In this document: positions 1 to 64,000 of the stretch, one piece after another
Layout: each line of letters starts with the position of its first letter
Numbering within the stretch: the first letter of the stretch is position 1
IMG/VR virus record: IMGVR_UViG_3300044213_000051
Location: 23,218 to 87,217 of that record
Source: a virus
Reading direction: 5' to 3' (one strand)
Length of the DNA: 64,000 bases
The notes under the pieces: generated by a model
The model's database searches: none
Told to the model about the DNA's origin: nothing
What the model saw: only the letters and a program-made list of their open reading frames with translations
Translations under genes and position numbers: made by a program

Positions 1-1540
1 TCTCATCCAGCAGCAATAGGTTTGTATTGACTGAGTTCTTCATCTTGGCAATTTGTCTCCATGTAAAGAGGATGGCTAAGTCAATACGCATCTTCTCACC
101 CTCTGAGAAACTTGCGTAAGTAAACTCGTCACGATGGCGTGACTTAACGATCTCGTTAAACGACTCATCAAGTTCAAAATGAATATAAGCATCCATTGCA
201 TTAAGATACTTATTGATCAACTTGTTCATCGCTGGTAAATACTCACGAATGATCGCAGTCTTAATCCCAGTGTCTTTCAACAAAATAGAAGCAACTTCCT
301 CAAGGTTTCGTTTCTCGTTAAGTAATGTTTTCGCAGTAATCTTATCGAGTGCATCTTGAGCCAAATCTTTTAACTTACGTTTCTCTTCATCAATGTTTGT
401 TGTATCATTCTTCGCTGTTTGAATCTCTGATTCAAGGCTACCATTTTGTTTATTGAGTAACGTGATTGTGGAATTTTTTGTTGATAGCTCAATGTTTTTC
501 TCTGTGATTTTTTCAACGATGGAGTTAATACGCTCCAGGTCAGCATTAAGTTTTTGTAAGACTGTGGTAAGATCTTCGACTTTTGAATTATTCTCCGCAA
601 GTTTACTCTCAAGATCTTGAATGATTTTCGACTTATGATCTTCTGGGATGTCTTGACTGCATGACGGACATACTTCATGCTCTGAAAAAAATTCACTGTG
701 TAGTTCACAGGTTTCGACTTTTTGTAACAACTTTGACTTAAGAGTTTTTGCCTTTTCGATATCTTCAGCAATTCGTTTCTTATCCGCAATCCCTGTTTTA
801 AGTGACTCGATCTCCGAAACGATTTGCTCAATCTCGCTCTCTGTCTTAGCCACTTCAGCATTGTTAGCAACAATCTTTGCTTGGATGCTTTCGATTGCTG
901 TGGTCTTGGCTTCGGTAATCGTTTTGATGATTGTTTGCTGAGACTCAACTTTATCTTTTGCGCTCTTGATTTCACTCTCTGTTCTGTTAATAGCATCTTT
1001 AGTTTCCTGCGCTTTCTCTTTCAATAACTGATTCATTATTGAAAAGATTTTAATATCCAAGATATCTTCAATAACTTCTCTACGTTGGTGAGATGGAAGT
1101 TGCATGAATGGAACAAATGAAGCTGATCCGAGGATAACAACTTGTGTGAAGGTCTTGTAATTTAGACGTAGAATTTGTTGCTCAAGAACTTTCTGATAGT
1201 CACGTGATGCAGCATCTTGATTGAGCATGACGCCATCACACCAAATTTCAAATACGTTTGGTTTGATACCACGAATGATTTTATATTCTTTGTTCCCAAC
1301 ATTAAATTCAATGGTGACTAAACAGTTCTTCCCATTGATTGAGTTAATCAACTGTCCCTTGTTAATGTTACGAAATGGTTTTCCAAACAACGAAAAACAC
1401 AATGCGTCTAAGATTGTGCTCTTACCTTCGCCATTCTTACCAATGATTAAAGTTGTTGGTGACTTATCTAACAGTACTTTATTAGCAGAGTTACCAGTAG
1501 ATAAAAAATTTTTCCACTGAACAGAACGAAAAATGATCAC
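1..1540 (-). CDS. gp46: Recombination exonuclease ATPase subunit (Rad50/SbcC-like), 3' end outside window
   Basis: Not in the ORF track; read manually. GTG at 1540 gives (M)IIFRSVQWKNFLSTGN, Walker A GKNGEGKS, zinc hook CPSC, signature FSEGEKMRIDLA, and Walker B LLLLDE at the window edge. Downstream of gp47. Confidence 0.95.
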   Translation of the reverse strand, partial: MIIFRSVQWKNFLSTGNSANKVLLDKSPTTLIIGKNGEGKSTILDALCFSLFGKPFRNINKGQLINSINGKNCLVTIEFNVGNKEYKIIRGIKPNVFEIWCDGVMLNQDAASRDYQKVLEQQILRLNYKTFTQVVILGSASFVPFMQLPSHQRREVIEDILDIKIFSIMNQLLKEKAQETKDAINRTESEIKSAKDKVESQQTIIKTITEAKTTAIESIQAKIVANNAEVAKTESEIEQIVSEIESLKTGIADKKRIAEDIEKAKTLKSKLLQKVETCELHSEFFSEHEVCPSCSQDIPEDHKSKIIQDLESKLAENNSKVEDLTTVLQKLNADLERINSIVEKITEKNIELSTKNSTITLLNKQNGSLESEIQTAKNDTTNIDEEKRKLKDLAQDALDKITAKTLLNEKRNLEEVASILLKDTGIKTAIIREYLPAMNKLINKYLNAMDAYIHFELDESFNEIVKSRHRDEFTYASFSEGEKMRIDLAILFTWRQIAKMKNSVNTNLLLLDE

Positions 1541-1543
1541 TGT

Positions 1544-1903
1544 TTATTTACCTTTAATAATATTATCTTTCCACTCCCAACCAAGAATTAACTTAGTAAA
1601 GATTCTATGTAAAAAATTCGGTTTGGTTTTACGACCAACAGACATATTTGGTGTCACTTTCCAAGAACCAACAGCACCATCTGGTAATACTTGGAAGTCC
1701 TGATAATTTGGACTAACAGTAGCCCAAGTGACAGCACCATTAGCAGCAAGAGTTAATCCTGTTCCAGATGTAAGAGTAATAGAACTCGCTGCCCATTGCT
1801 TACGTTGTTCCTCTTGATATCGTTCACAAGGTGTATAATCTAAATCAAGATTTACTTGCTCAGTTAATGGCCAAAAGAACGGGATCTCTTGTTGATGCAT
1901 CAT
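1544..1903 (-). CDS. Hypothetical protein between gp47 and gp46
   Basis: 119-aa ORF filling the gap, overlapping the gp47 stop, with a GAGG SD; no recognisable motif. Confidence 0.7.
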   Translation of the reverse strand: MMHQQEIPFFWPLTEQVNLDLDYTPCERYQEEQRKQWAASSITLTSGTGLTLAANGAVTWATVSPNYQDFQVLPDGAVGSWKVTPNMSVGRKTKPNFLHRIFTKLILGWEWKDNIIKGK

Positions 1904-2955
1904 TGAACCTCTAAATTGATAGCTTCCGTATAAAGCGATTTCATGAACGATTTTACTTGTTCTTTATCGCTATCAGTTTCAATCGAATCAATAAAATGAG
2001 AAAGAACACTTACAGTGTCTTCCAAATTAATCTCTTCTCCAATCTCTCCGTCCTCAAACTCAGAAAGATCTTCAATAATTTTTACTTCAGTACATCCTTT
2101 ATTATACAGCTTTTGAGTAAATCTGTCAAATTTATAATAATCAGTTTTATTAACTACTACAAGTTTAACATATTTGTCTTTCAAGTCAACAGTATCTAAG
2201 TCCAACGGCTCTTTTTCTTTGTCGTCGTATTCGATTCTGGCGAACATTGTATAAGGATTTTGGATGAATTCGAGTTCTCTTGATTCAAGATCGAACAAGT
2301 GAAATCCTCGGGGATCGTTATAATCTTGCCATGTGAGTTCGTACGGATTTCCCAGATAGTATATGTGAGAATCATTGCTGCGATGATGGTAGTGACCAGA
2401 AAACACAAGATCAAACTTTTCAAACAAATCTTTAGATAAACCTTCATGGCTTTCCATTCCTCTATACATTGCAAAGCCAGCGATTTCAAAATGCCCCATA
2501 CATACAACAGCTGATGTTGTTTTCATATGTTCAATACTTTCAGTATAATTCTCTGGACAAATCCAAGGTATCATGGCAATCTTCATACCATCAACCTCAA
2601 TATCAACAGGAGAATCAATTACGTTGATATTATCATACTCTTGTAACAATAAATCTGGCGAATTTATTTCATTAGTGTTTTTAAAGTAAGTATCATGATT
2701 ACCAGCAAGCATATGTACGCTAATACCTTTATCCTTAAGCTGGTCGAAGAACATCTTTTTTGCTCTGTCAAGTGCGTAAAAATTGACATACTTTCTTCTA
2801 TCAAAGGTATCACCAAGAATAAGAACAGTGCTAATACCAGCTGAATCGAGAATAGGGAAAAAAGTATTGTCATAAAACTTTTGGTAGAAATCTAGAAATG
2901 CTACGCTATCATTCCTCGCACCAAAATGCTGGTCTGTTATTATCGCTACTTTCAA
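1900..2955 (-). CDS. gp47: Recombination endonuclease subunit (Mre11/SbcD-like metallophosphoesterase)
   Basis: Motifs ITDQHFG, LGDTFD, GNHD, GHFE, SGHYH. Likely TTG start at 2955 after GGAGG. Confidence 0.95.
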   Translation of the reverse strand: MKVAIITDQHFGARNDSVAFLDFYQKFYDNTFFPILDSAGISTVLILGDTFDRRKYVNFYALDRAKKMFFDQLKDKGISVHMLAGNHDTYFKNTNEINSPDLLLQEYDNINVIDSPVDIEVDGMKIAMIPWICPENYTESIEHMKTTSAVVCMGHFEIAGFAMYRGMESHEGLSKDLFEKFDLVFSGHYHHRSNDSHIYYLGNPYELTWQDYNDPRGFHLFDLESRELEFIQNPYTMFARIEYDDKEKEPLDLDTVDLKDKYVKLVVVNKTDYYKFDRFTQKLYNKGCTEVKIIEDLSEFEDGEIGEEINLEDTVSVLSHFIDSIETDSDKEQVKSFMKSLYTEAINLEVQ

Positions 2956-3079
2956 TATCAACCTCCAATGTTTTAATGTTAACTGAATACTTCTCTATAT
3001 ACTCACTCAATTCTTGAATATTATCATATGATCCTTCGGTAGTAATACCATCGATCATCATAGCTCGTACACGGATCAT
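2909..3079 (-). CDS. Small hypothetical protein (56 aa)
   Basis: Manual read: MIRVRAMMIDGITTEGSYDNIQELSEYIEKYSVNIKTLEVDIESSDNNRPAFWCEE*. ATG overlaps the AAA gene stop (ATGA); below the ORF-track cutoff. Confidence 0.55.
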   Translation of the reverse strand: MIRVRAMMIDGITTEGSYDNIQELSEYIEKYSVNIKTLEVDIESSDNNRPAFWCEE

Positions 3080-4251
3080 AGGAAACCTACCTTTCTTTCT
3101 TTTGGTTTGTTAACTTGAGTGTTGAAAATTTCAGCGATAGAGAAAGTGATAGTCTCACCACCCTTACGTTCGGGTACAACACCACCAAGTTTATCGGCAA
3201 GTTTTTTCGCATCACCGATTTGTAGTGGTTTGAACTCTACGATGTCAAAACAACGTCCAGGACGAACCAACGCTGAATCAATATCGCGAATAGAAGGCAG
3301 GTTTGTTGAGAAAATCATTTTCTTACCTTTGGTAGTTACCAGACCATCGCCCACATTAAGGAAACGATGCATCATTGTATTACCATCGCTGCGTGATTTT
3401 AAGAACGCATCGCTGTCTTCAAGAATCATAATGTTATCATCTGATTCAATGAAACGTGCAAAGAAACCATCTTTATCCAAAATGTTTGAATCGTAAGAAA
3501 CAACAGCTGATGAGTTTGTGTGCGCAAGCAAACCTCGGATAAAGGTAGTCTTACCAGTTCCAGGTGGTCCAATTAAAAGGAGGATGTTTGCTGAAGATTC
3601 CATGTATCGATCATAATATGATTCTAAACTTTCTCCATTCAAGAAAGGATACATTTCTTCAACTGGAAGGCGATCGCGATTCAACGGAACATTAACAGAG
3701 TTTCCGTCTGCGCTATACACCCATTCGATGTGACAAGTAACAACTGAAAAGTTATTCTCTACCAAAGAAATTACACCATCACAGAAGTCAGCATCACCAT
3801 AAGCACGAACGCTTGTTGTGTTACTGTTTACATCATAACGAATGTAATTATTCGTTTCTTGTTCAATGATCATACCACTAGAACTGTTTGGCTGAATATA
3901 CAATTCTTTTGTGAATGTAGCTTCTGCCCATTTCGCCCAGTGTTCTCTGTTACAAAGAACATTAGTTTCACGATGTACTGTTTTTTGATTTGCGTCAAAA
4001 CGTCTCTTAAGAAGTTCTGATACAATCAAATCATCAAAATCACTACAGCCTAAAAAGATTTTTTGGTTTTCAGTTTCGTTCATAATTTTATTCAAGTTAA
4101 ACATGTTATCAGTGGCATCCCAAGTATGCCTACGAAGAGTTCTATCTTTTCTTCTAGCTCTCCCTCGTCTTCTTCTTACAGGAAATGGGCGAACTCCGTC
4201 AGCAATTAAGCTGTTAATCCAACTGCGGACGCTCGTCGGTCTTGCTGTCAT
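3076..4251 (-). CDS. AAA+ ATPase
   Basis: Walker A GPPGTGKT, Walker B MILEDSD, sensor STN, SRH DSALVRPGRCF. Start uncertain (ATG 4251 or a downstream ATG). Confidence 0.85.
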   Translation of the reverse strand: MTARPTSVRSWINSLIADGVRPFPVRRRRGRARRKDRTLRRHTWDATDNMFNLNKIMNETENQKIFLGCSDFDDLIVSELLKRRFDANQKTVHRETNVLCNREHWAKWAEATFTKELYIQPNSSSGMIIEQETNNYIRYDVNSNTTSVRAYGDADFCDGVISLVENNFSVVTCHIEWVYSADGNSVNVPLNRDRLPVEEMYPFLNGESLESYYDRYMESSANILLLIGPPGTGKTTFIRGLLAHTNSSAVVSYDSNILDKDGFFARFIESDDNIMILEDSDAFLKSRSDGNTMMHRFLNVGDGLVTTKGKKMIFSTNLPSIRDIDSALVRPGRCFDIVEFKPLQIGDAKKLADKLGGVVPERKGGETITFSIAEIFNTQVNKPKERKVGFL

Positions 4252-4780
4252 TCTCTTCACCTATAAAATCATCTAGAGACGCTTTCTTTTTCGCAACCTT
4301 TTCTTTTTTCTTGGTCACAAATGAATCGTCATAATTACTATTGTTTTGCATAAAGTCAATGTAAGCATTATGATAATGCCCATCTTCGTCATGTTCTTGT
4401 ATATCAAATGATTCAAACGACATGTCTTGAATCAACTTACCTTTAATATACGACTGTTTCTTTTCCTTCGAAATTCTTCGCAAGAAAGCAAAGTAAATAA
4501 TCTGAGTAAAATATGCAAAAGGATTGCTTGACTTACTTGGGTCGAAGTTATCAATATAATGAATACAGTTCTCGATGCCATCAAGAATCATATCATCTTT
4601 GTAACTATAGTTAATAAAATTCGGTTTGTATGATAAGTGCGTTGCGATCTTTAAAATACACTCGCCGATATAATTACTAACGATCGGTTTCGGTAAGCCA
4701 TTCTCTTCAGCGTGTTTTACCTTTTCTTTATAATCTTTTATTGCGACTAAAAAGTCAGCGTTATTTACATATTGTGCCAC
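4214..4780 (-). CDS. gp55: Late-transcription sigma factor
   Basis: YVNNADF, YIGECILKIATHLSYKPNFINYSY, NPFAYFTQIIYFAFLRRI are typical T4 gp55 motifs; sits next to gp47/46. Confidence 0.95.
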   Translation of the reverse strand: MAQYVNNADFLVAIKDYKEKVKHAEENGLPKPIVSNYIGECILKIATHLSYKPNFINYSYKDDMILDGIENCIHYIDNFDPSKSSNPFAYFTQIIYFAFLRRISKEKKQSYIKGKLIQDMSFESFDIQEHDEDGHYHNAYIDFMQNNSNYDDSFVTKKKEKVAKKKASLDDFIGEENDSKTDERPQLD

Positions 4781-4817
4781 ATTCGTATCCTCTGTTAATT
4801 AATAACAGCTAAGAGTA

Positions 4818-4846
4818 AGTTTACTTCTAAAGGGGAATTTTGTCAA
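4818..4846 (-). promoter_or_regulatory. Sigma70-type early/middle promoter for gp55
   Basis: Minus strand TTGACA-17 nt-TAAACT about 40 nt upstream of the gp55 start. Confidence 0.75.
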
Positions 4847-4936
4847 ATCTTTTTTCTTGTATATTTACAAAGAAATAAATTTGCTTTTTATTTGACGAAA
4901 GAGTAAAGTTACGGTGTAGGGTTTGATGTGAGTAAA

Positions 4937-5410
4937 TTAATGAATCGTATCATTACCATCAACGAAGTTCTTGTTCTCATCAATTATGCTCTTTAGCATA
5001 TCAAGACGTTTCTTTACTTCTTCCATTGTTAATTCAGACAGCTCTTCATTAACACCCTCCTGATCATCTTCCCACTGCAGATCTTCTGCTTTATTTCCCT
5101 GAGTTGCAAGCACCTCTCGAGAGTTTTCCTCTACGATGCGATTGAAGTGGGGAATTAAAATATGATGGAGATTTTTGATAAACAGGATTTTACTTTTGTC
5201 AATGACCAGTGATTGATCATCGGAGAATTTTGAATATGGAGTTGCGGTAACGTGTTCTTTACCGTTGTTCCCTTCCATAACAGGAAACAATCTAATTAAC
5301 ATCGGATTTAAAATTTTGATCTGGTCTGCAGTTTCAGCTTCCAACACAGCCATTACTTGTTCACCAGAAACAAATTTTACAATTACGTAGTGCTCGTTAC
5401 CAGTTAACAT
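4937..5410 (-). CDS. Conserved hypothetical protein downstream of uvsW (possible Sm-like fold)
   Basis: N-terminal VKFVSGEQVMA pattern; position between uvsW and gp55 as in other T4-like phages. Confidence 0.7.
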   Translation of the reverse strand: MLTGNEHYVIVKFVSGEQVMAVLEAETADQIKILNPMLIRLFPVMEGNNGKEHVTATPYSKFSDDQSLVIDKSKILFIKNLHHILIPHFNRIVEENSREVLATQGNKAEDLQWEDDQEGVNEELSELTMEEVKKRLDMLKSIIDENKNFVDGNDTIH

Positions 5411-6888
5411 AAATTTACCTCTACCAATTTTAAATCAAATTGTTCTTCAGCATAAGTTTTGTATCTTTCTGCTGCGTGATTCAATGTATGATTTTTCCAA
5501 GATTTCCAATGCAGATCGTCAGCAATATCATATAGATTACAATGCGTTTTTCCATCTTTCAAACGCAACCCTCTACCGATTGATTGTAAGTTTCGTATCT
5601 TACTTTTCGAGGGAGATGCAAAGATAACATTTTCCAACGAAGGTATGTTAATACCAGTTGAGAAAGTGCCAAACGAAGCTACAATAATAGCGTCGTCTTC
5701 TCCCTCTGTTATGTGTCTAATAGACTCACGATCTGCAGTTTCTGTTCCACCATAAACGAAAAATACTTTTCGATCTTCGTGAACTTTACTTTTAATCATA
5801 TCGTATAGGACTTTGCCGTGCTTTTCAACGTATTGAAAAAGAACCAGCGTATTGCCGTTAGATTTTACTGCCAAGTTTCGAATAAACTTGTTTCTTGGTT
5901 CACAAGTAACTAGCCAATCCATTTCTTCTTGGTACGTGTTATTCTTTCGTCCTTTACGAATCTCATCATTATATTTCAGAACTACACATGTAATATTTAG
6001 TTGTGCGAGTTTCTGTGTTTCCATCAACTGTTTAGTAGTGGTAACCCTGTGAACTGGACCAAACATACCCTCAAGAACTAAACGATGAACCTTTTTGTTA
6101 TCAAGTGTTCCTGTTGTTCCGATGCGATAGCGAATGTTATCCATTTTTTCCATTACAGTAGATAATGACTTCGCTTTAAACTGATGCGCTTCGTCTCCGA
6201 AAATTACATCGAACTGTTTGAACCAAGCACGTGGTTGTAAATAAACAGATTGCCAAGTTGTAATAAGAACATCTTTGGTAAAATCTTTTGAGAATCCACT
6301 GTATAATTTTTGACAATGACCAGAAACACTCCATTTATTTTCAGTTGAGTAATCTTCAAAGTCAGCGTATAATTGTTCTACTAAAGATGTTGTTGGAACA
6401 ATAATAATACATTTACGATTGTGAGCAAGGTGCCATCTCATCGTAGTGTAGATGATAAACGATTTACCTGATGCTGTTGGAGAAAGAAGTAGAGTACGTT
6501 CTTTATCAAGAGCAGTCTTTACTGCTTCTACTTGATAGTCACGAATTTCAATAGGTTGCCCACGACCCATTGGTTTCAAAATTTTTGCGAATCCTTCAAC
6601 TTGTTCGTGAGTGATTCCATTTTGATATGTTACTTGATTTAAATATTCAACCGCATAGCCATTGCGTGTTGCGAATTCTTCCACGTATGAAACCAAACCT
6701 ACATAGAGTGTTTTTCTCACTTGATCATATAAACGAACTTTACCATCCCACAAACGTGCTCTATACTGTGGAGTAAATCTTGCTCCTGGATACTCGTATG
6801 TGAAAAAGTCCGATAGTTCTTGTTCGACACTTGGGTCGCTGAACACTCGGACATAAACCTCATCTAATTTTTCAATTTTAATTAACAT
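5404..6888 (-). CDS. uvsW: SF2 DNA/RNA helicase UvsW
   Basis: RDYQ, SPTASGKS, DEAH, TGT, QSIGRGLR, WDGKVRL. Probable start MLIKIEK at 6888. Confidence 0.95.
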   Translation of the reverse strand: MLIKIEKLDEVYVRVFSDPSVEQELSDFFTYEYPGARFTPQYRARLWDGKVRLYDQVRKTLYVGLVSYVEEFATRNGYAVEYLNQVTYQNGITHEQVEGFAKILKPMGRGQPIEIRDYQVEAVKTALDKERTLLLSPTASGKSFIIYTTMRWHLAHNRKCIIIVPTTSLVEQLYADFEDYSTENKWSVSGHCQKLYSGFSKDFTKDVLITTWQSVYLQPRAWFKQFDVIFGDEAHQFKAKSLSTVMEKMDNIRYRIGTTGTLDNKKVHRLVLEGMFGPVHRVTTTKQLMETQKLAQLNITCVVLKYNDEIRKGRKNNTYQEEMDWLVTCEPRNKFIRNLAVKSNGNTLVLFQYVEKHGKVLYDMIKSKVHEDRKVFFVYGGTETADRESIRHITEGEDDAIIVASFGTFSTGINIPSLENVIFASPSKSKIRNLQSIGRGLRLKDGKTHCNLYDIADDLHWKSWKNHTLNHAAERYKTYAEEQFDLKLVEVNLC

Positions 6889-7325
6889 TACATCCCAGCT
6901 AAAAATCTCTTCCATTCTACAGCTGTTTTAATTTGCCAGTCACGTGCTTTAATTTGGCTGAGAACAGATTCCAAAAAGTATATCATTGTTTCAAGATAAT
7001 CAATCTTCACCTTCAATGTATTTAGATCAGTGTCACCAGAGAGAAACTCATCCATTTCATTTTTAAGTGGCTTAACACCTTGCCATTGTAACCAACCAAG
7101 ATCTGTCAATTCATCTCGAGACAATTCTCCACGATAATAACGAAACTTGTTTTTACGCAGAATGTTATAATCAGAACTTAATTTTGTGTGTTTGAGTTTA
7201 ACATTAACAAGTAATCTTACATACTTGGCGTGTAGTTTTGGTGTTGCTGTAGAATTTTCGCCCAGATAGTTATCATCAATTTGGGAATCAACATCCCACA
7301 TGTCCTGCATTTCTTCAAGTGTCAT
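6888..7325 (-). CDS. uvsY: Recombination mediator UvsY
   Basis: PKLHAKY, YYRGEL, RDWQIKTAVEWKRFLAG; adjacent to uvsW. Confidence 0.92.
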   Translation of the reverse strand: MTLEEMQDMWDVDSQIDDNYLGENSTATPKLHAKYVRLLVNVKLKHTKLSSDYNILRKNKFRYYRGELSRDELTDLGWLQWQGVKPLKNEMDEFLSGDTDLNTLKVKIDYLETMIYFLESVLSQIKARDWQIKTAVEWKRFLAGM

Positions 7326-7349
7326 AATATCTCCAATGTTCGTAGTATA

Positions 7350-7378
7350 ATTTTACTACGAATCTGCAATAATGTCAA
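7350..7378 (-). promoter_or_regulatory. Sigma70-type promoter for uvsY-uvsW
   Basis: Minus strand TTGACA-17 nt-TAAAAT, followed by a GGAG SD. Confidence 0.75.
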
Positions 7379-7905
7379 GCGAAATTAAAGTAAGAAAACT
7401 TAAAAGTTGCATTACCAACAATATATGGAACATCAGTATTTGTAGACTCGAACATAACTGCGTCAATGGAAGCAGGGAATATATCGTAGAAATTTACAGT
7501 TTGGCTAACGTTGTTGGAATGGTCAAGAATTAATAATGTTGCGTTTGATAAGTTTTTTGCAAGTTCAGATAAAGCTGTAACTGCGTTTGCGTCTACAAGA
7601 TTAATGTATTGTTGATATGTTTCAGGAAACCCCAACGCAACAATCCAATTGTAAATTGCTTTGTAGTTCGCCATCGATTCATCAATTTGAAACTGAATGT
7701 TCAAAGTGTCATACGTCAAGTGATCGCCTGGAATTGGGATGTTAGCAAATGGGTTACCGAAATCTGGAGAACCAAGAGTTATCCCTGGAAGATTTACTTG
7801 CTGACAGAAGTAAGACATCTCTGGCAATGATGCGATCGTAAACAAAAACCCATTAGGCGATAATGGAGTTATTTTTTGCGGAATTGGGTTAGATGTAATA
7901 GTCAT
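7375..7905 (-). CDS. gp3: Tail completion/sheath stabiliser
   Basis: LSPNGF, YFCQQVNLPGI, PGDHLTYD, DESMANY..IYNWI, FYDIFP; located between gp23 and uvsY. Confidence 0.88.
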   Translation of the reverse strand: MTITSNPIPQKITPLSPNGFLFTIASLPEMSYFCQQVNLPGITLGSPDFGNPFANIPIPGDHLTYDTLNIQFQIDESMANYKAIYNWIVALGFPETYQQYINLVDANAVTALSELAKNLSNATLLILDHSNNVSQTVNFYDIFPASIDAVMFESTNTDVPYIVGNATFKFSYFNFA

Positions 7906-7910
7906 AATAG

Positions 7911-7918
7911 TATTTATC
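7911..7918 (-). promoter_or_regulatory. Late promoter (GATAAATA) for gp3
   Basis: Variant of the T4 TATAAATA box, 5 nt before the ATG. Confidence 0.7.
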
Positions 7919-7923
7919 TTATG

Positions 7924-7952
7924 AAAAAAGAGGGATCCGAAGACCCCTCTTT
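7924..7952 (-). terminator. Intrinsic terminator after gp23
   Basis: Minus strand AAAGAGGGGTC-TTCG-GATCCCTCTTTTTT: UUCG-loop hairpin plus U tract. Confidence 0.85.
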
Positions 7953-7989
7953 AAATACCGTTCTTACGTCGGTTTAATTAAAAACTTGA

Positions 7990-9294
7990 TTACATCAAGT
8001 TAGTAACAGCAACCTTACGGTAGTAGTAGTTTTGACCAGCGCCAAGGTTAGTATTGCCATTGTCCAATTGAACGAATGGGTTAGAAACCATACCGTAGCG
8101 AGTCTTGAAACCGATCTTAGGTTGGAAGCTGTTAGGATCAACTGCACGAACCAATTGTAGTGGAACGTATGGGCAGTAGAACAAACCAGCGTCGAATGCT
8201 GAAGTACCTTTGTAACCAGCTACGAAGAACTGAGTAGAAGATTGGTTAGCAGCATATGGATCGATATACACTTTATATTTGCCGTTTAATACACCAGCGA
8301 AAGTAGTTGATGCTTCATCAACATTTAGACCATTGTTACGGTCAAGAGCTGGAGTATAGTCAAGAACTCCCGCCATCGCTAAAGCAGATGCAACATCGCT
8401 TGAGCAGATTAGGAAGTTAGCACGACCACGACGAGTTTGTTGAGCAATCGCATTGGCTTCACGTTCGATTTGGAACATTAGACCTTTGAATTTTTCAACA
8501 GACCAACGACCATTTGAGTCGATATCTAAGTCGAAAGTACCAGCAGTAGCAGTACCAACTTGAGCACCAACTTTAGCAGAAGAGTAAACTGTACGAACAA
8601 CTTCACGGTTGATCTCAGTCATAATCTCAGCAGAAAGAATGTTGCTCAATTCGCCTTCAGCGTCAAGACCATGAACAGCTTTCAAGTCTTGTGCTAATTC
8701 AACTGTGTATTCAGCTTTTAGAGCACGAGTTTGAGCAGTTACGCTAGTCTTTTCGATTGAGAAAGCCATTTCAGCAAAAGCACCACCACCAGAAGTACCT
8801 AGAGCTTCTGCGTTAGCAGTAGTCATACCAGTACCAGTAGTGTAAGCACCGCTCACTGGGTTAGAACCAGTTTGAGTACCAGTACCAGAGAAAGCGTCGT
8901 TAGCTTCGTTGAACAATGCTTCAGTACCGTTTTGGCTGCTGTAGCGTGATTTCATTGCGAAGATCAAACCAGTTGGTTGAGTCATTGGCTGAACACCGCA
9001 AATATCGTAAGCGATAAGTTGTGGCATAGCACGACGTACTAGGCTGATCAATACTGGATCGTAGCCAGCTACGGTACCAGTAGCAGCACCAGAACCACCA
9101 AGGGCTAGACCAGTACCACCAGAGTTAGTTGGAGCATTTTCGAAAAGAGCTTCAGCTTGTTTGCTCATTTCGCGTTCTTGGTTCTCTAAAAGAACCGCAG
9201 TCACTTCTTTACGATAGTGATCTTTAATTTGTGGTAGCGATTCGTGTTCAAGAATCGGTGCCCACTTTTTAAGTAAGTCTTGACGTGCAGTCAT
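7990..9294 (-). CDS. gp23: Major capsid protein
   Basis: KWAPIL, LVRRAMPQLIAYDICGVQPM, RALKAEYTVELAQDLKAVHGLDAE, FYCPYVPL, FQPKIGFKTRYG. Confidence 0.98.
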   Translation of the reverse strand: MTARQDLLKKWAPILEHESLPQIKDHYRKEVTAVLLENQEREMSKQAEALFENAPTNSGGTGLALGGSGAATGTVAGYDPVLISLVRRAMPQLIAYDICGVQPMTQPTGLIFAMKSRYSSQNGTEALFNEANDAFSGTGTQTGSNPVSGAYTTGTGMTTANAEALGTSGGGAFAEMAFSIEKTSVTAQTRALKAEYTVELAQDLKAVHGLDAEGELSNILSAEIMTEINREVVRTVYSSAKVGAQVGTATAGTFDLDIDSNGRWSVEKFKGLMFQIEREANAIAQQTRRGRANFLICSSDVASALAMAGVLDYTPALDRNNGLNVDEASTTFAGVLNGKYKVYIDPYAANQSSTQFFVAGYKGTSAFDAGLFYCPYVPLQLVRAVDPNSFQPKIGFKTRYGMVSNPFVQLDNGNTNLGAGQNYYYRKVAVTNLM

Positions 9295-9309
9295 GGTTTT
9301 TCCTTTTAA

Positions 9310-10359
9310 TTACTTGATGTTGTTAAATACATGCATGTAGCGTTTAACAGAAGGGTCAATTACTTTCTCTTCAGTTAAAGTTTCTACAGGAGTGTCAGTT
9401 ACTACAGAACTAACTGTAGCTGCCTTGGTAGTGAAATAATTTTCACGAATTGTCTGAACTTTTGCAGCAAAAGTATCAGCGTCCTCATATGACAATTCTT
9501 CAGCTAGACCTTTTAGTTTCTCAACTTGAGTATCAGACAAACCAACACATGCTTCGCTTACTAGTTCAGCACGCTTCATTTCGCTGATTGATTTTTTCAA
9601 TTCAACGTTAGAAGCTAATTGTTCGTTTAACTTTTCTTCAAGTTCAGCAACACGATCTTCCATCTCAGCCATTACATCGAACTTCTCTTCAGGCATATCG
9701 ATATAATGTTCTTCGAAAAGACCTTTAAGTCCAGAAACGAATCCTTCGAGGATTTCGGACTTCATACCACGCTCAAGGGCTAATTCATTCTGTGCAATCC
9801 ACTGCTCGACAACGTAGTCGAGATATCCATCAACTTTTTCAACAAGACCCTCTTGATTCTGTGCCGCAGCTTCTTCTAGCTTGGCTTCGAATTCTTCTTC
9901 GATTCGTGCAACTTCAGCTTTTACACGAGCCATAACCGCAGCTTCAAAAATAGTAGCAGCTTTGGTTTTAAATTCTTCAGTAAGTTCTTCGCCATTCAAC
10001 ATAGCGTCGATATCTTCTTTCATACCAGCGATATGGCTTGCTTCTGGAGCAGACTCTTTATCGTTAGCTTTGTTCTTTTTCTTAGCTTGACCTTTAGCGA
10101 TTGCTTCGTCTTGGTCGCGAGCATCGTTACGAGCATTGTCAGGGTTTGCGTTTTCGCCTTGGGCTTTAACAGCGTCACCTTGACGAATAACATCTTCAGA
10201 TGGTTCGTTTTCGCTATTGCCAGTTGGCTCAGATTTGTTCATTTTTTCCAAATGATTTTCTTCTGCAGCAGAGGCATTAGCTGTTACGGGATTTGATTCG
10301 TCCAACTGGGCTTTGCGAGACTCAGCAAGCAACTCAGCGATTTTTTGTTCGATTGACAT
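9310..10359 (-). CDS. gp22: Prohead core scaffold protein
   Basis: LTEEFKTKAATIFEAAV, VDGYLDYVVEQW, coiled-coil and acidic; between gp21 and gp23. Confidence 0.93.
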   Translation of the reverse strand: MSIEQKIAELLAESRKAQLDESNPVTANASAAEENHLEKMNKSEPTGNSENEPSEDVIRQGDAVKAQGENANPDNARNDARDQDEAIAKGQAKKKNKANDKESAPEASHIAGMKEDIDAMLNGEELTEEFKTKAATIFEAAVMARVKAEVARIEEEFEAKLEEAAAQNQEGLVEKVDGYLDYVVEQWIAQNELALERGMKSEILEGFVSGLKGLFEEHYIDMPEEKFDVMAEMEDRVAELEEKLNEQLASNVELKKSISEMKRAELVSEACVGLSDTQVEKLKGLAEELSYEDADTFAAKVQTIRENYFTTKAATVSSVVTDTPVETLTEEKVIDPSVKRYMHVFNNIK

Positions 10360-10392
10360 CGTTTTCTCCTAACTGGATAAGTTCTATTTAAT

Positions 10393-10400
10393 TATTTATT
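10393..10400 (-). promoter_or_regulatory. Late promoter (AATAAATA) for gp22-gp23
   Basis: Intergenic late-box variant, followed by an AGGAG SD. Confidence 0.65.
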
Positions 10401-10402
10401 AT

Positions 10403-11056
10403 TTATCTGATTTTACTCAGGAAATTTTGGAAAGCACGAATTTTGGCTTCCTGTAAATTCTTAGAAGATGCGTTTCTAATTAAAGTCTTCGCTTCCTCAA
10501 TATTTCTCTCCACAAACTTTCCATCAACGAATACCCATTCTTTATTCTCCATAATACCACGTACGTAAGCATCTGGAGCAGATGGGTCGGCAACGATGTC
10601 TGCTGCAGTAGACAGCATAAAATCGTCCTGAACGACTTGGACACCTTCTTTGTTTAATCGAAGAGAACCTAGTGCTCGTGAAGACACGCCAAGATTCGCA
10701 CCACCTTCTAAAAGACCTTTAGCGATTTGACCCATTGGAGTATCTAAAATTTTGGCACGACCGATATAGTTAGTGCCTTCTTTACGCAAAGAAGTGATTA
10801 GGTGAGAAACACGATCTAAGTTAATAGATGGGTTTTCTGGATGACCCAATTCGCCGTAAGCACGGTTCTTCTCTACATATTCTTTAATGTAACGATCAAC
10901 TTCACGATCCATAACTGATTCTGGATACATGCGTCCGTTACGATTTTTTAATTCTGATTGAAGGAAAACACCTTCAATAAAATATTGTTTTGGTTTGCCT
11001 AACTTTTCTTCAACGATTACGTTGGAAGTTTCGACAACTTCTCTAATCAGTTTCAT
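10403..11056 (-). CDS. gp21: Prohead protease
   Basis: NRNGRMY, GELGHP, GVSSRALGS, DIVADPSAPDAYV. Confidence 0.96.
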   Translation of the reverse strand: MKLIREVVETSNVIVEEKLGKPKQYFIEGVFLQSELKNRNGRMYPESVMDREVDRYIKEYVEKNRAYGELGHPENPSINLDRVSHLITSLRKEGTNYIGRAKILDTPMGQIAKGLLEGGANLGVSSRALGSLRLNKEGVQVVQDDFMLSTAADIVADPSAPDAYVRGIMENKEWVFVDGKFVERNIEEAKTLIRNASSKNLQEAKIRAFQNFLSKIR

Positions 11057-11058
11057 TT

Positions 11059-11520
11059 TTATACCTTACCTGGAGAACCAGACTGAGTTGTTGAAGCACC
11101 AACGATAGTTGGATCATCGTAAGCACCGTAAGTAGCATTCTCAACTGTAGTATCCCAACCAGCAACTTTACGTAGTACTAGATAACCATTAACTGCTTTA
11201 GCAGCATCATTAACGATAACGATGTCAGCAGTGTTGTTTGTTGTATCAGACCAACCATTCTGAGTAAAATCGAAAAATGGTGCGTTTTCTGGAGCAGCTG
11301 AAATAATGTTCTTACCACTACGAGTAATTCTAGTGCCAGCCCCAAGTTCACCTGTGATCAAAACTTTAGTGATGTTCACTGTTGGCGCATCAGAGTTTCT
11401 TGCCTGAGTTGCGCAACCTAATGACGCAAGAGAAATAGTACCAGATTCAGCAGCGACTGTGTCGAAGTGAATAACTGTCTCTTGGTTTGTATTTTTAATT
11501 GTTGTGAATAAAACAGCCAT
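11059..11520 (-). CDS. Hypothetical head-cluster protein
   Basis: 153-aa ORF tightly packed between prohead genes, with structural-gene-like codon usage. Confidence 0.7.
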   Translation of the reverse strand: MAVLFTTIKNTNQETVIHFDTVAAESGTISLASLGCATQARNSDAPTVNITKVLITGELGAGTRITRSGKNIISAAPENAPFFDFTQNGWSDTTNNTADIVIVNDAAKAVNGYLVLRKVAGWDTTVENATYGAYDDPTIVGASTTQSGSPGKV

Positions 11521-11524
11521 TTGA

Positions 11525-12067
11525 TTATTCCTTAATCTTATTGATTACATAGAAAAAATTATTTTTTGATTCTCTCATGTATTCAACGACTTCTAAATTG
11601 TTTGCCAATAAATTATTTAGCTCTTGTTGTGTTTCTTCATTTATTGCAACAACAGTTCCATCAGCTAAAACATAATCAAGTTTATTTTCTATGATCGAAT
11701 CCAATTTGTTTAAAGCACGAATTTTTTGAACAACTGGATCTACTGTAAATAGTTTAGAAGAAGCAAGCTCTACGTATGATTCAATTAACTGTTCTGTAAC
11801 TTTAATGTCGTAATATTCTTTAATGATAGTAGCGATACGAGATTCAGACATCTCTTCGTATATTTCCTGAGCGACTTCTTTTTCTAAATTTTCTGAGTAA
11901 TGTTTATTCTTAACAAATATTCTTGCTTCTTCTAACTCTTTAAACTTTGTCTCTTCACCATCAATTAAGATAGAACCTTCGGTAGTCTTTTCAATAAGAC
12001 TACCAAAAGAACGGATCGACTCAGCGATTCCTGTTTTTAGAGATTTCTTAAACTGGGTAAAATACAT
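11525..12067 (-). CDS. Hypothetical head-cluster protein
   Basis: 180-aa ORF translationally coupled to the upstream gene. Confidence 0.7.
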   Translation of the reverse strand: MYFTQFKKSLKTGIAESIRSFGSLIEKTTEGSILIDGEETKFKELEEARIFVKNKHYSENLEKEVAQEIYEEMSESRIATIIKEYYDIKVTEQLIESYVELASSKLFTVDPVVQKIRALNKLDSIIENKLDYVLADGTVVAINEETQQELNNLLANNLEVVEYMRESKNNFFYVINKIKE

Positions 12068-12495
12068 TACTTGTTTAATTTTTTTAGTGTTAATGCTAAA
12101 CGAGCACGTTTCCCAGCTTTACCTGAGTCGTGTTCATGTTTGTGTTCATATTCAGAAGTAGATTCGCCAGCACGTTTTGCTGCACGAGTTAAAGCACCTG
12201 GATGTTTGATAGCACCCGCGATCCAATTTTTAGCTTCGTATACCAACTGTTGTTCTTCTTCATCCAAAACAGAAATTTCTTCTTCTGTTAAAGAAGTAAT
12301 AGCAAGCATTTCTTCTTCTGATAGATCGAAACTTTCTTCAACAACTGGAGTAGTGAACATACTCTTAGCCATATCAATGCGCATATCATCTAAACGAGCA
12401 GCAATTTTTTCTGCCATTGCAGCGTTAAATGATGTTTCAATAGCATCAGCATTACCACTTGCCAGTGCGCTTACTAAATTTTTAGTTGCTTCCAT
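12067..12495 (-). CDS. Prohead core protein (gp67-like N-terminus) with basic C-terminal module
   Basis: Directly after portal; helical N-terminus F..AM..KI..RLD, acidic linker, then KNWIAGAIKHPGALT. Confidence 0.65.
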   Translation of the reverse strand: MEATKNLVSALASGNADAIETSFNAAMAEKIAARLDDMRIDMAKSMFTTPVVEESFDLSEEEMLAITSLTEEEISVLDEEEQQLVYEAKNWIAGAIKHPGALTRAAKRAGESTSEYEHKHEHDSGKAGKRARLALTLKKLNK

Positions 12496-14096
12496 TATTT
12501 ACTCCCTTTGTTATTACCGTTAGTTTGCTGTGGTGGTTCAGGTTCTAAATTTGGATCAGGAATAGCATTCTGAACCGCATAATTCTGAGCAGCCACTTGT
12601 TGAACACCTTGAATTTGACCTTCGTGTTCAGCGAAACTTAGTTGTTCATCACGATCTTCTTCCATTTCACTTTCCATCTGTTCGATGTCATCATCAGTTT
12701 GCATTAATACATTTTTACGAACCCACATTGAAGAATAGTATCTACCAATGTATGGTTCAATTTGTTGTAAAGCAGCGATTCTCTGCAACAAAATTTCATT
12801 GTCTTTTAATTCAGAGAAATGATTATCTTCTTGATAATCATAATAGATTGAATCTTCAACCTGTTCCCACTCATCAGCAGCAATAATACCTTTAGCGATA
12901 AGTTGTACTCTTAAAGCACCGCTAAACAAATATGAAAATTTCTTACGAATACGATTGATGAACTTATTAAACTTAATTTCATCACGTGTAATTTCAGTGC
13001 TACGACCAAGAGCAAAACCAGATGACTCTTGTAGTCTAGACAATGGCACATTAAGTGCTTGATATAACTTCTTCTGGAAATACTGAATATCTTCAATATC
13101 GCCAAGATTCTGTCCACCTGGAAGTGTTGTAATTTCTGTACCTTTACCACCTTCACGACGTGGCATCCAGAAATCTTCCATCATACTTAAGTGACGACGA
13201 TCGTCACGAACTTCACCAGTGGTAGCATCATAAACAATCTTATTACGGAACTTATTCATAATGTCCGCAACATATTGTTCAGCTTTAATCTTTGGTAAGT
13301 TACCTACGTCTACATAGAATACACGTCTTTCAGGAGCACGTGAAATACGATAGATAACAACCGCATCTTCAATCATTTTTAACTGGTTCGTTGGCTTAAT
13401 TGCTTTATGCAAATAAGACATCATAATACCAGTGTTATTGTCTATCAAACCAGATGGTGCATAGACAATAGAATCTAGTGACATTTTAATACCCTGAGTA
13501 GATGCCTCAGTAATACCTTTGTCGTTATAAATGTAGTATTCTTCTACTTTCTTTACAACTTCAATACCCTTTGCGTCTTTCTGTTTGTCAATCGTTTTAA
13601 CTTTGCGGATTTTTCTTGGGTCCACATAACGCATTTCTTGAATACCAGCTTTGGGATTCTTTGGGTCTATCAATACATTATAATACAAACGACCATCTAC
13701 GTACCAATTCTTAAATATATCATGGCCACGATGGTCGAATTTTAATAACTTTAATATGTAAGCAAATTCTTCACGAATTTTACTTTTAATTTTTTCCGAT
13801 ACGTCTAATTTATCAAGATTAATTTTAACCGTGCTATCATCGTTTTCAGAAATAATCGCTTCATTGATAATGTCCTCAATAGCCATATCACAATCGGCAT
13901 ATTGAGAAACTTCTCTATATCTACGAATAAGGTCGTTTTCGTTCTTGATAATTGTATCAAGATCCATAACCATACCGTAGTATGACGCAGTTGATGCGGA
14001 TACTACGGTTGATCCATCTTCGGATGTTGGAGGTATTACGCTACCAACATCACGAATTTCGTCCTTACGTTTTATTTCAAAACCAAATAATTGCAT
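12495..14096 (-). CDS. gp20: Portal vertex protein
   Basis: WYVDGRLY, YLHKAIKP.NQLKMIEDAVVIYRISRAPERRVFYVDVGNLP, EDFWMPRREGGKGTEI. Confidence 0.98.
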   Translation of the reverse strand: MQLFGFEIKRKDEIRDVGSVIPPTSEDGSTVVSASTASYYGMVMDLDTIIKNENDLIRRYREVSQYADCDMAIEDIINEAIISENDDSTVKINLDKLDVSEKIKSKIREEFAYILKLLKFDHRGHDIFKNWYVDGRLYYNVLIDPKNPKAGIQEMRYVDPRKIRKVKTIDKQKDAKGIEVVKKVEEYYIYNDKGITEASTQGIKMSLDSIVYAPSGLIDNNTGIMMSYLHKAIKPTNQLKMIEDAVVIYRISRAPERRVFYVDVGNLPKIKAEQYVADIMNKFRNKIVYDATTGEVRDDRRHLSMMEDFWMPRREGGKGTEITTLPGGQNLGDIEDIQYFQKKLYQALNVPLSRLQESSGFALGRSTEITRDEIKFNKFINRIRKKFSYLFSGALRVQLIAKGIIAADEWEQVEDSIYYDYQEDNHFSELKDNEILLQRIAALQQIEPYIGRYYSSMWVRKNVLMQTDDDIEQMESEMEEDRDEQLSFAEHEGQIQGVQQVAAQNYAVQNAIPDPNLEPEPPQQTNGNNKGSK

Positions 14097-14117
14097 AATT
14101 AAATTTTCAAGTTAATA

Positions 14118-14714
14118 TTAAACTGGGATTGGGAAAGTGCCAATCGGAGTGCTTACGCTAGCATTCAATCCAAATCCGTTAGTACCGCTTGCAACATCAG
14201 ATACGAAGTAGTTGTATTGGAACTCAACATCAAACTGTTCGATCTGGTTTTGTTGGTCAAAATCTAATGCGATTGGACCAATGTTAACAGGGAAAGCATC
14301 GTGGAATGTGTAAGTCTTAATAACATTACCAGCACGATCTAATTGACGAATGTTCAAGTCAACTTGATAGTCACGTGGGTTAGTGATACCGTCCGTGCTA
14401 GCATAGTTTTGAATACCATTCTGCCATTGTTCAAACGCATTACGGATGTTGAAAGAAACATCGTTGTAAATTGTTACAGTCCATGGTGCGTAGTTACGTT
14501 CACCAGCGAAGTTCACTGGACGACCACGATAAAGAACAGAGATGTTCTCGATAGTGGAAGCAGGCATCTGAGCAGCTTTACATAAAAACTGCGCACGAGT
14601 ACCAGCGATTACACCCAATGGAACAAACGATGGGAATGTTAACTCTGCTCTAAACTGGTTAGGGCGAGCACCACCCCCAAGCATCTGGGCTTTAAAATCA
14701 GCAATATTTGCCAT
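14118..14714 (-). CDS. gp19: Tail tube protein
   Basis: GGARPNQF, FLCKAAQMP, WTVTIYND, QLDRAG, IEQFDVEFQY. Confidence 0.95.
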   Translation of the reverse strand: MANIADFKAQMLGGGARPNQFRAELTFPSFVPLGVIAGTRAQFLCKAAQMPASTIENISVLYRGRPVNFAGERNYAPWTVTIYNDVSFNIRNAFEQWQNGIQNYASTDGITNPRDYQVDLNIRQLDRAGNVIKTYTFHDAFPVNIGPIALDFDQQNQIEQFDVEFQYNYFVSDVASGTNGFGLNASVSTPIGTFPIPV

Positions 14715-14739
14715 TTAATTCTCCTTTATTGTTCTTTAC

Positions 14740-14747
14740 TATTTAGC
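14740..14747 (-). promoter_or_regulatory. Late promoter (GCTAAATA) for gp19
   Basis: Intergenic late-box variant upstream of the AAGGAG SD. Confidence 0.65.
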
Positions 14748-14749
14748 TC

Positions 14750-16915
14750 TTATGCGCCAATTTCTGAGAAATTAACACCAGTACGGGCAGCCACAAAGTT
14801 AAGAGTAATGTAGTTGATAGAACGAGCTGGCTTAATAAAGATATCAGCAACGAATTGGTTCTCGTCGATAATCTGAGGAGTGTTGTTAGTGCTATCACAC
14901 TTAACAACGAAGTCAGTAATACCACGGCGACCTTGAACGTCGCGTAGGAATGGTTCTACCAAGTTCTTAAATTGAGCTTGAGTGAATGGGTCGTTAAATT
15001 CAAACAACTGGAATTTAGCAGCTGTAGCAATTGCTTTTTCAAGAACAATAAACAGACGACGCACGTTGATACGATCAAACGCACTTGGCTTAGCCAACAT
15101 AGTTTTATCGCCGAACAATACAGTACCTTGTCCTGGGAAAGTAACAACTGGGTTAATTCCAGCGTTGTAAAGATTGTCGCGATCTGTTTTATTTGGTTGA
15201 ACAGCAAGTTTAACAACGTTCTTAATTTGACCACGATTTAAACCACCTGGAGAATACCATGGGTCATTAGTCAAATCAGTACGAGCGCACAAACCAGCGA
15301 TATCGCCATTCAATGGAACCCAACGATATGTGTCGCTGTAACGATCGTATTGATATTTATAACCTGAATCAAGAACAGCATAAGAAGTGCTTGGTAGCGC
15401 ATTGCGATACGCAACTAACTCATTAACAGCATTAGCTTGTTGTTGATTGTTAGTAATCAAGCTGCCATCAGTAACGTTCTCTGGTGATAGGAATGCCACG
15501 CAATCAGCACGACTTTCAACCATAGCGATAACTGCTTCTGCCACAGCAACTGAAGCTGGACCAACTGGAACTAAAGAGATGTCATACAAAGTAGCATCGC
15601 CGTAAAGATTCCAAGCAGTAATTGTTTGACCATCAGTAGCAATAATATCATCAACACCACCACTTAATACTGTTGTAATTGGAGCAACAGCATTGAACGC
15701 ATGGTTAAGAGCTGGAACACCCCAAGTTGCGCCAACTGGATGATCCATCCACCAGATGAATTTTGAGCTGCTGTTTAATACGTTTTTGTAGTAGTTGTTT
15801 GAACCATCTGCGTTCTTAGCATCAGATGCTTTAGAAACATAAGCAAATTTTTCTAGAACAGAACCTGCTTGACCAGTCCAACGACCATCATTGTCAATAA
15901 TAACAATGTGCATTTCGTCATTTGAACCACCAACACTAGCAACATACTCAGATGTTGTAGGAGCAGATTGGAAATAACCAGCATATGCCCAAGTAGCAAA
16001 ATCTGAAGTGCCAGAGCAAACAGAAACTAATAGAGAGTTACCTAGTGTTCCTGGATATTTCGCAGCGAATGGACCAACAACACCTTCACCATCGATCCAG
16101 TTATTGATGTAATCGTTTTCGTTTAGAACTTTAACACCGCCAACAACGATAGTAGCATCAGCAACAGCACCAGTACCAGCACCACCAGTTATAACTACTG
16201 TTGGGTTGTTAATGTAACCAGTTCCTGGATTTGTAATTGTGATACGAGAGATAGAAGATGTTGCGATACTTACAACACCAACAGTTGCGCCAGTACCAGT
16301 ACCAGTAATAGTTACTGTTGGGCGAGTTACGTAACCTGAACCACCATTAGTAATAACGATACCAGTGATAGCACCAGCAACGATAGTTGCAGTACCAGTA
16401 GCTTGAACACCACCTGGAATTGTTGGAGCAGAGAAGCTAATTGTTGCGTTGCTATAACCAGAACCACCAGCAGCGATAGTTACGGCAGTAACTGCACCAC
16501 CAGTCAAGAATGCTGAAGCAGTAGCTTGTGTACCACCAGCTTCATCTGGAGCAGATAATGTTACAGTTGGGTTAGTTGTATAACCAGAACCAGCATTGTC
16601 TAAGTTAATAGCAGAAACTGAACCCGATTGGATCGCAACAGCGTTTCTGTGATTAACAGTGTCAATACGAGTAACCAATAGGTTGCTTGCATACGACAAG
16701 AAATTTGCGGCAGTAAACCATGACTGAGCATTGTCAGCAAATGGGCGACCGAAACGACTAACTAACTCGTTTTCGGAACTAATTGTCACAGGTTGAAGAA
16801 CTGGACCCCATACAAAAGTTCCAACAGTTGCGCCAGCAGAAGTTGATACAGCTGGAATGATGGAAGTGAAGTCTTTTTCTACGACTGCAACGCCAGGACT
16901 TAATTGAAAAGGCAT
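14750..16915 (-). CDS. gp18: Tail sheath protein with inserted Gly-rich beta modules
   Basis: LSPGVAVVEKD, PWYSPGG, FGDKT, FDRINVRRLF, FIKPARSINYI. Confidence 0.97.
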   Translation of the reverse strand: MPFQLSPGVAVVEKDFTSIIPAVSTSAGATVGTFVWGPVLQPVTISSENELVSRFGRPFADNAQSWFTAANFLSYASNLLVTRIDTVNHRNAVAIQSGSVSAINLDNAGSGYTTNPTVTLSAPDEAGGTQATASAFLTGGAVTAVTIAAGGSGYSNATISFSAPTIPGGVQATGTATIVAGAITGIVITNGGSGYVTRPTVTITGTGTGATVGVVSIATSSISRITITNPGTGYINNPTVVITGGAGTGAVADATIVVGGVKVLNENDYINNWIDGEGVVGPFAAKYPGTLGNSLLVSVCSGTSDFATWAYAGYFQSAPTTSEYVASVGGSNDEMHIVIIDNDGRWTGQAGSVLEKFAYVSKASDAKNADGSNNYYKNVLNSSSKFIWWMDHPVGATWGVPALNHAFNAVAPITTVLSGGVDDIIATDGQTITAWNLYGDATLYDISLVPVGPASVAVAEAVIAMVESRADCVAFLSPENVTDGSLITNNQQQANAVNELVAYRNALPSTSYAVLDSGYKYQYDRYSDTYRWVPLNGDIAGLCARTDLTNDPWYSPGGLNRGQIKNVVKLAVQPNKTDRDNLYNAGINPVVTFPGQGTVLFGDKTMLAKPSAFDRINVRRLFIVLEKAIATAAKFQLFEFNDPFTQAQFKNLVEPFLRDVQGRRGITDFVVKCDSTNNTPQIIDENQFVADIFIKPARSINYITLNFVAARTGVNFSEIGA

Positions 16916-16975
16916 TGTAATTCTCCTTATTACGTTATTCTATTTTGCTTCGAGGAGCACTTGAAAGCACTAATT

Positions 16976-16983
16976 TATTTATT
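16976..16983 (-). promoter_or_regulatory. Late promoter (AATAAATA) for gp18
   Basis: Intergenic late-box variant. Confidence 0.65.
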
Positions 16984-16995
16984 GAAAACCTAATT

Positions 16996-18573
16996 TCAGA
17001 AGTTCAATAAGTTCTCTTTTTCTATTCCATCATCTATAAAACCAAATGGGGTCAATTCTTCCTCCATGGCTTGAATCTTTTTCTCGTACATTAATTGTCT
17101 TAGATTTATATTATTTAGCTCTTTAAAATAACTCGTACTTGTGAGCCAAGAGAACAAAACGCAACACATAACCAAGTCATCGTGGTATCCATCATCTGCT
17201 TTGTATGTACCTTTGGTTTCAATAAAGGTTGATATTTCAGAGATAATATCTGGATCTTCGATGATAAATTTGTTTTCTTCAACTAATGCTTTGAAATTAT
17301 GACAACCTGTGCGCTTAACTTTTTTATCAGTTTGTACACCAAGTTGCGTTTTACCACCACCAAAACCACCCGAAACTGTCTGAGACTGTGTAGTTCTGTT
17401 TACGAAAATTATGTTCTCATACTCCAATTCGTTATGTAAAATGTACGGAACTTGCTCACTAAAGTTGGTTTCGACCAATACCCATGCTTCATTAAATTGT
17501 TTTCCAACGTGAGCAATTACGTTTGGATACATCAATGGGCTAATAGTTGTATTTTTATATTTACCAACCAATCTGTATGGAGCTTCAGTGATATCAGCAA
17601 TCACGAATGCTGAAGCATCACCACCAACACCTTCTGCCGTATCAGCAACAATAACATAACTGTGCCCTTTCTTTGGATTTTCATAAAGATCTAAACCATC
17701 TTTACTAAACACAGTTACAGCTGTTGACATTTTGGCAATAACGTCAGCATTAATAAGCGTCAAACTAGAACCAAGGAATTTACATAATACTTCTTGGTTA
17801 TATTTTAATTCGCCCAACATTCCTTTCTGTTCAGCTGCCCATTTCTCATCACGTCCTGGAATTTTCCAGTATGGAATGTACAATGGAACGAACCCATTTC
17901 TACCTTTTTCTGCGTCGTTCCAGAATTTCCAGAAGTGATTATAACCAAGTGGTGTTGAACTTAAAAGAATTTTAGTTGTTTCACCAGCAGAAATTGTAGG
18001 ATAAACTGAAGTAAAGAACTGCTCAGCAACAGTATTAGGAATAATCGCAGCCTCGTCAACATATAAAAGGTTAACAGATTTACCTCGAATACCACTAGCA
18101 GAAGTCGCAGCAGTAAATACTTTTGATCCATTTTCGAGTTCTACGTCACCCTTGTTCCAAGTAGTGACCCCTTGTTTTAGCCAGTTAGGTAAATGTTCAA
18201 ACATTAATTGATAACGATCTAAAACTTCACGAGCAGCTGTAGCTTTGTTTGCCAGAATAGCTACGTTCTTATTTTCTTGGAAGTTTGTGTACCACAAAAT
18301 ATAAGCAGCAGATGTAGTTGTTTTACCCTGCTGACGACCTTCCATAAGAATAACCCTACGATTTTCGTGGATTACTTTAACCTTATCTCGTTGGCAATCA
18401 TATAACTTAAATGGTATTAATCCGTGGTCAAGTGAAACAATTTTACAATAATTTTCAATAAAATATATTGGATCCTGGGAACATTTAACCCATTCTTCAA
18501 TTTGTTCTTGTGTGAATTGAACTGCCACATTGGCAGCTTTCAGGTTCACATTTGCATTATAAATTTGTGCCAT
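16996..18573 (-). CDS. gp17: Terminase large subunit
   Basis: RQQGKTT Walker A, YVDEAA Walker B, SSTP, nuclease motifs DTAEG and HDDLVM. Confidence 0.97.
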   Translation of the reverse strand: MAQIYNANVNLKAANVAVQFTQEQIEEWVKCSQDPIYFIENYCKIVSLDHGLIPFKLYDCQRDKVKVIHENRRVILMEGRQQGKTTTSAAYILWYTNFQENKNVAILANKATAAREVLDRYQLMFEHLPNWLKQGVTTWNKGDVELENGSKVFTAATSASGIRGKSVNLLYVDEAAIIPNTVAEQFFTSVYPTISAGETTKILLSSTPLGYNHFWKFWNDAEKGRNGFVPLYIPYWKIPGRDEKWAAEQKGMLGELKYNQEVLCKFLGSSLTLINADVIAKMSTAVTVFSKDGLDLYENPKKGHSYVIVADTAEGVGGDASAFVIADITEAPYRLVGKYKNTTISPLMYPNVIAHVGKQFNEAWVLVETNFSEQVPYILHNELEYENIIFVNRTTQSQTVSGGFGGGKTQLGVQTDKKVKRTGCHNFKALVEENKFIIEDPDIISEISTFIETKGTYKADDGYHDDLVMCCVLFSWLTSTSYFKELNNINLRQLMYEKKIQAMEEELTPFGFIDDGIEKENLLNF

Positions 18574-18575
18574 GA

Positions 18576-19331
18576 TTAAAAATTAGTTGTCCAGTCTTCT
18601 TGACTAACTGTGGCATTAACCACATTTCCTGTTGCCGTATAAACTCTATTCGGAGCACTAAAATCTTTATTTTCTCCGATATTCGCATCAACCTTAGTAA
18701 TAATACCTTGACCAGTAACAGGTCCAAATAGATTTAGTTTCATTTCAAAATTAAGTGTATGTGTTACGTATCTTCTATCTTGAAAATCGCCATCATATTC
18801 GTCTACAACAGAAACGCTATTTAAGATAACAGGAACAGGCATCGTAACTCCCAACTCTGGTACCATCTCTACTTGCATAGTATATTCTGGTGTGAATGTT
18901 GGAAGAATCTGTTCAATAATCTGCATACCGTCTTCTTGTGTTTTAGTAATAACATAAAGAGAGATGTCTAGATTATACGGAACAGGTGTGTATGCTGTCG
19001 ATAAATTGTTCGCATTGGTTGTATCTGTTGCTGTAATTTTATTCATACGATTAACCTTACGAGTTGAATCGTAAACATACCCAATAATTTCAAATGACAT
19101 TCTTGGCAACGTAACCATTGTTACATTATTTTCTATGTCTGGTTGCTGATCAATACGAACTAACCATTTCTCTTTCGGAGCATACGAAATTGGAATTTGT
19201 AAACGCTGAACAGTTGTTCCGTTAACAGAATCACCCTGTTTACGATCGATGTAAATGCTGCTGAACAAACGACCGAACGAAACGATCGCTTTTCTTATCG
19301 AGCCATGGTAATAAACATTTCCGCCAAGCAT
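18576..19331 (-). CDS. gp15: Tail sheath stabiliser/terminator
   Basis: FGRLFSSI, PISYAPKEKW, TLPRMSFE, QIIEQILPTF. Confidence 0.95.
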   Translation of the reverse strand: MLGGNVYYHGSIRKAIVSFGRLFSSIYIDRKQGDSVNGTTVQRLQIPISYAPKEKWLVRIDQQPDIENNVTMVTLPRMSFEIIGYVYDSTRKVNRMNKITATDTTNANNLSTAYTPVPYNLDISLYVITKTQEDGMQIIEQILPTFTPEYTMQVEMVPELGVTMPVPVILNSVSVVDEYDGDFQDRRYVTHTLNFEMKLNLFGPVTGQGIITKVDANIGENKDFSAPNRVYTATGNVVNATVSQEDWTTNF

Positions 19332-20257
19332 TAAGTTACATCTCCGAATGGGTTAGATTCACTAAAGTCTAAGAAATTAGTAGACTCAAGTTTGAATTCA
19401 TTATTTTGTCCAACATTGCCTTGTTTGTCGATATCGGTGTGTAGAACAGCTGTAGCAGTTGCGACGTCAGCAGCATTTCCAGTTCCTGGAGAACTAAACG
19501 TAATTGTTGGGGCAGCTTGATAACCATGACCAACGTTGGTAATATGTATTGCTGTAACTTTACCGTTTGTAATATCGCAAGTTGCCGTAGCACCTTTACC
19601 ACCATCACCTGCAGCAGCACTAATAGTTACGCTAGGAGCAGTTTGGTATCCATTACCTGGATTTGTTAAAGTAATATCGAAAACTCCACCAGCATCGCTG
19701 CGAGTAACGTTAGTAGTAAATGATTTTAATGTTTCAAAATTATCAATTTCAGCAACACCAGTGTCCAACAACTCTGACGCATATTGGAACAATTCTATTT
19801 GTAATTTGTAAACATATAGTTTACCTAACTGATAGAATGGGTCTTGGTGTTGAACAAATTTAATTTCAAACAATCCCTTAGTTAATGGGAAATAAATTAA
19901 ATCGCCTTCGTTTGGTCTATTCGGTAATGTTGTCATTCCATATTGACCAACAAGTTGATCCCAACGGCGACGAGCTACAACCAAAGTAGCTGACTGTTCT
20001 ATTACCAAACCAAATTTCTGAATAAATGCGCCTTGACCAGCAAGGGAATCCACATTTTCAAAATACATTTCAATAGGAAACGCAGATTTAAATGTGCTTA
20101 AACGATCTTCACCAAGAATATCGTCTTTGGAAACTAATGAACGTGGGATGTACATTACCTCATTACCATAAATCTTTAAAGATTCAATAATAATGTCTTC
20201 GATAAGGAACTGTTCGTTCTCAGTTCCTTGCGTAAAATATACGTTTACTGTACTCAT
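19331..20257 (-). CDS. gp14: Neck protein
   Basis: ESLKIYG..YIPR, RPNEGDLIYFP, FEIKFV..PFYQLGK, DFSESNPFG. Confidence 0.95.
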   Translation of the reverse strand: MSTVNVYFTQGTENEQFLIEDIIIESLKIYGNEVMYIPRSLVSKDDILGEDRLSTFKSAFPIEMYFENVDSLAGQGAFIQKFGLVIEQSATLVVARRRWDQLVGQYGMTTLPNRPNEGDLIYFPLTKGLFEIKFVQHQDPFYQLGKLYVYKLQIELFQYASELLDTGVAEIDNFETLKSFTTNVTRSDAGGVFDITLTNPGNGYQTAPSVTISAAAGDGGKGATATCDITNGKVTAIHITNVGHGYQAAPTITFSSPGTGNAADVATATAVLHTDIDKQGNVGQNNEFKLESTNFLDFSESNPFGDVT

Positions 20258-20258
20258 G

Positions 20259-21236
20259 TTAACCCATTATGAATTCTAACGGAGCAGACTTATTTCTCAA
20301 GTCGTCTTCAAGATCTTTAATTTCTTGAATTGCTTCTGCGTATAATTTGTCTCCATCTAAAGTAACGCCACCTGGAAGTTGTAGTCCAGAAAACTTTTTA
20401 AGGTTTGTTGCCCATTGTCGTTTGAATAATGCAGTTGTATACAATTTTAACCACCCATCATTCCACATTGCAGTCCAAACATTCGGATCAAGAATCGCAT
20501 AACACTCAGCGACAATCCAGTCACCTATGTTTACGTTCTGTTCCCAATTCATATCCAACCAAATTTGTTGCTGCATTCTATTAAATCTAAACTGAATTTT
20601 ACCATTTAATGTAAAATCTAATAAATCCAAATGATTCATTACTGTTTTATAGTAAATAATAGAAGTGGCAGTTAAATCATACAAGTCATTCAAACGCAAT
20701 TGGTATTGAATGTCGAACATATTTTTAGAACTTGATGTTCCAGCCAAAGGAAGGATCTGAGTTACACCATACACCAGTGGACTAACTGGAATAGATTTCG
20801 TATAAAAATCTCCAGGAATAAAATAATCTGATGTCGATTCTAAAACTGCTGATAAACCAGCACCAGTAATAGTTTCACCTGGAAGGAAAATAGAAGTATC
20901 AGCAAGTTTTGGGTTTTGAATATCACCAACTTGAATTGTTGACGCATCAAATGGATCGTTAATTAACGCAGTGGCGCCAGAGGTTTCTCCTGTAATAACA
21001 GTACCCTTGATCCATTGAGAAGCAACTGGAGTTGTTAATTTTAACCCCGAACCAGTTAACTTATGCTTCATCCAAATTTTTTCTATACCATCCCAATGGT
21101 ATAGACTATACATAGCTAACGCTTCGTCAATACGATCTTCTAATTGATCATCGTCCACGTTAATTTCAAGAACAGGTGCGCCAAGGTTTCTCAGCGCATA
21201 CTGTTTTAAATCTTCTCTAGATGCTAAAGCAGCCAT
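20259..21236 (-). CDS. gp13: Neck protein
   Basis: YALRNLGAPVLEINVDDDQ, KRQWATNLKKF, LPGGVTLDG. Confidence 0.95.
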   Translation of the reverse strand: MAALASREDLKQYALRNLGAPVLEINVDDDQLEDRIDEALAMYSLYHWDGIEKIWMKHKLTGSGLKLTTPVASQWIKGTVITGETSGATALINDPFDASTIQVGDIQNPKLADTSIFLPGETITGAGLSAVLESTSDYFIPGDFYTKSIPVSPLVYGVTQILPLAGTSSSKNMFDIQYQLRLNDLYDLTATSIIYYKTVMNHLDLLDFTLNGKIQFRFNRMQQQIWLDMNWEQNVNIGDWIVAECYAILDPNVWTAMWNDGWLKLYTTALFKRQWATNLKKFSGLQLPGGVTLDGDKLYAEAIQEIKDLEDDLRNKSAPLEFIMG

Positions 21237-21244
21237 GTTTTCCT

Positions 21245-21829
21245 CTAAGTAAATTTCGGTCCTTCAAACCAACCGACTAAACTATATCTTTTACCCTTAG
21301 TCACTGGTGTTAATCTATGATAAACAAAGGAAGGGAATGTTAACAATGTTCCTTGTTTTCTTACTATTTCTGCAGGTGGTGTTTCAGTAAGATTTTCCAA
21401 AACTAAATCGCCACCTTCATATGTTTGTTCATCTGATAATTGAAGAACGAATGTAACTTTTCTATGGTTGTTTGATGGATTAATCCAAAAAACATCTTGG
21501 TGAGATTTATACTCACCTTTATAAGACTCATCATATTCAGTAAACTGTAAATATGGTAAAGAATTGATATTAAATCCATACCAATTTTTATTTACATTAA
21601 GTAACATTTTCCAGTAATCTTCAAATACCATCCAGAAATCTTGATTCTCTGGATGAATCCATCTAACTTTAGATCTTCTATAATTATCATCACCAACTTT
21701 ACCTTCATATCCCAAAGTTGGATCTTCTGGAGTAATCTTTAATGCTTTTTCTATAATAAAATCGCACTGCTCTTTTGTATAAAAAGATTCATTATATACC
21801 CATTCACCTTTCATTATATCTCCAATCAA
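21245..21829 (-). CDS. 2OG-Fe(II) oxygenase (PKHD/prolyl-hydroxylase-like)
   Basis: HQD...H facial triad (YKSHQD; FPSFVYHRLTPV), YEGGDL, RYSLVGW. Start may be a downstream ATG (MKGEW). Confidence 0.9.
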   Translation of the reverse strand: MIGDIMKGEWVYNESFYTKEQCDFIIEKALKITPEDPTLGYEGKVGDDNYRRSKVRWIHPENQDFWMVFEDYWKMLLNVNKNWYGFNINSLPYLQFTEYDESYKGEYKSHQDVFWINPSNNHRKVTFVLQLSDEQTYEGGDLVLENLTETPPAEIVRKQGTLLTFPSFVYHRLTPVTKGKRYSLVGWFEGPKFT

Positions 21830-22065
21830 ATTACGTTAAGAATAATACCTTGTTCTATTTCCCTTTGAATTTGCGCAGTTAATATAGAAATTACATTATT
21901 TTTCATTTCTGTATTAAATTGAATTCCTTGTTTCGCCAACTGCAAATTAGTTCCTGGAACAACAGCAATCAGATTATATGTATCTTCATGCACAACATCG
22001 TTATGTGTAAACCTGATTGTCGCAGTCCAAGACACATCATCTTCAGTAATAATTTCAACTTGCAT
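21826..22065 (-). CDS. Small hypothetical protein after the collagen fibre
   Basis: 79-aa ORF with GGAG SD overlapping the fibre gene end. Confidence 0.65.
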
Positions 22066-25000
22066 TATTTTCTCCAGTTAATTTAGAAATAATATTTTCT
22101 AGTTGTGCGATTCTCGCTTCAAGAGCTGCAACTTTGTCGTCAGTTTGTTTAGAAGCAACTGCAAGAATTGCTGTAGTTTCGCCGTAAGCAACAGAAAGAG
22201 TTCCAGTTCCAGTAGTTAATTTCAAACTGTCGTCAGCTTCTGCTACAAACTCAGAGCATCCATTATCACGTAGAGTTTGTGCTCCATAACCAATAGAAGT
22301 TCTACCTTCACGTTCATATTTAATCGCTGCAGCAGCAAGGGTATTTCTTCTTTCTGTTACATTATCAATCTCACGAACATTATCTTTTAGACGTAAGTCA
22401 GAATATGTTTGAACGAAACCACCGAAAGTAGTGTTGCCATTCATATCTGAGATCATTAACCAACCCCACTGAGGGTTGTAAACACCCCAAGTTCCACCGT
22501 TGGCCATTAATATACAGTTGTTTGGATAAACACCGAAACCACGCCAACCATTTAAACCTGAGCCATATGTTCCCACGTTACCATAACTATATTCGTTATC
22601 AGAAGCACGAATACCACGACCGTAATCTTCCCAGTAAACACCAGTAGCACCTTGACATCTATGCCAGTCGTTTGCGTAAATTCTTGTTCCGTAAACATAA
22701 CCAGTAAATGTTCCACCACCCCATGGCGAGCCAGATGGACCAGTAGGACCTGTTGGACCAGGAGAACCAGCAGGACCTGTCGGACCAGTTGAGCCAGTAG
22801 GACCTGTCGGACCAGGACTACCAGGAGCACCAGTTGGACCAGCCGAACCAGTCGGACCTGTTGGACCTGTTGGACCAGGAGAACCTGTTGCGCCTGTTGG
22901 ACCTGTTAATCCTGTTGGACCAGGAGAACCAGCAGGACCTGTTGGACCTGTTGGACCAGGAGAACCTGTTAATCCTGTTGGACCAGTAGGACCAGTAGGA
23001 CCTGTTGCACCAGTAGGACCTGTCGGACCTGTTGCACCAGTGGCACCAGTTACACCTTGAATACCTTGAGAACCAGTATCAGTGATTGTCCAAGTAGACA
23101 ATGTTCCACTACCACCAACATAATCAACACTGATTGTTAATGTAGTTGCGCTATATGCAGTAATAGCACCAGCGACAAAGTTTGTTGGAGCAGCTGTGTT
23201 AAACGCACGAACGTACTGACCAACAACGAAAGCATTAGTTCCTTGCGCTTGGTTAACTGTAAATGTTTTAGAACCAGTTCCGATAAGAACTGAAGAAGTA
23301 GAAGTTAAACCACCATATCCTAAACCATTGGCGCCAGTTGGACCTGTTGCACCAGCAGGACCTGTTGCGCCTGTTGCGCCTGTTGCGCCTTGTGGACCTG
23401 TTGGACCTGTTGGACCTGTTGCACCAGTGGCACCTGTAGATCCTGTCGGACCTGTTGCACCAGTGGCACCTTGTGGTATAGTAAAGTTTAAAACTGCAGC
23501 AGAAGTTGTTCCGCTATTTGTAACTGTTACGCTTGTTCCAGAAGCACCTGTTGTTACTGTTCCTACAGTAACAGTGGCAGCACTTCCTGTTGGACCTGTT
23601 GCGCCAGTAGGACCTGTTGGACCAGGAGCTCCTGTTGGACCAGTAGGACCTGTTGGACCAGTAACACCAGAAGTGTTTGTCCATTTACTTGTTGTTGAAT
23701 TATAAACAAGTACTTGATTGTTTGTTGGAGATGTTATGCTTACATCTGATAAGTTAGCAACTGGAATAGAAATATTCGCACTACCATCAAATGACACACC
23801 AGCAATGGTACGAGCAGTTGCTAGCTTAGTAGCTGTATCAGCATTACCTGTCAAAGCACCAACGAAGCTAGTAGAAGTAACAGAAGTTAAACCAGCAAGT
23901 GTTGTGCTAGAAGATCCCAGTGCAATCGCAGTAGTACCAACAGTAACAGAACTGTTGGCAAGTGCTGTATTTGGAATAGAACTTAAACGAGCATTCGGTA
24001 AAGTTCCACTAGTAATATTTGATGCGTTGGTAGTATCAGTTGTAGCTGATGCTGCTAGACCAGTAATCTTGCTAGTTGCGATAGAACCAGCAAGCATTGT
24101 ATTTGTTACGGTGCCAGTATCACCTGTTGTAACAACAGTACCAGTGACTGCTGGTATAGTGATAGTATTAGTACCAGCAACGGCAGGAACTTGAACTGTT
24201 ATAGTACCAGAAGTTGATCCGTTAAGTAATAATGTTTTACCTGCTGCTAAAGCTAAATGCTCAGAAGAAGTCCAAGCACCAGTGGCATTATACCAGTTGA
24301 ATGTCTTATCAGTAGTTCCGTGTAGTTTTAAACCACCACCATCAGCTGTAGTATTAGTTGGAGTTGTTACTGTACCAAGTTCGATATTTTTATCTGCAAT
24401 CTGAACAGTTACAGAATTTAGATATTCTGTTGTACCATTAACTGTTAGGTTGCCCGTTACGACTAAGTTTCCACCAAGACTAGTATTTCCTGTTGTAGTA
24501 AGCGCAGCAAATGTCGGAGATGCAGTAGTAGAAATATCTTGAACAGTACTAATAACACCAGTAGTGCTATTATAAGAAATACCAGTACCAGCTGATAGAG
24601 CAGCACGTGCACGTGTATCTGTATAGTAAAGGTTTGTTCCTTCAGCAATATCGCTTGTTGTAGCTGACGCACCAACAGTTGCACGACCCTTAGCATCAAC
24701 AGTAATCTTAGTATAAGTACCAGCAGTTACACCAGAAGAAGCAAGAGTTAAGACAGACGAACCAGCAGAAGTAGTAGCATCACCAGTAAATGCTGGTAAA
24801 CGAGCATTCGGTAAAGTGCCAGAACTAATATTAGAAGCATTAGTAGTATCAGTTGTAGCTGAGGCAGCTAAACCAGTAATTTTACTTGTTGGAATAGAAC
24901 CAGCCAACATAGTGCTAGTAACAGTACCACTGTCAGCTGACGTGATAACAGTACCAGTAACTGCTGGTAGAGTGATAGTATTAGTTCCAGCAATTGCTGT

Positions 25001-26149
25001 TGCTAATAAAGTAACTCCTCCACTTGTTGAACCATTGAATAAAGCACCAGTTCCACCAATCGCTGGTAGAGTTAAAGTTTTATTTAATAGAGTTTGTGTT
25101 CCAGTTAATGTAACAACAGTAGAGTCAATAGAAACTGTTTGACCTGATACAGTAATACCAGTACCTGAGCTAGTAACTACTATATTAGAAGTGCCATCAA
25201 AAGTTACACCGTTAATTGTTCTTGCTGTTGCTAGCTTAGTCGCAGTATCTGCGTTGCCAGTAAGAGCACCAACGAAACTTGTTGATGTTACGCTAGTCAA
25301 ACCAGCAAGTGTTGTGCTCGCAGCACCGAGAGAAATAGTTGTTGTACCAACTGTTACAGAACTGTTGATCAGTTTACCGTTGGCAATAGAACCAGCCAAC
25401 ATTGCGTTGGTAACAGTACCAGCGTCGCCAGTTGTGATAACAGTACCTGTTGTAGCAGGCAATGTGATAACAGTACCAGTACCAGCAGTTGAACTTGGAA
25501 TAAGCTGGATAGAACCTGAAGTTGATCCAGGTAATGTTACTGAAGAGATACCAGTTAATGCTAAGTTTGCGCTTGCTCTGTTTAAAGCTACAGCAGTAGT
25601 ACCAATATAGTGGGTATCAGTGGAGTTAGCGATACCAGTGATCGCACCATTAACGCCATTGACAGAAAGAACACCAGTGTTAGCAATAGTTACTGCGCCA
25701 GAACCATCGAAACTTGTGCCACTTAAACCAGTACCAATAGTAAGAGCATTAGTAGTACTGGCTTTAATTGTGATAGCTGCACTACCATCGAATGCTACGC
25801 CATTAATATTAGCTGCAGTTAATAGTTTAGTAGCTGTACTTGCGTTGCCAGTAAGAGCACCAACGAAACTAGTAGAAGTAACAGAAGTTAAACCAGCTAA
25901 GGTTGTCGAAGAAGAACCTAATGAGATTGTTGTAGTACCAACAGTAACAGAACTGTTTGCTAATTTAGTATTAGGGATTGACGATACGTTACTTAAATCT
26001 GCTCTAGCAAGTTGATAACCACCAGCAGTAACACCATCGTGAACGTGTAAAGTATTAAGTGTTGTATTGAATGTAGCTTCAGCCAACTGACCTGTAAAAG
26101 TCGAATGTTGGGTAGCAGTACCTCTTCTTAGTTGTATTTGAATTGACAT
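22055..26149 (-). CDS. Tail fibre with Mtd-like N-terminus, collagen repeats and C-terminal intramolecular chaperone (S74-like)
   Basis: IQLRRGT..H..FTG..E....DGVTAGG N-terminus; Thr/Gly/Ser-rich repeats; (GPT)n tracts; [10 protein letters not shown] chaperone start and terminal coiled coil. Confidence 0.88.
22730..23665 (-). repeat. Collagen-like Gly-X-Y coding repeats (9-bp degenerate units, e.g. ggacctgtt)
   Basis: Three GXY tracts (GPT/GAT/GSP) separated by non-collagen segments. Confidence 0.9.
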
Positions 26150-26159
26150 TGTTTACCTT

Positions 26160-27290
26160 TTACACTATCGTTCCGCCATCTACTTGCGCAGAAGTATTTA
26201 TTTGATCTGTAATAGAACCAGCATCTACATAAGGGAATCCACTACTACCACCGCCACTAACAGTAGCCCACTGAACACCAGTTCCTGTTGATTGAAGAAC
26301 TTGACCAATCGTACCAATCGTACCACCAGCAGTAACAGTTCCTATTAAAGTTAAATTATTTTCAGTAGCACTATTTATTGTTGGACTTGTTAATGTCTTA
26401 TTAGTTAAAGTCTGAGAACCAGTAAGTGTTGCTACTGTAGAATCAATACTTACTGCAGTTCCACTAACAGAAATACCTGTTCCAGCTGTGGTTACTGTTA
26501 CGTTTGCTGAACCATCAAAAGAAACTCCATTGATTGTTATAGCTGTCGCTAATTTAGTAGCAGTTCCAGCATTGCCTGTTACTGATGTTTGTGGACCAGT
26601 ATATGCAGTAGTTTGTTGCGTAGAATCTGGAAACTGAATACCAGTAGTTAAAATCTTAACACTATACGGACTAGTCATAGTACCGTCAGAACCGAAATTC
26701 CAGATGTTACCGTTTGCGTTAAGTAAGACGTTACCTGCCGCAACAAGAACACCGCCAGTAGTAGATCCCTGAGTAATAACTGGCAATTGTAACTGGCCAG
26801 TAGAAGTGAATGAAGCAGTAAAGCTACCATTCACTAAGGTATTGATAGAAGCAGATCCTCCTAAACTAACTGCAGCAGAGTTAATAGTAATGCTACTATT
26901 AGTTAAAGCAGAGTTTGGAATATTAGTTAGCGTATTTGATGCGCCACTAATTGTTTTATTTGTTAGTGTTTGAGTACCAGTAAGCGTAGTTACTACTGTT
27001 GTATCAATTGCAACAGTACCAGAAGAAGTTATTGTTCCACCAGTAAGACCTGTACCTGCAGTTATTGAAGTTACTGTTCCAGTAGAACCACCACTGGTAG
27101 TTACGTTAGCCCATTGAAGACCAGTACCAGTAGACTGAAGAACTTGACCAGCGGTACCAGTAGAACCACCAGCAGTTAACGTTCCAGTTAATACTGCGCT
27201 GTTTAATGTTTTATTGGTTAGGGTCTGTGTTGCGCTTGATGTGACAACACTACTCGGAGCAACAATATTTGATAGTAAAGTATTAGACAT
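26160..27290 (-). CDS. Fibre/virion structural protein
   Basis: Repeats TQTLTNKT, GQVLQSTGTG.QW (twice), ATKLATAITINGVSFDG; C-terminal DGG motif. Confidence 0.8.
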   Translation of the reverse strand: MSNTLLSNIVAPSSVVTSSATQTLTNKTLNSAVLTGTLTAGGSTGTAGQVLQSTGTGLQWANVTTSGGSTGTVTSITAGTGLTGGTITSSGTVAIDTTVVTTLTGTQTLTNKTISGASNTLTNIPNSALTNSSITINSAAVSLGGSASINTLVNGSFTASFTSTGQLQLPVITQGSTTGGVLVAAGNVLLNANGNIWNFGSDGTMTSPYSVKILTTGIQFPDSTQQTTAYTGPQTSVTGNAGTATKLATAITINGVSFDGSANVTVTTAGTGISVSGTAVSIDSTVATLTGSQTLTNKTLTSPTINSATENNLTLIGTVTAGGTIGTIGQVLQSTGTGVQWATVSGGGSSGFPYVDAGSITDQINTSAQVDGGTIV

Positions 27291-28564
27291 TATCTAACCA
27301 CCTGTACGTGTAGAATTGGGGTATCTTCATTACCATTACCATATCGAGCAACAGTTAAAGAGAATCCAGTAGTTGATGGTGTAGTTCCGTTTGTAATATT
27401 AACTGCACAATCAGAATTTGATCCAGGAGTCTGAGCAGTGGCAGTAATAGCATAATTACCATCTGGCATTGCAGTTCCAAATGTAAAGGTATAGACACCA
27501 GCAGAAGAACGAGAAACAGAAAGGTTTCCGCTCGCTCTAGTAGTCATAGAACTGCCATTCCAACCACAGTTAATCCATGCACGAACACCGTAAACTGGCG
27601 CAACTGAACCATACCCACTATTCATTGATGTTACACCACCAAGATTAACCCCACCAGAGGTTTGAGTATTAAGATTAACTGTGCTACCATCAGTAGCATT
27701 CAACCATAGAGAACCAGCAGTGCTGTGTATATGGAAGTTTCCATCATCAAATAAGTTACCAGTAGATCCTACTGTAATACCATTAGTTGATATGCCACCA
27801 GCTGCAATACTAAGTTTAGTTAATGTGCCAACAGAAGTTAAACTAGAAGAAACAACTGTAGAGTTTAGTGATGTTCCAGTAAGTGTTGTTGCTGCTGCCG
27901 CAATAGTAATCGCAGCAGAACCATCAAATGCCACACCATTAATATTTCGAGCAGTAGCCAACTTAGTAGCAGTTGCTGCGTTACCGCTTGCAGTAATATA
28001 TCCAGAATCGTTAGTGAACGCTGATAGTACAGTTGGAACTGTTGGTATAGTTGGTTTATTCGTTATATTAGACCAGTCAACAACACCAGAACCATTACCA
28101 CCACTCGCTCCAACCTGCGTATAAACTAACCAAGTAGTTCCATTAAAAGTTAATGTGACTGAAACACCTTGAATGTCTAGGTTTAGATCTTGCGCAATAC
28201 CATCAATTGTTTGAGAATTTCTAGCAACAGTAAGTGGGGTTGTGCTAAAATTAGAACCATCAGCAATAACTACCCAATCTCCAGAATTTGGAGAAGCTGG
28301 TAGGGTAATGGTAAATGCGCCACCTGAGGTATTGGCGATGTATGATTGACGAGCAACTGCAGTTGTATTTGCAGTAACTGTAATATATGAAAGAAGATTA
28401 CCGTTAGTTGAAACGGAAATTAAAGAATCTGTCCCGTTTGGGGATTTTTTGAAGAATAAGTTGCCGTCGTATGTGTTTAGTGCCAACTCACCGAGCTGTA
28501 AAGACGCAGTAGTTGGTATTTTCCCTTGAACGCTAGAGCGTTTTAGTAAAACATTATTTGACAT
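27290..28564 (-). CDS. Fibre/virion structural protein
   Basis: LKRSS...P...L..GELALNTYDG N-terminus; TITLPASP..GD module; C-terminal RAWINC...GVYTFTF..AMPD.NY domain. Confidence 0.8.
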   Translation of the reverse strand: MSNNVLLKRSSVQGKIPTTASLQLGELALNTYDGNLFFKKSPNGTDSLISVSTNGNLLSYITVTANTTAVARQSYIANTSGGAFTITLPASPNSGDWVVIADGSNFSTTPLTVARNSQTIDGIAQDLNLDIQGVSVTLTFNGTTWLVYTQVGASGGNGSGVVDWSNITNKPTIPTVPTVLSAFTNDSGYITASGNAATATKLATARNINGVAFDGSAAITIAAAATTLTGTSLNSTVVSSSLTSVGTLTKLSIAAGGISTNGITVGSTGNLFDDGNFHIHSTAGSLWLNATDGSTVNLNTQTSGGVNLGGVTSMNSGYGSVAPVYGVRAWINCGWNGSSMTTRASGNLSVSRSSAGVYTFTFGTAMPDGNYAITATAQTPGSNSDCAVNITNGTTPSTTGFSLTVARYGNGNEDTPILHVQVVR

Positions 28565-28632
28565 TATAACCTATTCTATGTAGAAATTGATACTCAGTAT
28601 ATACTGAGGGGTGGGAATTTCACCCACCCAAT

Positions 28633-28640
28633 TATTTAGC
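28633..28640 (-). promoter_or_regulatory. Late promoter (GCTAAATA) followed by two inverted repeats
   Basis: Late box directly upstream of the hairpin at 28609-28629 and the palindrome at 28593-28608. Confidence 0.6.
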
Positions 28641-28642
28641 TA

Positions 28643-31336
28643 TTAGTATGTGCCACCATCAATTGTAAAGCCATCAAGAGTAGAAGTGGAAGCACCAGAT
28701 CCAGTAATGTTACCAGAAGCACTGATGTTACCAGTAAATGACGAAGTAGAAGTTACGCTTAATGTTCCACCAATACTTGCGTTACCAGAAGTAGTAACAG
28801 TAGTACCACTGAAGCTAGAAGAAGTAATTGTTTTGTTACTTAAAGTTTCTGTTCCAGCTAATGTAGCAAGAGTACCGCTATTAGGTAATGTTACAGATGT
28901 AGAACCTGTAGCTGTTAACGAGATTCCATAAGCACCAATAGTAGTAAACGCACCAGCAGTGTTAATATTACCACCAAGAGTGATAGTATTTGAGCCGTTG
29001 TTTACACCAGTACCACCATAAGTAGCACCAAGAACAGTACCTTGCCAAGTACCAGTAGTAATAGTACCTAGAGTATTGATAGATGTTTGACCAACATATG
29101 TTGATTTAATTTGTAGTTGGTTAGCTACGATAGCAAGTGTTGTATTATCAACAACAGCACTTAACGTGTTACCAGATTTAGATAAACCAGCACCAGCAGT
29201 AATCTCACCAGCACCAGAGAATTGAATCCAGTTTTGAGCATTAGTATCAACAGTAATTGTTGCTACATCGGCAGAGAACTCAGCTAGAACATAACCAGAG
29301 TTAGCGTTCTGTGTACCTTCTGTGGTAAACACGAACATACCTGGAGTAACTGTACCAGTAGTAGTTGCACCGTCAGCATCAGTAGCACGAGTCAATACCC
29401 AGTTAGTAGAAACAGAACCAATACTAGTAACAACGTAAATACCATTATCTTTAGTAGTTGTCTGATCTTTAACAAGAACACGGTCACCAACAACAGCTGG
29501 AACAGAGTCAATGGTCAACGCAGCTTGAGTGCCAGAGTTAGTAAGTGTTTTACCTGCACCAGAACCAGAAGCAGTTGCAGTTAAGTTTGAACCAGTAGTC
29601 GCTAAACGAACTGGGTATTTAATATCTAAACCTGATTTTAGACCATCAACATATGCTTTGTTAGCAGCGTCAGTAGCTTGAGTTGGAGTTCCAACAGAAG
29701 TAATTCTGGCACCAGCAACGTCAACAGTACCAGTACCAGTCGGTACTAAGTTTACGTTATTATTGCCAGAAGCAGCAGTAATTGATAGGCTACCAGAAGC
29801 ACCAGTTAAACTTGTTACAGTTGCAGCACCAAGAGTTGGTGTAGTGAAAACTGGGCTAGTTGTTAAAGCAACGGTATTTCCAGAACCAGAGGTGCCAGTA
29901 ATTGAAGTTCCATTAACTTTTAATACGTTGCCAGTTGCAGCAGTATCAAATGTCTTGTTAGTGAACGTATCAGTTGTTGCTTTACCAACCAAAGTATCAG
30001 TTGTTGCTGGTAGAGTTAATGTACCAGAAGCTGTTGCTGATGCTTGTAGGGTTGTTTGACCAGTTGTAGAACCACCATAGTTAATACCACCAGTAATAGA
30101 TGGTGTTGCAGACAACATAACAACAGCACCAGAACCAGTGTAACTATTAATTTGGTTGCCATTGATTTTTAATACGTTACCAGTTGCGGCAGTATCAATT
30201 GTCTTGTTAGTTAGGGTATCGGTAGTTGCTTTACCGATTAAAGTATCAGTAGCAGCTGGTAGAGTTAAAGTGTTTGTTCCTGCAGTGGCAGAAGCAACAA
30301 CAGTAATCTGACCAGAAGTAGATCCCTTAAAGATTGCGCTGGTACCAAGAGTTACAGCACCAGTTAATGTCGAAGTACTAGAAACAGATAAAGTACTTGA
30401 TAAAGTAGTTGCGCCAGTTACACCTAGTGTACCTGCGATTGTTGTATTACCAGAAGCAGTATCTACTTGGAATGTAGTAGAAGTACCGTTATTGATTGTT
30501 AAATATTCAGTTCCAGGTGTTGCAGAACCAGATAATGTTAAACCATTCTGGAATGTTACACCACCAATAGAAGTTTCAGTTCCAGTAAGAACTAAGTTGC
30601 CGCCAACATACAAGTTACCAGCAACACCAACGCCACCAGAAACAACCAATGCGCCAGTAGAAGTTGATGTAGAAGCAGTAGTATTAAGAACTGCTAGTTT
30701 AGTATTATCCCAAGTACCAACTTGAGTAGAAGTGCCAGAAGAACCTGAATAGAAGTGAAGAACATCATCACCAGCACCTGGAGAAGTTTCTGCGATGATA
30801 TATGTTTTACCATCAACAGAACGAACACCACCTAGTGATGTCCAGTTAGTGCCATTATAACCTTCGAACTGTACGTTAGTAGTATTGAAACGAACAGCTG
30901 CAGTTACTGCTGGACCTTGCTGAGCAGTAGTACCAGAAGGAATAACTAATCCGTTTGTTCCAGAGACAGAAACGTAACCAGTACCATTAGGTGTTAAAAC
31001 GATGTTACCGTTAGTATTCTGTGCTTGAATAGTGTTACCTGATAGGTATAAGTTACCTACGTACCACTTATCGATTGTACCAGTTGCGGAAAGAACTGGA
31101 ATAGATGATTGGTTTGTTGTTAATGTACCAGCAACTGATGCGTCAACTAAACCTGTGTAGTATTGACCACCAATGATAATGTGGTTTGCAGCGTTACCGC
31201 TGGTTTCTGTGCCCATACCGATGTATAAGCGATTACCACCTGTACCTGCAAACGCTGAATATGCTAATTCACCTGCGGCAAGGGTACTTGGATTCCCTGC
31301 GGTAGACGAACGTTTAATTCTGATTGTTGATGCCAT
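28643..31336 (-). CDS. Long fibre/virion structural protein
   Basis: IRIKRS...GELAYS N-terminus; DAANKAYVD, GDRVLVKDQ..NGIY..W.LTRATDAD; ends IDGGTY. Confidence 0.82.
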   Translation of the reverse strand: MASTIRIKRSSTAGNPSTLAAGELAYSAFAGTGGNRLYIGMGTETSGNAANHIIIGGQYYTGLVDASVAGTLTTNQSSIPVLSATGTIDKWYVGNLYLSGNTIQAQNTNGNIVLTPNGTGYVSVSGTNGLVIPSGTTAQQGPAVTAAVRFNTTNVQFEGYNGTNWTSLGGVRSVDGKTYIIAETSPGAGDDVLHFYSGSSGTSTQVGTWDNTKLAVLNTTASTSTSTGALVVSGGVGVAGNLYVGGNLVLTGTETSIGGVTFQNGLTLSGSATPGTEYLTINNGTSTTFQVDTASGNTTIAGTLGVTGATTLSSTLSVSSTSTLTGAVTLGTSAIFKGSTSGQITVVASATAGTNTLTLPAATDTLIGKATTDTLTNKTIDTAATGNVLKINGNQINSYTGSGAVVMLSATPSITGGINYGGSTTGQTTLQASATASGTLTLPATTDTLVGKATTDTFTNKTFDTAATGNVLKVNGTSITGTSGSGNTVALTTSPVFTTPTLGAATVTSLTGASGSLSITAASGNNNVNLVPTGTGTVDVAGARITSVGTPTQATDAANKAYVDGLKSGLDIKYPVRLATTGSNLTATASGSGAGKTLTNSGTQAALTIDSVPAVVGDRVLVKDQTTTKDNGIYVVTSIGSVSTNWVLTRATDADGATTTGTVTPGMFVFTTEGTQNANSGYVLAEFSADVATITVDTNAQNWIQFSGAGEITAGAGLSKSGNTLSAVVDNTTLAIVANQLQIKSTYVGQTSINTLGTITTGTWQGTVLGATYGGTGVNNGSNTITLGGNINTAGAFTTIGAYGISLTATGSTSVTLPNSGTLATLAGTETLSNKTITSSSFSGTTVTTSGNASIGGTLSVTSTSSFTGNISASGNITGSGASTSTLDGFTIDGGTY

Positions 31337-31350
31337 CTTTTATTCTCCGA

Positions 31351-31578
31351 TTAAAATTCTCCACCTTCCATGTCCTGCGCATCTAACGTAGTAGTCGCAG
31401 TCCATAAGGCGGTGTTATTCTTATAAACTAATACTGCTCCATCTGTTAACCCAGTCAAGTTAACATCAGCCATTGCTTCTATAGAATTTGGAGGTACTGA
31501 TGTAGGTGATGCAGTTACGGCAGTTCCACTAGTGGAAACACCATAAGGATTTGAAACGACTGCTATAATGTCTGCCAT
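31351..31578 (-). CDS. Small virion protein
   Basis: DV.L..L.DGAVLVY....W repeat unit; ends EGGEF. Confidence 0.7.
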   Translation of the reverse strand: MADIIAVVSNPYGVSTSGTAVTASPTSVPPNSIEAMADVNLTGLTDGAVLVYKNNTALWTATTTLDAQDMEGGEF

Positions 31579-31579
31579 A

Positions 31580-31912
31580 TTATTGGGTAATCTCTGGGCT
31601 TATTGTTACTATACCTTCAACAACTCTTGTACTTTCGCCAGTAGGGTTTGTCACTCTAATGTCATACAAATATCTGCCTGGAGGTATAACTCTTGATTGC
31701 GCAGAATCTAATTCGATCTGCACTCTACCGTTGATTGGATTACTGATAACAGCAGTGAAATCGTAAGAAGTCGATGACTGGTACGATTTTCTCATTTGAG
31801 AAGCTACAGTGAAACCTGTCAAGTCCAATGGAACACCATTAGTACCCGACACAGTCACATATGTCCTAAAAAAAGCACCTTGATCTACATAAAGGTTGGA
31901 AATTGTAGCCAC
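31580..31912 (-). CDS. Virion structural protein (Ig/BppU-like)
   Basis: NLYVDQGA.F, DLTGFT..SQMRKSY, GRYLYDI, RVVEG.V.ISP; common in T4-like fibre clusters. Confidence 0.78.
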   Translation of the reverse strand: MATISNLYVDQGAFFRTYVTVSGTNGVPLDLTGFTVASQMRKSYQSSTSYDFTAVISNPINGRVQIELDSAQSRVIPPGRYLYDIRVTNPTGESTRVVEGIVTISPEITQ

Positions 31913-31938
31913 TTGTTTAATCTCCCGATATACATTCT

Positions 31939-31966
31939 TATTTATCTTATTTTGGAACGCTAAATA
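31939..31966. promoter_or_regulatory. Back-to-back late promoters
   Basis: GATAAATA on minus (31939-31946) and GCTAAATA on plus (31959-31966). Confidence 0.65.
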
Positions 31967-32010
31967 CTATTGAGCTGCGAGGCGATTTTTAACTATTATG
32001 GAGTTATTAT

Positions 32011-32652
32011 ATGGACAATATTCAAGCACCCCAAAATGGAACAGGTTCAGCGACTGAAGTTCCATCAGATAAACAGTTAGTTACAAAAACTTTCGAAAAA
32101 CTGTTATTCCCAACCGATATTAAAAGTTTCCAAATTTCGGATTTTGAGGATTTTCAACAGAAACTTTTGACATTTATTCAAAGTGAAGAATGTCAACCAA
32201 AAGATTCTTTAGAGCCGATCGACCCGATTTTTAAAGAAGATGACAGTATCTTCAAACTTCGCGAAATTGTATACTCTATTTGTGAACAATTACCAGAGTT
32301 TAATATACCAGAGCTTCAATACACACCAACTATTATTGGCTCACAGATATTTTATCAACAACAATACGAACACATTCCACCGCATGCGTATGAATTTGTT
32401 CCGTTGGTATTTTCGTTCATTTTGTCATGCCCAGAATCACCCCCAGTAACTTATTATCCAGATACTCGTGGAGCAGTTCAAACAGTTAGAGATACAGTAT
32501 CTCAAAACTTAGTTGCTACTAGTTTCTCTCTGCGTGGATGGCAAGGTGAAGTTATTGTCACACCTGGATATCTACAACGTTATGTGGAAACAAACTTGTC
32601 TGAAAGAACTTACGTTGTTCTTAATGTCAAAATTGGTTTTGCTTCCTATTAA
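32011..32652 (+). CDS. 2OG-Fe(II) oxygenase-fold protein, degenerate metal ligands
   Basis: Layout LFPT.I...PPHAY...YYPDTRG...GEVIVTPGYLQRYVETN resembles the TIGR02466-type family. GGAG SD and own late box. Confidence 0.55.
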   Translation: MDNIQAPQNGTGSATEVPSDKQLVTKTFEKLLFPTDIKSFQISDFEDFQQKLLTFIQSEECQPKDSLEPIDPIFKEDDSIFKLREIVYSICEQLPEFNIPELQYTPTIIGSQIFYQQQYEHIPPHAYEFVPLVFSFILSCPESPPVTYYPDTRGAVQTVRDTVSQNLVATSFSLRGWQGEVIVTPGYLQRYVETNLSERTYVVLNVKIGFASY

Positions 32653-33700
32653 ATTTAGCAGTTCGAGGAATGTAGCGTAAGCTATAATCTTCATATAAAA
32701 ATAACCAAGTCGGTATGGGGTTTCCTAAATTGGAAACCCCTTTTGGTTTGTTCCAAGCATAGTAAGAATCTCCACTATACTCCTCAATCAATTGACGCAT
32801 AACCCATCTGTGAGTTAGTGCGTTTCCAACTTCTTTCGTAAATGGTTCTTTGGTTGTAATAACATAACGCTGAAAATCGTCAGTATTAAAAAAGTGATAT
32901 ATGTTATCTTGACGTTTCGTACTAACCATTGACGCAAACTGAGAAGTATACCAATCATAGTTAAAAATACACCACCATCTTAAATCACGCAAAGTTTCAA
33001 TTTTTTTAGGACTTGCCTTTATTGACGGAAGAATAAACTCGTGTAGCTCTGGGTTTATACATTTGGTGTAATCCATCAGTGGATCTGGACCTTTGAACTG
33101 ATGATGGAAAAATGATATATCAGTTTTCACAGTTCCAGTTGTAAAGTCGTCTGTCGGACCAAACAGTTGGTTACCAAAAAACCCTGTTACAAAAATCTCA
33201 TCTTCAGGACAGTCATCAAACTCTCTTCTGGAAGTAACCTTAATTTTATGGTTTACGCCAGATGGTAAGATAACTTTATCAAACATCGAGCCAGATTCTA
33301 ATACAGAACTGTAAGTTCCATAAACAGTAATTCTTGATGGATCTTTCGCGTAGTGAATCAGCGCAAACAGAACCAATGTGCTGTCAATACCACCACTCCA
33401 AACAACGTTAATTTTCTTACCTGTTGCAAGAAGCTCTTCGCAACGTTCTTTAACTATCTGCTCGAACGACTTGTTAAAACCTTCTGGAATTTCTGGTATC
33501 TGTAGCAACCCACCCTTCATATTAAGGTAATGTGGAGTATTACCAGTTCTATCAAACACAACATTCAAATTCATGTTATGTTTCTCATAGAAGTTAAACA
33601 ACTCTATAGCATTATCCGATAGATCGTCAGCAATCGTATCTGGATATTGAGCCATTACTTGTTTAACGTACCCTGTATTATAAAATAAAATTTGTTTCAT
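32627..33700 (-). CDS. PP-loop (N-type) ATP pyrophosphatase, asparagine-synthetase C-domain-like
   Basis: VVWSGGIDST PP-loop; IFVTGFFGNQLFG resembles the AsnB TG.G.DE.FG motif; no glutaminase domain. Confidence 0.75.
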   Translation of the reverse strand: MKQILFYNTGYVKQVMAQYPDTIADDLSDNAIELFNFYEKHNMNLNVVFDRTGNTPHYLNMKGGLLQIPEIPEGFNKSFEQIVKERCEELLATGKKINVVWSGGIDSTLVLFALIHYAKDPSRITVYGTYSSVLESGSMFDKVILPSGVNHKIKVTSRREFDDCPEDEIFVTGFFGNQLFGPTDDFTTGTVKTDISFFHHQFKGPDPLMDYTKCINPELHEFILPSIKASPKKIETLRDLRWWCIFNYDWYTSQFASMVSTKRQDNIYHFFNTDDFQRYVITTKEPFTKEVGNALTHRWVMRQLIEEYSGDSYYAWNKPKGVSNLGNPIPTWLFLYEDYSLRYIPRTAKFNRKQNQF

Positions 33701-33710
33701 TATATCCTCA

Positions 33711-33738
33711 AAATAAAAATGGGGAGCTTAGGCTCCCC
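33711..33738 (-). terminator. Intrinsic terminator-like hairpin after the TRAP SBP gene
   Basis: Minus strand GGGGAGC-CTAA-GCTCCCC followed by ATTTTTATTT. Confidence 0.7.
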
Positions 33739-33740
33739 AA

Positions 33741-33748
33741 TATTTATC
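33741..33748 (-). promoter_or_regulatory. Late promoter (GATAAATA) for the PP-loop gene
   Basis: Late-box variant abutting the hairpin. Confidence 0.6.
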
Positions 33749-33758
33749 ACGCTACAGA

Positions 33759-34706
33759 TTAATGTAATTGAATCTTGCTTACAAGACCTGGAGTGAAGTA
33801 GTCAGCAAACTTCTCGTAAACTGCAGAAGTAACTTCTTTGAATTTCTTCTGTTCAGTTTCATCCATGCGAACAACCATAACACCCTTTTCTTCACATTCA
33901 GCTAGAATGTTTGGAATGTCAGCAACTGATTCACGACGCTCTGCACGAGCAGCGTTGAAAGCAGCAGTAGCCATAATTTCTTGAGTTTCTTCATCGAACT
34001 GAGCCATGAAGTCTTTGTTAACAATAATAGAAGTCAAGAACAAGCTGTGGGCAGTGTCATTAACAACCTTGAAAGACTTATATTGGTCAAGTGGGAAAAT
34101 ACGAACGTAAGTAGATTCGCCAGCAGCAATTTCGCCACGATCAGCAAATTCGTTCATTTCTTCTAGAGCGATGTGCTCTTTTGGTTCTGCTCCAAGCAAC
34201 TTAAATGTTTCAACAGCAACAGGGCTACGGCTAGTACGAACAGCTTGACCTTTCCAAGCATCTACAGTGTCAGCCTTAAAGTTAGCTGGAACAACACGAT
34301 AGCCACCAGAGTAAGTGAAAGACATAGCGTGGATATTACTATTCTTAGAAACACCAGCTAACAACTCAGCACCAACTTCACCTTCCAAAACAGCGTCAGC
34401 ATGGGCGTGGTCACGGAATAGGAATGGTAGGTCTAAAGCGTGTAGATCTTTGTTGTAATCAGCCAACCAAGTAGTGTAGATGTGGCTCATTTCGATAGTG
34501 CCATCATCGATCATCTGCATTAGGTCGTTCTTGCTGATTTTCTTGCCATCGTTATACTTAGCTGCATAGTCTGATAAAGAAAGAACTTCAATGTTAAACA
34601 TACCATTGGTTTTTTCGTTAACTTCTTTAGCAAAGTGCTCAGCAACTTTCAAAAACAAGCCAATAGGCTCGTGGGCGATAACCCATTTTACATGTTTTTG
34701 TTCCAT
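33759..34706 (-). CDS. TRAP transporter solute-binding protein (DctP family), no signal peptide
   Basis: FAKEVNEKTNG, LDLPFLFRD..HA..VL.G.VG, GGYR, WKGQAVR; N-terminus lacks a hydrophobic leader. Confidence 0.85.
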   Translation of the reverse strand: MEQKHVKWVIAHEPIGLFLKVAEHFAKEVNEKTNGMFNIEVLSLSDYAAKYNDGKKISKNDLMQMIDDGTIEMSHIYTTWLADYNKDLHALDLPFLFRDHAHADAVLEGEVGAELLAGVSKNSNIHAMSFTYSGGYRVVPANFKADTVDAWKGQAVRTSRSPVAVETFKLLGAEPKEHIALEEMNEFADRGEIAAGESTYVRIFPLDQYKSFKVVNDTAHSLFLTSIIVNKDFMAQFDEETQEIMATAAFNAARAERRESVADIPNILAECEEKGVMVVRMDETEQKKFKEVTSAVYEKFADYFTPGLVSKIQLH

Positions 34707-35033
34707 TTAAATCTCCTTTTTGTTTCTATGTAGTAGGTACCCAAGTTTAGTTAGGTCCAATATCCAGCTTTCTTCACTACTATTTATCTTATGGTAGATT
34801 ACTGGAATGTTATTTTCGACAATTATTCTTATATATTTATGAACAACTGCTTTTTGCTCCTCACTTCCAACCAACTTAAATTCTGGGATCTGGATAGATA
34901 CATTGTTGTTTTGAAACGACTCTGTAGTTTCTGAATTATGATAGAAAATCCTAGAGATAGTATGTCTATCATAATTCGATCCATATCTTGGAAATTTATT
35001 AACTTCCCAAATATAACAATCTAAAAAAGCCAT
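34707..35033 (-). CDS. Hypothetical protein
   Basis: ORF filling the gap between rSAM and SBP genes; likely start MAFLDCYIW at 35033. Confidence 0.65.
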   Translation of the reverse strand: MAFLDCYIWEVNKFPRYGSNYDRHTISRIFYHNSETTESFQNNNVSIQIPEFKLVGSEEQKAVVHKYIRIIVENNIPVIYHKINSSEESWILDLTKLGYLLHRNKKEI

Positions 35034-35034
35034 A

Positions 35035-36504
35035 TTATTGAATAGTCGTTGGAATGCTAACAACTGGAATGTTTACAGGTTTGCGAACTTTCCAAGATTT
35101 CTGTGTACCACCAGATTTCACAAAATCAATGTCAATAACAGGTTGGCTTGTTTGTCCGTCGAATCTGATTTTTTCGCCTTGTATTTCAACCAAAACCAAT
35201 CCATCAGTCATGATAAACATAGAAGCTGCCAGTATTGCCAAATTATACCAATAGAGATTCTCGCATGCTTGACTCCAATATTGATCTTCTAAGAACAGGC
35301 ACGCACCTTGACATAGTTGAACAACTGGACAAGAAGGGCATTCTGCACGAGTTGACCAGTGATATGAGTTCTTCAAACGAACATCTTCTAACTGATCGAT
35401 ATTACCAAGGTTGTGTTTAGTTAGAGAAGAAGTGTTTTGGCAAGTAGTTACGTTACCTTTCATATCGATGGCAATCGTATCTTCTTTATCCATACCACAC
35501 TTTTGACCAACAACAGTAGCTGGTCTTTGGTAAACTAACGATTCAAAAAACCCTTGGATTTTCTGATTAATTGTCCAACTAAACTGATTCTTAAACTCAA
35601 TAGTTTCCCAGAACAACGAATGTAGAATTTCTTTCTTCTCATCTGGCGTTTGAATAGAGTGAGCCATGCCACTATCATCATATGGTAACATCAATTCTTC
35701 TGTTGTTACCTGCAATTCAGTCTGTCCAATTTCAACATAATCATATCCAAGATCTTTACGATTTAATTTTTCTTGAATAAAATCACGAACAGCTGCAATT
35801 GAAACATTCTGACGTGTCAATACACAGTTAAACGTAAATCTCATCTGACCCATTGTTTTTAAAGCATAAACAACAGCATCTTTTGCTTCTGGTTCATCCA
35901 AAGGATCTGGTCCACGGTTCTGAGCATGCAGTGGTCCATCGTGAGACATACCAATAGAGAATCCCATTTGATTGAACCAATCAATCTTTTCTCGTGTTAA
36001 TAGTGAGCCATTAGTCACCATCATAAACTGCGCATTAGGATAAACCTTACGAATCTTTTCCGCCAATGGTTTTAGAGTTTTCCAATAAACCATTGGTTCA
36101 CCACCCCAAAATTCCAAACGGAATCTATCATAAGTGCTAAACTTAAAATTATTTTTAATCTTTTGAACAAGTTCTTCAGCATCCTCTGGACCACCAACTG
36201 GATCGTGTGGTTGATGTGCCTGATTGCAATATGAGCAAGCGTAGTTACACTTAAGACCCATAGTAATTTTTAGAGTTGCTGGTTTATCTGACTTCTTACC
36301 CCAGAGATCTGGGTTATGTGGATTGGTTATTTTAGCAGGTTCCCATTTTTTAGCAGTTACCTGATATTCTAATCCGTTTGAAATGTGAGTCAATGTAGGT
36401 TTAGTGCCATCCGATTCCCAATAAACTTCAGAAGTCATTGGATCATACACTAATGTTTCTTTCACATCATTTGATCCTTGTAGGATCAACTTATATTTAC
36501 TCAT
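35035..36504 (-). CDS. Radical SAM enzyme with SPASM domain
   Basis: CNYACSYC (CX3CX2C), FWGGEP, VTNGSLL, SHDG; SPASM cysteines CG...GNVTTC and CPSCPVVQLCQGAC...C. Confidence 0.93.
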   Translation of the reverse strand: MSKYKLILQGSNDVKETLVYDPMTSEVYWESDGTKPTLTHISNGLEYQVTAKKWEPAKITNPHNPDLWGKKSDKPATLKITMGLKCNYACSYCNQAHQPHDPVGGPEDAEELVQKIKNNFKFSTYDRFRLEFWGGEPMVYWKTLKPLAEKIRKVYPNAQFMMVTNGSLLTREKIDWFNQMGFSIGMSHDGPLHAQNRGPDPLDEPEAKDAVVYALKTMGQMRFTFNCVLTRQNVSIAAVRDFIQEKLNRKDLGYDYVEIGQTELQVTTEELMLPYDDSGMAHSIQTPDEKKEILHSLFWETIEFKNQFSWTINQKIQGFFESLVYQRPATVVGQKCGMDKEDTIAIDMKGNVTTCQNTSSLTKHNLGNIDQLEDVRLKNSYHWSTRAECPSCPVVQLCQGACLFLEDQYWSQACENLYWYNLAILAASMFIMTDGLVLVEIQGEKIRFDGQTSQPVIDIDFVKSGGTQKSWKVRKPVNIPVVSIPTTIQ

Positions 36505-36553
36505 GCTATTCCTTTAATATAAATGAAAATACCCTGCTTTATCTTACACAGGG

Positions 36554-36561
36554 TATTTAGC
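36554..36561 (-). promoter_or_regulatory. Late promoter (GCTAAATA) for the radical SAM operon
   Basis: Late-box variant overlapping a 10-bp inverted repeat (36527-36558). Confidence 0.62.
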
Positions 36562-36570
36562 CACTAGAAA

Positions 36571-37602
36571 TTAAACCAGTGTAATCATTAACTCAGCAAA
36601 AGTTAATTGTGGTCCACAGTTTAATTTAAATTTGATAAAATCACCAGCTGAAAGTTTGTTGTCAACGATAACGTCTTCGTATCCAGCAAATCTTGAGGGA
36701 AGATTATTTAGACCAAGATATGTGAAATCTGGAGCTACTTGACCAGTTCGTACCCCAGAAGTTAATCGAGTTTTAGATGGTGTTCCATTTACACAATTTA
36801 TATCGAATGTTACTGGTAAAGTTTTATCTGGTATTCCACTCTGATATACAACTCTAAACTTATATTCAGGATTGGTCGGTAAAGAAATTGCAAATTGTCC
36901 GCCAGCAAATTTTTGTGGATCTACCCCAGGCATAACGAATGTTGATGGAACCATACTTAAAGGGACTTCAGTGGTAACAACATTATTATTAGCGTCAAGA
37001 ATTTGGAAAATGATATTTACTATATAGTTCATAGCGATATCTTTAATTCTGTCTTTGGTAGACATTTCAACTGGTGCTGGTGTAGTAGCAGAGTCTATTA
37101 CTGTTGCGTGTGGTGATCCATCTTCAATAACATGGAATGTTAAAACACTAGCAGAAAAATCAGTTACTGTTCCATAAAATGATTCAATTTGAAAACATGG
37201 AAACAATTTTTCGCTTTGTCTTGCTTGAATGTCACTCCAAATAGTATGATGAGATGTACTAGAATTTATTAGTGTTTGAGTATACGATAGAACATTAAAT
37301 GGGTCGTTGATCGTTTCAGTTTCAGCGTCAAACTCAACGATCCAAGCCATATTGTCTGTATACTGAACAAAATCTGCTGGAGTGAACGCTCTTGTAGCTA
37401 CAGTTGTATATGTAATTGGAGCGTCTACAGCAGAATTTAAGTCTGGTTTAACTAGTTTATCAACAGTAAGGTTGATTGTTTTAGTACTATCAACATATCC
37501 CATTGTTACTCTATAGTTAGAATTAACCGCAAGAACACCCTGTGGGTATGATGTTTGACTAGGATCAAATCCTACGATTGGTGTTTTATAGATTTTATAC
37601 AT
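36571..37602 (-). CDS. Hypothetical protein (343 aa, beta-rich)
   Basis: ORF directly downstream of the Cys-rich gene; no recognisable motif. Confidence 0.75.
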   Translation of the reverse strand: MYKIYKTPIVGFDPSQTSYPQGVLAVNSNYRVTMGYVDSTKTINLTVDKLVKPDLNSAVDAPITYTTVATRAFTPADFVQYTDNMAWIVEFDAETETINDPFNVLSYTQTLINSSTSHHTIWSDIQARQSEKLFPCFQIESFYGTVTDFSASVLTFHVIEDGSPHATVIDSATTPAPVEMSTKDRIKDIAMNYIVNIIFQILDANNNVVTTEVPLSMVPSTFVMPGVDPQKFAGGQFAISLPTNPEYKFRVVYQSGIPDKTLPVTFDINCVNGTPSKTRLTSGVRTGQVAPDFTYLGLNNLPSRFAGYEDVIVDNKLSAGDFIKFKLNCGPQLTFAELMITLV

Positions 37603-37615
37603 TTATATTCCCTAA

Positions 37616-37987
37616 TTAGCAGTTACAGTTGCATGCGCAGTTACAGTTGCAATTACAGTTGCAATTACAGTTTACGCGATAGTAACGGAACATACCAAGA
37701 GACTGTTCTTGAGAATCGTGACGCATACCAGCACCATTATATGCACCATTGGCGAAGATGTTAATACGCCAGTCTGTAGTATATATGTTTAAGGGGATTG
37801 GTCCTGGATTACAGTTACCACAGTTACAGTTACAAGCTGTGTTACATGCGTTACATGCGCAGTTCCAGTTACAGTTACCGTTAGAATCATTCACATAACG
37901 TGCGCCAACGTCACCCTGCCATCCCCAGAAAATACCGTTAAGGTCGGTACCACCCGAATTTCTAAATCCAACCGCTGCTACTGGCAT
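37616..37987 (-). CDS. Cys/Asn-repeat protein; candidate rSAM/SPASM substrate or fibre-tip protein
   Basis: 123 aa, 17 Cys in two tracts; GGAG SD within the end of the upstream fibre gene. Confidence 0.8.
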   Translation of the reverse strand: MPVAAVGFRNSGGTDLNGIFWGWQGDVGARYVNDSNGNCNWNCACNACNTACNCNCGNCNPGPIPLNIYTTDWRINIFANGAYNGAGMRHDSQEQSLGMFRYYRVNCNCNCNCNCNCACNCNC

Positions 37988-37988
37988 A

Positions 37989-39179
37989 TTATTTCTCCAA
38001 GTTTTCTAATCGAGTATTTAACTCTTTAATAGTTTCGTTTTGTTCTTTAATTGCTTCAATCAGTAAACCAACGATGTTAGCATAGGCAACAGATTTGAAT
38101 CCCTCGGAGTCTTCTCCGACTAAGAAAGGCATAACTCTTTCTACTTCCTGGGCGATTAAACCGATTTCTGGTTTACCTTGTTTCAGATAGGAAACGCCAC
38201 GCAATTGTAAAACAGTGTCTACGGCATTATTTAGCGTTTGTACGTTCTCTTTTAATCGTTGGTCAGAAGAAATCTGGAATCCGCCAGCATAAACAGTTCC
38301 ACCAACACTTTCGTTACCATTAACAGTATTGCTTCCTGTAAAGGTGTTATTAGCGTTTAGACGTGGAATATTAGAACCAACGTTAATTGTTGGATTACCA
38401 GCAACACCATCTGGATTGCTAATAGTAATATCTGATCCAGCAGCCAAAGTTCTTGGAACGATTGTGTTAGTTGCTGTTCTGGCAACCAAGCCAGTTGTAG
38501 ATAAGTTAGCGTAAGCTGTTAACTCTGCGCTGAATGGTTGAACGTCTGTACCAACACGAGTACCTAAAACTGCCTGAGCACCAGAAGTCGATGTTGTGGC
38601 AATAAGAGATCTGGCATAAGAAGTTAGCGATGCTGTTGTTAGGGTATTAGCACCATTAAAATAAACAACCTGATCAGCTGCACCAGAAATCCCTGATAAT
38701 GAGTCTAGTTTTGTGTTCCACGCTTGGACGTTTGTTCCGATAATCAATCCAAGATTGGCACGAGCATTTGACGCATTAGTTGCGCCAGTACCACCAACGG
38801 ATACAGGAATAGAACCACCGCTAATTGAAATTGAACCAACCGACAAAGAACCAGTAAATGTAGCATTTACACCAGTAATGTTATTTGTTGAGGTTAAATT
38901 GTAGAATGTAGAGCTACCTGTAGAATCGCGAGTAACTACAGAACTGTAATTTGGACCAGTTGGTAATGATGGATTGGATTGCAATCCTTGTAACAAATCA
39001 GCGTCTAAACCAGATCCAACACCATCAACAGTCTCCAATTGCGTAATAATGTTATGCGCATTAAAGTCTGTGATTAATACTCTTGTCTGAATATCTGCGT
39101 TTAGGTTTGTGAAGTTGGCATCAACTTCATTATTTGTTAGGGGTGAACCCTTAGATTGTCTTAAAACGAGTGTCGCCAT
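37989..39179 (-). CDS. Tail fibre with C-terminal intramolecular chaperone (S74-like)
   Basis: LRQSKGSPLT..EVDANF N-terminus, DG.GSGLDADLL, GGTGA..A..ARANLGL, SSDQRLKENV...GLIAQEVE...VAY..IVGLLIEAIKE. Confidence 0.88.
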   Translation of the reverse strand: MATLVLRQSKGSPLTNNEVDANFTNLNADIQTRVLITDFNAHNIITQLETVDGVGSGLDADLLQGLQSNPSLPTGPNYSSVVTRDSTGSSTFYNLTSTNNITGVNATFTGSLSVGSISISGGSIPVSVGGTGATNASNARANLGLIIGTNVQAWNTKLDSLSGISGAADQVVYFNGANTLTTASLTSYARSLIATTSTSGAQAVLGTRVGTDVQPFSAELTAYANLSTTGLVARTATNTIVPRTLAAGSDITISNPDGVAGNPTINVGSNIPRLNANNTFTGSNTVNGNESVGGTVYAGGFQISSDQRLKENVQTLNNAVDTVLQLRGVSYLKQGKPEIGLIAQEVERVMPFLVGEDSEGFKSVAYANIVGLLIEAIKEQNETIKELNTRLENLEK

Positions 39180-39193
39180 TGTTTTCCCTTAGT

Positions 39194-39436
39194 TCAGCGA
39201 TCTTTAATTAACAGCAAAAGCATCTGTTTAATCTCAGAAATATCTGCCTTTATATTATTTATTTGTTCTGTATGTTGAGAAAGAACCTCTGATTCGCGTA
39301 AACGCTTCTCGTGTTCTTCTTTCATTTTTAGATAATTTTCATACTCGGTCTTGTTAGTATTTAGGATTGCTCCTGTACTTGTATCTCTAACAAGACCCGT
39401 ATGACCCTCAACCTTCAAAAATTTAACATTATGCAC
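39194..39436 (-). CDS. Small conserved hypothetical protein
   Basis: KVEGH..LVRD..TGAILN plus coiled coil; commonly follows the large virion protein in T4-like phages. Confidence 0.75.
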   Translation of the reverse strand: MHNVKFLKVEGHTGLVRDTSTGAILNTNKTEYENYLKMKEEHEKRLRESEVLSQHTEQINNIKADISEIKQMLLLLIKDR

Positions 39437-42400
39437 AAGAAATTACTCTAAAATCTTTTAGTTTAGGAACCGCACAAGTATTTGTGGATTGTAGAACAAT
39501 CTTAACAACAATTGTGTCATATGGTGCAGTATTTTGAGCTGTGTATGTAACATCCGTAAACGATGGGTCGCCGAACTGAACATTAGGTAATGTGCCAGCG
39601 TCTGGAGTCAACAATGTGTATGGAGTTGTAGCCAATTGACTGCTATCACCTAAACAAGTCTTATAGTAAACCAATACGTTAGCCTGTGTAGGAATGTTCG
39701 CACCGAACATAACACGAGTATAAGTCGATTGTGCCGCCAACTTAATAGGAGTTGTTACATATTTGCTTATTGTAGAACTTCCAGTTGGAGCAATCTCATC
39801 AACGAACAACTGTTTGTAAGAAACTGTTGTTCCAGTTGCACCAGCTTCGCTAGTGAAAGTTCCGCTAACAGTTAAAGTACCTGTTCCGCTAGAACCAGAA
39901 GCAAAGTTTCCAGGATTTGTGTCACTGTAACCAGTAACTAGAACAGTCTGACTATTGCTTGACGTTGTAGCACCACTGATAACAACATAACTACCAACAG
40001 GAATAGTTGCTAAAGCAGCACGAACTGCGTAGTTAGTAGAAGTTATTGTGTTACCAGAGAAACTAAATGCTCCAGTTGCGCCAGTAAACACAGGAAGAAT
40101 ATCAAGAACAGCAAGGTCAGTTGTTGCTGGATTTGGTACGTTTACGCTATTAGAAATAGCAATCATACTTGTTCTAGTTGTATCAATAACAGGAGATACT
40201 GCGTCATTTGATGTAGTCAATTGAGCAGAGAATGTTAATGATTTGGCACCAGACAAATATGTTGTTTCATTAATCTTAGAAGCAATAATTCTTGGAGCAG
40301 TAAAGTTATTGTTATTGTAAGTCAAACAAGGGCTAAAGTTAGAATCAACAACATATGGAGTTTCACTACCACTAATTGATTGACCAGAAGTAGTCTTAAC
40401 TGAGAACGTACTTGTTGTCAATGGGAATGTCTGCATTTGAACTGTTGGATTGATAACATCAAACTTGATGTTCTTAGATGCACGATATCCATTGCCACCA
40501 ACATAACCAGCAATCGTTGCGTTAGTTGTTGATGTAATAGTATAGCTATCTTTCAACACGTTACTAATTGAATGAGTTCCTAGAATCTGAGAAGCAGGAA
40601 TTCCGTTTAGAGGATTGATGAAATTACCTAAAGTATATGATGATAATGCTTCAGTTGCATTTGCTGTTAGTGTTAAAGTAGTGTTATTAGCAATAGCAGC
40701 AACCTGACCGATTAAAGTCATATTGTTGTCGTATAAACAAGAACCAACAACTAATTGGGTAGTGAAAGAAGTTCCAGTTCCAGAAACAGTGTTTGATGTT
40801 ACTGAAGTTGTAATAGTTCCAGACAAGTTTTGAGCAGCATTTAAACCATCGATAGTTACCATTGAAGCTGGTGGCATACCGTGATCATAGTGCCATACAC
40901 GAACACTGTTTGTGCCAACACCAGTTTGGAACGGATTAGTTTCCAACATACTCAATGGAACTTGGTCGTTGGTAAATTGTACGTTACCAACTACGTTCGT
41001 GTTAAACACAGCACGATTAATTGTAAACTTAATGTCACGATTCTGGTCAGGAGTCCAAGTAGAAGCATTCTGAGACAAGAACATTACACCAGCATATGGC
41101 TGTTCAGTAATAACTGTGTCAGTTCCTGGAACAGTATCTCCCATGTTAGAAACCCAAACATTATACGCATTTGAGTCAGAACGTAGAACGAAGCAATATT
41201 CAGTTTGATCTTCTACGTAAACTGGAGATTCGAATGTAAATCTTGTTGCAGTATCGTATGATGGCCAAGAACTTCCATCTGGTAGAGTTACGCTATTTGA
41301 AGACAGATTAACTTGATCTGGAGTTAATGTAACTGTACTGAAAGGTAATGTCAACGAACCTGGACTTCCATCAACCATATTGCGCATTGATAGAGTTACT
41401 GGAATGTTTGAATCTTTTGATGCGAAGAAAACATCAATAGAAGTTAAGAACGCACCACCTGGAGAAGAGATGTAGAAAGACTCAGCCAGTGGGTCGAACC
41501 AACCAGTGTCAGAAAGAACGTTGTTTGCAACAGAGTAAATTGTTTGATTAGCAGTTACCTGTTCTTGAACAATCTGTGCGTTTTGAACAGCATTAACAGA
41601 TTTCTGTTTAGTTTCAAGAGTTCCGTCAGCAACATAAGTCGAAGCGGCACGAGATGTATACTGACCAGCGTAAGTATTCACATCTAATAATTTGAATTCT
41701 CTTGATCCAGTTCTGAACGATAGAGTTGAATTGTTTGGAATATCAAACAAGAAGTTTACTTGACCTAATTTGTTTGTAATTAAATCTGTAGTAGATGGAA
41801 TAGAAATTGATGTAACATTACCAACTGCGTTGCTTACAGAACCAGTAATAACTTCGTTGGTAATAAACGTACCTTTAATGTTTACCAATTCCATTACTAA
41901 TGCGTTATTAGATGAATAGTCAATGTAAGTATTAACAACAACTGCAGTTGCGCCAGAAGTAGCACCTTTAACTACGTCTCCGAGGTTTAAACAAACTTGA
42001 GTGTCACCATCAATTTGACGAGCAACATCAGTTACAGAAGCACCAACATTTGTTTTATAATCAAATGTTCCTGATGTTACTGTATAAACCATTTTAGCTG
42101 ATGGAGTGCAGTAAGAATCAACTGCGATACCATCAAAATATGGATAGAATTTAGTAGAAGGTTTTAGTCCATGGACTTGAACTAATACATGTCTTGAGCG
42201 AATGTAAGGAATAACCGCAGTAGAAACGATGTTGTTACCAACAACCTGATAATCTGTTTGTAGTTCAATTGATGTTTGAGTACCAGTTCTTGTCTGACCG
42301 ATTGGCGTTGCTGTGGTCTCAACTTTAACAATACGGTGAGCCCAGCCACCAAGAGCACCAGCAGAACCTGGACCAACTAAAGCAGAAAGAGCAGCATCAG

Positions 42401-45400
42401 AGATGTTAGAAACAGTTCCCCAACCACGTGAGTCGGCAACACCAACACCACGTTTATCGGCAATGTAAGTTGTATCGCCTGTTGTTACTGGAACACCAGT
42501 CCACTGAGTTTGCCAAGCATTCCAAACAGTTCCCAGAATACCAGCTTTTTCAGAAATAGCTAGCATTGTGTTATAGTTGCCCATAACAGTTTGAATAACA
42601 TCTGGTAATTGATTTACCTCAAACCAATCATCATTTGGTGGGTTAAGGTTCATCACACCCAAGAATGAGAAGATCGCGAATGGGTTAATATTTTCTAACT
42701 GAGAAGCAAACTGCTGAGTGATGAATGGTGTAGTTGTGTATGGCAATGTGATAATATCGCCAGTAATTTGGTAATTTGACGCAGCACGTTGCGCATTGTT
42801 AGAATTTAATTCTACAAGATTAATGTTATCTGCTGTGTAGAATGGACGAAGTTGGTTATTCGCCATATCAATAGAGCAGAAATAATCAACGTTATTAGTG
42901 TCGCCGATGTTATTACCACTAAAGTTATCTACAATAAAACCATTCTTGAATCTGTTTAAACCACTGCTGTCAGTAGTCTGCATAGACTGAGTAGATTGTT
43001 CAAGCAATGATAAAGAAGTATAATACTCTAAGTTATTGATGCGTTTTTCTAACTTACCAATATCTAACATTGTGTAACGTTGGTTTTCAACTTTAGTTGG
43101 AGAAACGCTACTTGAATTAATATTATAAACATATGGCTCCATCGCTACGCTGTAAATTACCATACCATTTGATGGGTCTGCTGGAGCTGCTGGAGTTAAA
43201 GATGGAACACCTTGAATGTCAAAGAAGTTACCATTGATATCAAGAGCAATTTTATCTGTTCTCGGTAGGTAGTAGCTATAATCTGCTGCTAAATCAATAC
43301 CACGTTTTGGTGTTGGTGTATAAGAAGCACCAGTACCAACGAACACAGTCCCTTGACCAACAGCATAATCAGCAACACGTGGACGGAAGTCAATAGCATC
43401 GCGCAGGTTTGGTGGAATATCTGTATAACCAATACTGCTGTAAGAGTTAACAGTAAAGAAGTCCCCTTGACCGTGCGAGAAGTATTGATATGTTACTTGG
43501 ATTGGAGCAGTTGGTGCATTGTATGATGTTTTTAGAATCAATGAACCCAAACCATAATACTCGTTAGTCTGGCCATTATTAAACTGATAATTGTCTAATA
43601 GGCTGGTTACCCATTGAGTACTAGTTGGGCTAGAACCCCATGCTTGACCATCAGCTTGCTTAATACTGATGATACGATATACGTCAGCATTAGGAAGAGT
43701 AATAATTGGAGCTTGGGCAGTTGATGCAGTATTATATGTTACACTAACTGTGTTTAGAGTTTTAGACTTTTCGTTACCAGTTCCAGTACGAATAACGGCA
43801 CCAACTACACTATAAGTATGTCCGTTAGTTACACCTGAAACAGTTAAGTTTGTTCCAGAGATTGTAACTTGACTAATTGTTGGATTGATAGCCAAACCAG
43901 TTGTGTTATCCATAAACACATAGTTACCAATCCCAGCATAAGATGAGAAAGTACCAGACGATGTTGTGAATGTTACAACACCAGAAGCAGCAGTTGACGT
44001 GTATTTTTCGTAACAAGTATAAGATAATGTGTTCGCACCAGTAGAACTACGAATTGAATTGATACCGTAGTATGGCAGAGGGAAAATTAAAGAGTTTGTA
44101 TTTGGTTCTAGGATTGTAGCAGTAAATTCTGCATAAGCAACACCAGAAACAGTAGGTCCAGCAGCTGCCAATGTAATAGATGTTTGGCTATTAATAGCAG
44201 AAACTTTAACGTAAGACTGAGCAGATCCTGGATTAACGATAATTGTATCACCAACATTCAAATCAGTCTGGAAGGAAGTTCCTACACCAGTAACAGCAGT
44301 TCCAGAAATAGAGATTGAACCAGTCAATTTCTCGATTGTTGGGTAAACGTCTGCAGTAAAACCAGTTCCTGTATATGTAAATTGTTTTACGTTATCATAG
44401 AATGATTTACCTTGGTTCATTTGAACGTTGAATAAACCAAGTTTATAAACTGTAGATTGGTCATATGGAACATCACCACTATGATATTCAATATAACGAA
44501 TGCGAGCAGTACCAACAGCAGTACCACCAGAAGGAACTGTACCTAATGTTGATGTTACTGTGTCATATAGCGTAACTTGAGCATATGTATCAATCGGAGG
44601 TAGACCAGAGATATTTTTAACTAAAACATAGTTACCAACATCATCTGGACCTGGAATGATTGAAGCAGTTAGCTGTACAGTAGTTCTTGGTTTCGGTACA
44701 GTCAAATATGTTGTATTGACTTTAGAAATCTCATAACCTTGAACGTATGCTTTACCAGCCTCAAGACCAATAGATAAACTATTTGGGTCGCCATTTAAGT
44801 AGATACCACGATTGTAATTTGGATTGTCGGTATATAACCAATTGATGCCAGTGTTTGATGGACCGTCGTATGAAGTTCCTACAGTTTGGGTAGGAGCAGT
44901 AGTTACTGAAGTTCCACTATTTTGAGCTACATATGTATAACCATTGTTGGTAACAACATCGTCAATCAAATATGCTGTATTCGGAGTCCATTGACCACGA
45001 TTATTATTTCTGTTTTCACGAACATCAATTAAAAAGTCAGTAACAGTATAGTTACCAGCTTGGTCATAAGTTCTACGAGCAAGTTCAACTGATGGACCAG
45101 AGTAAGCAGTTGTGTTAGTTAATGTAAAAATCGCACCATCAGTTACACGGATTAATTCAATGAAAGACTTATCAGTCGTGTCATTTAATCCATATTTAAC
45201 CAATTTGAGTTCGATATAATAACGATGCGCACCTGGAGCAGCATAGTTATATGAGTTCTGAGCATTATCTAATAAAGTTGAATCTTCTTCAGGAGTAATA
45301 ATTTGTTCGCTGAAAATTAGACCAATCTTGTAAGAAGGAGTATTATCGTACTTATCTAGAAGAATAGTTTGTGGCTCACACAGACAGAAATAACCATTGA

Positions 45401-45965
45401 AATAATAAACACCAATTGCAATAGAAGCAGAAGAGCCCAAGCCAGTAGCTGTAGGATTGGCACCTGAAATATACGTTCCGATTGCTTGGAATGAGTAAGT
45501 TCCATCAGAAGTAGTGATTACTTCACCGTCTTGGAAAACTTTATCTGTGTTATTACTACCAGAGTTGGTATAATTAACGTAGATTGTTGTTGGATCGCCG
45601 TTGGCTTGACTTTGTGTTAAAACTACTTGAGCAGTTAGACCTGTTTGTTGACCGATAACTGTCGCACCATTAAGGTTCGATAAAAATGTTTCTACAGCAA
45701 CACCATTATATAACGCTTGAAGTTTTACGTAGCTAAGACCTTTTCCTGGCTGAGTGGATGTAAGAATAGATGCTTGTCCAGGAATAACCATCGCACCTTG
45801 CTGGAAAACGCTGTCACCAAAACGCTTAATTTGGTTTTGGAGAATACTCTGCATTTGAGTAAGTTCGCGAGCCTGAACAGCGAACGAAGGGCGATAAAGA
45901 ATTCTATAAAACTTTTTAGCCTCATCAAAGTCGTCATTATACGGTTCGGTATTGAAATCTATCAT
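39429..45965 (-). CDS. Very large virion structural protein (DUF4815/VrlC-like)
   Basis: PYNDDFD..K.FYRIL.RP..AVQARELTQ.QSILQNQ, RYTM.DIGKLEKRI.NLEYYTSLSLLE, RFKNGF.VDNF, DPLAESF, SQNASTW. Confidence 0.85.
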   Translation of the reverse strand: MIDFNTEPYNDDFDEAKKFYRILYRPSFAVQARELTQMQSILQNQIKRFGDSVFQQGAMVIPGQASILTSTQPGKGLSYVKLQALYNGVAVETFLSNLNGATVIGQQTGLTAQVVLTQSQANGDPTTIYVNYTNSGSNNTDKVFQDGEVITTSDGTYSFQAIGTYISGANPTATGLGSSASIAIGVYYFNGYFCLCEPQTILLDKYDNTPSYKIGLIFSEQIITPEEDSTLLDNAQNSYNYAAPGAHRYYIELKLVKYGLNDTTDKSFIELIRVTDGAIFTLTNTTAYSGPSVELARRTYDQAGNYTVTDFLIDVRENRNNNRGQWTPNTAYLIDDVVTNNGYTYVAQNSGTSVTTAPTQTVGTSYDGPSNTGINWLYTDNPNYNRGIYLNGDPNSLSIGLEAGKAYVQGYEISKVNTTYLTVPKPRTTVQLTASIIPGPDDVGNYVLVKNISGLPPIDTYAQVTLYDTVTSTLGTVPSGGTAVGTARIRYIEYHSGDVPYDQSTVYKLGLFNVQMNQGKSFYDNVKQFTYTGTGFTADVYPTIEKLTGSISISGTAVTGVGTSFQTDLNVGDTIIVNPGSAQSYVKVSAINSQTSITLAAAGPTVSGVAYAEFTATILEPNTNSLIFPLPYYGINSIRSSTGANTLSYTCYEKYTSTAASGVVTFTTSSGTFSSYAGIGNYVFMDNTTGLAINPTISQVTISGTNLTVSGVTNGHTYSVVGAVIRTGTGNEKSKTLNTVSVTYNTASTAQAPIITLPNADVYRIISIKQADGQAWGSSPTSTQWVTSLLDNYQFNNGQTNEYYGLGSLILKTSYNAPTAPIQVTYQYFSHGQGDFFTVNSYSSIGYTDIPPNLRDAIDFRPRVADYAVGQGTVFVGTGASYTPTPKRGIDLAADYSYYLPRTDKIALDINGNFFDIQGVPSLTPAAPADPSNGMVIYSVAMEPYVYNINSSSVSPTKVENQRYTMLDIGKLEKRINNLEYYTSLSLLEQSTQSMQTTDSSGLNRFKNGFIVDNFSGNNIGDTNNVDYFCSIDMANNQLRPFYTADNINLVELNSNNAQRAASNYQITGDIITLPYTTTPFITQQFASQLENINPFAIFSFLGVMNLNPPNDDWFEVNQLPDVIQTVMGNYNTMLAISEKAGILGTVWNAWQTQWTGVPVTTGDTTYIADKRGVGVADSRGWGTVSNISDAALSALVGPGSAGALGGWAHRIVKVETTATPIGQTRTGTQTSIELQTDYQVVGNNIVSTAVIPYIRSRHVLVQVHGLKPSTKFYPYFDGIAVDSYCTPSAKMVYTVTSGTFDYKTNVGASVTDVARQIDGDTQVCLNLGDVVKGATSGATAVVVNTYIDYSSNNALVMELVNIKGTFITNEVITGSVSNAVGNVTSISIPSTTDLITNKLGQVNFLFDIPNNSTLSFRTGSREFKLLDVNTYAGQYTSRAASTYVADGTLETKQKSVNAVQNAQIVQEQVTANQTIYSVANNVLSDTGWFDPLAESFYISSPGGAFLTSIDVFFASKDSNIPVTLSMRNMVDGSPGSLTLPFSTVTLTPDQVNLSSNSVTLPDGSSWPSYDTATRFTFESPVYVEDQTEYCFVLRSDSNAYNVWVSNMGDTVPGTDTVITEQPYAGVMFLSQNASTWTPDQNRDIKFTINRAVFNTNVVGNVQFTNDQVPLSMLETNPFQTGVGTNSVRVWHYDHGMPPASMVTIDGLNAAQNLSGTITTSVTSNTVSGTGTSFTTQLVVGSCLYDNNMTLIGQVAAIANNTTLTLTANATEALSSYTLGNFINPLNGIPASQILGTHSISNVLKDSYTITSTTNATIAGYVGGNGYRASKNIKFDVINPTVQMQTFPLTTSTFSVKTTSGQSISGSETPYVVDSNFSPCLTYNNNNFTAPRIIASKINETTYLSGAKSLTFSAQLTTSNDAVSPVIDTTRTSMIAISNSVNVPNPATTDLAVLDILPVFTGATGAFSFSGNTITSTNYAVRAALATIPVGSYVVISGATTSSNSQTVLVTGYSDTNPGNFASGSSGTGTLTVSGTFTSEAGATGTTVSYKQLFVDEIAPTGSSTISKYVTTPIKLAAQSTYTRVMFGANIPTQANVLVYYKTCLGDSSQLATTPYTLLTPDAGTLPNVQFGDPSFTDVTYTAQNTAPYDTIVVKIVLQSTNTCAVPKLKDFRVISCA

Positions 45966-45992
45966 TTTGCTCTATCTTCTTTGTTGATTGCC

Positions 45993-46000
45993 TATTTATT
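45993..46000 (-). promoter_or_regulatory. Late promoter (AATAAATA)
   Basis: Late-box variant upstream of the large virion gene. Confidence 0.6.
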
Positions 46001-48572
46001 AGAATTTAATAACAGTTCTCATTGTAACTGCTTGGTCAGCAGTCGGAGTAAATGCCTGTTTATTATCAATGTACATCAAGTCACCTGAATATTTATCTAC
46101 TGTTGGAGAAGTTACACCAGTAACACCAAAAGTATTTGAGCTGCTATTTGAGAAAATTGCGCCAGCTGATGGAATATCATTATCCAATGATTGAATCAGG
46201 GCTGAGTTTGGATTTAAACTGACGATTCTGAATCTGGTATTATTCGGAGCCAAGTAAATTAACATATCTTGAGAAAATTGGTTCACGTTAATAGAACCAG
46301 TAACAACCCAACAAGCTGAAGCGAGTGCGCTATTCAAAGCATATGTGTTTCCATATTGTCTTGGGTTTTTAATCAATCCAATCTGACGGAAGGCATTGTT
46401 AACAGAAAATCCTTGGTTTGTATCTTTAGATACGTTCGTATAGAACATCAAACTTGTTGTATATAAACCATTAATTGTATTTTTGCCGTGGCCACCATAA
46501 GGTGTTATGATAACACGAGCATTCGCACCATAACCATTACCGTTAATAGTTGCTGTAGCCCAGCGATAACCTGAACCATAGTTGGTCATATTAATTTTAG
46601 TGACAACACCATTAACAACAGTTGCTGTAGCAGTAGCACCAGTACCATCTCCATTGATAGTAACTGACGCATAAGCATACCCGAATCCACCACTAAGAAC
46701 TTTGATAGACATAATTCTACCATCAACAGTTAACAATTCAGTGTTAGCCTGTAATGTAGAAACATCACCTGGAGAAAGATCAGCTGTTAACTGAGCACCA
46801 GTTCCGTCACCAACTACATTTAAGTTTGCGTATGTGTAACCAACACCACCATCATTAATCTGAACACCAGTAATCTGTCCATTGGAAATTATTGGAACCA
46901 ACAGAGCATTTGATTTAACACCAGAACAATAACCAGTTGCGCCTGAACCACCTGAAACTGGAGCGATGTAAATTTTCGGTAAAGAAGAATAACCAGCACC
47001 AAAACGCAATTCTGCTGTTGCTGAAGCAGCAAGACCAGCATACGTTAAAGAAGCTGTTCCGTTTGTCGCTACTCCAGAAGTATGTGTTGGAGCAGAAGTT
47101 CCAGTAGTGCCAGCTGTTGTTACTGTATAAAGTTTACCACCAGCGAAAATTTGTTGTCCAACAGTATACGCAGTTGAAGCACCCCAAGCAGTTCCAACAA
47201 CTACGTTCGGAGTAGAAGTGTATCCCGAACCTTGAGCAGTAACAACAATTTGAGAAACACCAGTTCCTTGCATAACAGCAACTGCAGATGCGCCAGAACC
47301 ACCACCGCCAGTAATAGTTACTACTGGGGCAGAAGTATAACCAGAACCATTTTGTCCAACGATAACATCTCGTAGAGCACCATTTAATGTTATTCCTGTA
47401 ACAACACCACCAGTTACTTGTACTGATCCTGTTACTGTTGTACCAATATATTCTAAAGCAGCAGTACCACTAGAAACAATCCCAGAAGTATGTGTTGGTG
47501 CAGGAGTTGCGAAAGTTCCTGGAAGAGAAACTCTGTAAATGTTATTGATGTAGTTAACAAGTTGACCAAGTAATGCAGAGTTACCAGCTTGCCATACGTT
47601 TGATGTAAATGGTGGATCAAATGTTACTGTTGCGCCAGAAGTGTATCCAGATCCAGGTAAAGAAACTGTTGTTCCTGTTACATATAAAGGGTCAGCTGCC
47701 AAACTACCATCACCTTGAACAGTAATTGTAGCATATGTATAATTTTGACCAGCACTCATAACGTTGACAGTTTGAATGTCTCCGTTAGAGTAAAATTGTT
47801 CTCTTAACGCAGAAACAACTGGCATATATGTGTCTGTTAAGAATTTATTTCTTAATGCGATTGGAATACTATAAAGATATTTCCAAATATAACCATCTGG
47901 CATAATAACAGGGTCAACTGTCGTACCAATTGGTTTATATGTTGACACAGCACCATTGTTATTATCTAAACATTTGTAGACGTTATATTCATCAGTCAAA
48001 ACAGTCATATTCGCTTGTTCGACTTGTTGAACACCAGAACTAGCCTGTGCTAAAATAGCTGATGCTTGAGCACCAAGACCACCACCACCAGTAATAGTTA
48101 CTGTTGGCATAGAAACATAACCACGACCAGCAGTTACTAAGTTAATAGCAACTACTACGCCATTAGCAACAACAGCTTGAGCCGTTGCGCCAGAACCACC
48201 ACCACCAGTAATAGTTACTGTTGGAACATCTGAGTAACCATATCCGCCAGCAATTAAATTGATGCCGTCCAATTCATCACATAAATGGTCATCGTACTGA
48301 TCATATACAGTTCCTGTTGTCCAATTAACACGTTCTACGATGAACGCAACGTCAGTTGGGTTTATTTCTTTTAGTGTAATGATCTCATTTCGTGTTTGCA
48401 ACTCGTAGTTAAACGAATCAATAGGAAATGGTGGCTGTGTTTCCACTGGCCACGCAAGAGTTTTACCTAAAAAGTAGTAATAATGAGAAGAGTTAGACTG
48501 AATCTCATTATATAGTGCCTTAGCAACAGAAGTATGTAACTCAGACTTTAATAGTGCTGAAGTAGATGCCAT
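45999..48572 (-). CDS. gp8: Baseplate wedge subunit, gp8-like, with inserted modules
   Basis: R.NWT.GTVYD.Y, VYKCLDNN, DGYIWKYLY, GGHG, FRQIGLIKNP, YSGDLMYIDN. Confidence 0.82.
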   Translation of the reverse strand: MASTSALLKSELHTSVAKALYNEIQSNSSHYYYFLGKTLAWPVETQPPFPIDSFNYELQTRNEIITLKEINPTDVAFIVERVNWTTGTVYDQYDDHLCDELDGINLIAGGYGYSDVPTVTITGGGGSGATAQAVVANGVVVAINLVTAGRGYVSMPTVTITGGGGLGAQASAILAQASSGVQQVEQANMTVLTDEYNVYKCLDNNNGAVSTYKPIGTTVDPVIMPDGYIWKYLYSIPIALRNKFLTDTYMPVVSALREQFYSNGDIQTVNVMSAGQNYTYATITVQGDGSLAADPLYVTGTTVSLPGSGYTSGATVTFDPPFTSNVWQAGNSALLGQLVNYINNIYRVSLPGTFATPAPTHTSGIVSSGTAALEYIGTTVTGSVQVTGGVVTGITLNGALRDVIVGQNGSGYTSAPVVTITGGGGSGASAVAVMQGTGVSQIVVTAQGSGYTSTPNVVVGTAWGASTAYTVGQQIFAGGKLYTVTTAGTTGTSAPTHTSGVATNGTASLTYAGLAASATAELRFGAGYSSLPKIYIAPVSGGSGATGYCSGVKSNALLVPIISNGQITGVQINDGGVGYTYANLNVVGDGTGAQLTADLSPGDVSTLQANTELLTVDGRIMSIKVLSGGFGYAYASVTINGDGTGATATATVVNGVVTKINMTNYGSGYRWATATINGNGYGANARVIITPYGGHGKNTINGLYTTSLMFYTNVSKDTNQGFSVNNAFRQIGLIKNPRQYGNTYALNSALASACWVVTGSINVNQFSQDMLIYLAPNNTRFRIVSLNPNSALIQSLDNDIPSAGAIFSNSSSNTFGVTGVTSPTVDKYSGDLMYIDNKQAFTPTADQAVTMRTVIKF

Positions 48573-48587
48573 TTAGTTATCCAAAAA

Positions 48588-49031
48588 TTAACTTACTGTG
48601 ATTACCCAAGTAATAGCAATAGAGTCGCCAGATGCTTTGTTAACAACTGGGAATGTTGTATGACACAACATTGTACCACCAGTACCAGCGTTAAATACGC
48701 CAGCTTCAGTGATTGCGCCAGTACCAGTACCAGCTGGGAATGTTGCAGTATATGTTACAGTTGCGCCAGAAGAAGTTCCAGAAGCAAGAGCAACACGACC
48801 AGCTTCAGTACCTAGTGTAGTATCACCAGCTGCTGGGGAAGCAGTGCCAGTACCAATAGCCATATTACTCATAACAGCTGCTGAAGTGCCAACCATACGT
48901 GATGCAATGTATGTTTTACCTACAGAAACAACCAAGTTTGGTACTTCGCGCACTTCTTTAACTGCGTTATTTTCGTCACGAAGGGTGATTGTTAAACTAC
49001 CCTTTGCCTTTAAGTGTTCATTTAGATCCAT
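48588..49031 (-). CDS. Small virion structural protein
   Basis: NLVV..GK..IA.R, MAIGTG, GAITEAGVFN, VNK..GD.I.ITW. Confidence 0.75.
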   Translation of the reverse strand: MDLNEHLKAKGSLTITLRDENNAVKEVREVPNLVVSVGKTYIASRMVGTSAAVMSNMAIGTGTASPAAGDTTLGTEAGRVALASGTSSGATVTYTATFPAGTGTGAITEAGVFNAGTGGTMLCHTTFPVVNKASGDSIAITWVITVS

Positions 49032-49048
49032 TTGTATCTCCTATTTTG

Positions 49049-50878
49049 TTATCCTGAGAAATTAATTGGGGTTCCAACGTATTGTTCCAAGAACCATCCT
49101 GCCTCAGAGTATGGGTTAAAAATTATGAAACCGCCAGAATCAACTGGGTGGGTTAAATCGTCTCCAGATCCAGTGTTATTGATATATTTAGTCGTAGCAA
49201 AGTAAGGTTGCTCAGAAATAATCGGAGCATCAGTAAGAGCTTTCGTAATATCACGTTCAGTAATTACATCACCCATAGTTGGGTAATCTGTCAGTGCCTT
49301 AGTTGTTACTAAAGTTGTTCCAGAATCAACCATTGGCTGATTTTCTGTTAATCCCTTAGTTGTCAATAACGAATATACTGAATCGTCTGGGGTATTTATT
49401 GTGTCAGCTAAAGGTTTTGACGTTACGATAGAAGCGATAAAATCGTTCTGCATGTTAGCCACATCAGTGGCATCACCAAGACCTTTAGTTGTTAATAGTG
49501 TTGTTCCATTATCAATAATATTCTGGACATCTTGAGTTGTAACAGCAAGAATTTTTAATAATGAATCAAGAGTTGGGCTTAAATCAAATTCATTTGTTAC
49601 ACTATACTCACCAAAAACGGCAACGCCAGCTGGGTGAACCAATGATTTAACATAAGACTTATAATCATCTAATCTCTCATCAATTTTAATTACATAAGAG
49701 AATGCTTGATAGTATCTACTATCTTGAATAAACATAGCATCATTCAAGAAACCATCATTGGTTGAATAATATCCTGGATATCTAGCTAATGGTCCAAGAG
49801 AAACCTTAATTACTGCTGGGTCGTATGGACTAACAACTGCGCCAGTACCAGTATCGCCGAACTCGCGAAGAACTTGACCAGCATAAGTACCATCGATCGC
49901 AGTTCCAACAGCATAGTCAAAATAGTTAATCGTACCATCATCAGTGAAACCATCAGTGGCTTCAGTAATATCTAAATTACGACCAATCAATGATAGTTGC
50001 AATCCACCAGTTCCTGCTGATGTTTGCCCAGTATCAGCATAAATTGTTGATGTAAAATCTGTTGAATAACCAATACCATATTTAATAAATTCGGCATTAA
50101 TAATACCACCATTACTATCAATTCTGGTAATCTTCATAATAGAACCAGAACCATGTCCGTTTCTAATTGTATATAATTGACCAAGTTTAAATCCAGTTCC
50201 TGGAGTTAAAACTTTTAATTGAGACGTGGTAGCTAAAATTGTTCCACTAAAGTAAATTGAATTTGTTTTATAGCGTAGTTGGTCACCAACATTAATTGAT
50301 CCAAAAAATCTACGATCGATATAAAATTCGTAAGTGTTTGGGGAAATTTGTACGATACGATCAACTTCAAATTCAACTGTTTGGTGGTGGTCGACTAAGA
50401 TTCTAACGATCGTATTTGCAGTAACAACATCAACCATTTTACCAACAATGTCATCTGGCTGGCCAGCATTAACTTGAACCATAATGGAAACGTCTTGATT
50501 CCATTTACCATCAGAAGCACGAAGAATCTGCTTTGATGGATAATCTATTGATACTTCCTTACCATAAAGTAATCTGAATAAAAATTTGTAAGAACTTTCA
50601 GATCCCTTTGATAGATAATATTCTTTAATGTGTTGAAGTAATACGCTTTGATTTGTTGCTGTTTGTACTGGAAAGTTATTTAACAGCTCGTTTTTAATAT
50701 GACCAATAAATGAATCAAGCGTTTTATCAATATCTCTTAATGTGGAAACATCAGGATTAGTTGTGTCTAGATAATCGTAATATGCTTGTAAGAATAAAAC
50801 GAATGTCTGATAATCCTCTCTGACGAACTCAGGAAGTTGACTCGCTACAATCGAAGAGAGTTTTGGTCTAGTTATCAT
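49049..50878 (-). CDS. Baseplate wedge subunit, gp7-like
   Basis: QLPEFVREDY, SKGSE.SY.FLFR.LY, QDS.YYQ.FSY, VHPAG; follows gp6. Confidence 0.78.
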   Translation of the reverse strand: MITRPKLSSIVASQLPEFVREDYQTFVLFLQAYYDYLDTTNPDVSTLRDIDKTLDSFIGHIKNELLNNFPVQTATNQSVLLQHIKEYYLSKGSESSYKFLFRLLYGKEVSIDYPSKQILRASDGKWNQDVSIMVQVNAGQPDDIVGKMVDVVTANTIVRILVDHHQTVEFEVDRIVQISPNTYEFYIDRRFFGSINVGDQLRYKTNSIYFSGTILATTSQLKVLTPGTGFKLGQLYTIRNGHGSGSIMKITRIDSNGGIINAEFIKYGIGYSTDFTSTIYADTGQTSAGTGGLQLSLIGRNLDITEATDGFTDDGTINYFDYAVGTAIDGTYAGQVLREFGDTGTGAVVSPYDPAVIKVSLGPLARYPGYYSTNDGFLNDAMFIQDSRYYQAFSYVIKIDERLDDYKSYVKSLVHPAGVAVFGEYSVTNEFDLSPTLDSLLKILAVTTQDVQNIIDNGTTLLTTKGLGDATDVANMQNDFIASIVTSKPLADTINTPDDSVYSLLTTKGLTENQPMVDSGTTLVTTKALTDYPTMGDVITERDITKALTDAPIISEQPYFATTKYINNTGSGDDLTHPVDSGGFIIFNPYSEAGWFLEQYVGTPINFSG

Positions 50879-50880
50879 TT

Positions 50881-52704
50881 TTAGTTGCTAGGTGTAAATA
50901 CGTAGTTATAACCAGCACGTAAATCACCTGTTGCTGTGTTATCATTAATAACATTAACAGTTAAACTATTAATATCAATTTCAGCGATTTGCGTTAATGC
51001 TGAAACAACGTCGTTTGATTCTGGCTTAACAATCAATCTAAAATCTGAATCGTTTAAAGATGTTACGTTTAAGTTTTTAATATCAATAATTCCATTCGCA
51101 TGATCAATTGTTCCGATTTGAGCATTAGATATAATCTTTTCTGCGTTTGAACCGATTGAATACAATCGAATGTCTGTACCATAATCATCAAGGTAATATA
51201 CAGTATTATTATCACCAGCAATAAAAAAACCAGTCGAACTTAAAGAACCACCTTGAGCAGAGTATTTAATTGGGTTAATCATATTAACCAAATATTCAGC
51301 TGACACATTGTATCTTGGCTGTAAAATACGGTGTAACATAACTGTTGTGATGTTATTCACAATAGATTTTTCTGTATTATCAATCAATTTTGATAATTTA
51401 GAAAATCTGAATACACCATCAAAAGTTTGTAAATCTGTGTTATTATAATCGTTAATTGTTGCTGTTACTAACGTGGTAATATCAGCAGCAGATAAAGTTG
51501 TTAATCGTTCGTTGAAATAAACACCAACATTTAATACGATGTAGATATAATCTGGATCTACGATTTCTGGTACAACAGAAACTACGTTTTTATTTTGTAA
51601 AATGGTTGATGTTATTAGAGATTTTTGAGTTGTCGTTAAAGCATTAGAATCTGATGGTTTAACGCAAATGAACACTTTACCATAAACTGGTGGAACGTTG
51701 TCTTCACCACCCCAAACTGAAACAGCTTTTGCTTGTGGAAGTTGTGAGTAAATAATAGCTTTATAATCGTCAGCAGTAACAGCTCTATTTTGTGTGGCAT
51801 AAAGTTTAGGAGCATTGAAACGAATGCTCTCGATATCTTCTGGTTGCCCACCACCATAAGCAGGGGTTACGCAAGCAACACTAGTAGAAGCATTATTTAA
51901 AACTGGTCTACCCGCATAATTAAATAATCTTGCACCATTCGGAGCATCGTAGTTACAAACGAAATAATCTAGATAAACAATATTTCCTGGTTGTAATGCT
52001 TTACCGATTATACCATCGCCAAATGTAATTTCATAAATTCCATCATCGATCTGTTTTAAGAAATATACAGTCGAATCTGCGGCAACTGAAGTAACATCAG
52101 TTGAAGCTGTGTAAGCTGTGTAAACAGAAGATGTAGCTGAATCTTGAACACGAACTGTTAAAGTAGTAATATCGGCATTTGCATTTGGAACTAAGAAAGG
52201 AACACCATCAGATACTGCGTATGAATACGATAATGGGCTTCCTTCTTTCACAGTAATATTGTTAAAATTATATACGTTACTTGAACCATTAACAGTAATA
52301 GCTTCTGTTGTGTAGAATGTATATAACAAACCATTAACAGAAGTTGTAAATGTGCTATACTGCGGTAACGTTAAAGCAGATGGACCATTTGACGCAGCTG
52401 TAACTGTATAATTAATAACAGCTTGAGAACAAGTAGCTGAACGAGGGACATATCCAAGCATTTTACCAATTGAAACTACACTATTTCTTTTGCTCGCTGA
52501 ATCCAAAAACATTTCGTTAATGGTTAAGTTATTATAAAGAGCGTTGTAGTGTGTGTTATATGCTAGAATATCAAGTAGAACTGAAAGACCAGATCCCTCA
52601 AAATCATAATCCGTAAATGTTGATTGACCTTGTAGGAATGATTTGATGTTTGATTTAATATTATCAAAATCTAATTGAGTTACGTTAATTTTTTGATTAG
52701 CCAT
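50881..52704 (-). CDS. gp6: Baseplate wedge subunit
   Basis: LDFDNIK, DYDFEGS, LAYNTHY, FGDG..GK, QNRAVTADDY, WGGE. Confidence 0.95.
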   Translation of the reverse strand: MANQKINVTQLDFDNIKSNIKSFLQGQSTFTDYDFEGSGLSVLLDILAYNTHYNALYNNLTINEMFLDSASKRNSVVSIGKMLGYVPRSATCSQAVINYTVTAASNGPSALTLPQYSTFTTSVNGLLYTFYTTEAITVNGSSNVYNFNNITVKEGSPLSYSYAVSDGVPFLVPNANADITTLTVRVQDSATSSVYTAYTASTDVTSVAADSTVYFLKQIDDGIYEITFGDGIIGKALQPGNIVYLDYFVCNYDAPNGARLFNYAGRPVLNNASTSVACVTPAYGGGQPEDIESIRFNAPKLYATQNRAVTADDYKAIIYSQLPQAKAVSVWGGEDNVPPVYGKVFICVKPSDSNALTTTQKSLITSTILQNKNVVSVVPEIVDPDYIYIVLNVGVYFNERLTTLSAADITTLVTATINDYNNTDLQTFDGVFRFSKLSKLIDNTEKSIVNNITTVMLHRILQPRYNVSAEYLVNMINPIKYSAQGGSLSSTGFFIAGDNNTVYYLDDYGTDIRLYSIGSNAEKIISNAQIGTIDHANGIIDIKNLNVTSLNDSDFRLIVKPESNDVVSALTQIAEIDINSLTVNVINDNTATGDLRAGYNYVFTPSN

Positions 52705-53093
52705 TATCGTGTTCTTTCCAGCACCAGAGTTAAGGTTATTGGTCTAGTTGTGTTTAAGATTGTGAATGTAATAGTTACATCCAAATAATTGTCATCTGCG
52801 CTGGATACAACATCTACTTGGAGTAATTGAGCACGTGGCTCGAAATTGTTAATTGTGTCGGTAATAATACGCTGAACCAACAAAGGTAATGCTGGAGTGT
52901 TATTTTCGAACAATAGAGAATTTATTGGAGTTCCGATTTCGCTATGAAAAGGACGCTCATAGTTAGCAGTTAGAACCAAGTTTTTGATGCTTTCTTTTAT
53001 CGCTGCATCATCATATCTTAGAACGATGTCTTTCGTTACTGGGTGAGCAGTAAAGTTTAAATCTAAATCAGCGAAAAGTCTTGTAGTAGCCAT
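52704..53093 (-). CDS. gp25: Baseplate wedge/sheath initiator
   Basis: DLDLNF..HP, AIKESIKNLVLT..ERPF, FEPR, LERTR. Confidence 0.93.
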   Translation of the reverse strand: MATTRLFADLDLNFTAHPVTKDIVLRYDDAAIKESIKNLVLTANYERPFHSEIGTPINSLLFENNTPALPLLVQRIITDTINNFEPRAQLLQVDVVSSADDNYLDVTITFTILNTTRPITLTLVLERTR

Positions 53094-53098
53094 TTAAT

Positions 53099-53106
53099 TA
53101 TTTATT
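53099..53106 (-). promoter_or_regulatory. Late promoter (AATAAATA) for gp25
   Basis: Late box 5 nt before the ATG. Confidence 0.7.
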
Positions 53107-53120
53107 CGTAATTGCAAGCA

Positions 53121-56100
53121 TTATTTCTTAGAAGGACGCCAAATGCCAACTAAACTTCCGTCGCCAGGAGGTCTGTAACCACCTTTCCACGAAATTGTTA
53201 CATCACCATCGTTAGGGTTGTTTGTTGTTGCTGTTGGTGTTTGATTACCACCAATGAACGATAAACGTCCACTGTTATTAGCATAAACAAAGTTTACGTG
53301 ACCATATTTCCAAAGGGCGATATCTCCAGGTTGGGCTTGCGTAAAATCAGTTATCGGAGTTGCTGCCCATTTGGTATATGAATCGCGAATTGCCCAAGCA
53401 GATGCTGTTTGAACATAACGATAACCACATTGCTTTAGTGTATAATTAACGAAACCCATACACCATGGAGTTTGGTCAGTTAGCCAATAAGCATTTTTTG
53501 GATAACCAAGATCTTCCCAAATACGAATGATGTTTGGGTTGCTTGGTTTACCATTCTGCCCTGTTTCTCTCCAATAACCATTAGTTGACGTCTGCGTTAA
53601 ACACTTCTGGAACCAATCGCTAAAATCAGATGGAGCTTGACCAGAAATTAATGATTGACCATTATTATCATCTTTCGGTGTTCCAGCGAAGTTACCCTTT
53701 ACACCACCAGAAGCTGCAGCTGGGTTGTTATATTTTCCTGGATTAGAAACGTAATCTGAATATTTATTGTTATTGTGATTAACGACTTTTGCGTCTTGTT
53801 CAACTGGTGGACTTGGTCGAACTGGAGTTTTTAACAATGGCATTGCAGAAGAATAACCATCGTTAGTATCAACTTCTCCTGGATCAATATCCACTTTAAT
53901 GTCTTGAATATCATCGACAGAAGCTGCTGGATTTGCTTGAGAAGAAGCACCAGATTGAATCATTGAAGATGCTCCATCAGTAGCAAATTTACCACCTGCT
54001 TTCAGAGTCACATCGCCACCACCTTGAGTATAGCTACCGCCACCTGCGAGTGCGTTATAATCTTTAGCTGACTGAATATACGTATTAGCGCCAGAGTTCA
54101 ACGACACATCTGAACCTGTTTGAACTGCGAATTCTTGTCCTGATTTAATATCAAACCCAGCAGTAGATTGTAAATGTAGGAAATCTCCTGCTTTAACTGA
54201 CGTTCCCAATCCTGAAGAAATCTTAATCTCTTCAGCAATTTCCATAGTTAAATTACCACCGCCATAAATGTTAATATCAGAACCAACACCAAGATTTAAT
54301 TCGCCAGCGATGTTGATATTAGCATCGTTCATAATGTTGATATTTGTTTCACCGTGAATGTCAATATCCGCACCAGCCATAACTTTAATATTGACGCCAC
54401 GTCCAACTGATAGGTTACAATCACCACCAATTGAAATTAAACCATTTCTGTCAATAATTTCATATCCATCACCAACAATTTTACGAACCATAGTTCCGTT
54501 AGCATCAACGTCAATATAAGTTCCAGCACGATGATACAAACTAATATTCTCGTGCGTTGGTGTATCGTCCAAAATAAACATATGGCCAGATTCGGTTTCA
54601 GTAACTTTAGAATATGGATAGATACCACCAAAACCTGCCAATGGTTGTTCCCAAGTACCACCACCAGCTGCTGGAATTTGACGTGTTCTTGACACATCCT
54701 TGAATTCTAACGCAGTACCTGTTACTTGACCACGAGCCATTCTGTTCGTTGACGTTTCGTTCATTTGTGAACGTAATGGGTACTTTCCTGATGGATCCTG
54801 GAAACCTCTAGTAGCTGAAGAAGAACGATCTTCTAACGCAGCTGTTTTTTCTGATGGAGTATCTCCAGCAACATCAGATTTTGTGTAAGTCGGAACTGCG
54901 TCAGCACGTGGTTTATTAGAAGGATCAGCTGCTGGTAAATTCGCTCCAATAAAATACGCATAGAATTTACGTTTAGTTGCGTAGTTATCACCTTGAGCAT
55001 CGGTACCAGTTCTCTTTAATGCTGTTTCAATAAATGCTGGATCGTTTTGTAAATCTTTCCAGTTTGTAATTCTTCTTAAGTAGAAATACACGCAGCATGT
55101 CGCACAAACTTGCGGGTCTGTTAATAAAGAATTTGGGTTGTTGACGATATCAACAGTAATACCAAAATCTTTCTTTAGCCCAGCTTGAAGAGCTTCATAT
55201 AATCTACGACCAGTTAATTGATTATATCCACGACCATAATATAAAGCACCATCGTCTGGTTGTACGTTACCACAACCACGACCATTTGAATAATTTGGAC
55301 TATAAATTTTTCTAAAGAAATCTTCTCGAGTACCTTGCCAGTTACAGTATTTTTGTGCTTCTGTTAAGTTATCTTGGAAAACTCCACGGAAAATTTTATT
55401 CAGATATTGTGCGCTGGAGTAAACATAACCCTCAGCAATTGGTTGCCATCTAGATTCACCACCGCAAATAGCAAGGATAGATGCTCTCGCATATTTCCCA
55501 GTAATTCCGAAACGATCCATCGCTGCAATTAACAAACCAATATTCTGTCTGGCTTTAGCAACCTGATTTGCAGCAAGTCCTGGTGGTGGATCAGTTGGAA
55601 CTGGTTTACCCAAAAGGTTACTCTGAACAGCTCCAGGTGTTGTGATGTTATTTGATGGTGATTGTTTTGGAGATGAATCAGCGTCTTTAGGAGGATTATT
55701 CATACCCTCTTTAGATCCTGCCTCAATTGGAGTTCCGTCTGATGTTGTTACTGGATCGCCAGTTCCCGAAGTAAGAATACCACCATCAGTGGCAATAACA
55801 GCACCGCCAGAATCAGCAGCAGCTTGTTTCGCTGCTTGAGATTGAGGAATTGCACTGAACGTTCCGATCATAATCGGATACTGTTCAAATTCATCTCTGA
55901 ATACAATAGCTACCCAAGTTCCTTCAACTGGACCTACAGGTGAAGAACCGATACCCGAAATACCAGCTGATGTTATTGGTTGTAGTGGAGTTGCCCAAGG
56001 TAAATCTTCTGTCGGAAGTAAGATTTTATCATCAGTGTGTAATCCGACAATACGAACTTGGCATCTTCCTAGGTGCAATGGGTCAGCACGATTCTCTACA

Positions 56101-56126
56101 ACTCCAGTGTATAATTCCATTGCCAT
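53121..56126 (-). CDS. gp5: Baseplate hub/spike with GH19-like glycosidase and C-terminal CHAP/NlpC-P60-like domain
   Basis: OB fold GVVENRADP..LGRCQVR..G.H; YYGRGYNQLTG; YPYSKV.ETESGH...DDTP; beta-helix; PWCMGFV...PGDI...GHV...GGNQ. Confidence 0.9.
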   Translation of the reverse strand: MAMELYTGVVENRADPLHLGRCQVRIVGLHTDDKILLPTEDLPWATPLQPITSAGISGIGSSPVGPVEGTWVAIVFRDEFEQYPIMIGTFSAIPQSQAAKQAAADSGGAVIATDGGILTSGTGDPVTTSDGTPIEAGSKEGMNNPPKDADSSPKQSPSNNITTPGAVQSNLLGKPVPTDPPPGLAANQVAKARQNIGLLIAAMDRFGITGKYARASILAICGGESRWQPIAEGYVYSSAQYLNKIFRGVFQDNLTEAQKYCNWQGTREDFFRKIYSPNYSNGRGCGNVQPDDGALYYGRGYNQLTGRRLYEALQAGLKKDFGITVDIVNNPNSLLTDPQVCATCCVYFYLRRITNWKDLQNDPAFIETALKRTGTDAQGDNYATKRKFYAYFIGANLPAADPSNKPRADAVPTYTKSDVAGDTPSEKTAALEDRSSSATRGFQDPSGKYPLRSQMNETSTNRMARGQVTGTALEFKDVSRTRQIPAAGGGTWEQPLAGFGGIYPYSKVTETESGHMFILDDTPTHENISLYHRAGTYIDVDANGTMVRKIVGDGYEIIDRNGLISIGGDCNLSVGRGVNIKVMAGADIDIHGETNINIMNDANINIAGELNLGVGSDINIYGGGNLTMEIAEEIKISSGLGTSVKAGDFLHLQSTAGFDIKSGQEFAVQTGSDVSLNSGANTYIQSAKDYNALAGGGSYTQGGGDVTLKAGGKFATDGASSMIQSGASSQANPAASVDDIQDIKVDIDPGEVDTNDGYSSAMPLLKTPVRPSPPVEQDAKVVNHNNNKYSDYVSNPGKYNNPAAASGGVKGNFAGTPKDDNNGQSLISGQAPSDFSDWFQKCLTQTSTNGYWRETGQNGKPSNPNIIRIWEDLGYPKNAYWLTDQTPWCMGFVNYTLKQCGYRYVQTASAWAIRDSYTKWAATPITDFTQAQPGDIALWKYGHVNFVYANNSGRLSFIGGNQTPTATTNNPNDGDVTISWKGGYRPPGDGSLVGIWRPSKK

Positions 56127-57412
56127 TACTTAATATTTCCTGTTTCTAAATTTATAAGCATAGAATCTTTAATCAATTCCATTTTACACTCATGTTTATC
56201 TCTAGAGATAAAATGATTAATAGCTGATATTAAATATTTTCCAGAAAACATTTGATCTTTTATTTGATTTGGTGTAGTTTTTTTAGTTATGGGTGCCATT
56301 TTATTCAGATTAACTTCAACTACTCTACCAACTGTGTAATCAAATCTTCCTGGCACAGTAAGTTCTAATTTTACTGACTCAGCCTGTTTCATTAATGAAA
56401 GTCTTTCTTGAATAATTTTGGTATTTGATGTGTCATCATAATCAACAAACGTGTTAAATGCTTTTGGGCGATTTAACAGTTTAGCCTCAAAATGACCAAT
56501 TGATTTAGATCTCGCAGCAGGAAATTTGTTTAGGTGGTTACGATTACCCCAGTTCTCAAACATATCAAACTCATTTATCTCAACCTCACCAGTTGATGAA
56601 TCAAAGGACCACAATTTAGATCCATACATCCCACTCTGAACACGATCAATATAATCAATACCATCTGGAATATGTATTTCAGTAATACGTTTATAATCTT
56701 CTTCTATGTTTTGAGCACCCTTACCATCAGAAGTTTTATCACGGGAATAGTTATCATACTGAAACGTCTGTAATAATTTAGATTGTTTATACAGAGAATC
56801 TAAAGAACAGAAATTATATCCAGATCTATTTTCAAAAAACACATAAGTTGGCGAATCTTTCTGATTAATAGCAAATTCGCAGAGAAAAATTAAATTTTTT
56901 ACTGGAGACCAATAATTAGAAACATATTTGTGTCTATTTTTAGTAACTTCAATATAACACATATTTTTTGTGCTTAATCCAAATTTATCATCGGTCAATA
57001 AAGTATTAGCGATGTCTGAAATTACACCATTAAATCCTTTACTAATTGGATTATTTAAATCGTTAATTGCATCAACGTTAGTGAAGTGTAATTGATATGC
57101 TACTTGTTTATCTCCAAGCATAACTCTATCACTCATTTTATAGATATAATATCTTCCATCCAAACTTACATTAGGAGCACTCGGGTTACTCAATTTTAAT
57201 TTTAAGAATTCTTGACCAGCGAATGGAAGAAAGTTAACTAAATCCAAAGATTCTTTAACTAATAATGTCCCTGTGATGAATGGCGATAACAAATCCTCAA
57301 AGATTTGTATACCTATAACTTGGTTCGTTATATTTTGTACTTTATTAGTTGCTGTAGATATTGTTACGTCTTCAATCGTAACATCACCAGCAAAACTTTT
57401 CTTAATAGTCAT
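56126..57412 (-). CDS. Baseplate hub protein (gp27-like)
   Basis: IFEDL.SP..TG, FFEN..GY.F.S..SL, VPG...VG, SGKYLI.AI.H; lies between gp53 and gp5. Confidence 0.72.
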   Translation of the reverse strand: MTIKKSFAGDVTIEDVTISTATNKVQNITNQVIGIQIFEDLLSPFITGTLLVKESLDLVNFLPFAGQEFLKLKLSNPSAPNVSLDGRYYIYKMSDRVMLGDKQVAYQLHFTNVDAINDLNNPISKGFNGVISDIANTLLTDDKFGLSTKNMCYIEVTKNRHKYVSNYWSPVKNLIFLCEFAINQKDSPTYVFFENRSGYNFCSLDSLYKQSKLLQTFQYDNYSRDKTSDGKGAQNIEEDYKRITEIHIPDGIDYIDRVQSGMYGSKLWSFDSSTGEVEINEFDMFENWGNRNHLNKFPAARSKSIGHFEAKLLNRPKAFNTFVDYDDTSNTKIIQERLSLMKQAESVKLELTVPGRFDYTVGRVVEVNLNKMAPITKKTTPNQIKDQMFSGKYLISAINHFISRDKHECKMELIKDSMLINLETGNIK

Positions 57413-57906
57413 TAAATTAAATCATTAAAGTTCTTTAAAACAACAGCAAGAACATCGGCTGTTATAATTTTAATAGTTCGTTTAGATTCGTTTATCTTTT
57501 GCTCATAATCAAAATTGGTAACTTGTAAAGCACCATCAAAATCTGGCATTACCCAATTTCCGTTTTCATCTTCATAGTGATGAATGCCATAAACATTATC
57601 ACCATACTTATCTTTAATAAATTGATTTAATGTATCATATGGTAATGGGAAATCTTTTAAATAATCATATCTATCGTTAGCTAACATAACGACCCAATGT
57701 AATCCTGGATCTCCATAAAATTTTTCAGCAATTATTGATGGTGTTTCACCATCAATGATATCATATGTATCATATACTGTGATGTTTGATAAAACGTCTC
57801 TGCGAAAACGAATGTTTCTGGTTATATCAGTTACAATAAACGCTGTTCGTTCGTTCGGTGTTATTTCATAATCGTAAATGAAATTTGTAAATTTTTCAAA
57901 ATACAT
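57412..57906 (-). CDS. gp53: Baseplate wedge component
   Basis: MYF..F, Y.I.DGETP..IA.KFYGD..LHWVV..AN, HHYE, YE...NE.KR.IK. Confidence 0.9.
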   Translation of the reverse strand: MYFEKFTNFIYDYEITPNERTAFIVTDITRNIRFRRDVLSNITVYDTYDIIDGETPSIIAEKFYGDPGLHWVVMLANDRYDYLKDFPLPYDTLNQFIKDKYGDNVYGIHHYEDENGNWVMPDFDGALQVTNFDYEQKINESKRTIKIITADVLAVVLKNFNDLI

Positions 57907-59060
57907 TATAGACCGTCCTCAATTTTTTCTTTAGTAATTTGAGCAAGTTCACGGAAATTTAATGTTATAGCTATTTGAGTTGGCATACCATTTGGGAATG
58001 TATTAAATTGTCCATTTGGTGTATAATTAACAGTCATATCTGTTAATACGCAAGATGTATGGCGATGGATGTTTAGGTTTTCTTTACCATTTTGATAATA
58101 ATATACATCAAATTCTGATGGATAGATGTAAAGGAAATTCATCGAATCTTTAAACTCTGGATGCATGTGCAGTTTAAACTGTTTAATAATGTTTAAAACA
58201 TTCTGCGCTTCGGTGGCATTTCTTGGGAAAAATTGATAATCCATTGAGAATGTTCTAAAATCAACACCCTTAAACACTTGTTCTTTTTTCGGATTGGCAG
58301 TCAAACCAGTTAATGCAGACATGGCTCCCACGTTTTTATTATCTCCACGCATAGCGATTGCTGCAGCAATCGAAGTACCTTGGCTTACTGAATCTGTGTT
58401 TAATCCAATATTAAAAGAAGATACATTGACAGCCTTACCTAGTGCTTCTGCTCCACCTAATGTAGCTTGGAAATTGAATGTTTCTTCTTCACCCCATTGT
58501 GTTCCATAACGAATAGACAATTGATTGGGAACATATAACATAATAGCAGTCTTTAAACGCTTTTGTGCTCTGGTTGCATTTGACGCAGATTTTGCGATGG
58601 CAGCTCCACCTACTGCTTGTTTAAACCAGTCTGTTGGCATTTTAGATGTTTCCCACAAAGAAGAAAGTGCGCTGTGAGTTCCTTCTTTTTCAGTAGATGG
58701 ATCAATTTTACCAGTCCCTTTACCCTTTAACGAAGTATTTCCTAGTGTTCCACCAGATGCTATTGTTGAAACTGCTGCTGTTGCTAACATACCATCTGGA
58801 GTTAATCCAATAGCATTCGCTTGAGCAATTAATCCACCACGATCTCTATTTGCGATGTCTGGCATTCGAGAATCCATGCTCGGAAGAGAAGACAAATAAG
58901 AATCTGTAGATACGTTGATGTAAAAGGCAACAAAGTTGCCACCATATTGTTCGCTTTGAATGTCTACTGGGTATGAGTAATTATCAACCTGATAGGTTGT
59001 ATTAAACGATGTCGCTGGTCCACGCATCGTTTTCGAAGTTAAATTCGGGAAGGTCGCCAT
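57906..59060 (-). CDS. gp48: Baseplate tail-tube cap
   Basis: YP, I.LYVP, NP..EQVFKGV.FRTF, I..F..HMHP, YPSEF, V.YTPNG, L.FRE. Confidence 0.88.
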   Translation of the reverse strand: MATFPNLTSKTMRGPATSFNTTYQVDNYSYPVDIQSEQYGGNFVAFYINVSTDSYLSSLPSMDSRMPDIANRDRGGLIAQANAIGLTPDGMLATAAVSTIASGGTLGNTSLKGKGTGKIDPSTEKEGTHSALSSLWETSKMPTDWFKQAVGGAAIAKSASNATRAQKRLKTAIMLYVPNQLSIRYGTQWGEEETFNFQATLGGAEALGKAVNVSSFNIGLNTDSVSQGTSIAAAIAMRGDNKNVGAMSALTGLTANPKKEQVFKGVDFRTFSMDYQFFPRNATEAQNVLNIIKQFKLHMHPEFKDSMNFLYIYPSEFDVYYYQNGKENLNIHRHTSCVLTDMTVNYTPNGQFNTFPNGMPTQIAITLNFRELAQITKEKIEDGL

Positions 59061-59066
59061 AGTTTT

Positions 59067-59107
59067 CCTAAATATTGGAGATTTACTATTCTAATAGAGT
59101 ATTTAGG
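59067..59107. promoter_or_regulatory. Face-to-face late promoters
   Basis: CCTAAATA on plus (59067-59074) and on minus (59100-59107). Confidence 0.65.
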
Positions 59108-59108
59108 C

Positions 59109-59546
59109 ATGTTTCACAAAAGATTGTATAAACCTTTGTATCCAGAAAAATATGGTGGGGATCCTACCAATATCATTATGAGATCTAGTTGGGAGACGAT
59201 GTTCGCCACTTGGTGCGATAAAAACCCATCGATATTAAAGTGGACTTCTGAAGAGACAGTTATTCCATATCGTTGCCCAACTGATAATAGAATACATCGT
59301 TATTTTGTTGATTTTAATATACAAATTAAACAAAGGGACGGGTCTATAAAGAGATATTTGGTTGAAGTAAAACCAGAAAAACAGACTGTTCCACCAGTTT
59401 ATCCTGGACGCCAAACTAAACGATACATAACAGAATCTCTTACATACATAAAAAACGAAGCTAAATGGGCTGCTGCAAGAGAGTACTGTAAAGATCGTGG
59501 TTGGGAATTTAAGATAATAACTGAGCGAGAACTCGGTCTGAAATGA
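59109..59546 (+). CDS. gp4: Head completion nuclease
   Basis: P.KY.GD..NI..RSSWE, W.SEE..IPY, HRYFVDF, EVKP..QT, N.AKW.AA. Confidence 0.93.
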   Translation: MFHKRLYKPLYPEKYGGDPTNIIMRSSWETMFATWCDKNPSILKWTSEETVIPYRCPTDNRIHRYFVDFNIQIKQRDGSIKRYLVEVKPEKQTVPPVYPGRQTKRYITESLTYIKNEAKWAAAREYCKDRGWEFKIITERELGLK

Positions 59547-59554
59547 CCTAAATA
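59547..59554 (+). promoter_or_regulatory. Late promoter (CCTAAATA) for gp2
   Basis: Late box 5 nt before the ATG. Confidence 0.7.
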
Positions 59555-59559
59555 ATTAA

Positions 59560-60156
59560 ATGGCTACAAAATCAAGTTTACAAACTGTTTTCGACAAAAA
59601 CCAATACGATCTGGCAACAGCTGCCAGAAAGTCCACCACATGGTATAATCAGCAAGTTCTGTTGTTAACTAAACAACAGATTACACCACACAAAATAATG
59701 TCTGGTGAACCTGACTCGCTTAAAAATTCCATTATGCCTGGAAAACTCTATATGTATTTCTATGATCCAAAGTTGAAGGCAGAATTACCCTATTATGACA
59801 GATTCCCTTTAGTTTTCCCATTTAGGAAAGTTCAAGGTGGATTTCTTGGGTTGAATATGCACTACTTGCCATACCCATTGAGAATTAAACTGCTGGATGC
59901 TTTAATGCAGTTTAAGAGTAATGATAAAATGAACGAAGCAACTAAGTTAAAATACTCTTGGTCTACAATCGATGGAATTTCCAAGTTCAAAGCTGCCCAG
60001 CCTTGCGTTAAACACTATTTGTCAGACCATGTTCGTTCTGCATTTAAACAAATCCCCTCATACGACTGGGCAACAGCAATGTTACTTCCTGTTGAAAAAT
60101 TCGTTGGGGCGAATAAACTAGAAGTCTGGGCAGATTCTAAAAAAAGAATGAGATAA
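59560..60156 (+). CDS. gp2: DNA end protector
   Basis: YMYFYDPK.K..LPYYD.FPL, GLN.HYLP, PC.K.YL..HV.S, LP.E.F. Confidence 0.93.
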   Translation: MATKSSLQTVFDKNQYDLATAARKSTTWYNQQVLLLTKQQITPHKIMSGEPDSLKNSIMPGKLYMYFYDPKLKAELPYYDRFPLVFPFRKVQGGFLGLNMHYLPYPLRIKLLDALMQFKSNDKMNEATKLKYSWSTIDGISKFKAAQPCVKHYLSDHVRSAFKQIPSYDWATAMLLPVEKFVGANKLEVWADSKKRMR

Positions 60157-60159
60157 TCT

Positions 60160-60753
60160 ATGGCCACTATAGACGACTTTATCGCAACAGTTAAAACACA
60201 GGGGATGATGCGCTCAAACCGATACACAGTTGTATTCGGTGATGTAGTTAATGATCCAGACAATTTACGTCAGATTATGATGTATTGTTCAGATATTCAA
60301 ATTCCTGGGGTAAACGTAAGCACTGCTCAATTAAGAATGTATGGAGAACTTCGCGAAGTTCCATACGAAAAGTTATTCGGTGATATCAATTTGACGTTCT
60401 ACGTTGATAATAATATGAATGTCAAAAATTACTTTGATAGATGGATGGGTTTAATTCAAGATCCGTACACAAGAACATTTAATTACTATGCGAATTATAT
60501 TTCACAGATGGTAATTACTGTTGAAGATTATTCAAATAATGCTCAATATGACATCAATCTCTATGAGTGTTATCCGAAATCGATTGGTCAAGTTCAGATT
60601 GGATATGACCAGAAAGACGTTATGAAATTACAGGTAACAATGCAATACAAATATTGGACTTCGACATCATACACTGCCATGACTGATTTAAGTCAGCAGC
60701 AACCATTAACAGTTGGTCAATTAAATAACCAACCAATAACAGTTCCAGCATAA
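60160..60753 (+). CDS. gp54: Baseplate tail-tube initiator (gp54-like)
   Basis: R.NRY.V, C....PG, TFY.D....FD.W, E.YPK.I, V..Y.YW. Confidence 0.78.
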   Translation: MATIDDFIATVKTQGMMRSNRYTVVFGDVVNDPDNLRQIMMYCSDIQIPGVNVSTAQLRMYGELREVPYEKLFGDINLTFYVDNNMNVKNYFDRWMGLIQDPYTRTFNYYANYISQMVITVEDYSNNAQYDINLYECYPKSIGQVQIGYDQKDVMKLQVTMQYKYWTSTSYTAMTDLSQQQPLTVGQLNNQPITVPA

Positions 60754-60767
60754 TAATAAAGGTTGCC

Positions 60768-61514
60768 ATGTCAGACCAAGAATATCAAATGAGTGCGAGT
60801 GAGAAGAAAAAAGAAGATTGGATGAACAGTAAATGGCGTCCAATGATGGGTTGGATGTACATGGGTGTTTGTATTTTCGATTTTATGATAGCACCAATTT
60901 TATGGTCTCTGATTCAATCATTAGCTCACGGTCAAGTTAATGTTCAATGGCAACCTTTAACTCTACAAGGTGCTGGTTTATTCCACGTTGCGATGGGTGC
61001 TGTTCTTGGTATCGCTGCTTATGGGAGAACTCAAGAGAAACTGAATGGTGCTAATAATGGTGGCCTTCAATTACAAGGTGGTACAACATATCAAGTTCCA
61101 GGTCAAATGAACAATGGTATGGGTGGTATGGGTATGAATTCAGGTATGGGTGGTATGGGTATGAATTCAGGTATGGGTGGTATGAATTCAGGTACGAACA
61201 GTGGTTTCGGTGGAGGTATGAATAATGGATCATCAGGATTTGGTTCGTCAGGTGGCTTCGGTTCACCTAGCGGCAGCTCAGCATTTGGCTCTCCTTCGAC
61301 AGGAGGATTCGGTTCCCCAAGCTCGAGTTTTGGTTCAACACCAGCACCTAGCCCAACACCAACAAGCAGCTTTGGTAGCAGTTCAGGATTTGGAACGCCA
61401 GCGACTCCACCAACACCAAGCCCAATTCCAAAACCAACACCAAGTGTAAATTCGTCAATAAATAGTTCTGCTGGAGATCCGCCAGCAAGAAACACAAGGA
61501 ATGATATTCAATGA
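60768..61514 (+). CDS. Putative holin (3TM/GTA-holin-like) with long low-complexity tail
   Basis: WRPMMGW.Y hydrophobic segment, MGAVLGI.AYGRT.EK motif, then G/M/S/P-rich tail. Confidence 0.62.
   Translation: MSDQEYQMSASEKKKEDWMNSKWRPMMGWMYMGVCIFDFMIAPILWSLIQSLAHGQVNVQWQPLTLQGAGLFHVAMGAVLGIAAYGRTQEKLNGANNGGLQLQGGTTYQVPGQMNNGMGGMGMNSGMGGMGMNSGMGGMNSGTNSGFGGGMNNGSSGFGSSGGFGSPSGSSAFGSPSTGGFGSPSSSFGSTPAPSPTPTSSFGSSSGFGTPATPPTPSPIPKPTPSVNSSINSSAGDPPARNTRNDIQ
61116..61190 (+). repeat. 27-bp tandem repeat (two full copies plus a 21-bp copy)
   Basis: GGTATGGGTGGTATGGGTATGAATTCA repeated, encoding GMGGMGMNS. Confidence 0.85.
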
Positions 61515-61921
61515 ACGTACATGATAATTTGTCTGAAGTTTTTGATGTTCCAACTATAACCAAAACTACAGAAGTGATTGATAATAGTACTGGTGAGATA
61601 GTAGAATCACCAACACAAAAAATTGAAAGTGACTACGATAAAACTCGTGGTAATCTTCAAGAATTATTATTAAAGGGACAAGAAGCATTGAACGCTGCTC
61701 TAGAGGTAGCTAAGCAATCTGAGCACCCACGTGCTTTTGAAGTTGTAGGTAATTTGATGAAACAACTTGCTGACATAAATCAGCAGCTTATGGATATCCA
61801 TCAACAGAAACAAAAACTTGATGGACCAAAGGCAGAGAAAGTTACAAATAATAATGCTATCTTTGTTGGTAGCACAGCTGAATTGAATAAACTAATCAAG
61901 AATATGTCTAAAGGAGAGTGA
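61511..61921 (+). CDS. gp16: Terminase small subunit
   Basis: DY...R.NL, A..SEHPRAFEV, NNAIFVGSTAEL.K. Confidence 0.9.
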   Translation: MNVHDNLSEVFDVPTITKTTEVIDNSTGEIVESPTQKIESDYDKTRGNLQELLLKGQEALNAALEVAKQSEHPRAFEVVGNLMKQLADINQQLMDIHQQKQKLDGPKAEKVTNNNAIFVGSTAELNKLIKNMSKGE

Positions 61922-62637
61922 CAATGGCTTTACCGATTAATACAACGGCACAATATAATTTAACAATTCCGTCTAGTGGCGAACGTGTTAAATTTAGACC
62001 ATTTTTGGTGAAGGAAGAAAAAGCACTGTTGCTGGCGCAGCAAAGTGAAGATCCTATTACTATGGTTGAAACATTAAAAGATATTATTGAAGCGTGTGTG
62101 ACTGGAGATTATAAAATTGATAATCTAGCCACGTTTGACTTAGAATATATCTTCACGCAAATTCGTGGTAAGTCAGTTGGGGAAACTGTTGATCTATTGT
62201 TCCCATGCGACACATGTGATGACGAGAAAGCTAAAGTTAAAATCTCTTTCGACATTACTAAGATTCAGGTTGAGAAATCACCTGAACACAATAAGAAAAT
62301 TGAGTTGTTTAATGATGTTGGTGTAGTTATGCGTTACCCAACAGTCCAAACAATCTCTAGACTAGAAAACTTAAAAGCTGACACAATTGATGATATTTTT
62401 GATATTGTTGCTGGCTGTATAGACTTCGTTTATCAAGGTGACGAAGTATTCTATGGTAAAGAACAAACTAAAGAAGAACTGTTAGAATTTTTGAATAATT
62501 TAACTTCTGAACAATTTAAGAAGATTCAAAAGTTCTTCGAAACAATGCCTAGACTGAAACAAGAAGTTCATTATAACTGCCCTGTCTGTGGCAAACAACA
62601 CGATAAAGTTTTGGAGGGTCTCCAAAGTTTTTTTTAA
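61918..62637 (+). CDS. gp26: Baseplate hub assembly protein
   Basis: RPFLVKEEK.LL, FDLEYIF..IR.KSVGE, MRYP, FF.TMP.L, CPVC, GLQSFF. Confidence 0.9.
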   Translation: MTMALPINTTAQYNLTIPSSGERVKFRPFLVKEEKALLLAQQSEDPITMVETLKDIIEACVTGDYKIDNLATFDLEYIFTQIRGKSVGETVDLLFPCDTCDDEKAKVKISFDITKIQVEKSPEHNKKIELFNDVGVVMRYPTVQTISRLENLKADTIDDIFDIVAGCIDFVYQGDEVFYGKEQTKEELLEFLNNLTSEQFKKIQKFFETMPRLKQEVHYNCPVCGKQHDKVLEGLQSFF

Positions 62638-62828
62638 TGAACCTTTGTCATGAAACCTTATATAATCATTATAAACTGAATTTCGCTTTAATGCAGTACC
62701 ACAAATACTCTCTGACGGAACTTGATAATATGATACCATTCGAAAGAGAATTATATGTGTCTATGTTGGTGAAGTATCTAGAGGAAGAAAAACAAAGGTT
62801 AGAACAACAAAAAATGAGAAGAAGCTAA
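62637..62828 (+). CDS. gp51: Baseplate hub assembly catalyst
   Basis: NFALMQYHKYSLTEL.NMIPFERE.Y. Confidence 0.88.
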   Translation: MNLCHETLYNHYKLNFALMQYHKYSLTELDNMIPFERELYVSMLVKYLEEEKQRLEQQKMRRS

Positions 62829-62829
62829 G

Positions 62830-64000
62830 ATGGCAAAACCACCGATTCAAGTTCACGTATCTTCAAGCGATTTTGGAAAATTACTCCAATTACAGGCGGA
62901 GAGCGTAAAACAATTATCAACTGTTAAGGAGATTCTTGAAAAAGGATCTGGTGGTTCAGATTCACCTCAAAAAATTCAAATTGATATTCTTAGCACTTTA
63001 CAGAAACAACTTAAAGTTCAAAATGATTCGTATAGAAGCCAAAAAGAGTTTGAGAAACAATGGAGAGATGAAGCCAAAGAAATAGCAGATTTTTCTAAAG
63101 GGCTGGCATCAATTAAATCCGTTTCTGAAAGAATTGGAGATTTTGGAAAAAATCTCAAGGGGATGTTTAGTTTACCAACAACCAGATCATTAAAAGAAAA
63201 ATTTAATTTTTTTGGTATCATGGACAAGTCAATTGCCCGTGATGATTTTATTGAAAAACAGAAACTACTTGGAACAAAAAGAACAACCAAAGAGTTAAAA
63301 GAAGATTTCGAAGAAGCACACAAGACATCAAAAGAGATGTCTGCAAATGACCAAAGATTAGAGTATATTAAACAACAAACTGGCATACATGACGAAGAAA
63401 AACTTCGTTTGAGTTCACCAGAAGCACATAGTCTAATAGAGAAACGAAGAGATTTAGCAGACAAATATAGTGGACTAGATTTGGCAAGTGAACAGTTTAG
63501 CGACGACCCAGTATATCGTTTAAATCCTGGCTCGAAAGCTCCGCAGAAAACTGTTGCAACGCAAGCACAACAAAATAAAGAAGATGATCATAATGAAAAA
63601 GCGATTGAAGGTGATCGTAAAAACGAACATATTATTAAAACTCTAGATCAAATCGCAGAAAACACAGGTGGTAAACCTGGACAAACAAACGTAGCACAGA
63701 AAGGTGCTGAACCAGCAGGTGATGGTGGTTTGATGGGTAAGATCGGTAAAGGTCTTAACTCATTAGGCGAAGGATTAAAGGGTTTAGCAACTGGAATGGG
63801 CGAAGGTATTAAAGCAATTCTAACAGGAATTGCTGAGGGTGTTAAGGCATTCGGTAGTATGGATGTTCTTAAGGGTGCTTTAGTAATGGGTGTTCTTGGT
63901 GGTGCTGTTTGGGTAATGGGTAAAGCATTACAAGAATTCTCTGACCTTGATTGGGAAACAATCGGTAAAGGTTTAGTCGCCGTTGCTGGCTTCGGTGCTT
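62830..64000 (+). CDS. Tail length/baseplate hub protein (gp29/tape-measure-like), 3' end outside window
   Basis: Not in the ORF track; ATG at 62830 (MAKPPIQVH...) appears open to the window end. Helical with Gly/Ala-rich amphipathic stretches; follows gp26-gp51. Confidence 0.7.
   Translation, partial: MAKPPIQVHVSSSDFGKLLQLQAESVKQLSTVKEILEKGSGGSDSPQKIQIDILSTLQKQLKVQNDSYRSQKEFEKQWRDEAKEIADFSKGLASIKSVSERIGDFGKNLKGMFSLPTTRSLKEKFNFFGIMDKSIARDDFIEKQKLLGTKRTTKELKEDFEEAHKTSKEMSANDQRLEYIKQQTGIHDEEKLRLSSPEAHSLIEKRRDLADKYSGLDLASEQFSDDPVYRLNPGSKAPQKTVATQAQQNKEDDHNEKAIEGDRKNEHIIKTLDQIAENTGGKPGQTNVAQKGAEPAGDGGLMGKIGKGLNSLGEGLKGLATGMGEGIKAILTGIAEGVKAFGSMDVLKGALVMGVLGGAVWVMGKALQEFSDLDWETIGKGLVAVAGFGA

Follow-up and report, generated by a model that had tools for sequence, protein, structure and literature searches.

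Organisation of the locus

The window, that is, the whole stretch of 64,000 nucleotides that was analysed, contains a block of genes on one strand. It runs from an 80-aa virion protein through a tail fibre with a Peptidase_S74 domain, a 123-aa protein termed here the NC protein, a 343-aa protein (p343), a radical SAM (rSAM)/SPASM enzyme and a 118-aa protein to a DctP-like protein and a PP-loop ATPase (Table 1). The NC protein consists of an N-terminal GFRxSxGxDL motif, an internal Asn-Cys tract (tract 1), a middle segment rich in aromatic residues and Gly, and a C-terminal (Xaa-Cys)9 tail (tract 2). The original prediction had counted 17 Cys in two Asn-Cys tracts, 8 in the first and 9 in the second, and reading of the ORF confirmed this count; the protein also contains 25 Asn. 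Its ATG is located 1 nt past the stop codon of the fibre gene, with a GGAG 7 nt upstream. Tract 1 carries an NCNCGNC motif which resembles the NCNCGxFNC motif preceding the tails of distant fibres, and by its sequence tract 2 is the tail common to the whole tail and enzyme system described below.

Table 1. Genes and tracts at the locus, with positions in the window.
Feature	Position	Strand	Basis or detail
80-aa virion structural protein before the fibre	39194..39436	-	phrog_473, 5.1e-20
396-aa tail fibre with C-terminal Peptidase_S74 intramolecular chaperone	37989..39179	-	PF13884, 1.2e-13; tail-fibre PHROGs
NC protein, 123 aa	37616..37987	-	ORF; ATG start, TAA stop; 29 homologues aligned
Tract 1, N38-N60	37808..37876	-	8 Cys, mostly Asn-Cys
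Tract 2, N106-C123	37619..37672	-	nine Xaa-Cys units up to the stop codon
343-aa partner (p343, famA-like), multi-beta-sandwich	36571..37602	-	AF2 model, BFVD, hhalign
489-aa radical SAM/SPASM enzyme	35035..36504	-	Pfam Radical_SAM; phrog_1802, 1.8e-63
118-aa protein, lineage-specific	34707..35063	-	ORF, locus comparison
DctP-like TRAP solute-binding homologue, accessory, lineage-specific	33759..34706	-	PF03480, 3.1e-41
357-aa PP-loop (SGGIDS) ATPase, accessory	32627..33700	-	weak similarity to asparagine synthase and LarE
213-aa convergent gene	32011..32652	+	kept in all family loci, including L018

The order 80-aa protein, S74 fibre, NC protein, p343 and rSAM is the same, as far as the DNA reaches, in each of the 26 IMG/VR loci that encode an NC homologue. 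Across loci, identity to the window proteins was 68-89% for the rSAM enzyme, 73-90% for the DctP-like protein, 46-73% for the NC protein, 44-68% for the fibre and 27-37% for p343.

The NC protein had no match in Pfam, NCBIfam or PHROG, none among GenBank phages by tblastn and no usable match in the ESM Atlas. An AF2 model built with 29 sequences had a pLDDT of 43 and was uninformative. In the 87-kb genome record, DNA that could encode NCNC was found in the NC ORF and at a single other site (window 29571-29582). The latter is not read as Asn-Cys, since the 897-aa protein that spans it has no Cys.

Conservation of the Asn-Cys tracts

Homologues of the NC protein were collected from a protein collection (10) and from 26 IMG/VR loci, giving 29 distinct sequences, and both tracts were kept in these 29 homologues. 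The mean pairwise identities of the two tracts were 0.78 and 0.84, compared to 0.60 for the N-terminal part and 0.57 for the middle. The expected picture thus held qualitatively: the tracts and the N-terminal GFRxSxGxDL are conserved, and the middle varies more. The middle segment, for which the original prediction had expected variability, is not hypervariable; it has a mean identity of 57% and six invariant residues. The C-terminal tail has nine units in 17 of the 20 complete distinct IMG/VR sequences, and a few have 10-11. Among 16 homologues, the codon differences within the tracts were 106 synonymous versus 24 non-synonymous, and no Cys was lost.

The alternation of synonymous codons had earlier been taken as a sign of protein-level selection. 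The alternation was seen (TGT 11 and TGC 6, AAC 18 and AAT 7), but it forms an imperfect 12-bp repeat by itself (TRF: period 12, 3 copies, 95% matches, 37637-37672), and alternation alone therefore cannot exclude slippage. It is the comparative data, i.e., the tract identity, the unit number and the synonymous excess, that argue for selection on the protein. A chance low-complexity ORF, or a functionless repeat generated by slippage, would agree with the imperfect 6/12-bp repeat in the tract DNA. It is contradicted by the 29 conserved homologues, by the 106 synonymous against 24 non-synonymous differences, by the fixed unit number, and by the ribosome-binding site and the start 1 nt past the fibre stop. 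The conservation data refuted this reading, which we regard as having practically no chance of being correct. As judged from these comparisons, the NC ORF encodes a conserved protein under selection and is no product of slippage.

The family is narrow. A profile search of 1.84 billion representatives yielded three NC clusters and one extra match, the 199-aa metagenomic protein P0012, in which the N-terminal motif of the NC protein recurs. P0012 starts with GFRxSxGxDLxxxF three times in tandem, has no Cys tracts and is otherwise unrelated; the GFRxSxGxDLxxxF unit may be a docking or fibre repeat. When the tracts were masked, a phmmer comparison of the NC protein with the other tailed proteins found its own family only. 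Longer, fused forms of the NC body were looked for and not found, which is weak evidence. Since the NC body without its tracts matches only its own family and the bodies of the other tailed proteins are unrelated, the tail behaves like a portable tag.

The radical SAM/SPASM enzyme

The 489-aa rSAM enzyme is encoded two genes downstream of the NC protein on the same strand. Its CxxxCxxC motif (C86, C90 and C93) is invariant across the family alignment, and so are all seven Cys of the SPASM domain (C336, C355, C389, C392, C398, C402 and C414). The N-terminal extension of about 75 residues is conserved as well. The SPASM domain model TIGR04085 (36.5 bits, cut-off 27) was the sole NCBIfam cut-off that the enzyme reached. 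It matched every peptide-maturase family of NCBIfam at about 1e-18, all below cut-off. The best of these was PapB (2.1e-18; 66.6 bits versus a cut-off of 340). Neither the SCIFF maturase cut-off (47.5 versus 425) nor that of CcpM (53.8 versus 500) was reached, nor were those of QhpD (TIGR03906, 60.6 versus 453), CrpC (TIGR04463, 48.4 versus 525) and the anaerobic sulfatase-maturating enzymes (anSME; TIGR03942, 65.7 versus 349, 3.8e-18).

The best full-length relative of solved structure in a single-sequence search was CteB (5WGG; 3.2e-10, residues 80-403). In a PDB profile search, CteB (2.9e-14) and anSME (7e-15, full length) were equally distant from the enzyme. For the catalytic-site proximity profiling that compares sacti- with ranthi-synthases, six CteB positions have been given (PMC10288494). 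A RiPP recognition element (PqqD/RRE, Pfam) was not detected in the enzyme or its neighbours, and the ORFs and Pfam matches of the cassette include no protease, leader protease, transporter or exporter.

Co-occurrence of the tail and the enzyme

The enzyme belongs to phrog_1802. A search of IMG/VR with a profile of ten diverse enzymes found this rSAM family on at least 577 stretches, and 184 relatives came from bacterial genomes. The enzymes of the distant loci are 34-47% identical to that of the window. In two cultured phages, full-length homologues (35-38% identity) are encoded directly behind tail-fibre genes. These are Achromobacter phage JWF, which has lambda-like tail genes (tail assembly protein I, central tail fibre J), and Ralstonia phage RSP15, assigned to the Ackermannviridae in its record. 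The fibre and the rSAM enzyme are gp028 and gp030 in JWF, and ORF048 and ORF045 in RSP15. The fibre of JWF carries NCNCDCNCNCSC directly N-terminal to a Hint domain, and the C-terminal end of the RSP15 fibre reads NCQCGN. Beyond these two phages, the upstream ORF ends in the same type of tract in ten distant loci. In the first set of loci, including JWF and RSP15, a tailed upstream ORF was found in 11 of 11; the tail of locus L046 was located in the complete 71.7-kb genome.

A forward test was then made on new loci. With at least 3 kb of upstream DNA, 46 of the 47 new distant viral loci had a fibre-like upstream ORF on the same strand with an NCNCNC... tail. The tailed proteins of these 46 loci are 190-730 aa long, and their consensus is NNCNCGxFNC[YR][ST]NCNCNC[ADN]C..., at or near the protein end. 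The relatives in bacterial genomes come from freshwater and soil Alpha- and Betaproteobacteria, Verrucomicrobia and Planctomycetes, and their loci are evidently prophages; the tail was present in 56 of the 60 with enough upstream DNA. Overall, about 107 distant loci of phages and prophages were compared; the tail is present in about 95% of them and was not detectable in five. For the reverse test, IMG/VR was scanned for DNA encoding NCNCNCNC, and those ORFs were considered that reach 90 aa, carry the tract at most 20 aa from the C-terminus and have sufficient flanking DNA. An rSAM gene was found nearby for about 27 of the 28 qualifying ORFs. The scan also returned many short spurious ORFs, which lay in AT-rich contigs of giant viruses.

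The same tail was found in 169 distinct proteins. Cys is fixed in it, and the X position is N (71.6%), A (15.4%), D (8.1%) or Q (1.1%), together 96%. The tail ACACACNC of locus L047 is without a strict NxxC register. The tract is either 0-12 residues away from the stop codon or followed at once by a Hint domain of about 160-210 aa, whose Cys or Ser nucleophile it adjoins. The latter arrangement was seen in L001 (4844-6295), in L074, L088 and L102, where the tract is about 160 residues before the end, and in the prophage loci L291, L297, L298, L302 and L308. After self-cleavage by a Hint domain in this position, the fibre would end with the tract. Most other phages have the tract at the end of the fibre polypeptide and not on a separate protein; small free-standing tailed proteins after S74-bearing fibres occur in three other lineages (L048, L053 and L054). 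Three phage types that are unrelated to each other have the cassette embedded among structural genes. The window locus fits this cassette, with a tail that starts with NCNCNC and has at least three units, an rSAM of the same family downstream, and a fibre block with a famA-like partner in between. A different arrangement was observed at L055 (1672-4012), where a 138-aa protein that has several Cys tracts is followed by rSAM paralogues of 340 and 446 aa in tandem.

The 343-aa neighbour

The fastest-evolving gene of the cassette is p343, with 27-37% identity versus 68-89% for the rSAM. Its product matched no known family. Its AF2 model was confident (pLDDT 80.7, pTM 0.82). The top BFVD match of the model was a 271-aa viral protein (E 4.7e-13) whose length equals that of RSP15 ORF047 (famA), the link between the two being by length only; other uncharacterised caudoviral proteins also matched. 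Direct comparison of p343 with famA by hhalign gave a weak match over the C-terminal 55 aa only (E 6e-4). The C-terminal domain is Ig/PapD-like (Z 6-8), and a fold search against the PDB returned only generic Ig/PapD/MG-like sandwiches at Z 6-8, which are not diagnostic. From alignment and predicted structure, p343 is a fast-evolving partner with a conserved fold. Such divergence with a kept fold is typical of receptor-binding parts or of tip-specific chaperones, and candidate roles for p343 are those of a chaperone or presenter for the tip and of a distal adhesin.

Proposed function of the tail

The tail and the enzyme are the only components common to all loci, and the simplest reading is therefore a substrate and its enzyme. 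We propose, with a probability of about 55%, that the NC protein is a free-standing fibre-tip module and that its Cys tracts are substrates of the rSAM enzyme, most likely for thioether cross-links. The part of this proposal which concerns the tail as an rSAM substrate is, from the gene and sequence patterns, quite probable. Given that the tail is a substrate, the chances that the product is a thioether are about even. From the gene order we infer that the NC protein is in the virion and contacts the fibre.

The NC protein would be a tail-fibre component of the virion, a separate version of the Cys-tailed tip that other phages carry on the fibre polypeptide. The S74 chaperone of the preceding fibre is expected to be cleaved off, so that a C-terminal tail could not stay on that fibre. 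As the S74 fibre would lose its C-terminus by self-cleavage, the tag probably must sit on a separate polypeptide, and the "adhesin position" of the NC protein would be explained without a gp38-like function. Late in infection, the rSAM/SPASM enzyme would act on the exposed (Asn-Cys)n tracts. It would most probably abstract a hydrogen atom from a neighbouring Asn, Ala or Asp, and this residue would then be joined to the sulfur of a Cys that is bound at an auxiliary Fe-S cluster. Repetition along the tract would give a series of thioethers which may stiffen or covalently lock the fibre tip and would also remove oxidisable thiols. The p343 protein, encoded between substrate and enzyme, would be a conserved partner that may act as a tip chaperone or presenter or as a distal adhesin.

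A thioether product is favoured by four observations: Cys is the invariant residue; 96% of the X positions are N, A, D or Q, which is the acceptor set of NxxcB; there are precedents for repeated thioethers on repeated motifs and for the cross-linking of whole proteins; and (NC)n carries the NxxC register throughout. In the most specific form of the proposal, phages of many lineages would convert the (Asn-Cys)n tag into thioether rings that overlap like a ladder, each from Asn i to Cys i+3, and the NC protein would form a cap with two tags that is cross-linked on the tip of the fibre; we offer this picture tentatively and think it somewhat doubtful.

The original prediction had likened NCNC to the NxxC motif cross-linked by NxxcB and had suggested a cross-linked or metal-zippered scaffold. 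The rSAM gene two genes away, together with the tail in about 95% of about 107 loci, gave the idea of enzymatic Cys cross-linking much firmer support than it had at first, but membership of the enzyme in the NxxcB family was not found.

Alternative readings of the tail

The tail could instead bind metal. Its alternating Cys would line one face of a strand, and a trimer would hold Zn, Fe, Cu or an Fe-S-like cluster, so that the tip would be a metal-zipped needle and the rSAM would act elsewhere or on few positions. Ligands at every second residue could line a trimer axis, as in the His-x-His iron needle at the tip of T4 gp37. The tail is 50% Cys with the Cys-x-Cys spacing of metallothioneins, its unit number is tightly kept within the family (9, with few 10-11), and small X residues would also suit tight packing. 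The similarity to metallothioneins is one of composition, as the NC protein has no match to them or to anything else in Pfam. Metal binding has also been raised by the authors of the CrpA study for their own substrate (PMC13692751). Binding of metal would leave a dedicated rSAM/SPASM gene in about 95% of loci, found in both search directions, unexplained, and exposed clusters of free thiolates would be labile in oxic water. We regard this reading as unlikely, and cross-linking of the tail by the enzyme is preferred.

Oxidation of the anSME type would convert Cys into formylglycine or another oxidised product, giving a reactive, aldehyde-rich tip for, e.g., covalent attachment or condensation with Asn. 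The anSME enzymes act on whole proteins and are as close to the window rSAM as any thioether synthase (3.8e-18 in NCBIfam, 7e-15 in the PDB profile search). On the other hand, their recognition motif C/S-x-P/A-x-R is absent from the tracts of the NC protein, the TIGR03942 score is far from its cut-off (65.7 versus 349), and we know of no precedent for dozens of adjacent aldehydes. Such a product appears improbable. It is still less probable that the NC protein is no part of the virion and serves as the precursor or scaffold of a released, phage-made RiPP directed against the host or competitors, or as a discarded assembly factor. A small protein beside an rSAM/SPASM gene and accessory enzymes does have the layout of a RiPP cluster. 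In most phages, however, the same tail ends a fibre protein of 200-730 aa, the cassette has no leader protease or exporter, and it lies inside structural blocks in three unrelated phage types. A thioether-forming enzyme acting on a tag at the fibre tip is our preferred reading.

Comparison with known systems

One near counterpart is the streptococcal RiPP system NxxcB/NxxcA, in which the Cys sulfur is joined to the beta-carbon of Asn. Both systems have an rSAM/SPASM enzyme, with Asn and Cys as the actual or putative partners, and every Asn followed by a further unit in (NC)n has a Cys at +3, i.e., in the NxxC register. NxxcB uses Asn natively as the acceptor and tolerates Ala, Gln and Asp, and Ser or Thr cannot replace the Cys (PMC9389541). 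The natural variation of X in the tails (N, A, D and Q, 96%) equals this accepted set, and Cys is fixed. NxxcA differs in being a short, leader-bearing peptide with one cross-link, whereas here 3-11 tandem units end fibre proteins of 70-730 aa. Membership at the sequence level was not found, and some tails lack the NxxC register.

The maturases PapB, acting on PapA (freyrasin), and CteB, acting on SCIFF, install thioethers repeatedly on repeated Cys motifs. The window enzyme shares with them a complete SPASM domain with seven Cys, PapB being its best NCBIfam match and CteB (5WGG) its best solved relative. It differs in that its scores are far below their cut-offs and no RRE was detected, and in that its putative substrate is a virion protein and theirs a secreted peptide.

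Thioether cross-linking of whole proteins by rSAM/SPASM enzymes is described for CrpC/CrpA and QhpD/QhpC (PMC13692751). As is proposed for the locus studied here, a dedicated SPASM enzyme is encoded beside a Cys-rich protein substrate, and the cross-links serve protein structure and not natural-product synthesis (PMC13692751). QhpC and CrpA differ from the NC protein in being cellular, the one a subunit of a bacterial dehydrogenase and the other an archaeal protein to which no role is assigned. Neither has a link to phages or fibres, and their motifs are different, that of CrpA being CPLVL.

A parallel to gp37-gp38 of the T-even phages had also been drawn, with the NC protein in the place of the gp38 adhesin. 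The parallel stands for the position, a small gene behind a distal fibre gene. It fails for the rest: the NC protein has no Pfam, PHROG or NCBIfam match, and thus no homology to gp38, its middle is not hypervariable, and the fastest-evolving gene here is p343. To our knowledge, no rSAM enzyme is involved in T-even fibre assembly. The self-cleaving fibre modules are a further likeness, Peptidase_S74 being on the fibre before the NC gene and Hint directly following the tail elsewhere; these modules account for the placement of the tail but not for its function.

In the literature on rSAM enzymes and on Cys tails of phage fibres, no description of an rSAM enzyme acting on phage fibres was found. 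By analogy, the enzymology would be SPASM chemistry of the RiPP type, with the fibre tips of virions as a new class of substrate and with a tag that is also new. If this is correct, the tip that contacts the host would contain a covalently stapled structural element of a new kind, and a virion protein would for the first time be known to undergo RiPP-type post-translational modification, so that this rSAM chemistry would extend to such proteins. Host range is decided by the tips of tail fibres, and radical cross-linking would add a maturation step that is missing from accounts of phage assembly. It would also explain phrog_1802, a widespread and unannotated phage rSAM family. A short portable tag (NCNCNC...) with one enzyme is a possible protein-stapling tool, and the cultured carriers JWF and RSP15 make the hypothesis directly testable.

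Accessory genes of the cassette

The other genes of the window cassette are lineage-specific, with the exception of one distant homologue of the PP-loop ATPase. This homologue (34% identity) follows the rSAM gene in the distant locus L047 (7598-8602), and the PP-loop ATPase may be an optional tailoring enzyme. The DctP-type TRAP solute-binding homologue, 73-90% conserved, is located inside a phage structural and tailoring block. The convergent 213-aa gene encodes an invariant EHxPxHxYE stretch and has no family match; a PDB profile search with it found nothing. A relation of this gene to the 2OG oxygenases of distant loci was considered and rejected (hhalign probability 0.3%).

In the close relative L018, the NC protein, a p343-like protein, the rSAM enzyme and the 213-aa gene are kept. 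In place of the 118-aa, DctP-like and PP-loop genes, L018 has (at 9457-11812) a member of an unknown 280-aa family together with two genes that resemble fatty-acid desaturases, and families B and C of the L018 locus recur in distant loci. Further loci also encode 2OG-Fe(II) oxygenases and desaturase-like enzymes and in this resemble tailoring clusters. Exchange of the accessory tailoring genes seems to be modular.

The T4 late-promoter box TATAAATA was found at one site in 64 kb, which is below the chance expectation, and a scan for sigma-70 promoters and terminators was uninformative except for one feature. A GC-rich hairpin with a T-run on both strands lies at window positions 33720-33739, between the DctP-like and PP-loop genes, and is likely the terminator that closes a fibre-to-DctP transcript.
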